Under the pieces are notes generated by a model. That model made no database searches. It was not told where the DNA came from and saw only the letters and a list, made by a program, of their open reading frames with translations. Positions 1 through 24,820 of a stretch of DNA of 24,820 nucleotides are shown here, one piece after another (positions within the stretch are counted from its first letter, which is position 1; each line of letters begins with the position of its first letter). The position numbers and the translations under genes are program-made. Source of the stretch: a virus (taxonomy: Duplodnaviria; Heunggongvirae; Uroviricota; Caudoviricetes); IMG/VR virus record IMGVR_UViG_2711768053_000009; one strand, given 5' to 3'.

Positions 1-1
1 C

Positions 2-136
2 TTTGTTCCACTCAGCTATCTGTGTGGTCGCCCGTTAGCAACGGGCTGGCTGGAAGTGTTTTTTAATCTGTTGTTCTGCGTGCTGGTAATACGCGCACGC
101 GGGAACGTCGCAAGAATCTTTCCATTGTTGAGGTGA
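2..136 (+). CDS. 3' end of an upstream gene, possibly holin (C-terminal fragment; gene starts before the window)
   Basis: Frame 2 is open from the window edge to TGA at 134-136, 2 nt before the endolysin ATG. Translation ends ...GWLEVFFNLLFCVLVIRARGNVARIFPLLR: a hydrophobic segment followed by a basic tail, as in holin C-termini. Position immediately upstream of the endolysin. Confidence 0.3.
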   Translation, partial: FVPLSYLCGRPLATGWLEVFFNLLFCVLVIRARGNVARIFPLLR

Positions 137-138
137 AT

Positions 139-516
139 ATGTCGGGTAAATTCAGATTCAGCCGTCGCAGTGAAAAAAATCTGGAGGGCGTCAAACCACA
201 GCTGGTTGCTGTCGTTCGCCGTGCCCTTGAGCTGACGGAGGTTGATTTCGGTATTACGGAAGGCCTGCGCAGTAAGCATCGCCAGAAACAGCTGGTCGCG
301 GAAGGGAAAAGTCAGACCATGAACAGCCGCCATCTGACCGGTGATGCGGTGGATGTTGTGGCCTACGTTGGCAGCCAGGTGTCATGGGACTGGCCTCTGT
401 ACGAGAAAATTGCGCAGGCATTTAAGCAGGCTGCCGCAGAGCTGGGAACTGCCATCGAATGGGGCGGGGACTGGAAAACGCTGAAGGACGGGCCTCACTT
501 TCAGTTGAAACGCTGA
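139..516 (+). CDS. Endolysin, L-alanyl-D-glutamate peptidase (peptidase M15 / VanY-like, T5-endolysin type)
   Basis: ATG at 139 preceded by GAGGTG. Translation MSGKFRFSRRSEKNLEGVKPQLVAVVRRALELTEVDFGITEGLRS...HLTGDAVDV...WGGDWKTLKDGPHFQL matches the conserved layout of small phage M15 peptidases (T5 Lys-like). The provided ORF 133..516 uses a GTG two codons upstream. Confidence 0.85.
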   Translation: MSGKFRFSRRSEKNLEGVKPQLVAVVRRALELTEVDFGITEGLRSKHRQKQLVAEGKSQTMNSRHLTGDAVDVVAYVGSQVSWDWPLYEKIAQAFKQAAAELGTAIEWGGDWKTLKDGPHFQLKR

Positions 517-530
517 TAACCAGGTGTGTT

Positions 531-713
531 ATGAGCAGAAAACACTGGACACACAGAATGCCGCGAACGGCGGCGAAATGGGCACTGGTAGTGATACTGG
601 TGCCTTTTTTATTGGTGGGATGCGTCAGCCTGGATAAGGCGCGCCAGCTTTTCGATACGGCTTCTCAGGTCTGCCAGCTTATCGATGGCGTTCGGCAGTG
701 TCTGCAGAACTAA
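531..713 (+). CDS. Small lipoprotein (signal peptide with lipobox LVGC), lysis-associated; possible o-spanin-like or Bor-like function
   Basis: ATG at 531 with GGTG 4 nt upstream. MSRKHWTHRMPRTAAKWALVVILVPFLLVGC has a basic n-region, hydrophobic core and L-V-G-C lipobox. The predicted mature part is about 30 aa with two further Cys. The provided ORF 459..713 starts upstream inside the endolysin gene. Confidence 0.5.
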   Translation: MSRKHWTHRMPRTAAKWALVVILVPFLLVGCVSLDKARQLFDTASQVCQLIDGVRQCLQN

Positions 714-884
714 TCATCTGTAATAGCAGAATATTTTGCTGAAAAATGAAGGGTGCGCCAGCGTCCGGAAAGCATGAAATTCTGTGTTAGTGGCTATTCA
801 ATAAAATAAATTCTTTCTGTCGCCGCGAATACTTAAATGTTGATCAGTGCCCGGTGCGGCGACGGGCTTTGATATCAGGAGACG

Positions 885-1184
885 ATGATGGAAAAAACAG
901 AAAACAAACCGATTGTAATTGGTGCTGATGCTGCTCCGTTTAAGTTTGAGTTGTCTCAACTGGTGGAGATGCGCATCAGTGATGAATGGGGTGAGGTTAA
1001 AGCCCGTGCGCAGTATGCGGATGGCGAAAACCAGTACTTGATCCACTACAAGGCAGCTGACGGTCGCGCCACGACGGAGTGGTTTGGTGAGTCAATGCTG
1101 GAAGCAACAGAAGATGATCGTCATCCAGGTTGCCCGGTATTTGCTGGTATGGAATTGCCGGAAGGTGCAGTCGTTACTGAGTAA
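885..1184 (+). CDS. Hypothetical phage protein (99 aa, acidic)
   Basis: ATGATG start with AGGAGA 4-6 nt upstream; intact ORF; no motif recognised. Confidence 0.55.
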   Translation: MMEKTENKPIVIGADAAPFKFELSQLVEMRISDEWGEVKARAQYADGENQYLIHYKAADGRATTEWFGESMLEATEDDRHPGCPVFAGMELPEGAVVTE

Positions 1185-1304
1185 CAGGCATTACAGCAGC
1201 CCTTCAGTGAGGGGCTGCGATAATGCCAGGCTCACCAACAGCACCCGCCGCGCACCCAGCGCACTGGCTGTTAGTGAGCTTTTTTATTCATCAAGCGAGG
1301 CTGT

Positions 1305-2099
1305 ATGAGCGAGAAATTGAAGATCGTCTATCGCCCGTTACAAAAACTGTCTCCGTATGCGCACAACGCCAGGACACACAGCCCTGAGCAGGTGGCACAA
1401 CTGGTAGAAAGCATTAAGCAATTCGGCTGGACCAATCCGGTGCTGATTGACGAAAAGGGCGAAATTATTGCTGGTCACGGTCGCGTGATGGCGGCTGAGG
1501 CGCTCAAAATGGATTCTGTTCCGGTCATTGTTCTGTCTGGCCTGACGGATGATCAGAAAAAGGCGTACCGCCTGGCAGATAATCGCCTGCCGCTCAACGC
1601 TGGCTGGGATGAAGATCTGTTACGGATGGAGCTGTCGGACCTAATCAATGCTGATTTTGATATCTCCCTGACAGGATTCAGCCCGACAGAAATTGATGAA
1701 CTGTTGACGGATGTTTTGCCCGGTACAGGAAATAATGAGGAGGAACCGTACACGACGAAAATTGATACGCCTGTTTATGAGCCGTCAGGCGATAAACCGG
1801 ATATCAGTGAACTGTACGACGATACGAAAACTCAGGAGCTGGTCAGCCGGATACGTTCGGCGTCCCTTGAGCCTGATATCGAAAAATTCCTCCTGTGCGC
1901 GGCAGAACGTCACACGGTGTTTAATTTCAGCAGAATTGCGGACTATTACGCTCACTCCCCCGCTGAAATTCAGCGCCTTTTTGAGGAGTCGGCGCTGGTG
2001 ATCATTGATTATCAGCAGGCTATTGAAAATGGATTTGTCCGGATGACGCAGCGCATGGTGGAGATCATGCATGGCGGGGAGGAGGAGGAATATGCGTGA
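1305..2099 (+). CDS. ParB-like nuclease domain (ParB/sulfiredoxin N-terminal fold) protein with uncharacterised acidic C-terminal domain
   Basis: N-terminal about 100 aa (YRPLQKLSPYAHNARTHSPEQVAQLVESIKQFGWTNPVLIDEKGEIIAGHGRVMAAEAL...) has the ParB N-domain signature including the G-x-G-R box. The stop overlaps the start of the next gene (ATGCGTGA). Confidence 0.75.
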   Translation: MSEKLKIVYRPLQKLSPYAHNARTHSPEQVAQLVESIKQFGWTNPVLIDEKGEIIAGHGRVMAAEALKMDSVPVIVLSGLTDDQKKAYRLADNRLPLNAGWDEDLLRMELSDLINADFDISLTGFSPTEIDELLTDVLPGTGNNEEEPYTTKIDTPVYEPSGDKPDISELYDDTKTQELVSRIRSASLEPDIEKFLLCAAERHTVFNFSRIADYYAHSPAEIQRLFEESALVIIDYQQAIENGFVRMTQRMVEIMHGGEEEEYA

Positions 2100-3024
2100 T
2101 GATTTTTGCGCCTTTATTCTGACTCACGGGCGTCCGGACAAAGTTCTGACTTACCGGACGTTGCGTCGTGCTGGCTATACCGGGAAAGTTTTTATCGTTG
2201 TTGATGATGAAGATAAAACCCGGCATCAGTACATAGCAGAATTTGGTGAACAGGTGCTGGTGTTTTCCAAAGCCGATATCGCCAGTCGTTTTGACGAAGC
2301 CGATAATTTCGGTGACCGCCGCTCAATTTTTTACGCCCGTAATGCCTGTTTCGACCTGGCAAAACTGGTCGGGTGTAAATACTTCATTCAGCTCGATGAT
2401 GATTATCACGAGTTCCAGTTTCGGGTGGATCGCAACTATGACCAGGCCTATTTTCCGATAAGGAAACTGGATGCGATCCTTTCTGAAATGCTGGCGTACT
2501 ACGAATCAATACCTGCTCTTTCCATCGCTATGTCGCAGGGCGGGGATTTTCTTGGTGACAATGGCGGCCATGCTTCGTGGGTGAAACGCAAGGCAATGAA
2601 CAGCTTTATCTGTTCGGTTGATCGACCGTTCTCATTCATGGGGCGCATTAACGAGGATGTGAATACGTACACGAATCTCGGTCGCTGTGGTGAATTGTTT
2701 ATGACGATCGGTGCTGTCCAGTTAGGACAGAAACAGACGCAGAAAAACAGCGGCGGAATGACCGAGCTGTATCTGGATTCCGGAACCTACGTTAAAAGTT
2801 TTTACTCCGTCATGTATGCGCCGTCGTGCGTAAAAATCTCACTGATGGGTGCCAGCCATAAACGCATTCACCATCAGGTCACCTGGAACAATGCTGCAGT
2901 AAAAATCCTTCACGAAAAATACAGGAAGAAGACACCCTGCATATCAATGGGGGTGACAAATGATTCCGTATTCGAAAGTCGAGTCTCTGGCAGCGTGCCG
3001 GATGACTGCACAACAAATCGCTGA
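2092..3024 (+). CDS. Soluble GT-A fold (family-2-like) glycosyltransferase, substrate unknown
   Basis: ATG at 2092 preceded by GGAGGAGGAGG. Translation has beta1 CAFILTHGRPD, then VFIVVDDEDKT (the hhhVDD motif of GT2 enzymes, residues about 34-44) and YFIQLDDDYHEF (DXD motif, residues about 98-107) at the spacing seen in SpsA-like GT2 enzymes. No C-terminal transmembrane helices, so unlike GtrB. The provided ORF 2071..3024 starts 7 codons upstream. Confidence 0.6.
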   Translation: MRDDFCAFILTHGRPDKVLTYRTLRRAGYTGKVFIVVDDEDKTRHQYIAEFGEQVLVFSKADIASRFDEADNFGDRRSIFYARNACFDLAKLVGCKYFIQLDDDYHEFQFRVDRNYDQAYFPIRKLDAILSEMLAYYESIPALSIAMSQGGDFLGDNGGHASWVKRKAMNSFICSVDRPFSFMGRINEDVNTYTNLGRCGELFMTIGAVQLGQKQTQKNSGGMTELYLDSGTYVKSFYSVMYAPSCVKISLMGASHKRIHHQVTWNNAAVKILHEKYRKKTPCISMGVTNDSVFESRVSGSVPDDCTTNR

Positions 3025-3211
3025 CGTTCTGGATGTTGATCTGAACCGACTGAAAGAAAATCGGGAAGCAATGACAAATTTTTATGCGTCCATCCGTAAG
3101 GGCAGAGCGAAAGGTGAAGCCGAGCTACGGGCGGCATTGTTTAAGCTTGCCAGAAAAGGGGATGCCTTTGCCCTGCGCGAACTACTCAGGGTGGATAAAA
3201 ATCAGGACTAA
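2960..3211 (+). CDS. Small helix-turn-helix-like DNA-binding protein, likely packaging-associated
   Basis: ATG at 2960 with GGGGGTGA 5 nt upstream; sits immediately before the terminase small subunit gene. The segment MTAQQIADVLDVDLNRLKENRE resembles an HTH. Overlaps the 3' end of the glycosyltransferase ORF in another frame. Confidence 0.5.
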   Translation: MIPYSKVESLAACRMTAQQIADVLDVDLNRLKENREAMTNFYASIRKGRAKGEAELRAALFKLARKGDAFALRELLRVDKNQD

Positions 3212-3214
3212 CTG

Positions 3215-4306
3215 ATGAGCAGACCGGACTGGGGGGCGTTGCAGCAGGAGTATATTGCTGAATACACCCGCTCCGGTATATCTCCGGTGGCATGGTGTGA
3301 AGCAAGGGGACTGAATTACGCAACAGCCCGTCGTTACATCAAAAAACCTCCGAAAAATGCGCAGGCAGAATTGCGCAAAACTGCGCAAAAAAGTGCGCAG
3401 AAAAAACCTGCGCAGACTGCGCAAAAGCTGAACGGAAAATCTCAGGAAAAAAAGCCAGTATCCGATGCGTACCTGAATGAGGGCGATGCGGAAGAAATTT
3501 CGTTCTGTCCTGATGAATTCGGTATTTCAGACCAGCAGGCGAAATTCGCAATGCTGGTTGCCCAGGGGAAAAAACTCGTTGAGGCATATCGCCTGGCAGG
3601 ATACGAGTCAGAGGGGAATGCGGCCTACGTAACCGCCAGCCAGCTCCTAAGAAATCCTAAGGTTTTTCGCGCTATCAGCTACTTCCGCAATCAGTACCAG
3701 AAACGCTATACCGCAGACCTGGATTTACTGGTGAGTCAGTTGATGGCCATTGTCCAGGCCGACCCCAATCAGTTGGCACAATTTCGCCGTGTTAACTGCC
3801 GTTATTGCTGGGGCGAGAATCATCACTACCAGTGGCGCGATATAGCAGAATTCGATAAGGCAGCGGCGCAGGCCTCCAGAGATGGCAAACCCGAGCCGGA
3901 ATATGGTGGCCTTGGCTTTGTTGATAACGCCATACCCAATCCGGACTGCCCGAAGTGCTGCGGTGAGGGAACGGGGCAGCTTTATATGGCTGATACCACT
4001 CTGCTTGATGGGGATGCGCGGCAATTATATGCAGGGGCAAAGCTCGGGAAATTTGGTGTTGAGATCCTGCTGGAGGATAAGGCTGCCGCCCGGCGCGAAC
4101 TTATCAAGCTGATAATGGCGACGAAAGGAAGTTCTGCTGGTGGTGCAACTGACAGTCGCAATGATCTGGAGCTTGAAGGACTGAGGCTTCGCAACGAAAA
4201 GCTGCGCACTGAGATTGAAAACCTCAAAAAAGGCGTGGGTGGTGAGAATAACGAAATAATTATCCACAACTCTCTGCCGATGCCGGGAGTGGATAATGTC
4301 GATTGA
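3215..4306 (+). CDS. Terminase small subunit (Terminase_2-like core) with C-terminal Cys cluster and coiled-coil
   Basis: The segment ISDQQAKFAMLVAQGKKLVEAYRLAGYESEGNAAYVTASQLLRNPKVFRAI follows the conserved small-terminase pattern. CRYC...CPKCC is a zinc-ribbon-like cluster. Immediately upstream of, and overlapping, the large terminase gene. Confidence 0.7.
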   Translation: MSRPDWGALQQEYIAEYTRSGISPVAWCEARGLNYATARRYIKKPPKNAQAELRKTAQKSAQKKPAQTAQKLNGKSQEKKPVSDAYLNEGDAEEISFCPDEFGISDQQAKFAMLVAQGKKLVEAYRLAGYESEGNAAYVTASQLLRNPKVFRAISYFRNQYQKRYTADLDLLVSQLMAIVQADPNQLAQFRRVNCRYCWGENHHYQWRDIAEFDKAAAQASRDGKPEPEYGGLGFVDNAIPNPDCPKCCGEGTGQLYMADTTLLDGDARQLYAGAKLGKFGVEILLEDKAAARRELIKLIMATKGSSAGGATDSRNDLELEGLRLRNEKLRTEIENLKKGVGGENNEIIIHNSLPMPGVDNVD

Positions 4307-5624
4307 AATCTACCTCCCAAAACCTCATGAGGGGCAAATAGCTGCATGGACGGCGGCAATAGAGGAACGCTTCCACGCGGTATGCTGTGGTCGTCGCTGG
4401 GGTAAAACGGTGATGCTGGTGAACATCGCTACCAGTTTCGCTACGCGGAAATTTGCCGTTCCTACCACCGGGCAACTTATCGCGGGTAGGGTGGGGATTT
4501 TTACCGCGCAATACCGCCAGTACCAGGAAATCTGGGATGAAATTAGCGCCGTTCTGCAACCGCTGATCCTCAGTCAGTCAAAAAATGAAAAGCGCATCAT
4601 TCTCCGGAACGGTGGCCGCATCGACTTCTGGGTTACGGACAACAACAAACTGGCCGGTCGTGGGCGTAAATATCACGCTGTGCTGATTGATGAGGCCGCA
4701 TTCACTAAATCGCCGGAAATGCTCGAGGAAATCTGGCCCCGAGCTATACGCCCGACGCTTGTCGATTACCGCGGCTGTGCGTGGGTATTTTCCACACCAA
4801 ACGGTATCGACGAGAGCAATTTTTTCTACGCGATATGCCACGATGAATCCCTGGGATTTGTCATGCACCATGCGCCAACTTCATCGAATCCGTATATTCC
4901 GAAAGAAGAACTGGAGGAAACGGAGAAGAAATCCGATCCGCGCGTCTGGCAGCAGGAATATCTTGCAGAGTTCGTAGACTGGTCCAAAGACGCGTTACTC
5001 GATGTCGATAAGCTGCTGGTGGACGGTCAACCAATTGAGATGCCGCCGTACTGCGACATGATTTTCGCAGTGATGGATACGGCGTTGAAAGGCGGGACCG
5101 AAAATGATGGTACTGGCGTGGTGTATTTCGCTTATGAGTCAACGTATTCGGACGAGCCAAAACTGACGATTATTGACTGGGATGTGACGCAAATTAAAGC
5201 GTCATTGCTTCCTGAATATATCCCCGGCGTTTATGACAACCTCGAGCGCCTCGCGAAATTATGCCGTCCGCGTCTGGGCAGCCAGGGTATTTTTATGGAA
5301 GACGCCGCGATGGGGGCAATCCTCAACCAGAAGGCGGAAACCGAAGGCTGGGATATGACGCCGATTAAATCGGCACTAACCAGCAAGGGCAAAGACGAAC
5401 GGGCGGTGATGGCATCCAGCTACCACTATCAGGGGATGTGCAAAATCGTCCGGGAGGCTTACGACAAGACCGTTTCATTCAAACGCACCACCGCAAACCA
5501 CCTCATAAAACAAATCGCCGGGTTCCACCTGGCAGACAAAGATGCGCATAAACGTGCTGATGACCTTTTCGATTGTTACACCTATGGATTGATCATCGCG
5601 CACGGTAATTACGCGGAATTGTAA
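4296..5624 (+). CDS. Terminase large subunit (ATPase plus nuclease)
   Basis: Walker A CGRRWGKT and Walker B AVLIDEAAF are present; about 440 aa; located between the small terminase and portal genes. Confidence 0.85.
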   Translation: MSIEIYLPKPHEGQIAAWTAAIEERFHAVCCGRRWGKTVMLVNIATSFATRKFAVPTTGQLIAGRVGIFTAQYRQYQEIWDEISAVLQPLILSQSKNEKRIILRNGGRIDFWVTDNNKLAGRGRKYHAVLIDEAAFTKSPEMLEEIWPRAIRPTLVDYRGCAWVFSTPNGIDESNFFYAICHDESLGFVMHHAPTSSNPYIPKEELEETEKKSDPRVWQQEYLAEFVDWSKDALLDVDKLLVDGQPIEMPPYCDMIFAVMDTALKGGTENDGTGVVYFAYESTYSDEPKLTIIDWDVTQIKASLLPEYIPGVYDNLERLAKLCRPRLGSQGIFMEDAAMGAILNQKAETEGWDMTPIKSALTSKGKDERAVMASSYHYQGMCKIVREAYDKTVSFKRTTANHLIKQIAGFHLADKDAHKRADDLFDCYTYGLIIAHGNYAEL

Positions 5625-5643
5625 AAATCTGGATTTTTTTCTG

Positions 5644-7080
5644 ATGGCTGAGATCGAGATTTCTGTAAATCTCAGTTCTTCGCTGATGCGCATTCTTGAG
5701 GCTGAAGAAATTCAGCCGGGAACCGACATTGGCTATGAACTGTGTAAACTGCTGTGGCAGTACCATCCGCTGGGCGGGAAACTTGTCGAAAAACCCATAC
5801 TTATGGCGATGTGTAAGCCGCGCCAGTACAACGTGGAGACAGACCCTGACGAGCGGGTTGTGCGGCGTTTCCAGGAGGTGTGGGAGCGCATGAAGGTGAA
5901 CGAGAAGATTAAAAATCTGTTTTTCCTGTCTCGTTGCTACGGTGCTGCAGCGATCGGCGTGGGCACCGACAGTGTTTCATGTCGTGAACCGCTTCCGACG
6001 TTCGGACTGACAGAAGATGACGTGTATATCAACGCGTGGGACCCGTTGAACGCTTCCGGTTCGATGGTGACTGACCAGAACCCCAACAGCCCGTTTTTCC
6101 AGGAAGCCAATAAAAAACTGAAGATTGGCGGAAAAGACTGGCATCCGTCACGCACACTGAAAATCTTCAACGGCACACCGATTTATCTGGAGTTTCAGAG
6201 TTCATCGTTCGGATTCACCGGGCGAAGCGTGTTTCAGCGCGTTCTTTATTCCCTGAAATCCTATATCAATACGATGGAGGCGAATGATCTCGTCAGCCAG
6301 AAGGCAGGCGTACTGGTGGCTAAAGTTGTGCAGAACGGTTCGAAAATTGACGGGATCATGGCTGCTGCCACGGGGCGTAAAAGGGAAAACGTGAAAGCCG
6401 CCAAAAATAAAGGCGTGTTGAGTATTGGAAAAGACGAAGACGTAAGTTCACTGAACCTGCAAAACATCGACGGGGCGCTGAATACATCCCGCGACAACAT
6501 CATTGCTGATATTGCCGCCGGGAGTGACGTTCCGGCCATTATTATCAAGGAAGAAGCATTCAGTAACGGATTCGGTGAAGGTAAGGAGGACTCGAAAGCC
6601 ATCAGCCAGTATATCGATGGTGTACGCCAGCAGATTGAACCTGTGATGGATTATTTCGAACGCCTGGTGCAGTACATCGCCTGGAACGAGGAATTTTATC
6701 AGTCGCTGAAAAATGATTACCCGGACATCATAACCGACGACTATAAAACCACGTTTTACCAGTGGCGACGTGAATTTACCGCGACGTGGCAGGAGCTGGT
6801 GGAGGAGTCGCCGGACAAACGCCGGGAAAGCGACAGTAAAGTGATTCAACAGGCGATAGCACTTTTCTCTGCCGTGTCGCCACAGGTTGATCCTGAAAAC
6901 CGCGCCGCCCTCGCTGAATGGCTGGCAAGCCTTGTTAATGCCACGCAAACCTATGGCGAAGCTCCACTCATCATTGATGTGGATGCGCTGGCGAATTATG
7001 AACCACCGAAGCAGGAGACGCCTGATGGCAATTTCCAGCCGGGCGGTGAGGAAGAAGAAACGGATCAGGACTCTGTATGA
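5644..7080 (+). CDS. Portal protein
   Basis: 478-aa ORF directly after the large terminase with an acidic C-terminal tail; size and position are typical of portal proteins. No specific motif verified. Confidence 0.65.
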   Translation: MAEIEISVNLSSSLMRILEAEEIQPGTDIGYELCKLLWQYHPLGGKLVEKPILMAMCKPRQYNVETDPDERVVRRFQEVWERMKVNEKIKNLFFLSRCYGAAAIGVGTDSVSCREPLPTFGLTEDDVYINAWDPLNASGSMVTDQNPNSPFFQEANKKLKIGGKDWHPSRTLKIFNGTPIYLEFQSSSFGFTGRSVFQRVLYSLKSYINTMEANDLVSQKAGVLVAKVVQNGSKIDGIMAAATGRKRENVKAAKNKGVLSIGKDEDVSSLNLQNIDGALNTSRDNIIADIAAGSDVPAIIIKEEAFSNGFGEGKEDSKAISQYIDGVRQQIEPVMDYFERLVQYIAWNEEFYQSLKNDYPDIITDDYKTTFYQWRREFTATWQELVEESPDKRRESDSKVIQQAIALFSAVSPQVDPENRAALAEWLASLVNATQTYGEAPLIIDVDALANYEPPKQETPDGNFQPGGEEEETDQDSV

Positions 7081-7858
7081 GGTTCTGACGGATGCCGTTA
7101 ACTACTACGTAAATCACGGGTGGGATAGCGAAAAATCATTGCTCGAATGGTGCCGGAAACTCCGTGTAGCCGCTCAGCGAGAAACCCCTGATGATACCGT
7201 AGCCAGAAAACATCTCACCGCTATCTACAGCCGTCTTGTCATCGACGGCGGGGCATTACGGGATCAGCCTCCTGACGGCCCTAAAAAAATCACTGTTGAA
7301 AAACTGAAACCTGAGTTTCGCAAGGAACTCGACAGGCGAATTTTCGCCAGTGCCAACCTGATAAAACTCAACCGCGAACAGGCTATCGAGAAAACCATAC
7401 AGCGTTTTCAGGGATGGGTTACGTCCATTCCGCCTGACGGGGTGAGCGAAATTGATCGCCGGGAAGTGAAGTCCGGTTTTCAGAAGTCCGTGAAGGATAT
7501 GGATTTTATCAGTCGCCGGGTGGCAATTGACCAGGGACATAAGCTGGCGAGCAACGTTAAGTATCTGCTGGCTGTTCAGAGTGGTGCGATTGCTCTGCGC
7601 TGGCATTCTAACTGGCGGCGTCCGGGCTACAAATACCGACAGGACCACAAAGAGCGCGACGAGAAAATTTATCTCCTCCGCGATTCGTGGGCGCTGGAGC
7701 AGGGGCTGATTAAGCCCGTATATGGTTTTTATGACGAAATCACTGCTGCCGGGGAGGAGGTTTATTGCAGTTGCGATGCTCTGCCGATCTACGCCCCTCA
7801 GAAACTACCCGACGAATTTTTAACGGAGAAGGGCAAACGTGAGTTTAACCGAGCTTGA
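7025..7858 (+). CDS. Putative head morphogenesis protein (Mu F / SPP1 gp7 position)
   Basis: ATG at 7025 with AGGAGA 6 nt upstream, overlapping the portal 3' end. Call is by position only. The provided ORF 6887..7858 begins further upstream inside the portal gene. Confidence 0.4.
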   Translation: MAISSRAVRKKKRIRTLYEVLTDAVNYYVNHGWDSEKSLLEWCRKLRVAAQRETPDDTVARKHLTAIYSRLVIDGGALRDQPPDGPKKITVEKLKPEFRKELDRRIFASANLIKLNREQAIEKTIQRFQGWVTSIPPDGVSEIDRREVKSGFQKSVKDMDFISRRVAIDQGHKLASNVKYLLAVQSGAIALRWHSNWRRPGYKYRQDHKERDEKIYLLRDSWALEQGLIKPVYGFYDEITAAGEEVYCSCDALPIYAPQKLPDEFLTEKGKREFNRA

Positions 7859-9161
7859 AGTGGCAGAACGCATCAGGGACGGAACCGTACCGTCTCCGGT
7901 GAAATTCTCCAACATGTGGCTGGTGAATTTGCGCATAACCGGAACCGGGCTTGCCTATCGCGCCGGGCTGAAAGAGCACGTCTGGCGTGATCCAAAGCTC
8001 TATCTGAACGAGGAGTTTTTAAGGCGATGCAATGGCCTTCCAGTTATCGCAAACCATCCTGACGACGCAGTTCTGACGGAGGAGGATTTTAAATCGCGGA
8101 TCGTCGGCAGTGTCATGCTGCCGTATATCCGGGGTGACGAGGTATGGGCGGTGTGCCGCGTTTACCTCCAGAGCATTGTTGAAGAAATCACTGAGGGGGA
8201 TGTTTCGACAAGTCCGTCGGTGGTGTTCAACAGCACATCAGGAAATGTGGAAGTACAGGAAGGTGACACCAATTTTTTAATCGAAGGCGTTCCTTTCCTT
8301 GTTGATCACATCGCCCTGGTGACGAAAGACCACGGCTCGCTGGGCGTGTGGGATAAAGACCGGATCCCCGCAGGGGTTGAAGTGACAAACACAGGTGAAA
8401 TCGAGATGGAAAAAGAAGAACTCCAGGCCCTGTTACAGGGGGTTGTGAGCGATGCCCTGCAAGGCATTAATCAGAAAATCGATGGTGTCGTTACGCGCAT
8501 GGACTCACTGGAACAGCGGGACAAAGCGCGGGCGGACGCCGAAGCTCAGGCGAAAAAAGAGGCCGAAGAAAAGGCCAAAGCCGATGAAGCAGCAGAGGAA
8601 CAGCGTAAAGCTGATGAAGCTGCGGCAAAGGAGGCGGAAGAAAAAGCCAAAGCTGACGAGGCGGCAGCTAAAGACGCTGAGGAGAAAGCAAAGGCTGATT
8701 CCGAAGCGGAAGAACAGCGTAAGGCTGACGAGGAGGCAGAAAAAGAACGCAATGACTCTGCCCTGGCAGAAGCACAGGCAAAAGCCGACTCCGCATTCAG
8801 TGCCTGCGGTAAAAACGCGCCAGCACCGTTTTCTGGTGAAAATGCGCTGGACTACCGCAAGCGTGCGCTAATCGCTATGCAGAAACACTCTCCGGCACAT
8901 AAGGACGTCAATATTCGCGCGATTGCGGATTCTGCAACGCTGGCTGTGCTTGAGGACGCAATTTTCAGTGCCGCCCGTCAGTCCATCGAAAAAGAAATGA
9001 TGAGTACGCAGGGGCAACTGCATAAACGTATCCGCAACGATGAAGCCGGACGTCGCATTACTGAATATCAGGGCGATCCGAACGTCTGGCTGAGTGCTTT
9101 CAAAATTCCGGGGCGTCGTCTGGCAAAAATTAACACTCAAGGGAGCCTGAACAATGGCTGA
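7839..9161 (+). CDS. Head scaffolding protein with Ala/Glu/Lys-rich coiled-coil repeats (possibly a protease-scaffold fusion as in Mu gpI)
   Basis: GTG start with GGAGAAGGG upstream. The central region is (A/E/K)-rich heptad-like repeats (AEEKAKADEAAEEQRKADEAAAKEAEEKAKADEAA...). Sits between the portal/morphogenesis genes and the capsid gene. Confidence 0.5.
   Translation: MSLTELEVAERIRDGTVPSPVKFSNMWLVNLRITGTGLAYRAGLKEHVWRDPKLYLNEEFLRRCNGLPVIANHPDDAVLTEEDFKSRIVGSVMLPYIRGDEVWAVCRVYLQSIVEEITEGDVSTSPSVVFNSTSGNVEVQEGDTNFLIEGVPFLVDHIALVTKDHGSLGVWDKDRIPAGVEVTNTGEIEMEKEELQALLQGVVSDALQGINQKIDGVVTRMDSLEQRDKARADAEAQAKKEAEEKAKADEAAEEQRKADEAAAKEAEEKAKADEAAAKDAEEKAKADSEAEEQRKADEEAEKERNDSALAEAQAKADSAFSACGKNAPAPFSGENALDYRKRALIAMQKHSPAHKDVNIRAIADSATLAVLEDAIFSAARQSIEKEMMSTQGQLHKRIRNDEAGRRITEYQGDPNVWLSAFKIPGRRLAKINTQGSLNNG
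8535..8750 (+). repeat. Imperfect tandem DNA repeats encoding the KADEAA/EEKAKAD coiled-coil segment of the scaffold protein
   Basis: Recurrent gaagaaaaagccaaagctgacgaggcggca-like units are visible in the sequence; this is low-complexity coding sequence. Confidence 0.6.
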
Positions 9162-9771
9162 TATTAACTTTCATCCGTTTAAAAACCGTGGAGCATTTGG
9201 TGGCCTTTTTAACGTCGAATCCCGTGGGCTGATGCAGGGGGATGCGCAGGATGATCCGGCAATTCGTCTGCAACTTTGCTCCGGTCGACTGGACAGCGAA
9301 ATCACTGAACCAGTATGGGGCGGTGTCGGAGTTATGGAGTGCATTGCTCCCGCGAAAGACAGCGTTAACGGCGCGGTAATTAAGCAGGCTACACAAAACG
9401 CATGTAACGCCTTTACGGTCTTTAATCAGGCATTTCATGGCATTACCACGCCGGATAATCCGGTGCCGTTATATCTCGCGGGTGGCTTTGTTCACTATTA
9501 CCGCGTTGGCTCAGGTGCCCGCATTCCTCTCCCTGTCAGTGCAGAAGTTGTTGCGCTGGCTGATGGAAATAACACCGTTGCTGCCAGTGGTTTTGTGTGG
9601 GATCTGACGAAAAACATGGTTGATGTTTATTCGGGATCACCCGGCGCTAATCCGAAAGTGGATATTAAGCTGCTGATGGTTTCAGTTGACGGAAACCTGA
9701 CGGTGAAAAAAGAGGATGGCGGTAACGTTGTCTGGGAAATCGGCAAACCGTGCGGCCTGTTTTTAATTTAA
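9154..9771 (+). CDS. Virion structural protein (putative head decoration or accessory capsid protein)
   Basis: ATG overlaps the scaffold stop (ATGGCTGA). Sits between the scaffold and capsid genes. No motif recognised. Confidence 0.35.
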   Translation: MADINFHPFKNRGAFGGLFNVESRGLMQGDAQDDPAIRLQLCSGRLDSEITEPVWGGVGVMECIAPAKDSVNGAVIKQATQNACNAFTVFNQAFHGITTPDNPVPLYLAGGFVHYYRVGSGARIPLPVSAEVVALADGNNTVAASGFVWDLTKNMVDVYSGSPGANPKVDIKLLMVSVDGNLTVKKEDGGNVVWEIGKPCGLFLI

Positions 9772-9785
9772 GGGGATATTAATTA

Positions 9786-10814
9786 ATGAGCGCATTTACT
9801 CCTGCGACTACTATTGTGTCGCCGTCAATGGTGCTGCCGGAAATGATCGTGCAACAGAGCATGGCTTCCGGGGCGTTTGAAGTCCTGGCTGGTGGTGCTC
9901 CAGCGGTAAAAATCAGTTCCAGTGATTTGATGGTCTATCAGAAATATCTGCGCATGACCTCGCAGGCGCAGGTCAGCCAGTCTCTGCCGGGTCAGTTACC
10001 GTCTTCCAGTATCTCTGGCGGCTATGACGGAATGATGACTTACCGAATTTCTTCCCGCTCGCAATACAGCTATCTCGATACTGATGCAGCAGATCGCTGG
10101 GGCTATTCTCTGATTGAAGGCCTGCGCCTGGCTAACCGTCAGGGACACGCTCAAATGTTGCGTAATATGCTGCTGTACGGTGTTGAAGCGAAGAATAACG
10201 AAGGGATCACCAACTCCCCGAATGCAGTGACACTGAATCTGGGCAACGACAGCAAAGGTAACGATTCATACACCACCTGGGATTCCGGCGAGATGGCTAA
10301 ATTTATGCTTGGCCTGATTGCTGACCAGAAAACCCGCATGTTGCTGCTGGGGCAGCCATTAACGACTGTTATTCTGAGCCCACAGCGATTCATGAAGGCG
10401 CTGGAGTGGACAGGAATTGTTGAGCTGACCAGTTATCAGCGTCCTGGTGGTGGTACCGGAACGGTGGGAACGATGGTTAAAGATGTCGCCGATAAGGCGA
10501 CAGGCGACGACATCATTTTCTGCCAGGACGACACGCTGATCGGTAAAGGCGCTGGTGGTAATGACCTGATCATCGTTACGAACCCGACGATTGAGGTTCC
10601 GGAAGCGCGTCATACCATTAACACCAATATTTTCTCCACGCTGGTTCCTAACCAGCAGGCCGTCAACGTGATGTTCTGTGATATGGCAGCGCCGACGGAA
10701 ATACCATCCCCTATGCCGGATGGTGGCCTGACCACGTTGTATACCATGCGCGCGACGCCGGGCTGGAACTTCCGCCCTGAGGGGATCACCCTGTTGTCTG
10801 CCAAATACGCATAA
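9786..10814 (+). CDS. Major capsid protein (putative)
   Basis: 342-aa ORF after the scaffold gene, followed immediately by a strong intrinsic terminator as expected for a highly expressed capsid gene. No fold-level verification possible. Confidence 0.6.
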   Translation: MSAFTPATTIVSPSMVLPEMIVQQSMASGAFEVLAGGAPAVKISSSDLMVYQKYLRMTSQAQVSQSLPGQLPSSSISGGYDGMMTYRISSRSQYSYLDTDAADRWGYSLIEGLRLANRQGHAQMLRNMLLYGVEAKNNEGITNSPNAVTLNLGNDSKGNDSYTTWDSGEMAKFMLGLIADQKTRMLLLGQPLTTVILSPQRFMKALEWTGIVELTSYQRPGGGTGTVGTMVKDVADKATGDDIIFCQDDTLIGKGAGGNDLIIVTNPTIEVPEARHTINTNIFSTLVPNQQAVNVMFCDMAAPTEIPSPMPDGGLTTLYTMRATPGWNFRPEGITLLSAKYA

Positions 10815-10833
10815 ACGTTCAACCTGATAACGC

Positions 10834-10858
10834 GGGGAGCTAAATGCTCCCCTTTTTT
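10834..10858 (+). terminator. Rho-independent terminator after the capsid gene
   Basis: Perfect 7-bp stem GGGGAGC / GCTCCCC with loop TAAAT, followed by TTTTTT. Confidence 0.75.
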
Positions 10859-10871
10859 GTGGGAAAAATTT

Positions 10872-11342
10872 ATGAAGCTCTACATCGCTAACTGCTCACG
10901 TCAGCCGCACACGTTCAACTACAAACTCCCCGAAAAAACGCAGTCGTTCGGTGTGACAATTCCGTCCGGACGTCAGCATATGATCGAAAATCAGTCCGAT
11001 ATTATCGACCACATTATCCGACAGCATGAGCCTTACGGATTCCAGCGTTGTGACAAGGTGGACAAGAATTTTTCCGGTATCTGCTATTCCATCGATAAAC
11101 CTGTGAGCGTCGGTCGCATTGAGGATTGCGCGGAGCAGAAAACGGAAAATCTGGAATCCCTGTCAGAAGAAATTCTCGCAGCCAGCGCTGTATCGCTGAA
11201 TAACGCAGTGGATCAGGCAGTGATTCAGAGTGGCGAAAAACCTCAACCGGGTGGTATTGAAATGGAAATCACCGGGGAAGCGATTAACACTGAACAGGAA
11301 AATCCGCCCAGCACAAAGCGAAATATTAAGGTTAAAAAATAA
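10872..11342 (+). CDS. Hypothetical head-tail joining or head completion protein
   Basis: ATG at 10872; the provided ORF 10857..11342 begins at a TTG inside the terminator T-run. Position is between the capsid gene and the tail module. Confidence 0.5.
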   Translation: MKLYIANCSRQPHTFNYKLPEKTQSFGVTIPSGRQHMIENQSDIIDHIIRQHEPYGFQRCDKVDKNFSGICYSIDKPVSVGRIEDCAEQKTENLESLSEEILAASAVSLNNAVDQAVIQSGEKPQPGGIEMEITGEAINTEQENPPSTKRNIKVKK

Positions 11343-11782
11343 TGACCTTGCGTCCGTCACTGGAGGGATTTATTCGCTTTGTTCGTGACGACATGAAAGT
11401 ACCAGTTCACGCTATTGCTGACGATGATCCGACGCTGGAATGTTGCTTTCAGTCTGCGATGGAGCTAATCCCTCATGATCAGGGGCTGGAGCGTTTACCC
11501 ATCATCTATGTGCGAACGGTTTATAACGCTGCCGCCTCATTTCTCCTGAATTTCGCTCCCGGCTCGTGGTTTGCCGACCTGAGAAAAAAACTCAACCTTG
11601 GGAAACTGGCTACCGGGCTTGTCAGCGCGGCAGCAGACCAGGGGACATCGGGTTCGATCACCATCAGCGACGCGCTGAGTAATCTGTCTTTGCTGGATTT
11701 GCAGATGTTACAGGATCCGTATGGACGACAGGTTGTTGCGGTTCTGATGCAGATGGGCACGGTATGGGGTTACACGCCATGA
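11342..11782 (+). CDS. Hypothetical head-tail connector or completion protein
   Basis: TAATG overlap with the previous gene; tight operon packing. Confidence 0.5.
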   Translation: MTLRPSLEGFIRFVRDDMKVPVHAIADDDPTLECCFQSAMELIPHDQGLERLPIIYVRTVYNAAASFLLNFAPGSWFADLRKKLNLGKLATGLVSAAADQGTSGSITISDALSNLSLLDLQMLQDPYGRQVVAVLMQMGTVWGYTP

Positions 11783-12219
11783 AACTTTGTTTTGGGGTTA
11801 TCGACCAGCCGTATGACTACGGCGACGAGCCGGGAAAAACCACGTTTGACGTGGCCTGTGACCTCGAGGAGCGATACGAAATTTTTACGCACTTCTGGGA
11901 AATGCATAAGGACGAGATTATCCAGGAGGCAGGGGAGATGGTTGCGTTCCAGCTCATTCGCCATCTCAAAAATAAAGTACCGTTGCCACCTGTGCAGGTG
12001 ATGGGCGATACCCGCGGGATTTTTCACCGTTTTCTGGAAGCCGAGGAAATGGCCGGGATGACGATTAACGGAAACCCTGTGCCAACTCAGGCCGCGCTAC
12101 TGGGCGTTAACTCCAGGCTTAAGGACAAATATACCGGAGAGCGACGTCCGTCATTCATAGACGGCGGCCTGTTTAAGGGCAGCTTTATAGCGTGGATAGA
12201 TAATAATGCCGAGTCTTGA
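11779..12219 (+). CDS. Hypothetical virion protein
   Basis: ATG at 11779 overlaps the previous stop (ATGA). The provided ORF 11764..12219 starts 5 codons upstream. Confidence 0.5.
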   Translation: MKLCFGVIDQPYDYGDEPGKTTFDVACDLEERYEIFTHFWEMHKDEIIQEAGEMVAFQLIRHLKNKVPLPPVQVMGDTRGIFHRFLEAEEMAGMTINGNPVPTQAALLGVNSRLKDKYTGERRPSFIDGGLFKGSFIAWIDNNAES

Positions 12220-13150
12220 GGAATTAGCCGAACAGCACAGTTCGCAGCTCTCGTCCGTTCTTAAATCCGCAGTTGAAACCATCTCGTCAGACCAGGAAAT
12301 CACGTTCAGGCTCTATGTCCGGCAGGTTCTGCCGCTGGATGGCTTTGTCTATTGGGTTAATGCGGAAATCATCAGTTGCGATGAACTGTGTCGCCTGAAT
12401 ATTGAGTCACCAACTCGTCTGAAAATCAAAGGCAGTCTGCATCGTCAGGTTATTGCGATTCAGGACGAGTCTGTCTCGAAGGATGTGAACAACATTATTT
12501 TCACGCCTGTTCAGCAGGTTGATGATTTTAATGTGGAAAATCCCGATGCGATCTATCTCGGTGAGTATGGCGGCGTCCAGTTTGCTTTTTCACGAATGGA
12601 GAGCCGTTATCAGCAGTCGGGTATTTTTCATTATCGCGGTATGGCGATTTTACCAACCATGCGCTCTCAGATTATCGACTGCGAGGAGGATATCAGCGAC
12701 GAGCAGATCATCTCCAACAGCATCCCGATCTGGCTGCAAATGAAAGATGCCGCGACCGTGTATCCGTCTTACCTGGTACCGCAGAACCTTCGTCCTCCGT
12801 ATATCGCAGTGGATGTTCGCAACAGTATTCCTTTGCAGGTGGCTCCTGTTGTTTTCGGCGGTGAGCGGTTTCAGCTCGTTCAGGATTCGGTTCGCCTGAC
12901 GCTTTACGGATTCAGCAACAAAATGGCGCTGGATCTTGTCGACTCGGTGGTGAACAGGGCGCTGGAGGAGGAAAAGTTTGGCGTAACCAATATTCCGGTG
13001 GTTCAGGACGCAAAGTCGGGACAGGTTGAAATCAACGCTCTGGCGAAGAAAAAGATTGTCGATTTTGACGTGAATTACTACCAGAGCACCGCCCGGGAAA
13101 TGTCCCGGCAGTTGATTGAAAAAGTTATTTGTAAATATGAGGTTAAATAA
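12206..13150 (+). CDS. Hypothetical virion or tail completion protein
   Basis: Intact 314-aa ORF overlapping its neighbours at both ends in the structural operon. Confidence 0.5.
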   Translation: MPSLEELAEQHSSQLSSVLKSAVETISSDQEITFRLYVRQVLPLDGFVYWVNAEIISCDELCRLNIESPTRLKIKGSLHRQVIAIQDESVSKDVNNIIFTPVQQVDDFNVENPDAIYLGEYGGVQFAFSRMESRYQQSGIFHYRGMAILPTMRSQIIDCEEDISDEQIISNSIPIWLQMKDAATVYPSYLVPQNLRPPYIAVDVRNSIPLQVAPVVFGGERFQLVQDSVRLTLYGFSNKMALDLVDSVVNRALEEEKFGVTNIPVVQDAKSGQVEINALAKKKIVDFDVNYYQSTAREMSRQLIEKVICKYEVK

Positions 13151-14487
13151 TGGGATTTAATATCGTCACGGTGAATGTGTCCCAGACCATCGGGGCCATT
13201 CCCTCGAATTTGCAGCAGATGTCTGCGGTTCTCTCGTTTGGTTCCACGACTCATGAGCCGGGAAAACCCGTATTACTCACCCGTAATCAGGATATTAACG
13301 AACTGGTTAAAAATCCGATTGCTGGCTTGTCGGCGGCTGCCGCAGGAAGATCTGCGGCAAGCGTCACCGTTACGATGACGCTTCCGGAAGGGAGCAACAT
13401 CCGACGCGAAAACAGTTCTGAGGTGAAAATTGTTGTTTCCGGGTGTTCGCCCGACGCGTGGAATGGCGAATATACTGCTACCGTCACGGATGAAAAAACA
13501 CTGACCTGGACTATTACTGATTCTCAGCTTTCCGGTTCTCCAGTGACGCTGGGGCAGTTTTCTATTGCTGGCAGTGAAAATCTGGTGACGGCAGTAAACA
13601 CGTTTTTTGCCCAGGGAAATTCAGTCGGGATTTACCTGCTGGAGCTGGGAGTACAGAAAGGCGGGGTCAGTAAGGAAATCGCTGCACTGAAAGCTTATAT
13701 GGAAGATCCGCTCCTGCGTTTTTATGCGTATCTGGTGCCGCAGCCGTGGGATGGTGACGCAGAATTTATCAGTCTGGCAAAACTCCACACCGCCAACGAA
13801 GCGATGCAGTATTTCTTCGTGCTGACGAAAACGCCGGACGACACGAATTACGTTTCGCCTTATGCCGGTATTAAGTCGGTTATTGCAACGGCGGATGATA
13901 CGTACCCGGCGACAAACGCGGCAGCAGCCGTAATGTGGAACTATGTTTCCGCATCACCTTCAGAAATCAACAAGGTGCCGCCGATGGCATTTCGCTATCT
14001 GCAGGCGGTAAACGCCCACAAGGGCAAAAATTCCATTCTGGCCACGATGACAAAGCAGAATATTAACTACGTCGATACGGGTGCTGAGGGTGGAATTTCC
14101 AACACGATTCTGGTGAAAGGCGTTACCAGTGACGGTAACGATATGACGTACTGGTATTCCGTAGACTGGGTGCAGATTAACGTCGATATGCAGCTCGCCA
14201 ACACGGTGATCAACGGCAGCAATAACCCAATTAACCCGCTTTACTACAACCAGGACGGAATCGACCGTCTACAGCAGGTCGCACAGGCGGTGTTCAATAC
14301 GGGCGTATCTTACGGCCTGGTCAACGGCCAGCCTGTCGTCGATGCAGTGCCTTTCCGCCAGTATATCAACACTAATCCGAATGATTACGGTATCGGGCGT
14401 TATGCAGGCCTTTCGGCCTCCTATACGCCGATGCGCGGATTTGTCGAAATCATTTTTAACATCAATGTGACAATGCAGCTTTCGTGA
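13150..14487 (+). CDS. Tail sheath protein (putative)
   Basis: 445-aa ORF immediately upstream of a tube-sized gene, a chaperone pair and the tape measure gene; P2/Mu-like baseplate genes lie downstream. Call is by synteny and size. Confidence 0.5.
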   Translation: MGFNIVTVNVSQTIGAIPSNLQQMSAVLSFGSTTHEPGKPVLLTRNQDINELVKNPIAGLSAAAAGRSAASVTVTMTLPEGSNIRRENSSEVKIVVSGCSPDAWNGEYTATVTDEKTLTWTITDSQLSGSPVTLGQFSIAGSENLVTAVNTFFAQGNSVGIYLLELGVQKGGVSKEIAALKAYMEDPLLRFYAYLVPQPWDGDAEFISLAKLHTANEAMQYFFVLTKTPDDTNYVSPYAGIKSVIATADDTYPATNAAAAVMWNYVSASPSEINKVPPMAFRYLQAVNAHKGKNSILATMTKQNINYVDTGAEGGISNTILVKGVTSDGNDMTYWYSVDWVQINVDMQLANTVINGSNNPINPLYYNQDGIDRLQQVAQAVFNTGVSYGLVNGQPVVDAVPFRQYINTNPNDYGIGRYAGLSASYTPMRGFVEIIFNINVTMQLS

Positions 14488-14498
14488 GGGACTGAACC

Positions 14499-14942
14499 GT
14501 GCCTAATCCAATGATCCCCGTTGGCACCCTTAACCGGGTTCGCGCCAGCGTTAAATTCACCTCTCATTCCGAACTGAATGTGTCCGCCTCATTTCTGGCA
14601 AAAGAAGGCGTCGAATTGTCCTTTCAGGGCAATATCACGGAGTTTTTACCCGCTATGACGGGAGCTGTGCAGTCGCCGCAGCCATACATGATTTTACAGG
14701 CGCGTGTTCATCTGCTGCGTAGCCAGGCGCTGGGAAAACAATTCAAGGCGCAATGGGAAAAAAACGCCACGATCGGCGACGCAAAAGTGTATAGCGACAG
14801 CACGGTATTCGGTGACTTCGATATCTATAACACGGCGATCACCAACGTGCAGGATATGACCTTCGCCGGGGGCGAGCCGGGTGTGGCCATCACCATTACC
14901 GGTACGTATTACATCAACTCTGAAATGTGGGATCTGGTATGA
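14499..14942 (+). CDS. Tail tube protein (putative)
   Basis: 147-aa ORF after the sheath gene; GTG start with GAGGGA upstream; its stop overlaps the chaperone start. Confidence 0.45.
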   Translation: MPNPMIPVGTLNRVRASVKFTSHSELNVSASFLAKEGVELSFQGNITEFLPAMTGAVQSPQPYMILQARVHLLRSQALGKQFKAQWEKNATIGDAKVYSDSTVFGDFDIYNTAITNVQDMTFAGGEPGVAITITGTYYINSEMWDLV

Positions 14943-15556
14943 AAATCTCCCGAAATCTGAATCTGATTATTCCTGTCCGGACAGAAAAGGGTAATGGCTG
15001 GATCCATGCCACGCCGATCAGCAAAGAGGTGTTTAAAGAGCATTTCTTCATTCTGAGTAAAACTTTTTCTGCCATTTTTTCTGAAGGTCTTGGCGTCGTT
15101 GCGGGTCCGCGTATCGCCTGCCTTATGCTGGAAAGGATCTCCTCAGATATGAATATCTGGGATGGCGAAAAGGGCGTTCGCAATACGCTCGTGAATGAAA
15201 TCATTCGCCTTGCGAATCTGGTTTACCCAGCCGAAGGGAAAGGCTACGACACGATCCCGCTTGATATGGCGCTGGAGCGCGGCATCGTTGAATTTGATGA
15301 TGTGGCAGGTGAACTCGTTTTTTTTACATGCGTCTCGTCGATAAACACACCGGAGCAGACGGAACAGATGATGCTGGCAGTCAGTGGAATGTGGAACAGT
15401 CGCACTTCATCCTTGAGTCTTACGGAATGGATTGCTTCATTGCCGACATTGAAGCCTGTCGCCAGTTCTGGCGCGACGGCGAGCACGTCATCAGCGACAT
15501 CCTCGACTACTCAGCCGGAGCCGGATTCAGAGACATCTGTGCAGATTCCGGTCTGA
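14939..15556 (+). CDS. Tail assembly chaperone (upstream, G-like product)
   Basis: Located directly before the tape measure gene and contains a slippery T-run with an overlapping -1 frame ORF, the conserved chaperone arrangement. Confidence 0.55.
   Translation: MKISRNLNLIIPVRTEKGNGWIHATPISKEVFKEHFFILSKTFSAIFSEGLGVVAGPRIACLMLERISSDMNIWDGEKGVRNTLVNEIIRLANLVYPAEGKGYDTIPLDMALERGIVEFDDVAGELVFFTCVSSINTPEQTEQMMLAVSGMWNSRTSSLSLTEWIASLPTLKPVASSGATASTSSATSSTTQPEPDSETSVQIPV
15319..15325 (+). other. Candidate -1 programmed ribosomal frameshift slippery site (T TTT TTT)
   Basis: GTT TTT TTT ACA sits in the chaperone zero frame; the -1 frame is open from 15313 to the stop at 15619-15621. Confidence 0.5.
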
Positions 15557-15621
15557 ATGTAAAAACGGCAGCTCAGTTTCGTGAGCTGCTCAAATTCAAA
15601 AATCCCGCAGGAGTATTGTGA
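15328..15621 (+). CDS. -1 frame C-terminal extension of the tail assembly chaperone (GT-like fusion product)
   Basis: 97-codon ORF in the -1 frame overlapping the chaperone 3' half and ending at the tape measure start. Probably expressed only as a frameshift fusion. Confidence 0.5.
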   Translation: MRLVDKHTGADGTDDAGSQWNVEQSHFILESYGMDCFIADIEACRQFWRDGEHVISDILDYSAGAGFRDICADSGLNVKTAAQFRELLKFKNPAGVL

Positions 15622-17609
15622 TGGCTGGTAACCAGATGCCAGTTCTGACGCTGGACGTTAATGAAGAACATCTTAAGCGACTTGAGGCGATATTTGAAAA
15701 GTATCGCAACGGGCTGATGATTGGCCCTGCCGGTACGCCTCTTAAAATACCTTCAAATACAGGTCCGGGAGGTGGCGTCCGGCAGACAACTACAGGCAGA
15801 GAAGCCAATCAGGCTCCCAGGAAACCATCTTCACCCGCGCCAGTTCCGGCTGCGTCCAGTCATGGACGTTTACGGGATGAAAAAGGGCGCTTTGTTGGAA
15901 GCGGGAAAACACCTGATTCGCTGGTGAGCAACTATAAAGGTCGCGGCGAAACGATGTTTGATAAGTACCTCAGCGGGCTGGGTAAAAACGCTCAGGGGAC
16001 GCTGAAAACTTACAAACAGATCAATTCAACGCTTAAAACGACTAATTCCCGGTTAAAAAGCCTGTTTAAAACCACGGTTTCGTGGGGGACGAAAATAACT
16101 GCAATAGGGGTTGCGGGGCCGTTTGGCTACGGCTATATGGCAAGTAAAGTCGCGGCACAGTATAGCGTAGCTCAGGGGTTAGGGATGGAAACCGCCCAAA
16201 TGCAGGCCGCACGTGCCACCTATTCGCCATATTTTTCTGGCACAGAAGAGCTGGTTCAGCATCTGGCGAACGCACAGAAAAACCCGAACGATCCAAACTA
16301 TGCTGGCCTGGTTAGTCTTGGAATTGATCCGCGAGATGGTGCTGCAAAGAATCTGCCCAAACTTATGAGCGCGCTTGCATCTCTCGTTAAGCAATATAAA
16401 GGTTCGGGACTTACTCAGGGGATTCTCAACGGACAAGGGCTTGGATTTGTTGATGTCGCGACAACTAACCAGATGGAAGCGAATCTGGACAAGATCCCCC
16501 AACTGAATGAGAAATTTGCAGCAAATACCCGGTTACTCGGCGCTTACCTCACGCCAGCTATGCAGTCAGGTTATCAGGACACGGTGAGTAACCTGATGGT
16601 AAATGGAAACAGAATATCAAATTCCTGGTATGCAGCTCTCGCCAGATATAACCCACTAATCAGAGGTGCATCAGATGGACTGACATCCAATATTGAAGGT
16701 TTTCTGAATGGTGGAAATTTTCAGAAAATTCTCACTGAGGCTGGAGAAGGGCTGGAGAAACTTGGTAAGTGGCTAAATAGTGAACAGTTTAAAAATGATC
16801 TTGATGATTTTTCTCTGGCGGTGAGCCGTATTGCAAAAGCAATATGGTCAGCTATCAAATGGATCGGCGGGGAAGATAAATATCTCCCCGGAACCGGAGT
16901 TGGTGCTGAACAGGCAGATCCAGTTCTTGTGGCATTTGGGGATAAATATCTCGGCGGTGCGTTGCCGGGAGCAAACCCGATGACAAATCAGTATACGGGT
17001 GAGTTTTATAAACAGGATGATGTATATAAAAATTACCGTATGCCTAATGATTTAAAGAGAAATATTCAGAACTTTGTAGAGCAAGCCAATAATACTTATC
17101 GACTTCCTAAAAATATGATGTCTGCAATTGCAGAAGCCGAATCATCGTGGAATCCCCTAGCGAAAGGAAGCCCCGATGAAAATGGCAATTATGCTAAGGG
17201 GTTGTGGCAATTCTGGGATAGCACCGCAAAACAGTATGGTCTGGTGGGAGATGATGTTTATGACCCAAATAAATCCACTCTTGCGGCTGGTCGCTTTTTA
17301 AATGATCTGAATCGGCGTTATAAAGGCGATGTGGCAAAAATGCTTACGGCATATAACGGAGGTCGTATTGATAGAGATGGAAATCTAAGTTTGAGAATGG
17401 AGACTGTAAAATATTTAATTAAATTATTGCCTCAGATACAGGGAGCCTTGGATCAACACCCTGGTATTATGAATCAGCTAAGAAATGCCAAAGATAACCT
17501 TCAGGGTGCTGGCAAAAATGCCCGCGCAATAATTGAGCTTCAGGTGCGACAATCGCCAGGTTCCGACATACTGGCACAACTCGCCGGAACGCAACAAATA
17601 CCGGGGTAA
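15621..17609 (+). CDS. Tail tape measure protein with C-terminal lytic transglycosylase (SLT) domain
   Basis: Follows the chaperone pair. SLT motifs AEAESSWNP ... GLWQF ... AYNGG are present near the C-terminus. ATG at 15621 with AGGAG 8 nt upstream; the provided ORF starts at GTG 15618. Confidence 0.65.
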   Translation: MAGNQMPVLTLDVNEEHLKRLEAIFEKYRNGLMIGPAGTPLKIPSNTGPGGGVRQTTTGREANQAPRKPSSPAPVPAASSHGRLRDEKGRFVGSGKTPDSLVSNYKGRGETMFDKYLSGLGKNAQGTLKTYKQINSTLKTTNSRLKSLFKTTVSWGTKITAIGVAGPFGYGYMASKVAAQYSVAQGLGMETAQMQAARATYSPYFSGTEELVQHLANAQKNPNDPNYAGLVSLGIDPRDGAAKNLPKLMSALASLVKQYKGSGLTQGILNGQGLGFVDVATTNQMEANLDKIPQLNEKFAANTRLLGAYLTPAMQSGYQDTVSNLMVNGNRISNSWYAALARYNPLIRGASDGLTSNIEGFLNGGNFQKILTEAGEGLEKLGKWLNSEQFKNDLDDFSLAVSRIAKAIWSAIKWIGGEDKYLPGTGVGAEQADPVLVAFGDKYLGGALPGANPMTNQYTGEFYKQDDVYKNYRMPNDLKRNIQNFVEQANNTYRLPKNMMSAIAEAESSWNPLAKGSPDENGNYAKGLWQFWDSTAKQYGLVGDDVYDPNKSTLAAGRFLNDLNRRYKGDVAKMLTAYNGGRIDRDGNLSLRMETVKYLIKLLPQIQGALDQHPGIMNQLRNAKDNLQGAGKNARAIIELQVRQSPGSDILAQLAGTQQIPG

Positions 17610-17612
17610 AAG

Positions 17613-18281
17613 ATGTCACTTAATTACTTTGGACAAGCTTTCAAACTGGCGTTTGAAGTATCGCCCATTCTTTTAGTTGATGGCATAGCGTCGAAAATTC
17701 CTGGCGGGGTGATGCCGATTGCTGTTCTGACCGAAGGACTAAGCATCGCGAACGGTCTGCTGCATGGAGAGATTCGTACACGTTCGATGGCGGCATTCAC
17801 GCCAATGGCGGGGACAACGTTAGTCCAGCAGGATATTTGCAACCTGAATTTCTATAACCAGGTAACGGCAGCGAATGCGACCGTCAGGAAGCCTAACCGG
17901 GTAGTCATGCAGATGATCCGTCCGGCATCTACGGAGGACGGTGGCTACACCACGAAGGGAATGACGTTCACGGCGCTGAAAATGGCGCTTGATATGCATA
18001 ACCATTATGGCGGTTGCTACACCGTTCTGACTCCCTCGTTTATCTACACGCGCTGCCTGATGCGGTCGTTTATCGATACATCCGGTTTCTCTGAGCAGAA
18101 CAAGCAAGTGCAGCACACCTGGCAGATTGAGTTTGAGCAACCATTGTCGTCTGTCGAACAAACAGTAAAGACGCTGGCGAGCGTTCTGGATAAATTTGAT
18201 AAAGGGATGCCGTCAGACGGGCCGCTATCGTGGTCAGGTATTAAGAACCAGGTCGTGCAGGAGTTTGGTATTGGCTTATGA
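17613..18281 (+). CDS. Tail or baseplate assembly protein (hypothetical)
   Basis: Intact ORF between the tape measure and baseplate genes; no motif recognised. Confidence 0.4.
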   Translation: MSLNYFGQAFKLAFEVSPILLVDGIASKIPGGVMPIAVLTEGLSIANGLLHGEIRTRSMAAFTPMAGTTLVQQDICNLNFYNQVTAANATVRKPNRVVMQMIRPASTEDGGYTTKGMTFTALKMALDMHNHYGGCYTVLTPSFIYTRCLMRSFIDTSGFSEQNKQVQHTWQIEFEQPLSSVEQTVKTLASVLDKFDKGMPSDGPLSWSGIKNQVVQEFGIGL

Positions 18282-18544
18282 CAACGTTAATTCCTTTTAA
18301 ACCAGACGGGCGAGGTCCGTTTCAGTTCACGGCCAGAATCGGAGAATATGAAGCATTCGCCCGCGTTCCGTTTAATCTGTACGCAAACCGTTACTATCTG
18401 GAACTGAAAGACAGTTCTGGCAAGGTCATTGTATATACGCCTCTGATTGCTTCCCCTGATGGTTACGATATTAATCTGGCGCTGCCTTGCTCGCCGGGGA
18501 AACTCATTTTTCGCGAAAGTACGAATCAGTTTGAGGTTTCGTAA
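18278..18544 (+). CDS. Small tail protein (hypothetical)
   Basis: ATGA overlap with the previous gene and TAATG overlap with the next. Confidence 0.4.
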   Translation: MTTLIPFKPDGRGPFQFTARIGEYEAFARVPFNLYANRYYLELKDSSGKVIVYTPLIASPDGYDINLALPCSPGKLIFRESTNQFEVS

Positions 18545-19551
18545 TGCGTTATTACCGACTGGAAATCATTAACCCTAAAACAGGCAAGCCGCCAGTGGAT
18601 AGCAACGGAAATACCATTGGTCCGTTTGATACCAGCAGAACGCCGGGATGCGGGCTACATGTTGAATTTGATGTGGAGGTGGCTGGGCTTGATGTAGTGA
18701 ATTCAGGAACGATGCTCACAATATACGGTTTGCCTATCGACATGCTGAAGCAAAGCGTGAGTTTGCAGGGGTGTCTGGTCCGTATGAAAGCGGGCTTTGT
18801 TGAGGGATTGCCTTTGGCAAATCCACAGCAACAGGGTGAGGTAATTTATGGCGAAATTTATCTGGCCTATGCCAACTGGATCGGCACGAACCAGACCTTA
18901 AACCTGGTAATAAATCCAACCGTACGCAAAACAGATGATGGTAAACCGTTCTCTATCGAGGGAGAGGGGCTTAAAGGGGAAAAGGTTAGTGATGTAATCT
19001 CCCGTGCGTTGCAAAAGGCATTTCCGAATAAATTGATCGACTGCACAGTCAGTGACAGTCTGGTTTTACCAGAGCCGTGGAAGGGAACCTACGACAATAT
19101 TGGGTCGTTGGCGATGGTAGTCCGTAGTGCTTCAATCGCAATGATGCGTAATGAAAGGTATAGCGGAGTCGCTATCAGTATTCTTTCCGACAGGATACGA
19201 ATCTACGATAACGTATCGGCAAATTGGGGTGAGCCAAAAACAATTCATGCCCATGAACTGGTCGGGCAGCCGACATGGATAGCGCCGTTTACCGTCAGTT
19301 TCAAATGCCCCATGAGGGGCGACATAAGATGTGGTGATGTGATCAAATTGCCAGAGGGGCTTTATTCTGGCTCTGCGTCGATCGTGATGGCTAATACAAC
19401 GGCACCCAGCGTTATCGCAAAAAATTCGACCACGTTTACCGGGAAATTTCTTGTGATATCGGTCAGACATATTGGTTCGTATCTGACAGCCGATGGCGAT
19501 GCCTGGGTGACGGTATTCGAGGCATATGCTGAGAACTGGGCGAGGGTGTAA
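18544..19551 (+). CDS. Baseplate hub-like protein (putative)
   Basis: 335-aa ORF immediately upstream of a gpV/gp45-like spike gene; call by synteny with Mu/P2-type baseplates. Confidence 0.4.
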   Translation: MRYYRLEIINPKTGKPPVDSNGNTIGPFDTSRTPGCGLHVEFDVEVAGLDVVNSGTMLTIYGLPIDMLKQSVSLQGCLVRMKAGFVEGLPLANPQQQGEVIYGEIYLAYANWIGTNQTLNLVINPTVRKTDDGKPFSIEGEGLKGEKVSDVISRALQKAFPNKLIDCTVSDSLVLPEPWKGTYDNIGSLAMVVRSASIAMMRNERYSGVAISILSDRIRIYDNVSANWGEPKTIHAHELVGQPTWIAPFTVSFKCPMRGDIRCGDVIKLPEGLYSGSASIVMANTTAPSVIAKNSTTFTGKFLVISVRHIGSYLTADGDAWVTVFEAYAENWARV

Positions 19552-20264
19552 TGTCAAACGCTCAAAAAATACCGTTTCTCCGAACGCTGTCAGAGATGAT
19601 GACCAGTTCTGGTAACCAGCAAGCCGAGCTTAAAGGCCGTGAATTGCCCTGCCATGTTGTCGATGTCAGCGGGCAGATAGTGACAGTTCAGTTTGATATG
19701 CTGCCGGAGGGGATCAACTTTCCGCAGATAACAATCCCTGTCGCCACATTCCCGTATATTCGTTACCCGATACAGCCGGGCGATCGAGGAGTAACAATTG
19801 CCGCTGATGTATCACTGCGCGGTGTGTCTGGATTGGGAACCGGTATGGCGACGCTCTCTTACTCGATGTCGCTCACTCCACTGTTTTTCGTGCCACTGGC
19901 AAACAAGGACTGGTCCGACGAAGATCCGCAAAAAATAGTTTTGTACGGTCCGGATGGCGCGATCCTCAAAACAGAGGACGGCAGTAGCTCGGTAACGGTG
20001 GCACCGGAAGAAATCAGGCTAAAGTCGAAAGCTGTTTACCTCGAGGCCGAAGATATCTTCATGAACGGGAAAATTCATCTCAACGGTCCAATCGTACAGG
20101 ACAAAGAACAAATGAAGGATACAACCGCTTCGCTGATTGGCCCTCTCAAGGTCGAGAAAGATGCAGTTATCAACGGCGTGAGCGCCAGCGGCCACAGCCA
20201 CGATGTGACTGGCGTTCAAAGCGGCGGCAGCACGATCACGTCGAAGAAACCAAATCCGGGTTAA
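19551..20264 (+). CDS. Baseplate spike / assembly protein V-like (Mu gp45-like)
   Basis: The N-terminal segment ELKGRELPCHVVDVSGQIVTVQFDMLPEGINFPQITIPVATFPYIRYPIQPGDRGV resembles the OB-fold region of gp45/gpV spikes. Followed by a terminator. Confidence 0.5.
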   Translation: MSNAQKIPFLRTLSEMMTSSGNQQAELKGRELPCHVVDVSGQIVTVQFDMLPEGINFPQITIPVATFPYIRYPIQPGDRGVTIAADVSLRGVSGLGTGMATLSYSMSLTPLFFVPLANKDWSDEDPQKIVLYGPDGAILKTEDGSSSVTVAPEEIRLKSKAVYLEAEDIFMNGKIHLNGPIVQDKEQMKDTTASLIGPLKVEKDAVINGVSASGHSHDVTGVQSGGSTITSKKPNPG

Positions 20265-20300
20265 TACCGGCTCACTTTAAATTACATCCATAAAGCGAAA

Positions 20301-20332
20301 GTCCCGGCTGCTGCAACAGTTCGGGGCTTTTT
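20301..20332 (+). terminator. Rho-independent terminator after the spike gene
   Basis: Hairpin GTCCCGGCTG / CAGTTCGGGGC (imperfect, with one bulge and G-U pairs) followed by TTTTT. Confidence 0.5.
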
Positions 20333-20479
20333 GTATCAACAGAACAGTATTTGAAATGGCATGGAGATTACTCATGCAGCCAAATTCTAGCGCACCTAAA
20401 GATAAATTTGGAGACGATTTGATGATTAAGGCTGAGACCACTCCGCAAGGAGCAATAAGGCTGCGAGGATAATCGCGGT

Positions 20480-20686
20480 ATGCCGAGGGATTCGTCACAT
20501 ACTTACGCCTGTTGCCTGGATCATTTGTACTGCATTAGTGGCGGGTACATTGATTTACCTGAAAAACTGATAAAGGAGTTACGAGAAATGGGCGAAAGAT
20601 TACCCAACTGGAAATTCCTGTTGATATGGTGTGTGTTTTTCTTATTTGGACTATCCGCTTTGATTCAGGCGATCCGGTGGCGTTAA
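20480..20686 (+). CDS. Small membrane protein, paralog 1 (core 32 aa from ATG 20588; N-terminal extent uncertain)
   Basis: Core MGERLPNWKFLLIWCVFFLFGLSALIQAIRWR has a hydrophobic helix; AAGGAG lies 9 nt upstream of ATG 20588. Paralogous to the gene at 20806..20952. Confidence 0.5.
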   Translation: MPRDSSHTYACCLDHLYCISGGYIDLPEKLIKELREMGERLPNWKFLLIWCVFFLFGLSALIQAIRWR

Positions 20687-20805
20687 TTTTTACATAACTT
20701 TACATATGGCAATGAAAAAACAACAAATTACTTCATGGATGATTTGCTACGTGAACTCAAGCATAGAATGACATGGTGTTAAGTAATTGTTACAAAGGGA
20801 TTGGT

Positions 20806-20952
20806 ATGAAGTTTCTTTTCATTGTTTATAAATTACTAGTTGAGATTCGAGTTATGGGCGAGAAATTTCCCAATTGGAAGTTTTTACTTATCTGGTTGGT
20901 CTTTCTGATTCTGGCGTCTGGATATTTTGTTGGGCAGATCCGATGGTGGTGA
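20806..20952 (+). CDS. Small membrane protein, paralog 2 (48 aa; alternative start ATG 20854 gives 32 aa)
   Basis: MKFLFIVYKLLVEIRVMGEKFPNWKFLLIWLVFLILASGYFVGQIRWW; AAGGGA lies 5 nt upstream of ATG 20806. Versus paralog 1, the conserved N-terminal half differs mostly by synonymous codon changes, which indicates purifying selection. Confidence 0.5.
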   Translation: MKFLFIVYKLLVEIRVMGEKFPNWKFLLIWLVFLILASGYFVGQIRWW

Positions 20953-20959
20953 GGGCACG

Positions 20960-21307
20960 ATGAGGACATGGGGCCGCGTCACCGACGTGAACGGCAATAA
21001 AAAATGGGTTGCTGTAGAATCTGACGCCAACGGTGATTTCTCCTACGGCTGGCTGACGACGCTCATTCAGACGTTAAAGCTGGGGGTGGGGGAGTCGCCG
21101 TTTTATGCGAATTACGGCATTCCAGCACAGCAGTGCATCGTGCAGCAGATTTACCCGGACTACTATGTGAACATGGTTCAGCAACAGTTTGCCGGGTATT
21201 TTGCATCACTGGCAATTTCAAGGGTAGATGGGGCTGAGAACCCCACCTATAACATCGATGTTGTGTTTTTTAATGGGACCAGTTACCGGATGCAGGTTCC
21301 GGTGTGA
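20960..21307 (+). CDS. Baseplate protein, gp25/W-like (Mu gp46 position), putative
   Basis: ATG at 20960 with GGTGAGGG upstream; about 115 aa; lies between the spike and J-like genes. The provided ORF 20927..21307 starts upstream inside paralog 2. Confidence 0.45.
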
Positions 21308-21657
21308 GGCAAATTTTCGGGCATCAGTTGGGCCAGTGGCGTGTTAAGAAGTTCATCGCGTGGCATGACAATCCATCCACTTTTGCGTAGTAAGTGAATT
21401 GCCCATTCTGTGGTGATAACTGAGCCTGATTTGTGGTGCTCAATGTGGGTAACCGAGCCGTTTCTGACGCGCATGATGATGTCAACATTCAGAGGGGATT
21501 GTGTGCTGGTGGTATCTTCGCGCAGCTTCTTCTCGCACTCGATGAAGTATCGGCGGATCTGGCGTCCTTTTTCGTTGCGCTCGACCATTGCCAGTTCTTT
21601 GGCGGTGTCCAGGGTGAGGTGGTAGTCCTTGCGGCGGCGGCCTGGAGTTTTCGCCAA
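21283..21657 (-). CDS. KilAC-domain (phage antirepressor C-terminal domain) protein, probably a truncated remnant
   Basis: Translation ...[42 protein letters not shown] matches the conserved KilAC antirepressor C-domain. The ORF has no ATG before residue 24 (TTG is the only possible start), and an in-frame stop lies 11 codons upstream at 21691-21693. The 3' end overlaps the convergent gp25-like gene. Confidence 0.4.
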
Positions 21658-21669
21658 ATTTGGCGAAAA
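21648..21669. repeat. Perfect 22-bp palindrome TTTTCGCCAAATTTGGCGAAAA
   Basis: Read directly from the sequence; the reverse complement is identical. It lies at the boundary between GC-rich phage sequence and the AT-rich island and overlaps the first codons of the KilAC ORF. Confidence 0.85.
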
Positions 21670-21697
21670 TAGAATGTAGTCTAAAAAAGTCTAACAA

Positions 21698-22126
21698 CTA
21701 CTTATTTTCAGACACACATTTTTCAAAATTTTTTATCGAGTCATTGAAAACTGAATTCATTATCTCATAAGTTTTATGATCTATCTTTTTGTCTAGATAA
21801 TCTTTATTGTTTTTCTTTATTTTTTCCTTAGTATCAGTAATGGCTTTTTTACAAATTTGATAATTTATCTGCTGATCGTTTAAACCGCCTCCATTGACAA
21901 TTAGAGAAATAGCTGTATTCATGTCTTGTATATTGTAGGAATAGTGTAATGTGTCATTGGTTGGATGGCTGGGATTATCATAATAAACATTACCGAATTT
22001 CATTAACATTATTCCCGATTTCCCATAAACAGAATCAGATAAGTATGCGGCATTCATATTTCCGGCAGTAAAATTATCAGTATGACATATAAAACGCCGA
22101 CCATATTGAAGCTGTAATTTATGCAT
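21698..22126 (-). CDS. AT-rich cargo ORF encoding the mature part of a putative secreted protein (unknown function)
   Basis: 142-codon ORF in sequence that is visibly far more AT-rich than its surroundings. No convincing RBS at its own ATG. It is in frame with the upstream signal-peptide ORF 22178..22237, separated by a TAA. Confidence 0.45.
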   Translation of the reverse strand: MHKLQLQYGRRFICHTDNFTAGNMNAAYLSDSVYGKSGIMLMKFGNVYYDNPSHPTNDTLHYSYNIQDMNTAISLIVNGGGLNDQQINYQICKKAITDTKEKIKKNNKDYLDKKIDHKTYEIMNSVFNDSIKNFEKCVSENK

Positions 22127-22177
22127 AGCATCGTTGCAGGCAGCTCTTATTAGACGGGTATGATTATTGTCTTCTTC

Positions 22178-22237
22178 TTAAGCGCATACTGAAAATGAAA
22201 GAGTGGATGCAATTAGCAATGAAATTAATTTCTTCAT
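22178..22237 (-). other. Orphan signal-peptide ORF (MKKLISLLIASTLSFSVCA-stop), in frame with the downstream AT-rich ORF
   Basis: Minus-strand ATG at 22237-22235 with AAGGG 6 nt upstream. The 19 codons encode a typical Sec signal peptide ending V-C-A, followed immediately by TAA (plus-strand tta at 22178-22180). 17 further sense codons then lead to the ATG at 22126 in the same frame. Confidence 0.6.
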
Positions 22238-22258
22238 AAATTACCCTTGAGATTAACT

Positions 22259-23485
22259 ATGTCAGAAATACCAATTACTATGACCAGTGCGGGTGCGCAG
22301 CCTACGCCACCCAATGATTTGCTTGCGAATCTTATCACCAGGGTTGCTGAAAAAGTACCTGGATATACAGCCAACCTTCCGGCGGGACTTATTACAGACC
22401 TTGCCAGCACGGCAGTCGGGGCGGTGGCATTAATAGATCAGGCGCGGGTTGATCTTATTAACTCCGTAAGCCCATACGGCGCGAATATTCCGTTACTGAT
22501 GCAACTCGGAAACATTTATGGAGCACAGAAGGGATTAAGTACAAATACGGCGGTATACGTGGTGTTTGAGGCGTTGCCGGGATTTGGTATCCCTAAAGGA
22601 TTTGTGGTTGGAGACGGTAACTACCAGTATGCGGTTTCCCGCGATACGGTGGTGCCGGAAAGTGGGCAGACTGAGCCAGTCTACTGTGTGGCCACAACGT
22701 CAGGCTCATGGGCTGTACCGGAAGGGACCGTGACGCAGGTCATTACATCAGTACCCAAAGACCAGCCTGTAAAATGCACGAACCTTACCGCAGGAATGCC
22801 CGGTCAGGAGGCGAAGACGTGGGCATCTTACCGTGCCGAAGTCATGGAGTCCGGCATGTTTGGTGTGCAGGGAACACCGGATTGCTTTAAAGCGATGCTC
22901 AAATCAGTAAGCGGTGTGCGAGAAAACCTGATTTCTTTCCGGCAGTCGTCGCTGGGGAAATGGGTTGCGGTTGTTGGTGGCGGTGATCCGTATGACGTGG
23001 CTTATGCGATTTACAAATCTGTACCGGATATTTCGAAACTGACCAACGATGTAACCAATCCATCCGGTGCGGCAGTGGAAAAACGCACGGTTTCAATAAC
23101 CGTTTCGCCGGACGTTTATCAGGTGCCGTTCGTTATCCCGTCATCACAAAACGTCATGGTGCTAATCACCTGGAACACGGTGTCTGATGATTATGTTGAC
23201 CCGGCGGGTATTGCTATGGCTGTGCAGCAAAACGTTGCTGATTACATCAATTCTATTGAAGTCGGTCACCCGATAAATCTGTTGCGAATCCAGGATATTT
23301 TTACCAGCTCCGTAAAATTGCTGGTTGATGCGACGTTGATCTCAACAATCAGTGTGAGCATTGGCATTAACGGCCATATTGTTCTTCCGGCAAAAGACAC
23401 AAGCCTGGTTTATGGCGATACCTATTCCTATTTTTCGACGGTGGCATCACAGGTTCAGGTCAATAAGTATGCAATATCTGACTGA
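22259..23485 (+). CDS. Baseplate J-like protein (Mu gp47 / P2 gpJ position)
   Basis: About 408 aa; lies between the gp25-like and gpI-like genes. ATG at 22259; the provided ORF starts at TTG 22247. Confidence 0.5.
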   Translation: MSEIPITMTSAGAQPTPPNDLLANLITRVAEKVPGYTANLPAGLITDLASTAVGAVALIDQARVDLINSVSPYGANIPLLMQLGNIYGAQKGLSTNTAVYVVFEALPGFGIPKGFVVGDGNYQYAVSRDTVVPESGQTEPVYCVATTSGSWAVPEGTVTQVITSVPKDQPVKCTNLTAGMPGQEAKTWASYRAEVMESGMFGVQGTPDCFKAMLKSVSGVRENLISFRQSSLGKWVAVVGGGDPYDVAYAIYKSVPDISKLTNDVTNPSGAAVEKRTVSITVSPDVYQVPFVIPSSQNVMVLITWNTVSDDYVDPAGIAMAVQQNVADYINSIEVGHPINLLRIQDIFTSSVKLLVDATLISTISVSIGINGHIVLPAKDTSLVYGDTYSYFSTVASQVQVNKYAISD

Positions 23486-24095
23486 GAAAATACTTCCTGC
23501 TTATCCGTTTGTGCAGTACAGAGATGATCCGAATGTTGTTGCGTTCTTTGAAGCATACAATGAAATTGCTCAGGAATACCTCGATTCACTCAACAATCTG
23601 GCATTGCCATGCTGGACATCGGAATCAATAACCGGGCAATTGCTGGACTGGATTGCTCTCGGGATTTATGGCGTTGAAAGGCCTTTACTACAGGTTTCCG
23701 AGGAGGCTATTGCACGCGGCGCATACGATACCATTGAATACAATACGATCCCGTATGCAGCAATGCGAAATTACGTTCCGGGGCAGGCATCGTATGTTCC
23801 TGATGATTATTTTAAACGAATATTAACGTGGAATTTTTATAAGGCTGACGGTTCGCATTTCTGCATTGACTGGTTAAAGCGCCGTGTGGCGCGGTTTATT
23901 CATGGAAAAAACGGGATAGACCCGCCGTTACAACATACTTTTGATGTGAGTGTGACTGTATCGGACAGTGTTTTTTCTATTCAGATACCAGAGTATGGCG
24001 ATGGTATAGGCTATTTTCTGAAAGATGCCATTGACCAGAAATATGTAAAACTCCCTTTTATTTATACCTATGCAACAACGGTGATTCAAAAATGA
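23469..24095 (+). CDS. Tail protein, P2 gpI / Mu gp48-like (putative)
   Basis: ATG at 23469 overlapping the end of the J-like gene; about 208 aa; immediately precedes the tail fibre gene. Confidence 0.45.
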   Translation: MQYLTEKILPAYPFVQYRDDPNVVAFFEAYNEIAQEYLDSLNNLALPCWTSESITGQLLDWIALGIYGVERPLLQVSEEAIARGAYDTIEYNTIPYAAMRNYVPGQASYVPDDYFKRILTWNFYKADGSHFCIDWLKRRVARFIHGKNGIDPPLQHTFDVSVTVSDSVFSIQIPEYGDGIGYFLKDAIDQKYVKLPFIYTYATTVIQK

Positions 24096-24820
24096 TTCTT
24101 GGTTTCGGTAATAACGTTGTTTCAGCACTGGCTGGTGATATTACGACGATTCAGACTGATATTCCGGTGATGCCGGGCACGGGAGATAAATTTGCAAAAT
24201 TGCTTTCTGCCGATTTTGAAAATAAATCGAACGGGCAACGCGTCTATGCAAAAATTACGCTTACCGATAATAAAGAGTCTGCATTTGAGATTTGTCACCT
24301 GGTATCGGTAAGTGGTGATGTGCTGAAAGTCATTCGTGGGCAGGAAGGAACAACCGCGAAAGGTTGGTCCCTTAATGACGTTGTGGCTAACTTTGCCACG
24401 CGTGGATCGGAAAACTATTTTGTACAGATTGCGCAGCTTCAGAGCGGTCATTATATTGCGGGTGTTGCTGGTGGCACTGCAAACACACTGACGCTGGAAC
24501 TTCCCTCGACGTTTTTTGTTAATGAGGGTACAGATTGGACGCTACGAACCCCGATTATCGTTTTCCCCGTTCAGAACAATACCAACGCGGCGACACTTCA
24601 ACTAACACTAGGCGGAAAGGTTCTTGGTACGTTCCCACTTTATAAGGGGAACAAGTCCGAGCTGGTGGCGAATGATATCATTAAGGGTATTCCTTTGATT
24701 TGCCTTCTTGATAGCGAGAAAAGCTATTTCAGTGTGATAAACCCTGGAAATATCTATTCAGATTTTGATCTGCGATATGTAAAAAAATCTGGTGATTTGA
24801 TGACCGGGGAACTGAAAATC
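24092..24820 (+). CDS. Tail fibre protein, N-terminal part (gene continues beyond the window)
   Basis: ATGA overlap with the previous gene; open to the window end (243 codons). The segment DLRYVKKSGDLMTGEL resembles the conserved N-terminal region of enterobacterial phage side tail fibres. Confidence 0.65.
   Translation, partial: MILGFGNNVVSALAGDITTIQTDIPVMPGTGDKFAKLLSADFENKSNGQRVYAKITLTDNKESAFEICHLVSVSGDVLKVIRGQEGTTAKGWSLNDVVANFATRGSENYFVQIAQLQSGHYIAGVAGGTANTLTLELPSTFFVNEGTDWTLRTPIIVFPVQNNTNAATLQLTLGGKVLGTFPLYKGNKSELVANDIIKGIPLICLLDSEKSYFSVINPGNIYSDFDLRYVKKSGDLMTGELKI

Follow-up and report, generated by a model that had tools for sequence, protein, structure and literature searches.

A translationally coupled ParB-like adaptor and TAGT-family glycosyltransferase beside phage terminase genes: a candidate two-subunit DNA glycosyltransferase

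A 24,820-nucleotide stretch of DNA from a tailed virus of the Caudoviricetes (IMG/VR record IMGVR_UViG_2711768053_000009; hereafter the window) encodes, next to its terminase genes, a ParB-like protein and a glycosyltransferase that constitute an obligate, translationally coupled pair in a wide range of phages. We propose, at a probability of about 0.4, that the two proteins form a two-subunit glycosyltransferase tethered by its ParB-like adaptor, which modifies phage DNA at packaging. The family membership and folds of the two proteins, their obligate coupled pairing, their terminase-proximal site and the lack of a recurrent base-hydroxylating neighbour are direct results of the analysis, from which we infer a physical complex, a DNA target and a biological role.

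The locus and its glycosyltransferase

The E. coli prophage is an integrated lambdoid element at ttcA, and the pair sits in the late operon with lysis and terminase genes as its neighbours. The features of the locus are as follows:

1228..1287, + strand: terminator-like hairpin followed by U6 (dG -25.9 kcal/mol, z -4.67; 0 of 200 shuffled sequences fold as well)
1305..2099, + strand: gene for the ParB-like adaptor (264 aa, pI 4.55)
1305..1712, + strand: ParB/Srx N-terminal nucleotide-binding-type domain with a short helical extension (aa 1-136)
1713..1748, + strand: acidic linker, predicted disordered (aa 137-148; pLDDT <50 over 137-150; variable in alignment A3)
1749..2054, + strand: C-terminal domain partnering the glycosyltransferase (aa 149-250), an invariant motif followed by a helical domain
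2076..2090, + strand: purine-rich Shine-Dalgarno-like run GGGGAGGAGGAGGAA, read from the sequence, within the 3' end of the adaptor gene
2092..2099, + strand: 8-nt gene overlap ATGCGTGA (glycosyltransferase ATG at 2092-2094, adaptor stop codon TGA at 2097-2099)
2092..3024, + strand: gene for the TAGT-family GT-A glycosyltransferase (310 aa, pI 8.0)
2113..2757, + strand: TAGT catalytic core (aa 8-222; range of the Pfam match and invariant columns of alignment A1)
2758..2955, + strand: C-terminal extension of this glycosyltransferase clade (aa 223-288), GGMTELYLDSGTYVKSFY...RIHHxVxW, with invariant residues in A1
2956..3024, + strand: lineage-specific 22-aa tail and stop codon (alignment A1 columns 301-339; ORF list)
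2960..3211, + strand: small ORF similar to a portion of terminase small subunits (phrog_309, E 2.5e-22)
3215..5624, + strand: terminase small subunit TerS (3215-4306) and large subunit TerL (4296-5624) (Pfam Terminase_2 and Terminase_6N; phrog_51 and phrog_2)

The hairpin at 1228..1287 likely marks the boundary between the lysis genes and the block comprising the adaptor, the glycosyltransferase and the terminases; no promoter-like site was found upstream of 1305, and the hairpin is presumably read through during late transcription. The terminase genes are the conserved downstream context of the cassette. Of the two possible starts of the glycosyltransferase, an earlier in-frame ATG at 2071 and the ATG at 2092, we chose the latter because all 33 homologues align from its MRDDF and because the run at 2076..2090, which contains GGAGG and serves this start codon, precedes it. 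The 22-aa tail overlaps the next small ORF, whose orthologue in the RefSeq annotation of E. coli W begins at the equivalent of 3002; most homologues of the glycosyltransferase lack this tail and end near aa 288. The positions of both ORFs, their overlap and their terminase-proximal site, reported in a preliminary description made from the sequence alone, are borne out by the ORF list and the profile matches. The pair is not a chance arrangement, because the HMM E-values lie between 1e-35 and 1e-103 and the same overlap recurs across dozens of unrelated phage lineages.

Judged by sequence, the glycosyltransferase is a clear member of the Pfam TAGT (TET-associated glycosyltransferase) family, the only glycosyltransferase family in which the characterised phage enzymes attach sugars to DNA bases: its residues 8-222 align with positions 4-205 of the 205 in PF20691 (120.9 bits against a cut-off of 27.5, E 9.1e-35), and it matches phrog_842 at an E-value of 3e-103. 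It adopts the GT-A (nucleotide-diphospho-sugar transferase) fold, and a PDB sequence search with its profile returned nothing significant. The core carries G13-R14, VVDDED (D38, D41), DDD (D102-104, nt 2395-2403) and N187-E-D-V190, with R14, D102-D103-D104 and E188-D189 invariant in 34 of 34 sequences of alignment A1. An active-site set of the form R...DDD...ED[Y/F] has been described for phage DNA GT-A enzymes (bioRxiv 10.1101/2023.12.21.572611); the third motif here is EDV, as opposed to the EDY/F reported for those enzymes. Neither protein of the pair has a membrane segment (maximal Kyte-Doolittle means over 19 residues of 1.24 and 1.08). The preliminary description had called the second protein a soluble GT-A enzyme, and had named its fold as the point on which that reading could fail; the TAGT match, the GT-A fold and the absence of a hydrophobic segment uphold it, and both of the motifs it quoted, KVFIVVDDEDKT and QLDDDYHEF, are present, the latter with D102-D104. 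The extension at aa 223-288 lies outside the Pfam model; despite its conservation, residues 218-262 have a pLDDT <50 when the protein is folded alone, and the single-chain model is poor past residue 150. In RefSeq the E. coli protein bears the name 'GREB1-related'.

The adaptor and its obligate pairing

The adaptor matches Pfam ParB_N (29.1 bits against a cut-off of 26.3) and phrog_620 (E 2e-89) and has the ParB/Srx fold, in agreement with the initial assignment of the 264-aa protein to that fold. The DNA-binding/nicking role first ascribed to it finds no support: there is neither an HTH nor a nuclease motif, and the protein is strongly acidic. ParA is likewise absent, and the adaptor does not qualify as a canonical partition ParB of a ParABS system, which is defined by a central HTH DNA-binding domain, a parS site and a ParA partner. 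Its GxxRxxA motif reads G57-H-G-R60-V-M-A63, and N21, S36, G41, G57, H58, R60, A63 and N93 are invariant in ten diverse partners; mapped by spacing onto the residues given in PMC13229309, these pocket positions would correspond to the CTP contacts of chromosomal ParB. The nearest relatives of its N-terminal domain are the modules at the N-termini of DNA methyltransferases from phages.

The C-terminal domain (C-domain) opens with the invariant Y149-[ST]-x-K-I-x-x-P-x-Y-E-P (nt 1749-1784), followed by FLxxAAxRHxxFNF, IADYYAH and LVIIDxxxAIxxG; in short form the ~100-aa domain reads YTxKIxxPxYEP...AAxRHxxFNY...LVIID. No relative was found in Pfam or the PDB, the PDB search with the C-domain profile yielding nothing significant, and the domain by itself accounts for 1196 clusters at 50% identity. 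The two proteins differ in charge, with median pI values of 8.96 for the basic glycosyltransferase and 4.66 for the acidic adaptor.

The pairing is close to absolute from both sides. A C-domain accompanies the glycosyltransferase in 154 of 156 loci and lies directly upstream of it in 45 of the 46 dereplicated lineages; the 46th (L091) also carries a C-domain. Starting from the C-domain, the glycosyltransferase is found downstream in 78/79 loci (75 directly, three with one gene between). The genes overlap by 4-20 nt in 40 of 45 lineages, most often by 11 nt (24 lineages) or 8 nt (12 lineages). ParB_N is lacking in 9/154 and 5/79 of these loci, where the partner is a stand-alone C-domain protein of 126-156 aa, and a natural fusion (P0379) has the order TAGT-ParB_N-C-domain, with a window-type glycosyltransferase and then TerL downstream. 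On these sequence comparisons, the constant partner of the glycosyltransferase is the C-domain of the "ParB" protein, undescribed until now, rather than the ParB fold. The check on co-occurrence across phages thus favours the coupling that the preliminary description had postulated, the genes being kept together far more strictly than the sequence alone could have told; the part that co-varies with the glycosyltransferase, however, is the C-terminal domain and not the ParB fold to which the coupling had been attributed.

Viruses with the pair infect haloarchaea and hosts from at least four bacterial phyla, and include phages of Lactobacillus, Nocardia and Porphyromonas, the virulent phage c5 and the haloarchaeal virus HHTV-2. 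It is intact in 889 of 5426 complete E. coli genomes (about one in six), with common laboratory strains, E. coli W for one (NC_017635.1, from 1500539 onward), among the carriers, and ynaK of K-12 is a remnant of it. In the bacterial phages and in HHTV-2 alike, the cassette directly precedes the terminase genes, which belong to at least five families, with TerL ≤4 kb downstream in at least 27 of 44 lineages; in the 191-kb Vibrio phages, a glycosyltransferase and a stand-alone C-domain are located in the replication module. Some lineages have sugar-nucleotide enzymes inserted into the cassette, namely a UDP-galactopyranose mutase or a fusion of a His-phosphatase with a cytidylyltransferase, which speaks for a transferase that is catalytically active. 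Some Lactobacillus phages in culture have a split or decayed glycosyltransferase, which is therefore dispensable in the laboratory.

Known systems and the proposed mechanism

No experimental work on a ParB-like/TAGT pair was found in the literature, in keeping with the initial view of the pairing as uncharacterised; however, ParB genes beside phage DNA-modification genes and glycosyltransferases had already been noted (PMC8256090; bioRxiv 10.1101/2023.12.21.572611). The 5mYOX-associated TAGT glycosyltransferases of those studies (Burke 2021; Pyle 2024) share with the window enzyme the Pfam family, the GT-A fold and the R / DDD / ED motifs, and are likewise phage-encoded and soluble, often with ParB-like and terminase genes nearby. 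Their acceptor, 5hmC/5hmU, is made within the same gene cluster by a C5-methyltransferase and/or a 5mYOX dioxygenase, or alternatively by a ThyS-type hydroxymethylase, whereas the window pair comes without any of these, and only the window-type enzymes have the additional conserved ~65-aa C-terminal extension and the obligate partner domain. Characterised phage GT-A enzymes of the TAGT kind glycosylate 5hmC in DNA (PMC8256090; 10.1101/2023.12.21.572611), and the TAGT of T6 is the proposed adder of a second glucose on DNA (PMC13390438). This T2/T6 beta-glucosyl-HMC-alpha-glucosyltransferase, assigned to the TAGTs in the latter study, is of the same Pfam family and is the source of the PHROG name of the window enzyme, although the two show no pairwise similarity at a tblastn E-value of 1e-5; it presents a sugar hydroxyl on DNA as a possible TAGT acceptor, but its substrate is 5hmC made pre-replicatively and already glucosylated.

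For the adaptor there are two informative comparisons. A ParB-like protein, ParB176, activates the phage DNA thymine dioxygenase 5mYOX176 on dsDNA (O'Toole et al. 2026, PMC13229309). As described there, it resembles the adaptor in having an NBD, short helices, a disordered linker and a CTD without a DNA-binding domain; its gene adjoins that of a post-replicative DNA-modifying enzyme, which needs it for its action on dsDNA, just as the adaptor gene adjoins that of its client glycosyltransferase, and glycosyltransferases and terminases frequently co-occur with systems of this type. ParB176 differs in its length (194 aa against 264 aa) and in its client, a dioxygenase, whereas the adaptor serves a TAGT glycosyltransferase and no dioxygenase was found with it. 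The second comparison is with the fusions of ParB_N to DNA methyltransferases (phrog_498; PADLOC MTase_II PDLC03229), whose N-terminal ~140 aa are close to the adaptor (E 1e-51 and 4e-39) and whose genes occupy late or packaging-proximal positions like the window pair. There the ParB domain is covalently attached to the catalytic domain, whereas in the window it is attached to an adaptor domain for a separately encoded enzyme.

In the mechanism that we propose, the basic, soluble TAGT GT-A protein would be the catalytic subunit, with the R / DDD / ED residues as its active site and a nucleotide-activated sugar as its donor. The C-domain of the adaptor and its YTxKIxxPxYEP peptide would bind the glycosyltransferase and probably complete its poorly self-folding C-terminal half, while the N-terminal ParB/Srx domain, a kind of module found fused to DNA methyltransferases in phages, would load or hold the enzyme on replicated phage DNA. 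This loading role is suggested by analogy with ParB176, which activates its phage-encoded thymine dioxygenase on dsDNA. The cassette would be co-transcribed with the terminase genes, so that sugar addition would be post-replicative, on DNA about to be packaged. With DNA as its putative recipient, the sugar might protect the genome from nucleases in the next host or mark it for them. As ParB_N is absent from a minority of partners, tethering to DNA through this domain would not be essential everywhere. The strong acidity of the adaptor, its lack of an HTH and the dispensability of the glycosyltransferase in cultured Lactobacillus phages also count against the proposal.

The acceptor, rival readings and significance

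The acceptors that known TAGT enzymes need are 5hmC/5hmU or a sugar that the DNA already carries, and to our knowledge every characterised phage DNA-sugar pathway begins by making a hydroxylated pyrimidine. In the whole E. coli W counterpart prophage, no 5-methylpyrimidine dioxygenase, thymidylate-synthase-like hydroxymethylase or C5-methyltransferase was found. Likewise, no base-hydroxylating or C5-methylating enzyme was found in the complete 31.8-kb genome of phage c5, no TET/JBP (5mYOX) dioxygenase or other generator of 5hmC/5hmU within ±10 kb of three distant homologues, and no hydroxymethylase in one 50-kb segment of a 191-kb Vibrio phage. Acceptor-making enzymes were also not found among the recurrent neighbours of 55 lineages or, single occurrences aside, among the Pfam families matched by at least two of the 150 nearest unclassified ORFs. 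A hidden dioxygenase was sought in ORF25, ORF44 and ORF45 of c5, among E. coli W proteins annotated as hypothetical and in the 150 nearest ORFs (51 lineages); none turned up among the ORFs scanned singly or among the listed Pfam families, although isolated divergent members may exist. As no dioxygenase, hydroxymethylase or C5-methyltransferase was found, the acceptor of every characterised TAGT-type DNA enzyme is not provided; either the host supplies the acceptor or the sugar goes to something that is not 5hmC/5hmU made by the phage. We consider it rather improbable that the adaptor and glycosyltransferase place the sugar directly on ordinary, unhydroxylated DNA, at an exocyclic amine, a ring nitrogen or the backbone and possibly only near the packaging start; if true, this would be a chemically new class of DNA modification.

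The lack of an enzyme generating a DNA acceptor also counts towards the main rival of the DNA reading, namely that the pair is a protein glycosyltransferase, which O-glycosylates either the invariant Tyr/Ser/Thr of the adaptor's own YTxKIxxPxYEP motif or a terminase, portal or capsid protein presented by the adaptor. A precedent exists in GREB1, a protein with a related glycosyltransferase domain that O-GlcNAcylates ER-alpha (PMC7968844), albeit a 1949-aa eukaryotic protein that modifies a transcription factor and has no ParB partner. The invariant hydroxyl-rich peptide in a disordered linker just ahead of the partner domain, the recurrent neighbours, which are all packaging and head genes, and the optional nature of the ParB domain in some lineages point the same way. 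We nevertheless regard this reading as unlikely: the usual N-terminal module of the adaptor is the one fused to DNA methyltransferases, the closest functional precedent is the activation of a DNA-modifying enzyme (PMC13229309), and the characterised phage members of the glycosyltransferase family work on DNA. A conserved virion-protein substrate is itself unlikely because the downstream terminase, portal and capsid families are wholly different between lineages, leaving the adaptor as the sole constant.

A host molecule is a distinctly improbable target; on this reading the adaptor would act as a regulator. The target might be a nucleotide, a second messenger or an envelope glycopolymer precursor whose modification masks a receptor, as with TarP or Gtr, or the enzyme might deplete a UDP-sugar pool. 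The prophage setting would suit such a role, as would the UDP-galactopyranose mutase, typical of cell-wall glycan pathways, that adjoins the glycosyltransferase in Lactobacillus phage contigs; however, GtrABC and TarP are products of lysogenic-conversion genes and work at or on the membrane, with lipid carriers or teichoic acid as substrate, whereas the window enzyme is soluble, coupled to a ParB-like protein and encoded in the late operon beside the terminase rather than at the attachment site, with neither membrane association nor a conversion locus of that type. The pair is also found in the virulent phage c5 and in an archaeal virus, which face very different envelopes, and the glycosyltransferases of Enterobacteria and Sphingomonadales phages retain 60-65% identity despite unrelated cell walls. 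O-antigen conversion in particular, which the preliminary description had already disfavoured, was rejected on the solubility of both proteins and the absence of GtrA/GtrC-like membrane partners, and is further made unlikely by the late-operon site and the virulent-phage and archaeal-virus carriers. Finally, historic annotations as a 'ParB-like nuclease / partition protein' and the adjacent terminase might suggest that the ParB-like protein works independently in packaging or partition, by recognising pac/cos, acting as a nuclease or segregating DNA in the manner of a plasmid, with the glycosyltransferase as an unrelated neighbour. This we judge highly implausible, and an independent role with the glycosyltransferase as a bystander is largely refuted by the near-absolute co-occurrence and translational coupling in both directions; moreover, a natural fusion of the two exists, the partner domain is found without ParB_N and essentially never without the glycosyltransferase, and the downstream terminases are of at least five unrelated families. 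A ParB of a partition system or plasmid prophage was ruled out by the lack of ParA and an HTH, the integration of the lambdoid prophage at ttcA and the late-operon site.

Sugar modifications of phage DNA are a major route past restriction, CRISPR and other defences, and type IV systems in turn target them. Against this background, the window pair represents a widespread TAGT-type clade that comes without a hydroxylated-pyrimidine enzyme and always with a dedicated partner domain hitherto undescribed in the databases. If it is DNA that is modified, as we favour, an unknown acceptor or chemistry would be implied, and glycosyltransferases would join dioxygenases (and, by fusion, methyltransferases) among the DNA-modifying enzymes for which ParB is an activator, a role only recently shown. 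With protein as the target instead, the pair would be a phage module for protein glycosylation, new and nearly universal, located next to the packaging genes.

Genomic setting of the ParB–GT pair in the E. coli prophage

The window corresponds to the late region of a lambdoid prophage resembling Rac, and the E. coli W prophage adjoining ttcA matches it with 97.4% identity over 98% of its length. Direct reading of the sequence bore out the ORF coordinates, the overlap ATGCGTGA and the motifs quoted in the preliminary description, and membrane segments are absent from both the ParB-like protein (henceforth the adaptor) and the glycosyltransferase (GT), the latter having rightly been taken to be soluble. 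The features concerned are as follows:

Features around the pair and elsewhere in the window
133-516: endolysin gene
Between the endolysin gene and the 99-aa ORF: Rz-like ORF
885-1184, plus strand: 99-aa ORF, function unassigned (phrog_1935, E 1e-60)
1228-1287, plus strand: strong terminator-like hairpin followed by six U (dG -25.9 kcal/mol, z -4.67)
1305-2099: ParB-like (adaptor) gene
2092-3024: GT gene
2960-3211, plus strand: small ORF, part of a terminase small subunit (phrog_309)
5644-7080, plus strand: portal gene (phrog_146, E 5e-75; Pfam Phage_portal_3)
21283-21657 and 21698-22126, minus strand: two ORFs amid plus-strand baseplate genes

The hairpin, which a simple terminator scan missed because its stem is long and interrupted, separates the 99-aa ORF from the adaptor gene. 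This ORF lies between the lysis genes and the ParB–GT cassette, a position at which RefSeq annotates no gene in the E. coli W counterpart. Downstream of the GT follow the small TerS-related ORF, TerS, TerL, the portal and then head and contractile-tail genes. The E. coli GT carries a 22-aa C-terminal tail (2956-3024, plus strand) absent from most homologues, and the tail overlaps the small ORF by 23-65 nt, depending on the ORF start chosen. In records of the same prophage the portal bears the RefSeq name “anti-CBASS protein Acb1 family protein”, which looks like a propagated misnomer. One of the two minus-strand ORFs is anti-repressor-like (phrog_14211, E 2e-46) and the other has no family; the two are possibly a moron insertion. 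Beyond the window, the E. coli W prophage (L001 19974-23177) encodes a GmrSD_N (DUF262) protein, an AAA_15/DUF3696 ATPase and a 325-aa protein without a family; this cassette appears to be a defence system akin to the type IV enzymes that target glycosylated DNA, a curious presence in a phage encoding an enzyme of a DNA-GT family.

The C-terminal domain of the adaptor and its association with the GT

Loci around GT homologues were drawn from viral contigs, public assemblies and cultured phages, and scanned with purpose-built HMMs for the GT, the ParB N-domain and the adaptor’s C-domain (aa 149-250). It is the C-domain, rather than the ParB fold, that travels with the GT. Among the 156 loci with enough sequence upstream of the GT, the C-domain lies immediately upstream in 154, and the ParB N-domain is on the same protein in 145 of these and absent in nine. 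Dereplication at 80% identity gave 55 GT lineages, of which 46 were usable; 45 show the C-domain–GT arrangement, in keeping with the expectation that the two genes are conserved together, and the remaining one (L091), in which the GT is split, shares the arrangement. Adaptor stop and GT start overlap by 4-20 nt in 40 of the 45 lineages. In the reverse test, the query was the C-domain of archaeal virus HHTV-2, and 79 loci were recovered: the GT lies directly 3' in 75 and after one intervening gene in three, and a single locus lacks it within the 2.9 kb available.

In several lineages, 191-kb Vibrio phages among them, the protein upstream of the GT consists of the C-domain alone (126-156 aa). 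When 1.84 billion representative proteins were scanned exhaustively with HMMER, 1196 clusters proved to contain the C-domain; of the 150 best matches, all except one have it at the C-terminal end or close to it. Cluster P0379 represents a natural fusion of three domains, a short TAGT-family GT, a ParB_N-like domain and the C-domain, and is followed by an overlapping GT of the window’s clade, TerL and portal. Two-GT variants occur in Lactobacillus-phage contigs; in L091 the additional GT is upstream of the ParB-like gene. Taken together, the pairing, the overlaps, the reverse test and the fusion provide strong genomic evidence that adaptor and GT would form a physical two-subunit enzyme.

The closest relatives of the adaptor are N-terminal modules of phage DNA methyltransferases, not partition proteins (phrog_498, E 1e-51; PADLOC MTase_II, E 4e-39), and many of its tblastn matches carry a methylase annotation. 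Its pI is 4.55 against 8.0 for the GT (family medians 4.66 and 8.96).

The GT, its neighborhoods and its distribution

Two observations back the GT start at 2092: a GGAGG run occupies 2076-2090, and 33 homologues begin MRDDF. Named “GREB1-related protein” or “hypothetical protein” in RefSeq, it scores 120.9 bits against Pfam PF20691 (“TET-associated glycosyltransferase”; gathering score 27.5) and matches phrog_842 (E 3e-103). The homologue alignment reveals invariant R14, D38/D41, D102-D104 and E188-D189; R14, D102-D104 and E188-D189 match the R...DDD...ED motifs reported in phage GT-A enzymes glycosylating 5hmC in DNA (bioRxiv 10.1101/2023.12.21.572611). With 34 homologues as input, AlphaFold2 modelled the single chain confidently over residues 1-150 but poorly thereafter; the C-terminal extension (aa 223-288) has many invariant positions despite low model confidence, and is a plausible docking surface for the partner. 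The family comprises at least 8000 matches in a 90%-identity clustered collection and is highly conserved: the proteins of Enterobacteria and of a Sphingomicrobium contig are ~60-65% identical.

Only the portal and the two terminase subunits, small and large, recur as neighbors of the pair, and the terminases come from at least five unrelated families (Terminase_3, Terminase_6N, T7-type, TerL_ATPase/nuclease and GpA). The ParB–GT–terminase order is found in Lactobacillus phage c5 (as ORF1/ORF2 directly after cos), a Porphyromonas phage (GT just 28% identical to that of the window), Nocardia phage NTR1 and the haloarchaeal virus HHTV-2. In Vibrio phage pv27 (L007 7459-8888) and relatives of 191-195 kb, a ~333-aa GT is preceded by a stand-alone 139-aa C-domain protein, and the pair is located in the DNA-replication module, away from the terminase. 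A phage that also bears the pair (L002 17837-20316 and L003 8659-11138) has four consecutive GT2-family genes 3' of the capsid gene, reminiscent of virion-protein glycosylation clusters.

In Lactobacillus c5-like contigs (L090 6839-7984, L091 10827-11969) a UDP-galactopyranose mutase (GLF, E 1e-74) directly follows and overlaps the GT, which suggests a galactofuranose donor. Three viral contigs (L221 814-1782, L228 2145-3101, L253 3311-4306) encode, between adaptor and GT, a histidine-phosphatase and cytidylyltransferase-like fusion that probably makes an activated donor. These insertions argue that the GT is an active transferase with lineage-specific donors.

The intact pair is present in 889 of 5426 complete E. 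coli genomes, with remnants in ~680 more. In K-12 strains just the first 254 nt of the adaptor gene survive, as ynaK, beside ydaY in the defective Rac prophage (e.g., NZ_LM993812.1 1393891-1394144, 92.9% identity). Some Lactobacillus phages propagated in the laboratory retain just a split GT or a fragment of it, so the enzyme is dispensable in culture.

Candidate function of the pair

To our knowledge, characterized TAGT-type DNA enzymes all require 5hmC, 5hmU or a sugar already on such a base. No dioxygenase, thymidylate-synthase-like hydroxymethylase or C5-methyltransferase was found anywhere in the E. coli W prophage or the 31.8-kb c5 genome (complete), within 10 kb on either side of three distant homologues (precomputed Pfam), in the recurrent neighbor clusters, or in the Pfam families with at least two matches in the 150 nearest unclassified ORFs of 51 lineages, a search that single divergent cases could escape. 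A published survey of phage GTs states the same absence in general terms. This absence of a DNA acceptor fits the main rival explanation, protein glycosylation, most economically of the adaptor’s own invariant Tyr/Ser/Thr peptide, for which GREB1 offers a precedent (PMC7968844). Action on host glycans or metabolites is less likely, and the adaptor–GT co-occurrence all but rules out that the ParB-like protein acts by itself in packaging or partition.

The closest functional precedent is ParB176, a small ParB-like protein without which its partner, a phage thymine dioxygenase, does not act on double-stranded DNA (PMC13229309); it shares with the adaptor the layout of NBD, helices, disordered linker and CTD, and both lack a DNA-binding domain. 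ParB_N–methyltransferase fusions embody the same ParB–enzyme principle by domain fusion. On the strength of these two parallels we propose that the GT may act on phage DNA: the acidic adaptor would bind the basic GT via the C-domain, and its nucleotide-binding N-domain would position or activate the GT on replicated phage DNA, at the time when the terminase genes, directly 3' and presumably co-transcribed, are being expressed. Aravind and co-workers are credited with the idea that ParB guides DNA-modifying enzymes in the course of packaging.

The preliminary description did not recognize the pairing as a characterized system; the kinds of components are already known and the ParB–GT neighborhood has been remarked on in surveys. 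We found no experimental work on the pair in the literature. What is new is the definition of the partner’s C-domain as the constant companion of the GT, the almost invariable, translationally coupled pairing of the two genes in viruses of bacteria and archaea, the natural TAGT–ParB_N–C-domain fusion and the donor-enzyme insertions, and the documented absence of an acceptor-generating enzyme. The pair is of real interest to those working on phage DNA modification and lends itself to direct tests in E. coli.

Follow-up and report, generated by a model that had tools for sequence, protein, structure and literature searches.

A probable pair of moron-type accessory-gene hotspots flanking a small gene in the baseplate operon of an Escherichia coli prophage

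Why are the baseplate genes of an E. coli prophage held apart at two places, on either side of a single small gene? The DNA analysed here (24,820 nucleotides, hereafter the window) had been described in preliminary form as a baseplate operon in which the normally contiguous spike, gp25-position and J genes are separated by about 700 and 950 bp of foreign cargo. The gaps are where they were placed and of the size estimated. Site A, between the spike-like gene and a gene of 115 codons, spans 20265..20959 (695 bp), and site B, between the 115-aa gene and Baseplate_J, spans 21308..22258 (951 bp).

Layout of the baseplate block

The sites lie in a contractile-tail region that contains the tail sheath (13150-14487; phrog_205, E 5e-53), a tape measure with an SLT domain (15618-17609) and the baseplate hub (18544-19551; phrog_196). 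Immediately left of site A is a spike-like baseplate gene of 237 aa on the plus strand (19551..20264), labeled 'phage baseplate protein' by PGAP. Its match to TIGR01644 phage_P2_V is weak and under the cutoff (E 1.6e-4), its homolog in L009 gives a weak Pfam Apex match, and its identity among E. coli relatives is 90-100%. To the right of site B is the Baseplate_J-like wedge gene (22259..23485, plus strand; phrog_6, baseplate wedge subunit), which matches Pfam PF04865 at 32 bits against a cutoff of 21.1. PGAP places its start at ATG 22259; the earliest possible start is TTG 22247. Every flanking structural gene in the window is an intact open reading frame. Because the identical arrangement recurs in 12 complete E. 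coli genomes at 99.3-99.7% identity, E. coli W among them, it is not an artefact.

Base composition was profiled as the preliminary description had advised, and it sets most of the cargo apart. The flanking genes have a GC content of 0.50-0.52, gap A 0.41 (minimum over 300 nt, 0.35) and the AT-rich gene of site B 0.31 (minimum 0.27). The remainder of site B, an antirepressor remnant, does not depart from the flanks, at 0.53. Thus the AT-rich minus-strand cargo reported for gap B is there, but the gap is not AT-rich throughout.

The 115-aa gene itself (20960..21307, plus strand; phrog_7986) occupies the gp25/W, or sheath-initiator, position. All relatives compared have it flanked by spike and J, in a contractile-tail context of sheath (phrog_205), hub (phrog_196) and J (PF04865). 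The earlier label 'gp25-like' is supported by this position and by fold matches to gp25-type proteins that are weak, though recurrent, but not by sequence. Neither the protein nor 48 diverse members of its family has a Pfam match, GPW_gp25 (PF04965) included, and searches with two profiles found no match among PDB sequences. The family comprises 701 clusters at 90% identity, and none of the 120 clusters listed carries a Pfam domain; a profile search of 1.84 billion representatives returned only 177 relatives. By sequence, the family is apparently self-contained. The C-terminus of the protein is independent of cargo type, with three variants seen that differ at one residue.

Occupancy and turnover among related loci

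We compared 112 related loci, tiered by identity of the 115-aa protein. The loci came from pattern-seeded searches capped at 80 each, and the frequencies below therefore describe this set and should not be read as an unbiased census. In 21 of the 112, both junctions are closed (overlap to ~60 bp). In prophages of Arsenophonus nasoniae, for example, spike, 114-aa gene and J follow one another with an overlap or a gap of 10 bp, and empty sites also occur in the metagenome contig L009 and in L013, L095, L097 and L105. Site A is occupied in all 61 loci at 88% identity or more, in none of 32 at 70-88% and in 3 of 18 below 70%. The loci at 70-88% have the same tail module, yet in every one of them the spacing at site A is between overlap and 17 bp. 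Site B is occupied in 60 of 61, 22 of 32 and 3 of 16 loci in the same three tiers, with a spacing of -4 to ~60 bp where it is empty. Apart from three distant singletons, an occupied site A is seen only in the E. coli/Yersinia clade; site B, with 22 of 32 loci occupied at 70-88%, is old and widespread.

These relatives dispose of one reading, that the segments are ancestral structural-gene sequence of the baseplate. Nothing speaks for it except that, within the E. coli clade, site A always holds some small gene. Against it stand the 21 empty loci, the unrelated contents of close relatives, and the lack of virion-protein homology for any cargo protein. The empty-site relatives refute it, and we give it virtually no credence. 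Conserved sequence with virion homology was the outcome that the preliminary description had held to be fatal to its own proposal; empty sites and variable contents were found instead. The alignment that it recommended recovered both the empty sites and the insertion boundaries.

Where the sites are filled, their contents differ sharply. In the close clade (88% identity or more), site A measures 242-1528 bp and site B 58-3135 bp, and gene contents are unrelated between loci. Among 62 close relatives, from E. coli and Yersinia similis, there are at least 12 arrangements of site A and at least 13 of site B. Those of site A are built from five small-gene families, stacked in fixed order. Overall, the ORFs of site B fall into 66 clusters, many of them antisense artefacts, of which ~25 are plausible as cargo families. 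The arrangements at the two sites assort independently: cargo encoding a protein with an HSDR_N nuclease domain, the commonest at site B in relatives, occurs in combination with two site-A cassettes that encode unrelated small proteins, one or the other per locus. Insert borders match stop and start codons. Site B has two types of right border, corresponding to cargo orientation, and plus-strand cargo in relatives has a resident terminator hairpin downstream. In Y. similis, site B retains only the 5' stump of a minus-strand cargo gene, a deletion scar. The claim of a cargo hotspot thus holds, since both sites carry varied, unrelated genes among close relatives. That of 'two independent insertions' holds in that the sites vary independently, but not as two single events: these are long-lived hotspots with repeated turnover.

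Genes and signals at the two sites

The constant left border of site A is a GC-rich, terminator-like hairpin followed by a T-run (20295..20334, plus strand). A consensus terminator scan of 19500-22600 missed it; it was seen on direct folding, at -18.9 kcal/mol (z -2.75), and the Rac-SA53 version folds at -23.1 (z -4.4). The hairpin is kept in six of six aligned relatives. Beyond it lie three small membrane-protein genes, not the 'two peptide genes' first reported, although small genes had been correctly recognized as the content of the gap: a 71-aa gene and two paralogs of a 45-aa family. The 71-aa gene, A5 (20356..20570, plus strand), encodes a single-pass membrane protein with one hydrophobic stretch. 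In the window it is a pseudogene owing to a 1-nt deletion near 20454 that shifts the frame, and this frameshift also accounts for the spurious 68-aa ORF called from the raw window. E. coli W, L057 and L035 have A5 unbroken, and tblastn of its protein against phages gave no credible match.

The two paralogs form a direct repeat, D1. The divergent copy, A2' (20588..20686, plus strand; phrog_6632, E 1.4e-16), has a 32-aa core with AAGGAG 8 nt upstream, though its start may be TTG 20525. The second copy, A2 (20806..20952, plus strand; 48 aa; phrog_6632, E 3.9e-21), is the orthologous copy present in Rac-SA53 and other relatives, and 7 nt separate its stop codon from the ATG of the 115-aa gene. Judged by sequence, both appear intact. 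PGAP calls nothing in site A of E. coli W. Codon differences argue that the small genes are real: between E. coli W and L035, those of A5 are 28 synonymous-only against 2 nonsynonymous, and between Rac-SA53 and H-19B those of A2 are 11 synonymous against 4 nonsynonymous. Between A2' and A2, 10 of 33 codons show synonymous-only differences.

The cassette of hairpin and A2 gene has a second home. It also lies between endolysin and Rz in the lambdoid prophages H-19B, CP-1639, UM146 and MS8324; the H-19B cassette carries a hairpin homologous to that of site A. We found the A2 cassette in 889 of 5426 E. coli genomes (~16%), where the 45-aa family is mostly unannotated. The lysis cassette is its most frequent location, with the ORF ending 1 nt before Rz. 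The 45-aa endolysin-Rz ORF of lambdoid (Stx, Qin-like) phages belongs to the same protein family as A2, at 62-69% identity, and shares its organization of hairpin, Shine-Dalgarno sequence and an ORF ending at the start of the next gene. The contexts differ, a lysis cassette in one case and a baseplate operon in the other. As they are ~81% identical in DNA, the transfer was not recent.

This second home raises the possibility that the small proteins of site A are recruited phage-function genes, for instance lysis-timing or endolysin/spanin-associated, co-expressed with the baseplate genes, and do not serve the host as cargo. Besides the frequency of A2 in lysis cassettes across those 889 genomes, site A is filled in 61 of 61 close relatives, and its small genes abut the downstream start codon under purifying selection. 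Yet A2 is replaced by unrelated small proteins in at least 21 loci (A3 alone in 17, A5 alone in 4), the 32 loci at 70-88%, with the same tail module, all lack an insert at site A, and the window has separate lysis genes, an endolysin (133-516) with a lipoprotein gene downstream. A weak similarity to A2 within that lysis region (556-639) proved to be an unrelated 60-aa lipoprotein. We consider such a recruited function quite unlikely. Because every locus of the E. coli clade has site A filled, its small proteins may still be of some benefit to the phage.

Site B contains two minus-strand genes. The first is the remnant of an AntA/AntB antirepressor (Ant; 21283..21657, minus strand; phrog_14211, E 2e-46), a 5'-truncated ORF of 124 aa that shares 25 nt with the 3' end of the 115-aa gene. 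Aligned with the Rac-SA53 Ant (185 aa), it covers residues 54-185; ~53 N-terminal residues are gone, and it thus has no complete AntA domain, matching only positions 44-68 of the 68 in the Pfam AntA profile. PGAP calls the E. coli W copy a pseudogene with a missing N-terminus. Other relatives have Ant truncated at residues 26 and 36, giving three distinct breakpoints in all. The segment is 91-94% identical in DNA to the Ant genes of Stx phages and, like the A2 cassette, is cargo in common with unrelated phages. Since the window has no LexA box (CTGT-N8-ACAG), an SOS-controlled antirepressor module is unsupported here.

A perfect 22-nt palindrome, TTTTCGCCAAATTTGGCGAAAA (21648..21669), sits where the Ant remnant meets the AT-rich gene and lacks a downstream T-run on both strands. 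The AT-rich gene, B11 (21698..22237, minus strand), encodes a 179-aa signal-peptide protein. It is interrupted in the window by TAA at codon 20 (22178-22180), where E. coli W has CAA and an intact gene (WP_000733802.1). The family is narrow, with six clusters in the homolog search and no match by tblastn in 50,697 phage records. Its structure model, built from five sequences, has a pLDDT of 60. Neither the small proteins nor the AT-rich protein gave anything credible in Pfam, NCBIfam or PADLOC, and the lone NCBIfam match to cargo, at 18.9 bits against a cutoff of 150, was far sub-threshold and was disregarded.

With A5, Ant and B11 inactivated, three of the five cargo genes in the window are broken, and the cargo here is partly decaying. 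Are the inserts, then, simply what a decaying prophage has left behind, without function today? The frameshift in A5, the 5' truncation of Ant and the nonsense codon in B11 fit such a reading, but both A2 paralogs look intact, with many synonymous changes among their differences, and the flanking structural genes are all whole. Moreover, at an otherwise 99.3% identical locus, both A5 and B11 are intact in E. coli W. We regard mere debris as unlikely, though worth weighing.

A sigma-70 scan of 19500-22600 gave 2 matches against 5.5 expected by chance, none positioned to drive the cargo, and no convincing promoter for the minus-strand cargo was seen by eye inside the 5' end of J. Delivery by some specialized mobile element, whether an IS or transposon, a homing endonuclease or a cassette system of integron type, might be suspected from the stacked, fixed order of the small genes at site A, from the conserved hairpin at its left border and from the prominence of the HSDR_N protein at site B. 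However, neither the window nor the relatives examined have a transposase, integrase or HNH gene within or next to the two sites. Searches for terminal inverted or direct repeats and target-site duplications returned only the A2 paralogs and chance-level matches, and each site-A array has a single hairpin, not one per cassette. An element of this kind is highly unlikely.

A moron-type reading and its relation to known systems

A moron is defined as a gene that some related phages have and others lack, located between adjoining late genes (Juhala et al. 2000, as cited in PMC10884400 and bioRxiv 10.1101/2024.10.15.618418). Such presence and absence between genes that are adjacent elsewhere is what the 21 empty loci display. 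The region is very probably a pair of moron-type accessory-gene hotspots flanking the small gene at the sheath-initiator position. We hold with much the same confidence that their carrier is the late (baseplate) operon of a temperate, contractile-tailed, Rac-SA53-like lineage of E. coli prophages. Accessory genes beside structural genes are a normal habit of phages; the uncharacterized content here is unusually rich. The literature searched held no description of these two sites and named Rac-SA53 only in an unrelated context. The pair thus appears to be an undescribed instance, within that literature, of a known kind of feature.

On this reading, the history very probably began with spike, 115-aa and J genes in contiguous order. 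Site A was then opened, in the ancestor of the E. coli/Yersinia clade, by a cassette of ~245 bp that is related to the lambdoid endolysin-Rz cassette and carries, behind a hairpin and a Shine-Dalgarno sequence, a single-pass membrane-protein gene of 45 aa. More tiny membrane-protein genes, and a Rha regulator, have since been added or swapped in. Site B very probably originated as a short spacer with a terminator hairpin that then acquired unrelated genes repeatedly. Plus-strand cargo entered upstream of the hairpin; where the cargo is on the minus strand, a divergent spacer of ~20 nt beside the J start codon took the place of the hairpin. The cargo probably moved between co-resident prophages. 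Recombination between the homologous, highly conserved structural genes on either side could swap whole cassettes, and new gains and truncation scars could arise through illegitimate recombination or deletion at gene borders.

The types of cargo are small inner-membrane proteins, signal-peptide proteins, lipoproteins, antirepressors, the HSDR_N nuclease-domain protein (386 aa) and a YafO toxin module in which the toxin has a partner of 190 aa. PADLOC defence models matched none of nine cargo proteins from the window and relatives, so functions can be proposed from protein type only. On that basis the cargo most likely serves lysogenic conversion, superinfection exclusion or phage-phage conflict, and not virion structure. 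A bolder suggestion, which we offer with little confidence, is that the tiny membrane proteins of site A are an undescribed class of phage effectors for superinfection exclusion or lysis control. They would form a stackable array of at least four unrelated families of 44-71 aa, whose founding mobile mini-cassette, of ~200 bp, docks exactly before the next start codon, and the ~20-nt divergent junction of site B would be an 'expression socket' for swapped secreted-protein genes.

Fixed hypervariable positions in prophages are a productive source of new anti-phage and lysogenic-conversion genes. Here two of them lie only 348 bp apart, with borders defined to the nucleotide, and together hold ~30 uncharacterized protein families, among them the widespread 45-aa membrane protein, the 71-aa membrane protein under strong purifying selection and the HSDR_N protein. 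There are lessons for annotation as well: a site A left blank by PGAP in E. coli W, three pseudogenes, and a 115-aa family with no Pfam model.

In P22, the immI region places ant with arc/mnt among the late genes. The placement of an antirepressor inside the late/tail region is similar here, and L111 adds an Arc/Mnt-like ribbon-helix-helix gene beside Ant at site B, whereas the Ant of the window has lost its 5' part and is accompanied by no regulator gene.

The hotspots of P2-like phages (Z/fun near baseplate and tail genes; old/tin) are hypervariable and exchanged among prophages, as relayed in a later study (Rousset et al. 2022, as cited in 10.1101/2024.10.15.618418). They resemble the present sites in hypervariable cargo, fixed positions and a P2/Mu-type contractile-tail genome. 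The present sites, by contrast, lie inside the V-W-J block, and their cargo has no PADLOC match among the nine proteins searched.

Morons typically encode membrane or envelope proteins for superinfection exclusion or defence (PMC10884400; bioRxiv 10.1101/2024.10.15.618418), and the late-operon morons HK97 gp15 and JBD26 Tab protect against other phages (PMC10884400). These two, with lambda lom/bor, share with both sites the position of extra genes between conserved late genes, variable presence and often deviant composition. Compared with a textbook moron, the cargo here has no promoter of its own that was detected, and the site-A hairpin stands upstream of the genes and not downstream. What further distinguishes this locus from other late-operon morons is that two sites bracket one structural gene of 348 bp.

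Two occupied junctions in a contractile tail module

The window is an E. coli W-type prophage, and its segment 19400-22600 is 99.3-99.7% identical in 12 complete genomes. The same segment, scoring equally with E. coli W, is held by NZ_CP026085.1 and NZ_CM135829.1, both labelled 'DH5alpha'; it is unexpected in a K-12 derivative, so these strains may be mislabelled. The tail module is of the contractile type. A sheath gene (13150-14487; phrog_205, E 5e-53) and a tape measure gene with an SLT domain (15618-17609) are followed by two conserved unknowns, the baseplate hub (18544-19551; phrog_196), a 237-aa spike-like protein (19551-20264), a 115-aa protein (20960-21307; phrog_7986) and the Baseplate_J wedge gene, J (start ATG at 22259; Pfam 32 bits against a cutoff of 21.1). 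A 208-aa protein and then tail fibres lie downstream of J. The 115-aa gene is separated from the spike-like gene by 695 bp (site A) and from J by 951 bp (site B), exactly where and as large as the preliminary description had placed these gaps. GC content is 0.50-0.52 in the flanks and 0.41 in site A. Another accessory region may occupy the left end of the window, where an endolysin gene precedes a gene for a 60-aa lipoprotein (133-713; lipobox LVGC, spanin-like), and a ParB-like nuclease gene and a glucosyltransferase-like gene (1305-3024) lie upstream of the small terminase gene.

The 115-aa gene had been labelled gp25-like, which its position supports but its sequence does not. Neither the protein nor 48 diverse relatives matched Pfam GPW_gp25, profile searches of PDB sequences gave no match, and the family is apparently self-contained (177 representatives at 50% identity). 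Its AF2 model (pLDDT 76) has weak but recurrent fold matches: the top Foldseek match in PDB is T4 gp25 at a weak E of 0.1, and BFVD matches named GpW/Gp25 are similarly weak (E 0.02-0.1). We therefore read it, from gene position and these fold matches, as a putative sheath initiator. Residues 44-53 of the family form a nearly invariant G-E-S-P-F-x-x-x-x-G, which offers a lead in its resemblance to the GER...P.FG motif carried by gp25 proteins.

We gathered 112 loci, each encoding a homolog of the 115-aa protein, from two deposited phages, E. coli genomes, GTDB species representatives, IMG/VR contigs and assemblies, and placed the spike, 115-aa and J homologs in each by tblastn. Occupancy is given with smaller denominators wherever a flanking gene could not be placed: at 115-aa identity of at least 88% (62 loci; E. 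coli, Yersinia similis), site A is occupied in 61/61 and site B in 60/61, with no locus empty at both; at 70-88% (32 loci; Erwinia, Pantoea, Serratia, Pseudescherichia and others), site A in 0/32 and site B in 22/32, with 10 empty at both; and below 70% (18 loci; Arsenophonus, Budvicia, Burkholderiales, MAGs), site A in 3/18 and site B in 3/16, with 11 empty at both. The tail region of PP818812.1 ('Actinobacillus phage vB_Apl-pPE4') has about 95% DNA identity to E. coli prophages, which is surprising given its assignment to a Pasteurellaceae host. In Arsenophonus nasoniae prophages a 4-nt overlap joins the spike gene to a 114-aa gene, and 10 nt separate the latter from the J start; V-W-J contiguity is thus the starting state, to which both gaps were added. 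The gap segments are not ancestral structural sequence, as relatives with empty sites have V-W-J contiguous. The original proposal, two cargo sites flanking one small structural gene, thus holds: relatives are empty or carry other cargo. Site A and site B arrangements combine freely among loci, showing that the two sites turn over independently.

Site A and the origin of its cassette

Directly 3' of the spike stop is a GC-rich hairpin with a T-run (20295-20334; -18.9 kcal/mol, z -2.75). This left border is kept in all close relatives, while the sets of small genes after it vary. The A2 family stands alone in 26 loci (gap 242-251 bp), A3, an unrelated small membrane protein, in 17 and A5 in 4; A3'+A5 is found in 6 loci, A5+A2'+A2 in 4, including the window, and A3'+A5+A2'+A2 in one. 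Sets that also include a 51-aa protein (A12) and a Rha regulator (Pfam Phage_pRha) bring site A up to 1528 bp.

In the window, small genes are present in gap A as proposed, but there are three of them and not two, and PGAP annotates nothing there in E. coli W. Each small site-A protein has one strong hydrophobic stretch of 19 residues. A5 (20356-20570) is a gene for a 71-aa single-pass membrane protein. An intact copy exists in E. coli W and two other loci (L057, L035); in the window, a 1-nt deletion near 20454 shifts the frame relative to E. coli W. Between E. coli W and L035, 28 codons differ only synonymously and 2 nonsynonymously, marking A5 as a real gene. The 68-aa ORF that raw ORF calling starts at ATG 20480 is therefore, in its N-terminal half, an artefact of frame. 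A2', a divergent phrog_6632 member (core 20588-20686), has AAGGAG 8 nt upstream, and A2 (20806-20952) has 7 nt between its stop codon and the ATG of the 115-aa gene. The region's one significant direct repeat consists of the two A2 copies, which have synonymous-only differences at 10 of 33 codons.

A2 is also found, at 62-69% identity by tblastn, in lambdoid phages, Stx-converting ones among them. H-19B and CP-1639 have it between endolysin R and Rz, with its end 1 nt before Rz; a homologous hairpin and Shine-Dalgarno region precede it, which extends the homology to the DNA level. The cassette of about 200 bp (hairpin, Shine-Dalgarno region, 45-aa membrane-protein ORF) occurs at L001:4895-5108 (Rac-SA53), L113:2930-3138 (H-19B), L114 and L115:2001-2213. 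Rac-SA53 and H-19B differ in A2 at 11 synonymous codons versus 4 conservative ones. Of 5426 complete E. coli genomes, 889 carry the 214-bp cassette at 80% coverage or more, in up to 6 places per genome and usually unannotated. It usually occupies the junction of the prophage lysozyme and Rz genes, and does so in UM146 and MS8324 (lysozyme gene and Rz 'lysis protein'). These comparisons indicate that the A2 cassette originates outside the baseplate operon. In the simplest history, the hairpin and A2 would have been acquired a single time at the spike/115-aa junction, by the common ancestor of the E. coli/Yersinia clade, with further small genes added or swapped later 3' of the hairpin. The placement of most A2 copies in lysis cassettes would fit a role in lysis instead of host protection, a reading we consider unlikely.

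Site B and its borders

Site B is older and more diverse than site A. At least 13 arrangements exist in the close clade, and distant clades add more unrelated lipoproteins, secreted proteins and variants of the AntA/AntB antirepressor, Ant. The commonest E. coli cargo is a plus-strand 386-aa protein with an HSDR_N domain (type I restriction R-subunit N-terminal, nuclease-type; Pfam E 9e-14) in 23 loci (L004:3112-4272, L005:3145-4305 and 21 others); having no PADLOC match, it is a candidate stand-alone defence gene. Elsewhere Ant is accompanied by one or two unrelated signal-peptide proteins (B9, B11, B15), by a lipoprotein, by a membrane protein or by an LprI-annotated protein. A YafO-toxin homolog (Pfam E 6e-24) adjoining a 190-219-aa protein, possibly a toxin-antitoxin pair, is carried by four loci (L014, L071, L079, L083), and other arrangements exist beyond these types. 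At L111:6375-8363, a 271-aa Ant is encoded together with a secreted protein and a 92-aa ribbon-helix-helix protein of Arc/Mnt-like type, an arrangement that resembles the P22 immI region.

The preliminary description saw minus-strand AT-rich cargo in gap B. The minus strand does encode both genes there, but only one is AT-rich (B11, GC 0.31), the other, an Ant remnant, having a GC of 0.53. The remnant (21283-21657) is the C-terminal two thirds of Ant: it aligns with residues 54-185 of the 185-aa Rac-SA53 Ant, its Pfam match is confined to profile positions 44-68 of 68, and it is a pseudogene in the PGAP annotation. The AT-rich gene (21698-22237) encodes a 179-aa protein with the signal peptide MKKLISLLI.STLSFSVCA. 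Its codon 20 (22178-22180) is TAA in the window and CAA in E. coli W, where the gene is intact; counting the A5 frameshift and the Ant truncation, the window has lost three of its five cargo genes to inactivation. The protein has no match in deposited phage genomes or to Pfam, NCBIfam or PADLOC families. Its family comprises 6 clusters whose named members are all from E. coli, and its structure model (pLDDT 60) is too poor for use. A perfect 22-nt palindrome, TTTTCGCCAAATTTGGCGAAAA (21648-21669), lies between the two genes exactly at the Ant truncation junction, with a T-run after it on neither strand. The region upstream of Rac-SA53 ant is missing from the window because Ant is truncated there. 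In Rac-SA53, the 280 bp upstream of full-length ant contain a perfect palindrome, GTGGTTGCA-N5-TGCAACCAC (L001 about 6130-6160, minus strand), a possible operator.

The right border of site B takes two forms. At empty sites (L013, L095, L097, L105, L091) and plus-strand-cargo sites (L005, L057, L099, L014), a terminator hairpin, AACCCGC..GCGGGTTTTTTT, is followed by GGAG and the J start. At minus-strand cargo there is a divergent spacer of about 20 nt, CAT-AAATTAyCCTT....-ATG (22238-22258 in the window), conserved across clades before unrelated minus-strand signal-peptide genes. A minus-strand promoter within the J 5' end would account for this second form; inspection by eye found no convincing promoter there for the minus-strand genes, a sigma-70 scan of 19500-22600 gave none placed to drive the cargo, and the window has no LexA box. 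The 58-bp 'empty' site B of Yersinia similis (L010:6349-6407) still carries the start of a minus-strand cargo gene with about 13 of its codons, and so is a deletion scar and not a never-occupied site. Together with three Ant truncation points (residues 26, 36 and 54), this stump indicates that deletions as well as gains shape site B.

Cargo exchange and likeness to known morons

No transposase, integrase, homing endonuclease or terminal repeats were found at the two sites, nor any of these enzymes beside them. Among E. coli relatives, identity in the flanking structural genes is 90-100%, and the cargo segments share 81-94% DNA identity with lambdoid prophages, which are commonly co-resident in E. 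coli. Cassettes are likely exchanged by homologous recombination in the flanks, after a first acquisition that probably occurred by illegitimate recombination at gene borders. Both sites fall at hairpins, where translational coupling is naturally interrupted, and this may explain their tolerance of insertions.

Sites A and B are hotspots for morons, accessory genes between late genes, a well-known phenomenon in late operons; we found no description of this pair in the literature searched. Mildly unusual are the bracketing of one 348-bp gene by two hotspots, the stacked micro-genes of site A, and a founding site-A cassette common to lambdoid lysis cassettes. By protein type, the cargo consists of lipoproteins, periplasmic and tiny inner-membrane proteins, antirepressors, one nuclease-domain protein and one toxin module; no PADLOC model matched any of 9 cargo proteins from the window and its relatives. 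Characterised morons for superinfection exclusion or defence include HK97 gp15 and JBD26 Tab (PMC10884400). The protein types at sites A and B match those among such morons, and by analogy the cargo may function similarly.

Follow-up and report, generated by a model that had tools for sequence, protein, structure and literature searches.

Two small membrane-peptide genes between baseplate genes of an Escherichia coli prophage are members of the phage family phrog_6632

Two short tandem open reading frames located between baseplate genes of an E. coli prophage, here called pep1 and pep2, are shown by comparative sequence analysis to code for proteins and to belong to the same small phage family, phrog_6632. 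The window, i.e. the whole 24,820-nucleotide stretch of prophage DNA that was analysed, is described here in plus-strand coordinates, and features lie on the plus strand unless otherwise stated. An original prediction had proposed two paralogous ORFs with similar cores at this place, from a family that it did not recognise; both ORFs are indeed present, and a profile search identifies the family as phrog_6632 (E = 1.4e-16 for pep1 and 3.9e-21 for pep2), which is catalogued with unknown function. On the basis of predicted architecture and gene context we propose, tentatively and short of calling it probable, that the family comprises tail-anchored inner-membrane proteins that would be expressed late via antitermination and would act on the envelope or on lysis.

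The small genes of the window junction

The 5' side of the small-gene junction is a baseplate spike (gpV-like) gene (19551..20264), an ORF with a weak match to the GpV apex motif that PGAP annotates in E. coli W as 'phage baseplate protein'. Downstream of it lie an intrinsic-terminator-like hairpin (20295..20337; A-tract, stem, loop, stem, T-run) and the small genes, with a GC content of 35-41% vs about 50% in the flanking genes. The 3' side is the 115-aa sheath-initiator (gp25/gpW-like) baseplate gene (20960..21307), which PGAP calls as a CDS in E. coli W; it belongs to phrog_7986, and its profile matches solved sheath-initiator proteins (Pam3 gp21 with E = 6e-5, and five others). ORF analysis and folding thus confirm the predicted location between spike and gp25-like genes, after a terminator-like hairpin. 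The ribosome-binding site of the gp25-like gene had been placed in the 3' end of pep2, and its Shine-Dalgarno sequence (GGTGGTGAGGG, 20945-20955) does overlap the pep2 stop codon. Between the W-like and J-like baseplate genes there is a second insertion, consisting of a truncated antA/antB antirepressor gene (21283..21657, minus strand; Pfam AntA and PHROG anti-repressor matches; a pseudogene according to PGAP), convergent with the sheath-initiator gene and overlapping its 3' end, and an AT-rich ORF of 27-32% GC with no assigned function (21698..22126, minus strand). The baseplate operon resumes with a baseplate J/gp47-like wedge gene (22247..23485; Pfam Baseplate_J, phrog_6). The lysis enzyme of the prophage is an M15 peptidase, and the lysis cassette is distant from the small genes both in the window and in its relatives.

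Between the hairpin at 20295 and pep1/pep2 stands a third small gene, pepX (20356..20570), which would encode a single-pass membrane protein with a likely start at ATG 20374 or 20422 and a predicted transmembrane segment. Its sequence is unrelated to pep1 and pep2, and comparison with PHROG and Pfam gave no match. The window copy is inactivated by a frameshift resulting from a 1-nt deletion between 20454 and 20455, and among the relatives compared the missing G is seen only in the window and in L020; intact copies in E. coli W, TUM1881 and STEC1575 encode 71 aa, or 49-65 aa if an internal start is used.

The pep1 gene (20588..20686) encodes 32 aa (MGERLPNWKFLLIWCVFFLFGLSALIQAIRWR) with the core MGERLPNWKFLLIW, from ATG at 20588 to a stop codon at 20684-20686, and is preceded by the Shine-Dalgarno sequence AAGGAG (20573..20578), 9 nt 5' of the ATG. 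In alignments this site is the counterpart of a conserved internal GGAG located 5' of Met14 in canonical members of the family, which are 45 aa long and start with GTG. A member of the SEN34/L108 subfamily, pep1 is N-terminally truncated and equals the canonical short form, Met14 to the end; its first 13 codons and leader are lost, the position of the canonical GTG reads TAC, and an intact 45-aa, GTG-start relative is found in L108. Topology analysis places its transmembrane segment at residues 11-29, and one pep1 allele carries an Arg within this segment. The protein lengths of 48 to 68 aa suggested originally hold for pep2, at 48 aa, and not for pep1, for which the upstream ORF is an out-of-frame pepX and the ancestral form in L108 has 45 aa. 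Maximal ORFs of 68 and 59 aa were rejected as products. The apparent pep1 extension at 20480-20587 overlaps pepX in another frame, being an out-of-frame reading of the pepX C-terminal coding region. The similarity upstream of the MGE methionine that had been noted is real, being homologous to codons 6-13 of canonical members.

An AT-rich spacer of about 35% GC (20687..20805), in which no promoter or terminator consensus was found, leads from pep1 to pep2 and ends with the pep2 Shine-Dalgarno sequence (AAGGGA, 20795-20800). The 48-aa product of pep2 (20806..20952; MKFLFIVYKLLVEIRVMGEKFPNWKFLLIWLVFLILASGYFVGQIRWW) starts with ATG, and its core MGEKFPNWKFLLIW begins at 20854 within this ORF. In its C-terminal half it is identical to the Rac-SA53 subfamily; measured against the 45-aa architecture, the N-terminal 8 residues are replaced, and the KL.xEIRVM...W-K-F motif and the transmembrane helix are retained. 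An AF2 model (pLDDT 82) has a helix at residues 2-20, a break at Pro22 and a second helix at 23-47. The pep2 protein is invariant across different nucleotide variants, and a variant in L108 (P0003) is 89% identical. pep2 is probably the functional copy in the window.

The two genes form a 63-nt direct repeat with 71% identity, 266 nt apart, and their products are 55% identical in BLASTP (E = 2e-12). The first 17 codons of the core show 9.0 synonymous changes for 8.7 sites and 5 non-synonymous changes for 42 sites, and over the 32-codon core pS is 0.81 and pN 0.30; synonymous sites are saturated, including those of the transmembrane helix, with pN of 0.12-0.30. The median dN/dS of the phrog_6632 family is 0.18, and an identical Rac-SA53-type protein is encoded by seven different nucleotide sequences. 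These substitution counts, together with homologues that conserve the reading frame, agree with the original argument that synonymous changes mark pep1 and pep2 as real, selected coding genes. A recent tandem duplication was considered and rejected in view of the saturated synonymous sites and of the assignment of the copies to two different subfamilies.

The phrog_6632 family, its dual start and its leader

The canonical H-19B protein matches phrog_6632 over the full profile (1.2e-29). Members are mostly unannotated in genome records, as are pep1 and pep2 in RefSeq E. coli W. pep1, pep2 and alternative small ORFs had no match in Pfam, NCBIfam or PADLOC, and a full-text literature search with peptide strings, phrog_6632 and lysis-cassette terms found no description of the genes; papers on EHEC/EPEC prophage sRNAs (anti-sRNAs, Pas sRNAs) place the RNAs compared (those other than PasB) elsewhere. 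A word-indexed protein search returned only 5 relatives, since ORFs this short are rarely called. An exhaustive profile search gave 43 cluster representatives, the longest at most 89 aa, and with no match beyond this length the peptide is therefore not a domain of a larger protein. The conserved-frame homologues on which the original prediction depended were found in 46 phage records, 405 IMG/VR contigs and 9 Enterobacterales genera, and carriers were found only among temperate phages and prophages. The H-19B-type cassette occurs in 895 of 5426 complete E. coli genomes (about 16%); the cassette is present in Shiga-toxin phage lysis cassettes and in UTI89.

Nearly all of 100 loci have the context R-pep-Rz or V-pep-W/J. 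The commonest site is between the endolysin (R) and Rz genes of lambdoid phages, the cassette being sense-oriented in late operons; myophages of the Rac-SA53/SEN34 type carry it between spike gene and sheath-initiator gene. At either of these places, other small membrane-protein genes are found in its stead or stacked with it; an array has five or six small genes in L108, four in L104 and three in the window, and L108 contains tandem phrog_6632 paralogues. At least three endolysin families are found 5' of the cassette, and the lysis systems co-occurring with the family are SAR endolysin plus pinholin, GH108 and M15; a specific link to SAR endolysins was rejected on account of these several endolysin families and of the M15 peptidase of the window prophage. 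Empty R-Rz junctions are found in Stx2_KH16-043, Evi and PhiR40_1, where the R stop overlaps the Rz start. An empty V-W site was not found among 77 E. coli records with both flanks in one place.

The peptides are predicted to consist of a charged cytoplasmic helix of ~20 residues that carries the most conserved motif, SK[LI]IxE[LI]RxM..L..W[KR]F, followed by a proline kink, one transmembrane helix and an ..IRW[WR] end. Topology analysis and the AF2 model both support the earlier suggestion of single-pass membrane peptides (32-48 aa; Kyte-Doolittle 2.1-2.5 for a 19-residue window). The layout is tail-anchored, with the charged segment N-terminal and only 3 residues (RWW or RWR) beyond the transmembrane helix, and in distant members (~40% identity) conservation is highest in the N-terminal motif. 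A second in-frame start, ATG14, is present in 16/16 representatives with GGAG 9 nt upstream. Synonymous variation is 0.19 in canonical codons 2-13 vs 0.42 (p = 0.011): codon 5 (S5) is AGC in 16/16, codon 4 invariably ends in T, and E10 is GAG in 15/15. E16 is GAA in 14/16.

Canonical members are always preceded by a conserved leader, which is also found in a distant homologue with 44% identity. Its order is a terminator-like hairpin, then a short Shine-Dalgarno-occluding stem, then the GTG start, and canonical leaders fold at -29 to -30 kcal/mol with the Shine-Dalgarno sequence paired. The window hairpin (20295-20334: -18.9 kcal/mol, z = -2.8, followed by the T-run) is homologous to the hairpins of these leaders, and its stem covaries, as evidenced by 0 of 500 shuffles reaching the observed score and by pair 13:41, which is AU in 13 sequences and GC in 9. 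The 'spike gene terminator' of the original prediction is thus real as a hairpin with a T-run and misassigned as to its gene: it is part of the cassette leader and travels with the cassette into other contexts. Strict covariation of the second stem between H-19B and other leaders was examined and rejected; the stems occupy shifted columns, and for this reason the second stem is described only as the same kind of structure. A pattern search of the window for a hairpin plus Shine-Dalgarno stem directly 5' of a GTG found none. Because neither pep1 nor pep2 has the canonical leader, the regulation of the window copies may differ from that of the family. Rfam searches of the window junction and three canonical loci gave chance-level matches only, and the RNA leader, by these comparisons conserved with the family, is without description in the literature searched.

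Expression and candidate roles

A scan for sense-strand promoter consensus found none in the window junction or the canonical cassettes scanned; being simple and stringent, the scan would overlook promoters that are weak or not of the sigma-70 type. The distant homologue L110 has a strong promoter-like site ~350 nt upstream, followed by terminators. Q genes and single-strand late operons are present in CP-1639, SPN3UB, Rac-SA53 and SEN34. From the lack of a promoter between hairpin and gene and the Q antiterminator of the carriers examined, we infer that the genes would be expressed only by late read-through: antiterminated late transcription would pass the hairpin, and the peptides would be made late in lytic growth, alongside the products of the lysis and virion genes. 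This two-layered repression by terminator and Shine-Dalgarno occlusion suggests that the product is harmful to the host membrane. The cytoplasmic helix is kept across hosts with unrelated endolysins, which suggests a conserved partner, either of the host or general, that this helix would bind on the cytoplasmic side of the membrane. That the partner is one particular lysis protein is unlikely, because the family co-occurs with unrelated lysis systems. The peptides could then be accessory late-phase inner-membrane effectors that would tune the integrity of the envelope or the timing of lysis, and in the window pep2 would likely be active, pep1 a short-form-only derivative and pepX inactivated. 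Against this reading, holin, antiholin and spanin models in Pfam, NCBIfam and PHROG had no match to the family, the charged C-terminal tail typical of holins is missing, and the small genes of the window and its relatives are remote from the lysis cassette.

A different role would be superinfection exclusion or some other benefit to the prophage: produced in lysogens or soon after induction, the peptides would act from the inner membrane to prevent the entry of competing phage DNA, or would modulate a host membrane protein, as tail-region morons such as HK97 gp15 reportedly do, with an arms race between phages behind the variable arrays. The hypervariable junctions, where several unrelated genes for small membrane proteins replace one another or stack up, are consistent with this, as are the low GC content relative to the flanks, the restriction of the carriers found to temperate phages and prophages, and the adjoining second cargo insertion with its antirepressor gene and AT-rich ORF. 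We nevertheless regard this role as unlikely: no promoter consensus was found between hairpin and genes, an upstream terminator with a Shine-Dalgarno-occluding stem is the opposite of what constitutive expression would call for, and the commonest cassette site is within the lysis cassette. With no promoter of their own and a preceding terminator, late lytic expression fits better than expression as prophage cargo. The same occluding leader, together with the small hydrophobic peptide and the tandem stacking of paralogues, could alternatively point to a module resembling type I toxin-antitoxin systems, in which a membrane toxin would be silenced by Shine-Dalgarno sequestration and a cis-antisense RNA. 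This RNA would start from a minus-strand extended -10-like element TGCTAAAAT (reverse complement, codons 3-6), cross the start codon and Shine-Dalgarno sequence and end at the symmetric, potentially bidirectional hairpin. The suppressed synonymous variation preserves the minus-strand TGnTAnnnT, a motif that the distant homologue L110 retains as well (TGCTAGAAT), and the invariant AAAGCGAAA tract 5' of the hairpin would constitute the U-rich tail of a minus-strand terminator. The case for such a module is nonetheless a poor one in our estimation, since the toxin gene would lack its own promoter in the common contexts, a -35 element is not evident, the scan did not call the -10-like site, and Rfam families gave no match. 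In addition, the window hairpin folds unremarkably on the minus strand (z = -0.6), the motif is lost from both window copies, and the internal Met14 Shine-Dalgarno sequence or translation-initiation constraints would explain the low synonymous variation equally well.

It is also conceivable that the ORFs have no protein function and serve as translational-coupling spacers for Rz or the sheath initiator, or are decaying remnants here. In favour of this, the stop is always 1-10 nt from the next start and the ending ..TGGTGGTGA gives a Shine-Dalgarno-like GGTGGTGA, the genes at empty R-Rz sites are directly translationally coupled, and the window has a frameshifted pepX and a truncated pep1, with Arg in the transmembrane segment of one pep1 allele. 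This explanation is very improbable given the purifying selection on amino acids with saturated synonymous sites even in the transmembrane helix, an N-terminal motif conserved at about 40% identity, and a pep2 protein that is invariant across nucleotide variants.

A broader reading, for which we see only a slim chance, is that phrog_6632 and the genes alternating with it (phrog_1115/4493/3246, 4906, 12997, pepX and pepY) constitute an undescribed class of portable, self-silencing 'mini-cassettes' for membrane-active peptides. In these, a bidirectional hairpin would gate sense expression to antiterminated late transcription and also end a short cis-antisense RNA, a stem would occlude the Shine-Dalgarno sequence, a dual-start ORF would yield long and short isoforms, and recombination at the shared leader would shuffle the units into hypervariable arrays at operon junctions. 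The products might act as a rheostat of lysis timing or membrane depolarisation, or as weapons between competing phages; in the window, a long-only pep2 and a short-only pep1 would represent isoforms split into separate genes. The family is present in about 1/6 of complete E. coli genomes, under purifying selection and with a conserved RNA leader. If it tunes lysis or causes late membrane damage, it would add a missing accessory layer to the holin-endolysin-spanin pathway and bear on the timing of Shiga-toxin release; if its role is in exclusion or as a toxin, the variable arrays found at junctions of late operons would mark a new hotspot of phage-phage conflict.

Comparison with known systems

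Compared with canonical phrog_6632, both window peptides share the transmembrane core and the ..IRW[WR] ending, but pep1 is missing the GTG and the first 13 profile positions, pep2 begins with ATG and has had its N-terminus replaced, and neither has the leader that stands directly upstream of canonical members. Type I toxins such as Hok, TisB, ZorO, Ibs and Ldr resemble the family in being hydrophobic peptides of <60 aa with Shine-Dalgarno sequestration, tandem paralogues and prophage residence. The phrog_6632 peptides differ from them in having no sequence similarity and no promoter of their own, in an antisense RNA that is suggested here only by a motif, and in their C-terminal transmembrane segment and conserved cytoplasmic helix.

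Lambda S has a holin/antiholin dual-start motif with an upstream 'sdi' RNA stem. Like S, phrog_6632 is a small membrane protein of the late operon, mostly in the lysis cassette, with two in-frame starts and an RNA stem over the upstream Shine-Dalgarno sequence, start use here being predicted from sequence. Unlike those of S, the starts are 13 codons apart rather than 2, and there is one transmembrane helix rather than three, with no charged C-terminal tail and no match to a holin model; the highly charged C-terminal domain of holins is lacking from the phrog_6632 peptides. They also differ from spanins (Rz/Rz1), as they contain no lipobox and have 3 residues past the transmembrane helix in place of a periplasmic coiled coil.

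The gene for HK97 gp15, a tail-region moron, reportedly confers superinfection exclusion, and the window genes resemble morons of this type in encoding inner-membrane proteins, in having a base composition unlike that of their neighbours, and in being inserted among the tail or baseplate genes of a lambdoid prophage. Classic morons, in the definition of Juhala et al. 2000, bring a promoter with them and are followed by a terminator; in the present case the terminator precedes the genes, the scan detected no promoter, the stop abuts the next start, and the cassette also resides in lysis cassettes. With regard to insertion, empty R-Rz sites exist in three phages and none was found for V-W in the 77 records, and the GC content is 35-41%.

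AcrZ, MgrB, MgtS and SafA are small inner-membrane regulators of larger proteins, and phrog_6632 shares with them a single transmembrane helix and a short conserved soluble helix. It differs in being phage-encoded and part of a late operon, and has no homology to them; the conservation pattern of the family nevertheless suggests a specific binding partner.

The junction between the spike and sheath-initiator genes

A Rac-like lambdoid prophage whose tail is contractile makes up the window; prophages of E. coli W and its derivatives match it at 99% identity. Between the 3' end of the gpV-like spike gene (V) at 20264 and the sheath-initiator gene (W), which runs from 20960, lie 695 nt that hold, in order, a terminator-like hairpin with a T-run (20295-20334; fold -18.9 kcal/mol, z = -2.8); pepX, which encodes a small membrane protein and is not related to the other two genes (start at 20356, 20374 or 20422, end at 20570); pep1, encoding 32 aa between ATG 20588 and stop 20686, with its Shine-Dalgarno site (AAGGAG) at 20573-20578; an AT-rich spacer of 119 nt; and pep2, encoding 48 aa between ATG 20806 and stop 20952, with its Shine-Dalgarno site (AAGGGA) at 20795-20800. 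The 115-aa W product is assigned to the gp25/gpW type since its profile matches six solved sheath-initiator proteins (best E = 6e-5); its Shine-Dalgarno site is overlapped by the pep2 stop codon, as the original prediction had placed it. RefSeq annotates none of pepX, pep1 and pep2 in E. coli W.

The DNA of pep1 and pep2 shares a 63-nt repeat at 71% identity, and the proteins are 55% identical (E = 2e-12). Across the first 17 core codons there are 9.0 synonymous differences on 8.7 sites and 5 non-synonymous differences on 42 sites; for the 32-codon core, pS = 0.81 and pN = 0.30. These counts agree with the original argument that both are real genes, and this synonymous divergence alongside amino-acid conservation makes them old paralogues; a fresh duplication is ruled out by the same divergence. 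The suggestion that pep1 might reach 68 aa was wrong: 20480-20570 is the other-frame transmembrane C-terminus of pepX (..AARIIAVCRGIRHILTPVAWIICTALVAGTLIYLKN), which this stretch encodes in E. coli W, STEC1575, TUM1881 and M8. The pepX frame is kept even in genomes without pep1, and the pep1-frame reading is not kept. pepX is intact in those four genomes, being the sole small gene of the TUM1881 junction; in the window, as in an identical IMG/VR contig (L020), it has lost one G between 20454 and 20455 and is thereby frameshifted, which leaves pepX dead in the window. It matches no PHROG or Pfam family.

A second insertion, on the minus strand at 21283-22126 between W and the baseplate J-like gene (J), carries a truncated antA/antB antirepressor gene, over the 3' end of W, and an AT-rich ORF (27-32% GC); relatives have intact antirepressors and other cargo there, such as a type I restriction endonuclease in RM11911. 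At 1305-3024, between the lysis cassette and the small terminase gene, lie a ParB-like nuclease gene and a gene matching a PHROG annotated as glucosyltransferase, probably more cargo. The 5' end of the window falls within the lysis cassette, where an M15-type endolysin gene (133-516) is followed by one for a 60-aa predicted lipoprotein (531-713; lipobox LVGC, phrog_7528); neither this prophage nor Rac-SA53 has an annotated Rz-like i-spanin. Two assemblies labelled 'DH5alpha' (H2 and H12) contain this E. coli W-type region at 99% identity and may be mislabelled strains, since K-12 retains the Rac prophage only as a much-reduced remnant.

A small-protein family with a shared leader

pep1 and pep2 both match the PHROG family phrog_6632 (45 aa, function unknown), and searches of Pfam, NCBIfam and PADLOC gave no match. 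The tblastn search for homologues that the original prediction had proposed found the family in 46 phage records, and pattern scans found it in 405 IMG/VR contigs, with loci in Escherichia, Citrobacter, Edwardsiella, Brenneria, Pantoea, Symbiopectobacterium, Yersinia, Dryocola and Providencia. The H-19B-type cassette, counted as present at coverage of at least 80%, occurs in 895 of 5426 complete E. coli genomes, UTI89 among them. When 1.84 billion cluster representatives were searched exhaustively with a profile, only 43 matched, none longer than 89 aa; phrog_6632 is thus a narrow, stand-alone family. Source annotations call its members only 'hypothetical' or 'phage protein', and our literature search found no description of these genes: the family is catalogued and uncharacterised.

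Canonical members, of 45 aa with a GTG start, are in every case preceded by one shared leader. It consists of AAAGCGAAA; a GC-rich stem, 10-14 bp long, with A-tract and U-tract; some 12 nt; and a further stem of 4-7 bp, the 3' arm of which either is or adjoins the Shine-Dalgarno site (AAGGGAGAA). The start follows. The big stem covaries (pair 13:41 is AU in 13 sequences and GC in 9; five pair types occur at 19:35), with a covariation score reached by 0 of 500 shuffles, and in slid controls the paired fraction falls from 91% to 40-62%. For canonical leaders the folding energy is -29 to -30 kcal/mol (z -3.4 to -3.9), and the Shine-Dalgarno site is paired in the fold; in the predicted H-19B fold AGGAGA pairs with UUUCCU. 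In a distant genome (L110) the shared hairpin lies upstream of a 44%-identical homologue, with an occluding stem of different sequence (CCUUCUG/CAGAAGG). Because hairpin and occluding stem also precede so distant a homologue, hairpin, stem and ORF are one ancient unit, and the window hairpin, which had been labelled the spike gene terminator, is its first element.

In the same genome (GCA_900156195.1; L110 3598-5076) a 704-bp unit occurs in two tandem copies and a third, partial one (5009-5076; 68 nt at 84%). Within each full copy, a strong promoter-like site (TTTACA-17-TATCAT) is accompanied by two terminator-like hairpins, by the conserved hairpin of the cassette and by a small membrane ORF; the units alternate with ParE/RelB-type toxin-antitoxin modules 5' of the terminase genes, and look like repeated late-promoter/terminator units. 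Lambdoid phages also share a conserved stretch of about 90 nt that separates the endolysin stop from the cassette hairpin (..GCGGTTTGCTCACACGGGCGGATAACACGAAATCCTGCGAAC..; L003 2316-2400, L005 2330-2420, L106 1437-1510). This stretch has no ORF and no Rfam match, and could be a 3'-UTR-derived RNA ending at the hairpin.

All members have a single C-terminal hydrophobic segment (Kyte-Doolittle 2.1-2.5 over 19 residues) with four to seven Lys/Arg on its N-side and one or two on its C-side, from which an N-in, tail-anchored topology is predicted. An AlphaFold2 model of pep2 (13-sequence alignment, pLDDT 82) has helices at 2-20 and 23-47 with a break at Pro22-Asn23. In distant members conservation is highest not in the transmembrane helix but in the cytoplasmic helix and juxtamembrane motif SK[LI]IxE[LI]RxM..L..W[KR]F, a pattern suggestive of a specific partner. 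Met14 is present in 16 of 16 representatives compared and in nearly all more distant members, GGAG lies 9 nt before it, E10 is GAG in 15/15 (E16 is GAA in 14/16), and synonymous diversity is 0.19 over codons 2-13 versus 0.42 for the rest (p = 0.011), a pattern compatible with a second, internal start yielding a 32-aa isoform.

The window copies are derived. pep1 belongs to the SEN34/L108 subfamily, of which L108 has an intact 45-aa GTG-start version (MIDLSKLIKELREMGERLPNWKFLLIWSVFFLFGLSALIQSIRWW); in the window it has TAC at the start position, has lost the leader and is translatable from Met14 onward only. It would be exactly the predicted 32-aa isoform, with an improved Shine-Dalgarno site, and is a short-form-only derivative or remnant; one allele has an Arg inside the transmembrane segment. 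pep2 joins a Rac-SA53-type C-terminal half to a new N-terminus, MKFLFIVY, with an ATG start, and keeps the conserved family motif. Its protein is unchanged across nucleotide variants, and an 89%-identical relative is known; pep2 is most likely the active gene of the window.

Genomic settings and variable arrays

About 60 of 100 loci lie between the endolysin (R) and spanin (Rz) genes, the cassette stop falling 1-5 nt before the Rz start, and about 35 lie between V and W or J in Rac-SA53/SEN34-type myophages. In Brenneria and Symbiopectobacterium the cassette is 3' of a gene for a 1294-aa virion protein, and in Citrobacter and Edwardsiella 3' of endolysins from other families. Rac-SA53 and SEN34 (inspected in full) and CP-1639 and SPN3UB (inspected around the site) are lambdoid with a Q antiterminator, and the first two have a single-strand late operon; E. 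coli W has, where Rac-SA53 has Q, a DUF1133 protein that by inference is Q-like. Empty R-Rz junctions exist, with the R stop overlapping the Rz start; no empty V-W junction occurs among 77 E. coli records with both flanks in one place.

The shared leader also precedes different small membrane-protein genes, namely phrog_1115 and phrog_4906 members in O157 JEONG-1266, an array of four small membrane ORFs from R to Rz in phage vB_EcoS-569R3, and five or six such genes from V to W in L108, in an order unlike that of the window. The junctions thus hold arrays of variable make-up, supplied from a common pool of small single-pass proteins. Other small single-pass families at the same junctions, often with the same leader, are phrog_1115, 4493, 3246, 4906, 12997 and pepY (L104 612-1175; L106 1592-1918; L108 2732-3841). 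Several array proteins end in ..IRWW, several of them as ..AIRWW with the next gene starting right after; this may reflect a wider superfamily or a 3' coupling signal (TGGTGGTGA) that they share. As far as we could find, the leader-cassette architecture, its two alternative junctions, the swapped arrays and the derived window copies are undescribed.

Possible function and likeness to known systems

The cassettes encode selected, membrane-anchored peptides in sense orientation in late operons, behind a conserved terminator-like hairpin and Shine-Dalgarno occlusion. Because antiterminated transcription would have to read through the hairpin, expression would be limited to the late lytic phase; the layered silencing suggests that the product harms the host, the cytoplasmic helix, being conserved, may have a conserved binding partner, and lysis cassettes, as the dominant position, suggest a role in envelope disruption or its timing. 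We favor this combination tentatively, at somewhat less than an even chance. That the peptides are only coupling spacers or remnants is contradicted by the selection pattern and very improbable.

The peptides could instead be expressed, and act, in the lysogen, for example in superinfection exclusion. This would fit the variability of the arrays, but the terminator lies upstream and no promoter was found, and we consider it unlikely. Slimmer still are the chances of a type I toxin-like module with a candidate cis-antisense RNA, for which the TGCTAAAAT motif, the symmetry of the hairpin and the invariance of the AAAGCGAAA tract speak; the motif is, however, absent from pep1 and pep2 of the window.

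By the defining tests of the holin (lambda S), type I toxin and moron classes the cassette belongs to none, because its peptides match no holin model and have no charged C-terminal tail, no promoter of its own, such as type I toxin mRNAs and morons have, was found, and its terminator is on the wrong side for a moron. Its genomic placement is nonetheless like that of morons, and in how it would work its closest likeness is to the lambda S dual-start/sdi arrangement, or to type I toxin mRNAs.

Follow-up and report, generated by a model that had tools for sequence, protein, structure and literature searches.

The immI region of phages P1 and P7 has the order c4 antisense RNA, icd and ant. The mechanism of this system was reportedly worked out by Citron and Schuster in 1990 and by Hartmann and coworkers in 1995. 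Antirepressors of the AntA-KilAC type, such as SA1801 of Staphylococcus phage phiN315, carry an N-terminal AntA domain and a C-terminal KilAC domain (PF03374). Trans-acting antirepressors, including those of the Gifsy and Fels prophages and the Ant protein of phage P22, inactivate lysogenic repressors (Lemire et al. 2011, PMC3121763).

The locus described here shares features with each of these systems. It lies in a window of 24,820 nucleotides, which is the whole stretch of DNA that was analyzed. As in the Gifsy, Fels and P22 cases, an antirepressor gene resides in a module away from the immunity region (PMC3121763), but the protein families differ from the AntA type found in the window. The protein shares its N-terminal AntA domain with phiN315 SA1801, whereas its C-terminal module is a different and unclassified one. 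In relatives of the window, either C4 or sRNA-Xcc1 lies ahead of ant on the same strand, which recalls immI; however, sRNA-Xcc1 is outside the C4 clan, and none of the module is left in the window. Full-length Ant proteins of 185 aa from E. coli and Salmonella prophages share the locus, the overlap with the neighboring gene and 89%–99% identity over residues 53–185. Compared with these, the window is without residues 1–52, the start codon, the Shine-Dalgarno sequence, the sRNA-Xcc1 leader and the promoter. We conclude that the feature is very probably a nonfunctional, 5′-truncated pseudogene of an AntA-family prophage antirepressor gene.

Results

The window represents the late region of a temperate E. 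coli prophage with a contractile tail, and its genes include those for terminase, portal, sheath, tape measure, hub, spike and baseplate J. Between positions 20200 and 22400, its identity is 99.8% with isolate SC418 and 99.2% with E. coli W. The feature under study appears as a mechanical ORF of 124 aa on the minus strand (21283..21657) whose first possible start is a TTG. An in-frame TAG on the same strand (21691–21693), derived from flank sequence and not from ant sequence, closes the frame 11 codons upstream of this TTG. The DNA beyond is AT-rich, with a GC content of 26%–37% at 21700–22300 versus ∼50% in the flanks. At its 3′ end, the ORF overlaps convergently by 25 nt (21283..21307) with the 3′ end of a 115-aa gene of the baseplate cluster. 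The ORF, the upstream stop, the AT-rich DNA and the overlap had been described correctly in the initial annotation. The overlap is also present at loci with full-length ant and is therefore ancestral.

The partner in this overlap (20960..21307, plus strand; ORF from 20927/20960) lies between the spike gene and baseplate J, at the place where gp25/W-type proteins are encoded, and belongs to phrog_7986 (“unknown function”). It had been called gp25-like, a label for which position is what speaks: the protein has no Pfam match at E ≤ 1, GPW_gp25 included, and no PDB sequence match. Its homolog in Klebsiella phage Chronis directly abuts baseplate J. On the other side of the gene, between it and the spike gene, there is a second lower-GC insertion (20277–20960) at a place where phage Chronis has no DNA. 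This insertion holds two paralogous small ORFs (20480..20686 and 20773..20952) that end in a hydrophobic “PNWKFLLIW...” sequence and fall into phrog_6632 (unknown function).

The conserved sequence at the beginning of the 124-aa ORF had been labeled KilAC and described as a domain that is C-terminal in full-length antirepressors. The label is wrong. In a Pfam scan, ORF residues 4–28 match positions 44–68 of the 68-position AntA model (PF08346) with an E value of 5.6e-8. The score of 33.7 bits is above the gathering cut-off of 27, which assigns the remnant to AntA, with HMM positions 44–68 representing all that it retains of the complete N-terminal domain. ANT/KilAC (PF03374) gives no match to the remnant even at E ≤ 1, and none to the full-length relative at E ≤ 0.01. 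The positive control, phiN315 SA1801, matched PF03374 at 1.5e-21 and also matched AntA in the same scan. In the full-length relative from STEC719, AntA occupies aa 22–89 of 185 (HMM positions 2–68) and is thus an N-terminal domain, so the argument from a C-terminal domain does not apply. Since AntA positions 44–68 are found at the start of the ORF, the ORF begins in the last third of this domain. AntA-KilAC proteins are probably the source of the KilAC label.

The remnant also aligns with profile positions 92–197 of 234 in phrog_14211 (“anti-repressor”; E value 2e-46) and is 94%–97% identical to 185-aa proteins. Judged from these sequence matches, its homology to antirepressors is far beyond chance. 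The parent gene is unremarkable within the AntA/AntB antirepressor family. By family names and by analogy with the general trans-acting model (PMC3121763), we infer that the intact Ant protein would act as an antirepressor.

Behind the AntA tail, the remnant carries a module of ∼65 aa (residues ∼60–124) that is specific to this family and has no Pfam family. The same module is fused behind a Bro-N domain in protein P0052, which indicates an independent and swappable unit. An AlphaFold2 model of the full-length protein, built from a 35-sequence alignment, is of low confidence (mean pLDDT 62), and the C-terminal module is its best-predicted part (pLDDT 76–80). In this low-confidence model, a strand (20–22) and two helices (23–30 and 36–47) of AntA fall within the deleted part. 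A Foldseek search of the full-length model against the PDB returned nothing at E ≤ 0.001 and a PDB-sequence profile search gave no match, so that no fold is assigned to AntA or to the C-terminal module. NCBIfam and PADLOC scans of the remnant, the adjoining cargo protein and the neighboring small proteins gave no meaningful match.

The initial annotation had proposed that the ORF is the 3′ remnant of an antirepressor gene, and comparison with other prophages bears this out. An ant gene of 185 codons occupies the same locus, with the same 25-nt overlap, in Rac-SA53 (ALP46894.1) and STEC719 (WP_000203816.1), and the retained part is 89%–90% identical to these two proteins in a protein alignment. 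The window's own ant allele exists as 185-aa proteins (P0001 and P0018), and at locus L084 this allele is full length in the same baseplate context with other cargo genes. The remnant itself (21283..21685, minus strand) comprises the last base of codon 52, codons 53–185 and the stop codon. Full-length orthologs thus lie at the same position, and the start codon and upstream signals have been lost, as in a 5′-truncated pseudogene. The retained 133 codons contain neither a frameshift nor a nonsense mutation. An intact frame is expected after a recent deletion, so sequence decay speaks neither for nor against loss of function.

The breakpoint was located in a three-way DNA alignment that set the window against L084, which shares its ant allele, and STEC719, which shares its cargo gene. 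The deletion junction is at 21685/21686, where the left flank ending in GTTAGACTTT (minus strand, 21686 upward) is joined to TTTAGACTAC (21685 downward). On the minus strand of the window, AAGTAGTTGTTAGACTTT runs straight into TTTAGACTACATTCTA. A query spanning 21560–21800 covers 241 bp in the window versus 648 bp in STEC719-type genomes, which means that 407 bp are missing from the window. The six T's at the junction are accounted for by three from each flank, so no microhomology was consumed. We also considered the TTAGACT repeats as a source of microhomology, but both copies flanking the junction have been kept, and the repeat is therefore not the crossover point. An assembly artifact is ruled out because the junction is identical in 12 independently finished genomes.

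Upstream of the junction lies an AT-rich cargo gene (21698..22237, minus strand) that has no family match. In E. coli W it encodes a 179-aa, secreted-type protein with a signal-peptide-like N-terminus. Codon 20 is CAA in E. coli W and TAA in the window (22178–22180) and in SC418, and the NCBI pipeline PGAP then calls just a 142-aa internal ORF of this gene. The late operon resumes on the plus strand after the inverted ant and cargo genes with the baseplate J/wedge gene (22259..23485). Relative to Klebsiella phage Chronis, in which the hub, spike, 115-aa and baseplate J genes are contiguous, the block of ant and cargo is an insertion. The slot is a hot spot for accessory genes: the cargo seen there includes rac61/62, an LprI-family gene, a Rha-family gene and a pair of genes for proteins of 163 and 236 aa.

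Because prophages differ in the cargo that separates the ant-upstream region from baseplate J, and because the left breakpoint is merely 8 nt from the boundary where cargo variation starts, the truncation could be read as the scar of a cassette exchange in which the 5′ end of ant was lost during the recombination that brought in the AT-rich gene. This is close to the cause proposed in the initial annotation, in which an insertion of cargo replaced the 5′ part of ant. We consider a scar of this kind extremely improbable. STEC719 and 12 other complete genomes have a ∼96% identical cargo gene, with the same 3′ end, next to a full-length ant and its entire upstream region of 264 nt. The coexistence of this cargo gene with intact ant elsewhere means that a deletion, and not the insertion of cargo, truncated ant. 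In addition, the 8 nt retained at the left breakpoint, TAGACTTT, lie inside the conserved ant-upstream module and are common to L084, which has other cargo. On these alignments, a single later deletion of a clean 407 bp is the simplest account of the truncation, and it explains all of the observations.

The junction has a narrow distribution. Among 5,426 complete E. coli genomes, 12 have it, with 100% identity across the junction in every case. The carriers are three W-named records (two W assemblies and the W derivative KO11FL), six strains not named W (LY180, AQ15, SL112, HBUT-L, hubt-sl and B-766), two records labeled DH5alpha and the sediment isolate SC418. The two “DH5alpha” records (NZ_CP026085.1 and NZ_CM135829.1; 4.83 Mb) share the W-type prophage region studied here with 99.2% identity and have the same junction as E. 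coli W. PP818812.1 (“Actinobacillus phage vB_Apl-pPE4”) is 93.7% identical to this E. coli prophage region. The strain or host labels of these three records look doubtful.

The feature is already known, since it is the same object as two RefSeq pseudogenes, WFL_RS28400 of E. coli W (NC_017664.1 1537542–1537940) and H1D11_RS15720 of SC418, which have the same sequence and junction and are 100% identical across 21560–21800. PGAP labels both as [quoted passage not shown] Their extent corresponds to 21283..21681, from the D of “DYILF,” whereas homology to ant reaches one codon and one base further, to 21685. Other strains have independent defects of ant, seen at L085 1224–1764 (E. coli JNEC-KY178) and in P0011, P0026, P0034, P0129 and P0132; the defects are a frameshift, truncations at the N- or the C-terminus and an internal deletion. 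The ant gene seems to decay repeatedly in prophages.

In STEC719, the first base of the segment that is missing from the window is base four of TTTACA-16-TATGAT, a promoter-like site with 10 of 12 matches that lies directly after the cargo gene. The segment further contains hairpins and an imperfect palindrome, an 85-nt match to the Rfam family sRNA-Xcc1 (RF02221) at 69.7 bits (gathering score 53), a GAGG Shine-Dalgarno sequence, an ATG and 52 codons. The corresponding sRNA-Xcc1 match in Rac-SA53 scores 78.1 bits. Matches to this RNA are located at L003 3310–3394 (minus strand), L002 2730–2813 (minus strand) and about 2870–2965 (plus strand) in L004–L084. It is absent from the window, where no Rfam family matches anywhere at its gathering threshold. 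No LexA box was seen by eye in the upstream region of the relatives.

We then scanned 20 further full-length ant loci for leader RNAs. In 19 of these, an RNA is encoded on the same strand, 40–130 nt ahead of the ATG; the remaining locus, L027, has a match to ant that starts only at residue 26. Twelve of the 19 loci carry sRNA-Xcc1, and seven carry isrK plus C4 antisense RNA (RF01695; the P1/P7 immI type). In sRNA-Xcc1, the second hairpin has a loop complementary to 7–13 nt that overlap the ant Shine-Dalgarno sequence. There are nine distinct pairs of loop and target, for example UCUUUUUGC/GCAAAAAGA, UCUAUGCG/CGCAUAGG and CUUUGCA/UGCAAAG. By analogy with immI, we infer that the intact module would be controlled by a co-transcribed antisense-type RNA with allele-specific loops. 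The pattern suggests that sRNA-Xcc1, which has been described as an sRNA of Xanthomonas integrons, regulates antirepressor genes in a C4-like manner. In APSE phages, which are temperate phages of the aphid symbiont Hamiltonella, a preprint places the same RNA upstream of an ORF6N-domain gene.

No dedicated expression signals accompany what remains of ant. The interval between the cargo gene and the ORF contains no promoter-like site, and the TTG is not preceded by a purine-rich Shine-Dalgarno sequence. The interval also lacks a terminator-like site, so transcription of the cargo gene could read through into the remnant. In principle, translation could begin at an internal ATG (Met24 of the ORF) and yield 101 aa with the whole C-terminal module.

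On such read-through transcripts, a stand-alone short protein might be translated from the TTG or from the ATG of Met24 and act via its C-terminal module, for instance as a minimal or dominant-negative antirepressor. The frame is intact, the module is swappable (as its fusion to Bro-N illustrates) and best predicted in the AlphaFold model, and some gene callers report the 124-aa and 101-aa products. Nevertheless, we regard such a protein as very unlikely. The initial annotation had named a conserved family of stand-alone proteins of about 124 aa with TTG or GTG starts as the observation that would overturn a remnant, and no such family was found. Among 1,453 protein homologs, those with high identity and coverage have 185–193 aa, apart from sporadic other truncations. 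The exact 124-aa product occurs on one contig and the ATG-initiated 101-aa product on four, and both fall inside 90%-identity clusters dominated by 185-aa proteins from hundreds of contigs. The short form is therefore not conserved as a family, as befits a pseudogene. The few genomes with the junction represent essentially one lineage, the cargo gene upstream has a nonsense codon of its own in the window, and the TTG is buried in a perfect hairpin. Our reading is instead that the remnant is not a working gene and would make no functional protein.

The hairpin that encloses the TTG merits separate attention. The TTG (21655–21657) lies in the 3′ arm of a perfect 22-nt palindrome, TTTTCGCCAAATTTGGCGAAAA (21648..21669), that encodes FSPNLAKT. 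The hairpin has a stem of 9–11 bp, with 9 bp in both the minimum-free-energy and centroid structures. This palindrome is the local copy of a covarying hairpin that is found in most AntA-domain genes, in phages of Proteobacteria as well as Firmicutes. Among enterobacterial ant genes, it is present in all 27 distinct alleles between “DY/DF” and “KDYHL,” with a perfect stem of 6–11 bp in 26 and a stem interrupted by one mismatch in the 27th. The stem sequences vary among these alleles and are read in all three frames. Distant AntA genes have stems of 12 bp (Bordetella), 11 bp (Moraxella), 10 bp (Lactococcus), 9 bp (Acinetobacter and phiCD119) and 7 bp (Paenibacillus), and weaker hairpins are found in Listeria, Streptococcus, Staphylococcus and C. 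perfringens. The AntA gene of Vibrio D68 has no hairpin at this place. Across our loci L002–L177, the hairpin is seen at the homologous place with stems of 6–12 bp.

In an unselected sample of 102 distinct alleles, a 72-nt window at this position contains a perfect stem of at least 6 bp in 68% of alleles and of at least 8 bp in 31%, versus 3%–14% and at most 1%, respectively, in three flanking windows of the same alleles. Constraint at the protein level does not explain the stems of at least 8 bp, because ≤2.6% of trials with synonymous recoding attain the stem that is observed, with phiCD119 (9 bp, 12%) as the lone exception. The same palindrome is also read in different frames in different alleles, which opposes an explanation of this type. 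The encoded segment (residues 51–69) is the lowest-confidence internal stretch of the AlphaFold model.

Covariation was examined in an alignment of 44 distinct alleles that was centered on the hairpin loop and therefore leans toward structure; in this alignment, 90.5% of cells pair, versus 55% in shuffles and 35%–50% with slid partners, and double-sided changes number 158 versus 49. Compensatory changes maintain the hairpin from enterobacterial phages to those of Bordetella, Acinetobacter, Moraxella, Clostridioides, Lactococcus and Paenibacillus. The loop is A-rich and nearly always has the form C|AAAAWY|G. Selection on the hairpin at the mRNA level finds no support in these data, since G·U is not enriched over A·C (10 versus 15). 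The lack of wobble bias points to a palindrome at the level of DNA. A role as a terminator is ruled out, because no T-run follows the palindrome on either strand. Pairing between sRNA-Xcc1 and the coding-region hairpin was likewise rejected by eye: GGGAAAUA is shared in STEC719 and is unmatched in Rac-SA53.

It is possible, although we hold this tentatively and with more doubt than conviction, that 21648–21669 is an instance of a nucleic-acid hairpin that has a function and lies within the AntA coding sequence. Such an element may be a protein-bound DNA palindrome, may extrude as a cruciform or single-stranded DNA hairpin, or may form an mRNA structure. A neutral process could produce the same pattern. 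Template switching at quasi-palindromes is a known mutation mechanism, and correction of this type could keep the two arms complementary in a protein loop that tolerates change.

Discussion

The simplest history that would account for this locus begins with a contractile-tailed temperate E. coli prophage that carried an inverted module between the 115-aa gene and baseplate J. The ancestral order would have been one or more cargo genes, a promoter, a structured leader with a C4-like RNA (Rfam sRNA-Xcc1) and a 185-aa ant gene. One deletion of 407 bp, which begins at base four of the −35-like hexamer and ends with base two of ant codon 52, then took the promoter, leader RNA, Shine-Dalgarno sequence, ATG and the part of AntA with strand 1 and helices 1 and 2. 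What is left is an intact frame for residues 53–185 that has no dedicated transcription or translation signals.

As a pseudogene, the feature is one more decayed prophage accessory gene, and the standard annotation pipeline flags it correctly. The practical point is that the KilAC label and the attribution of the truncation to a cargo insertion need correcting. Two by-products of the analysis may outweigh the pseudogene itself in value. One is the covarying hairpin within AntA coding sequences across phyla. The other concerns sRNA-Xcc1, an “orphan” Rfam family, which is placed here in ant leaders exactly where C4 sits elsewhere, with a loop that covaries with the ribosome-binding site. Our findings also suggest that the E. 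coli W-type prophage no longer has an antirepressor module, a loss that could affect whether it responds to the Ant-mediated induction signals of its relatives.

Follow-up and report, generated by a model that had tools for sequence, protein, structure and literature searches.

A nonsense allele of a prophage accessory gene for a putative exported protein at a variable site beside baseplate J

Results

Organization of the locus

The 24,820-nt stretch of DNA analysed here (IMG/VR record IMGVR_UViG_2711768053_000009, Caudoviricetes), hereafter the window, corresponds to a prophage late region ~95% identical to Escherichia phage Rac-SA53. Its backbone is also ~95% identical to a record named Actinobacillus phage vB_Apl-pPE4 (PP818812.1, locus L007 of our set; 95% identity over 79% of the window), a surprising match for a phage with a Pasteurellaceae host, for which a misassigned host or contamination may be responsible. 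On the minus strand of the window, antisense to the tail operon, lies a split gene that we call the cargo gene. To its left is a 115-aa tail/baseplate-module gene on the plus strand (20960..21307), which borders the variable region in every related locus, and to its right a 408-aa plus-strand gene of the baseplate J/gp47 family (22259..23485; weak matches to PF04865, baseplate J/gp47 in RefSeq).

The cargo gene opens at ATG 22237-22235; AAGGG (22248-22244), its ribosome-binding site, precedes the ATG at a gap of 6 nt. The first 19 codons of what was once the precursor form a signal-peptide segment (22181..22237, minus strand), MKKLISLLIASTLSFSVCA, and are followed by the nonsense codon TAA (22178..22180, minus strand), which replaces Gln20. 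Codons 21-179, the rest of the mature domain, continue in the same frame to a TAG stop (21698..22177, minus strand). Cys34, Cys51, Cys129 and Cys174 of the 179-aa precursor are found in this mature part and a fifth cysteine in the signal peptide. Seventeen in-frame sense codons, EEDNNHTRLIRAACNDA, separate the TAA from ATG 22126, at which begins an ORF of 142 codons ending at TAG 21700-21698. It is this 142-aa ORF, within 21698..22177, that gene callers annotate, and no Shine-Dalgarno-like motif was found within 15 nt of its ATG.

The cargo-gene ATG and the divergent baseplate J ATG at 22259 are separated by exactly 21 nt (22238..22258), a spacer that on the minus strand includes the AAGGG. 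Simple scans revealed neither a sigma-70 consensus promoter upstream of the cargo gene nor an intrinsic terminator downstream of it and, given the length of the spacer, a cargo-gene promoter would plausibly lie within the 5' end of baseplate J. An earlier note on this DNA, made from the window alone, had described the AAGGG, the start at 22237, the signal peptide and the in-frame TAA, as well as the 17 sense codons, the 142-codon ORF lacking a ribosome-binding site of its own and the 21-bp distance to the baseplate J start; all of these hold.

Directly downstream of the cargo gene, also on the minus strand, is a 5'-truncated AntA/AntB antirepressor gene, ant (21283..21681). The antirepressor N-terminus has been lost in the window, in strain SC418 and in E. 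coli W, and RefSeq describes the gene in the SC418 and W loci as 'incomplete; missing N-terminus'; the lesion is absent from loci of the type found in strain M8. In these M8-type loci the cargo gene is followed by a promoter-like site, TTTACA-16-TATGAT, that has been lost in the window, SC418 and W. At the start of the truncated ant remnant there is a perfect 22-nt palindrome, TTTTCGCCAAATTTGGCGAAAA (21648-21669), which is absent from M8-type and Rac-SA53 loci.

Farther left, a gap of G+C ~0.40 between a 237-aa baseplate gene and the 115-aa gene contains two tandem small ORFs on the plus strand, of 68 and 59 aa (20480-20686 and 20773-20952). Both share MGE(R/K)(L/F)PNWKFLLIW followed by a hydrophobic helix, and a match to rac58 of Rac-SA53 was found for the second. 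The pair has the look of a single-pass membrane mini-protein that was duplicated, and this gap may be a further small site for cargo.

The stop codon is a genuine and recent change from CAA

DNA alignment shows the TAA of the window to be CAA (Gln20) in intact alleles, a single C-to-T change. By megablast, a 601-nt region was matched in 25 complete E. coli chromosomes. The intact CAA is found in E. coli W, M8, P393-F10, STEC719 and many other assemblies, where the gene encodes the 179-aa precursor, and RefSeq/PGAP annotates a single 179-aa CDS in E. coli W and its derivatives, M8, P393-F10, STEC719 and ETEC strains; SC418, which is 99.8% identical to the window, is annotated with the 142-aa ORF only. 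Among our loci, the 179-codon frame is open in L002-L005, L008-L012, L016-L018 and L020-L023. Judged by these alignments the frame is no chance product, since it is open in many other genomes.

A single-base difference from the intact alleles is what a sequencing or assembly error looks like, and the earlier note had offered mis-sequencing as an alternative, one under which the gene would be intact in the source strain. That alternative is now excluded. The TAA is present in three distinct prophage sequences, namely the window, SC418 (13 of 6,160 positions different from the window) and the IMG/VR contig 2563366953_000002 (L019; 88 of 9,119 different), and the triplets GCT TAA GAA were read in all ten of ten further loci fetched from independent NCBI, Logan and ENA assemblies. 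The site also lies outside any homopolymer. Because the codon is identical in all ten of these other assemblies we take it to be real, and we consider the error reading effectively refuted and its probability negligible.

The exact 142-aa product of the window is recorded from at least 24 contigs; intact alleles are far commoner, occurring on 334, 221, 22 and further contigs. The stop occurs in a single, closely related sublineage only, and a sense codon is found at this position in all other alleles and in distant homologues. Compared with five other alleles, Q20* is the sole private change of the window allele, an indication that inactivation was recent. By these comparisons the window gene is a recent nonsense pseudogene, and most related prophages keep the gene intact. 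The search for intact alleles in related strains that the earlier note had proposed thus found them, with CAA at the stop position, and this bears out the note's preferred reading of a recently inactivated gene for a secreted four-Cys protein of ~180 aa. Together with the antirepressor lesion, this means that the prophage lineage carries at least two lesions in the slot.

We also considered that the stop might be tolerated or used, by ochre readthrough, a suppressor, re-initiation or a role for the 19-aa peptide, so that the allele would not be null. That the allele circulates in at least 24 contigs with the rest of its ORF intact speaks for such a possibility, but an intact remainder is also expected after a recent mutation. 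Moreover, the stop is restricted to one sublineage, all diverged relatives have a sense codon, and a re-initiated product would be without the signal peptide and Cys34. UAA followed by G gives efficient termination in E. coli, which counts further against a tolerated stop, and we regard this reading as very improbable. Programmed readthrough or recoding was rejected on the ground that the stop position is not conserved in relatives.

Independent decay of the gene is also seen in other loci (L024/L053, L047 and L026). In L024/L053 and L047 the copy is ~60% identical and carries several frameshifts, stops and deletions. Two observations concern alleles in which Gln20 or the full frame is retained. 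The E. coli W allele (L002, 3024-3563) differs from the consensus by A10T, A37D, A63T, G75R and A132T, all of them amino-acid changes; under a strict test G75R and A132T are private, there is no private synonymous change, and selection in that lineage may have been relaxed or altered. The 154-aa protein P0026 (WP_252515818.1) has its signal peptide and Gln20 intact and ends after residue 154; it may be a further nonsense allele, Lys155 to stop, that arose independently.

The intact gene belongs to a family of predicted exported proteins

A profile search (E ≤ 0.001) that covered 1.84 billion representative proteins exhaustively returned eight proteins, the already known P0003 and seven more distant ones, and a second, indexed search added one relative, from Serratia quinivorans. 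Megablast of the gene against the phage collection gave no match, a scan of genome contigs no relatives and a metagenome scan a single relative with a 13-nt deletion at 5x coverage. Identity to the relatives is 33-45% and their lengths are 177-202 aa; all that are full length carry a signal peptide of their own, and Cys34, Cys51, Cys129 and Cys174 are conserved across them. Over the whole gene, dN/dS among diverged intact alleles (Nei-Gojobori) is 0.08-0.21, and for codons 1-37, the signal peptide and linker, it is below 0.3. The intact gene is therefore a real gene, being under purifying selection.

The signal peptide of the window precursor consists of the basic start MKK, the hydrophobic core LISLLIASTLSFS and the cleavage motif V-C-A. 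Although their sequences have diverged, all full-length relatives show the same features: the highest Kyte-Doolittle value over 10 residues lies between 2.3 and 3.4 in every member, and the cut-site motifs in relatives are AYA, SYA, SHS, VFS and SHA. On these heuristic grounds the intact protein carries all the hallmarks of Sec-type export with cleavage by signal peptidase I. We rejected a lipoprotein processed by signal peptidase II, as F-S-V-C is a poor lipobox relative to [LVI][ASTVI][GAS]C and Cys18, within the signal peptide, is replaced by Tyr in several members (P0002, P0003, P0007 and P0014). The sole member with a possible lipobox (FYGC) is P0009, a distantly related 302-aa fusion.

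The start of the gene might instead be placed at ATG 22126, the true product being a 142-aa cytoplasmic protein and the signal-peptide ORF fortuitous. This is the ORF that gene callers annotate, the homologue P0011 (on a 1-kb contig) is 141 aa long, and some callers start even later, at Met79, giving proteins of 101 aa (P0005, P0006 and loci L008-L012, from NCBI assemblies). But the signal peptide and linker are present in all full-length homologues, codons 1-37 are under purifying selection, the conserved Cys34 lies upstream of Met38, and ATG 22126 has no ribosome-binding site. The 101-aa calls, for their part, come from loci in which the full 179-codon frame is open; they are gene-caller mis-starts, probably caused by the A+T-rich, atypical 5' end, and we rejected the idea that these homologues are further pseudogenes. 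The earlier note had held that homologues always beginning at the internal ATG would argue for a cytoplasmic protein; the full-length homologues all begin with a signal peptide, and there is scarcely any chance that the internal start is the true one.

Predicted structure and searches for relatives

A first AlphaFold run on 7 near-identical sequences gave a pLDDT of 63 and was replaced by an AlphaFold2 run on an 11-sequence alignment, for which pLDDT was 87.5 and pTM 0.75. The model, in which residues 1-20 are disordered, consists of a helix at residues 25-45, a small sheet of four strands accompanied by two short helices, and a long helical hairpin formed by residues 121-148 and 154-177. From their positions in these secondary structure elements, the four conserved cysteines are likely to form the disulfides Cys34-Cys51 and Cys129-Cys174.

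No whole-domain fold match was obtained among the solved structures of the PDB or the predicted viral structures of BFVD; the matches were to generic helical hairpins only, and one of them, to the alpha-hairpin of MexA (E 0.76), was not counted as evidence. The protein gave no significant match in Pfam, PHROGs, NCBIfam, PADLOC or PDB sequences: PADLOC returned 0 matches and PHROGs only the signal-peptide region, at E above 0.004, and matches to AAA_lid, DUF7003, WBM0748 and PME-inhibitor were dismissed as sub-threshold noise on the Lys/Asn-rich helical hairpin. Among lysozyme inhibitors (Ivy, PliC/MliC, PliG and LprI), neither Pfam nor the folds of solved structures gave a match. The ~180-aa family thus lacks annotation, and the libraries searched yielded no structure related to it over the whole domain. 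Literature searches for Rac-SA53 and the WP accessions returned nothing relevant.

The gap beside baseplate J holds interchangeable cargo

In 56 IMG/VR loci with baseplate J in common, we surveyed the gap from the 115-aa gene to J. The commonest cargo, in ~21 loci, is a 391-aa protein encoded on the plus strand (L081:2285-3460 and about 20 other loci) with an HSDR_N domain (E 5.6e-14), the N-terminal domain of type I restriction R subunits; it is possibly an uncharacterised defence nuclease. The family of the window's 179-aa protein occupies the gap in ~10 loci and ant with rac62, with or without rac61, in another ~10. In ~8 loci the cargo is ant with a 248-aa plus-strand signal-peptide protein (L033:2712-3458 and similar) whose N-terminus bears a weak LprI/DUF1311 lysozyme-inhibitor resemblance (E 0.0033, below the Pfam cut-off), and ~3 loci contain membrane proteins, which are of two kinds. 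As this survey makes plain, the slot cannot be described as a site for exported proteins only, the commonest cargo being the cytoplasmic HSDR_N protein.

In two of the ~10 family loci, L047 and L053, the copy has decayed badly. In L053 (= L024) the heavily decayed 179-aa gene adjoins a pair encoding a 190-aa protein and a 138-aa YafO-family toxin (PF13957, E 1.9e-16; L053:1919-2909), and the same pair is found at L074:482-1472. None of the slot cargo proteins matched a PADLOC model, and profile comparison with the rac62-type and 248-aa cargos indicated no relationship to the window's protein. Rac-SA53 and vB_Apl-pPE4 have a backbone like that of the window and other cargo in the slot (rac62, rac61). 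Distant homologues of the window's gene, in Serratia and other prophages, are found in the same slot and are likewise divergent from baseplate J. Taken together, the loci compared indicate that the gap between the 115-aa gene and baseplate J is an accessory-gene hot spot.

The G+C content of the gene is 0.31-0.39 in five diverged members, compared with 0.48-0.52 for their loci; in the window, it is 0.33 over 21600-22200 and ~0.50 in the backbone. Because relatives of 33-45% identity in other Enterobacterales prophages share both the slot and the low G+C, the gene is a long-standing occupant of the slot and no recent arrival. The earlier note's description of the gene as A+T-rich cargo stands, with this refinement as to its age in the slot.

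Discussion

We conclude that the locus is, in all likelihood, a nonsense-inactivated copy of a prophage accessory gene, or moron, for a predicted exported protein. The gene lies between conserved genes in some phages and is absent or replaced in relatives among the 56 loci, and its base composition differs from that of its neighbours. In intact form, it would presumably be expressed from the lysogen as a 179-aa precursor with a Sec signal peptide predicted to be cut after Ala19. The product would be a soluble periplasmic protein of ~18.5 kDa, probably stabilised by the two predicted disulfides; its predicted fold begins with a helix, continues with a small beta-sheet and ends in a long hairpin of helices. 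With CAA (Gln20) changed to TAA in the window sublineage, translation would end right after the signal peptide, and re-initiation at Met38 would yield a cytoplasmic protein without the export signal and Cys34. Nothing functional is expected to be made from the window copy, and the gene would be dead there.

What the intact protein does can be addressed only tentatively. Our leading guess is that it might act at the cell envelope for the benefit of the lysogen, most likely by excluding superinfecting phage. The periplasm is indicated by the signal peptide, the conserved Cys pairs and the possible lipoprotein fusion P0009; exclusion is suggested because the ant neighbour recalls the immI-sieA arrangement of P22 and because the slot also takes nuclease-like and toxin-antitoxin cargo. 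A test for coupling of cargo type to tail-fibre type found none: the family gene is found alongside no fewer than seven types of tail fibre, and other cargo, too, accompanies these types. This lack of tracking speaks against a receptor-blocking protein tailored to the fibre of the same phage. In its widest form the suggestion, one we put forward with similar caution, is that the intact protein could represent a new family of periplasmic exclusion or envelope-modifying factors, with a fold absent from the structure libraries searched, swapped at a previously undescribed hot spot with nuclease-like and toxin-antitoxin cargo.

Nearly as likely as phage exclusion is a role in host fitness or virulence, for example in envelope stress or in serum or lysozyme resistance, a reading to which we would give about one chance in a handful or slightly better. 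Prophage morons near tail genes often encode exported fitness proteins such as Bor, Lom and SodC, another cargo of this slot has the weak, sub-cut-off LprI-like N-terminus, and carriers of the gene include ETEC, STEC and mouse-gut strains. On the other hand, the protein resembles none of these factors in sequence or fold, other slot cargo looks defence-like or toxin-antitoxin-like, and the gene has been repeatedly lost.

For the window itself the finding carries little weight, as it concerns a gene that recently became a pseudogene, in a prophage whose antirepressor gene has also lost its front. Its wider interest is that it defines an unannotated family of predicted exported proteins with a confidently modelled structure for which the libraries searched gave no match, and that it points to the gap beside baseplate J in Rac-SA53-like prophages as a site at which accessory genes are swapped. 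Natural intact alleles are available in E. coli W and M8, where the proteins are WP_000733802 and WP_000733801, respectively, and a natural null allele in SC418; if the exclusion or envelope reading is true, the Q20* allele would be a natural knock-out. The analysis also flags an annotation problem, in that callers start the gene at Met38 or Met79 in many genomes.

Close parallels are lambda bor and lom and Gifsy-2 sodC, morons of prophages that specify exported proteins and sit among tail genes or next to them. As in those cases, an extra gene of low G+C lies between conserved structural genes, varies among relatives, runs opposite to the late operon and would encode a small exported protein. 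The differences are that there is no sequence or fold relation to the window's protein and that simple scans did not find a promoter and terminator of its own here.

Envelope-located superinfection-exclusion proteins include Cor of phi80 and N15, Llp of T5, SieA of P22 and Ltp of TP-J34. Like these, the window gene would give a temperate phage a small exported protein and, as with sieA in the P22 immI region, the gene adjoins an antirepressor gene, here in the late region; the P0009 relative, as a possible lipoprotein fusion, adds to the likeness. In contrast to them, the window protein has no PHROGs or PADLOC match and is predicted to be soluble, not a lipoprotein or membrane protein, and its cargo type is uncoupled from that of the tail fibre.

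Nearest at hand are the slot occupants rac62 and rac61 of Rac-SA53 and ORF64 of vB_Apl-pPE4, which share with the window gene position, orientation, the 21-nt spacer and the ribosome-binding site, and encode proteins of 154-182 aa with an N-terminal signal peptide. In sequence and profile they are unrelated to it (BLASTP E 0.1; hhalign probability < 1%), and they too are uncharacterised. On a broader scale, P2-like phages have hot spots for accessory and defence genes. The present site belongs to another phage group, is another gap (the 115-aa gene to baseplate J) and holds cargo without a PADLOC model match, but it resembles those hot spots in being a fixed gap filled by interchangeable, unrelated cargo, here including the HSDR_N protein and the YafO pair.
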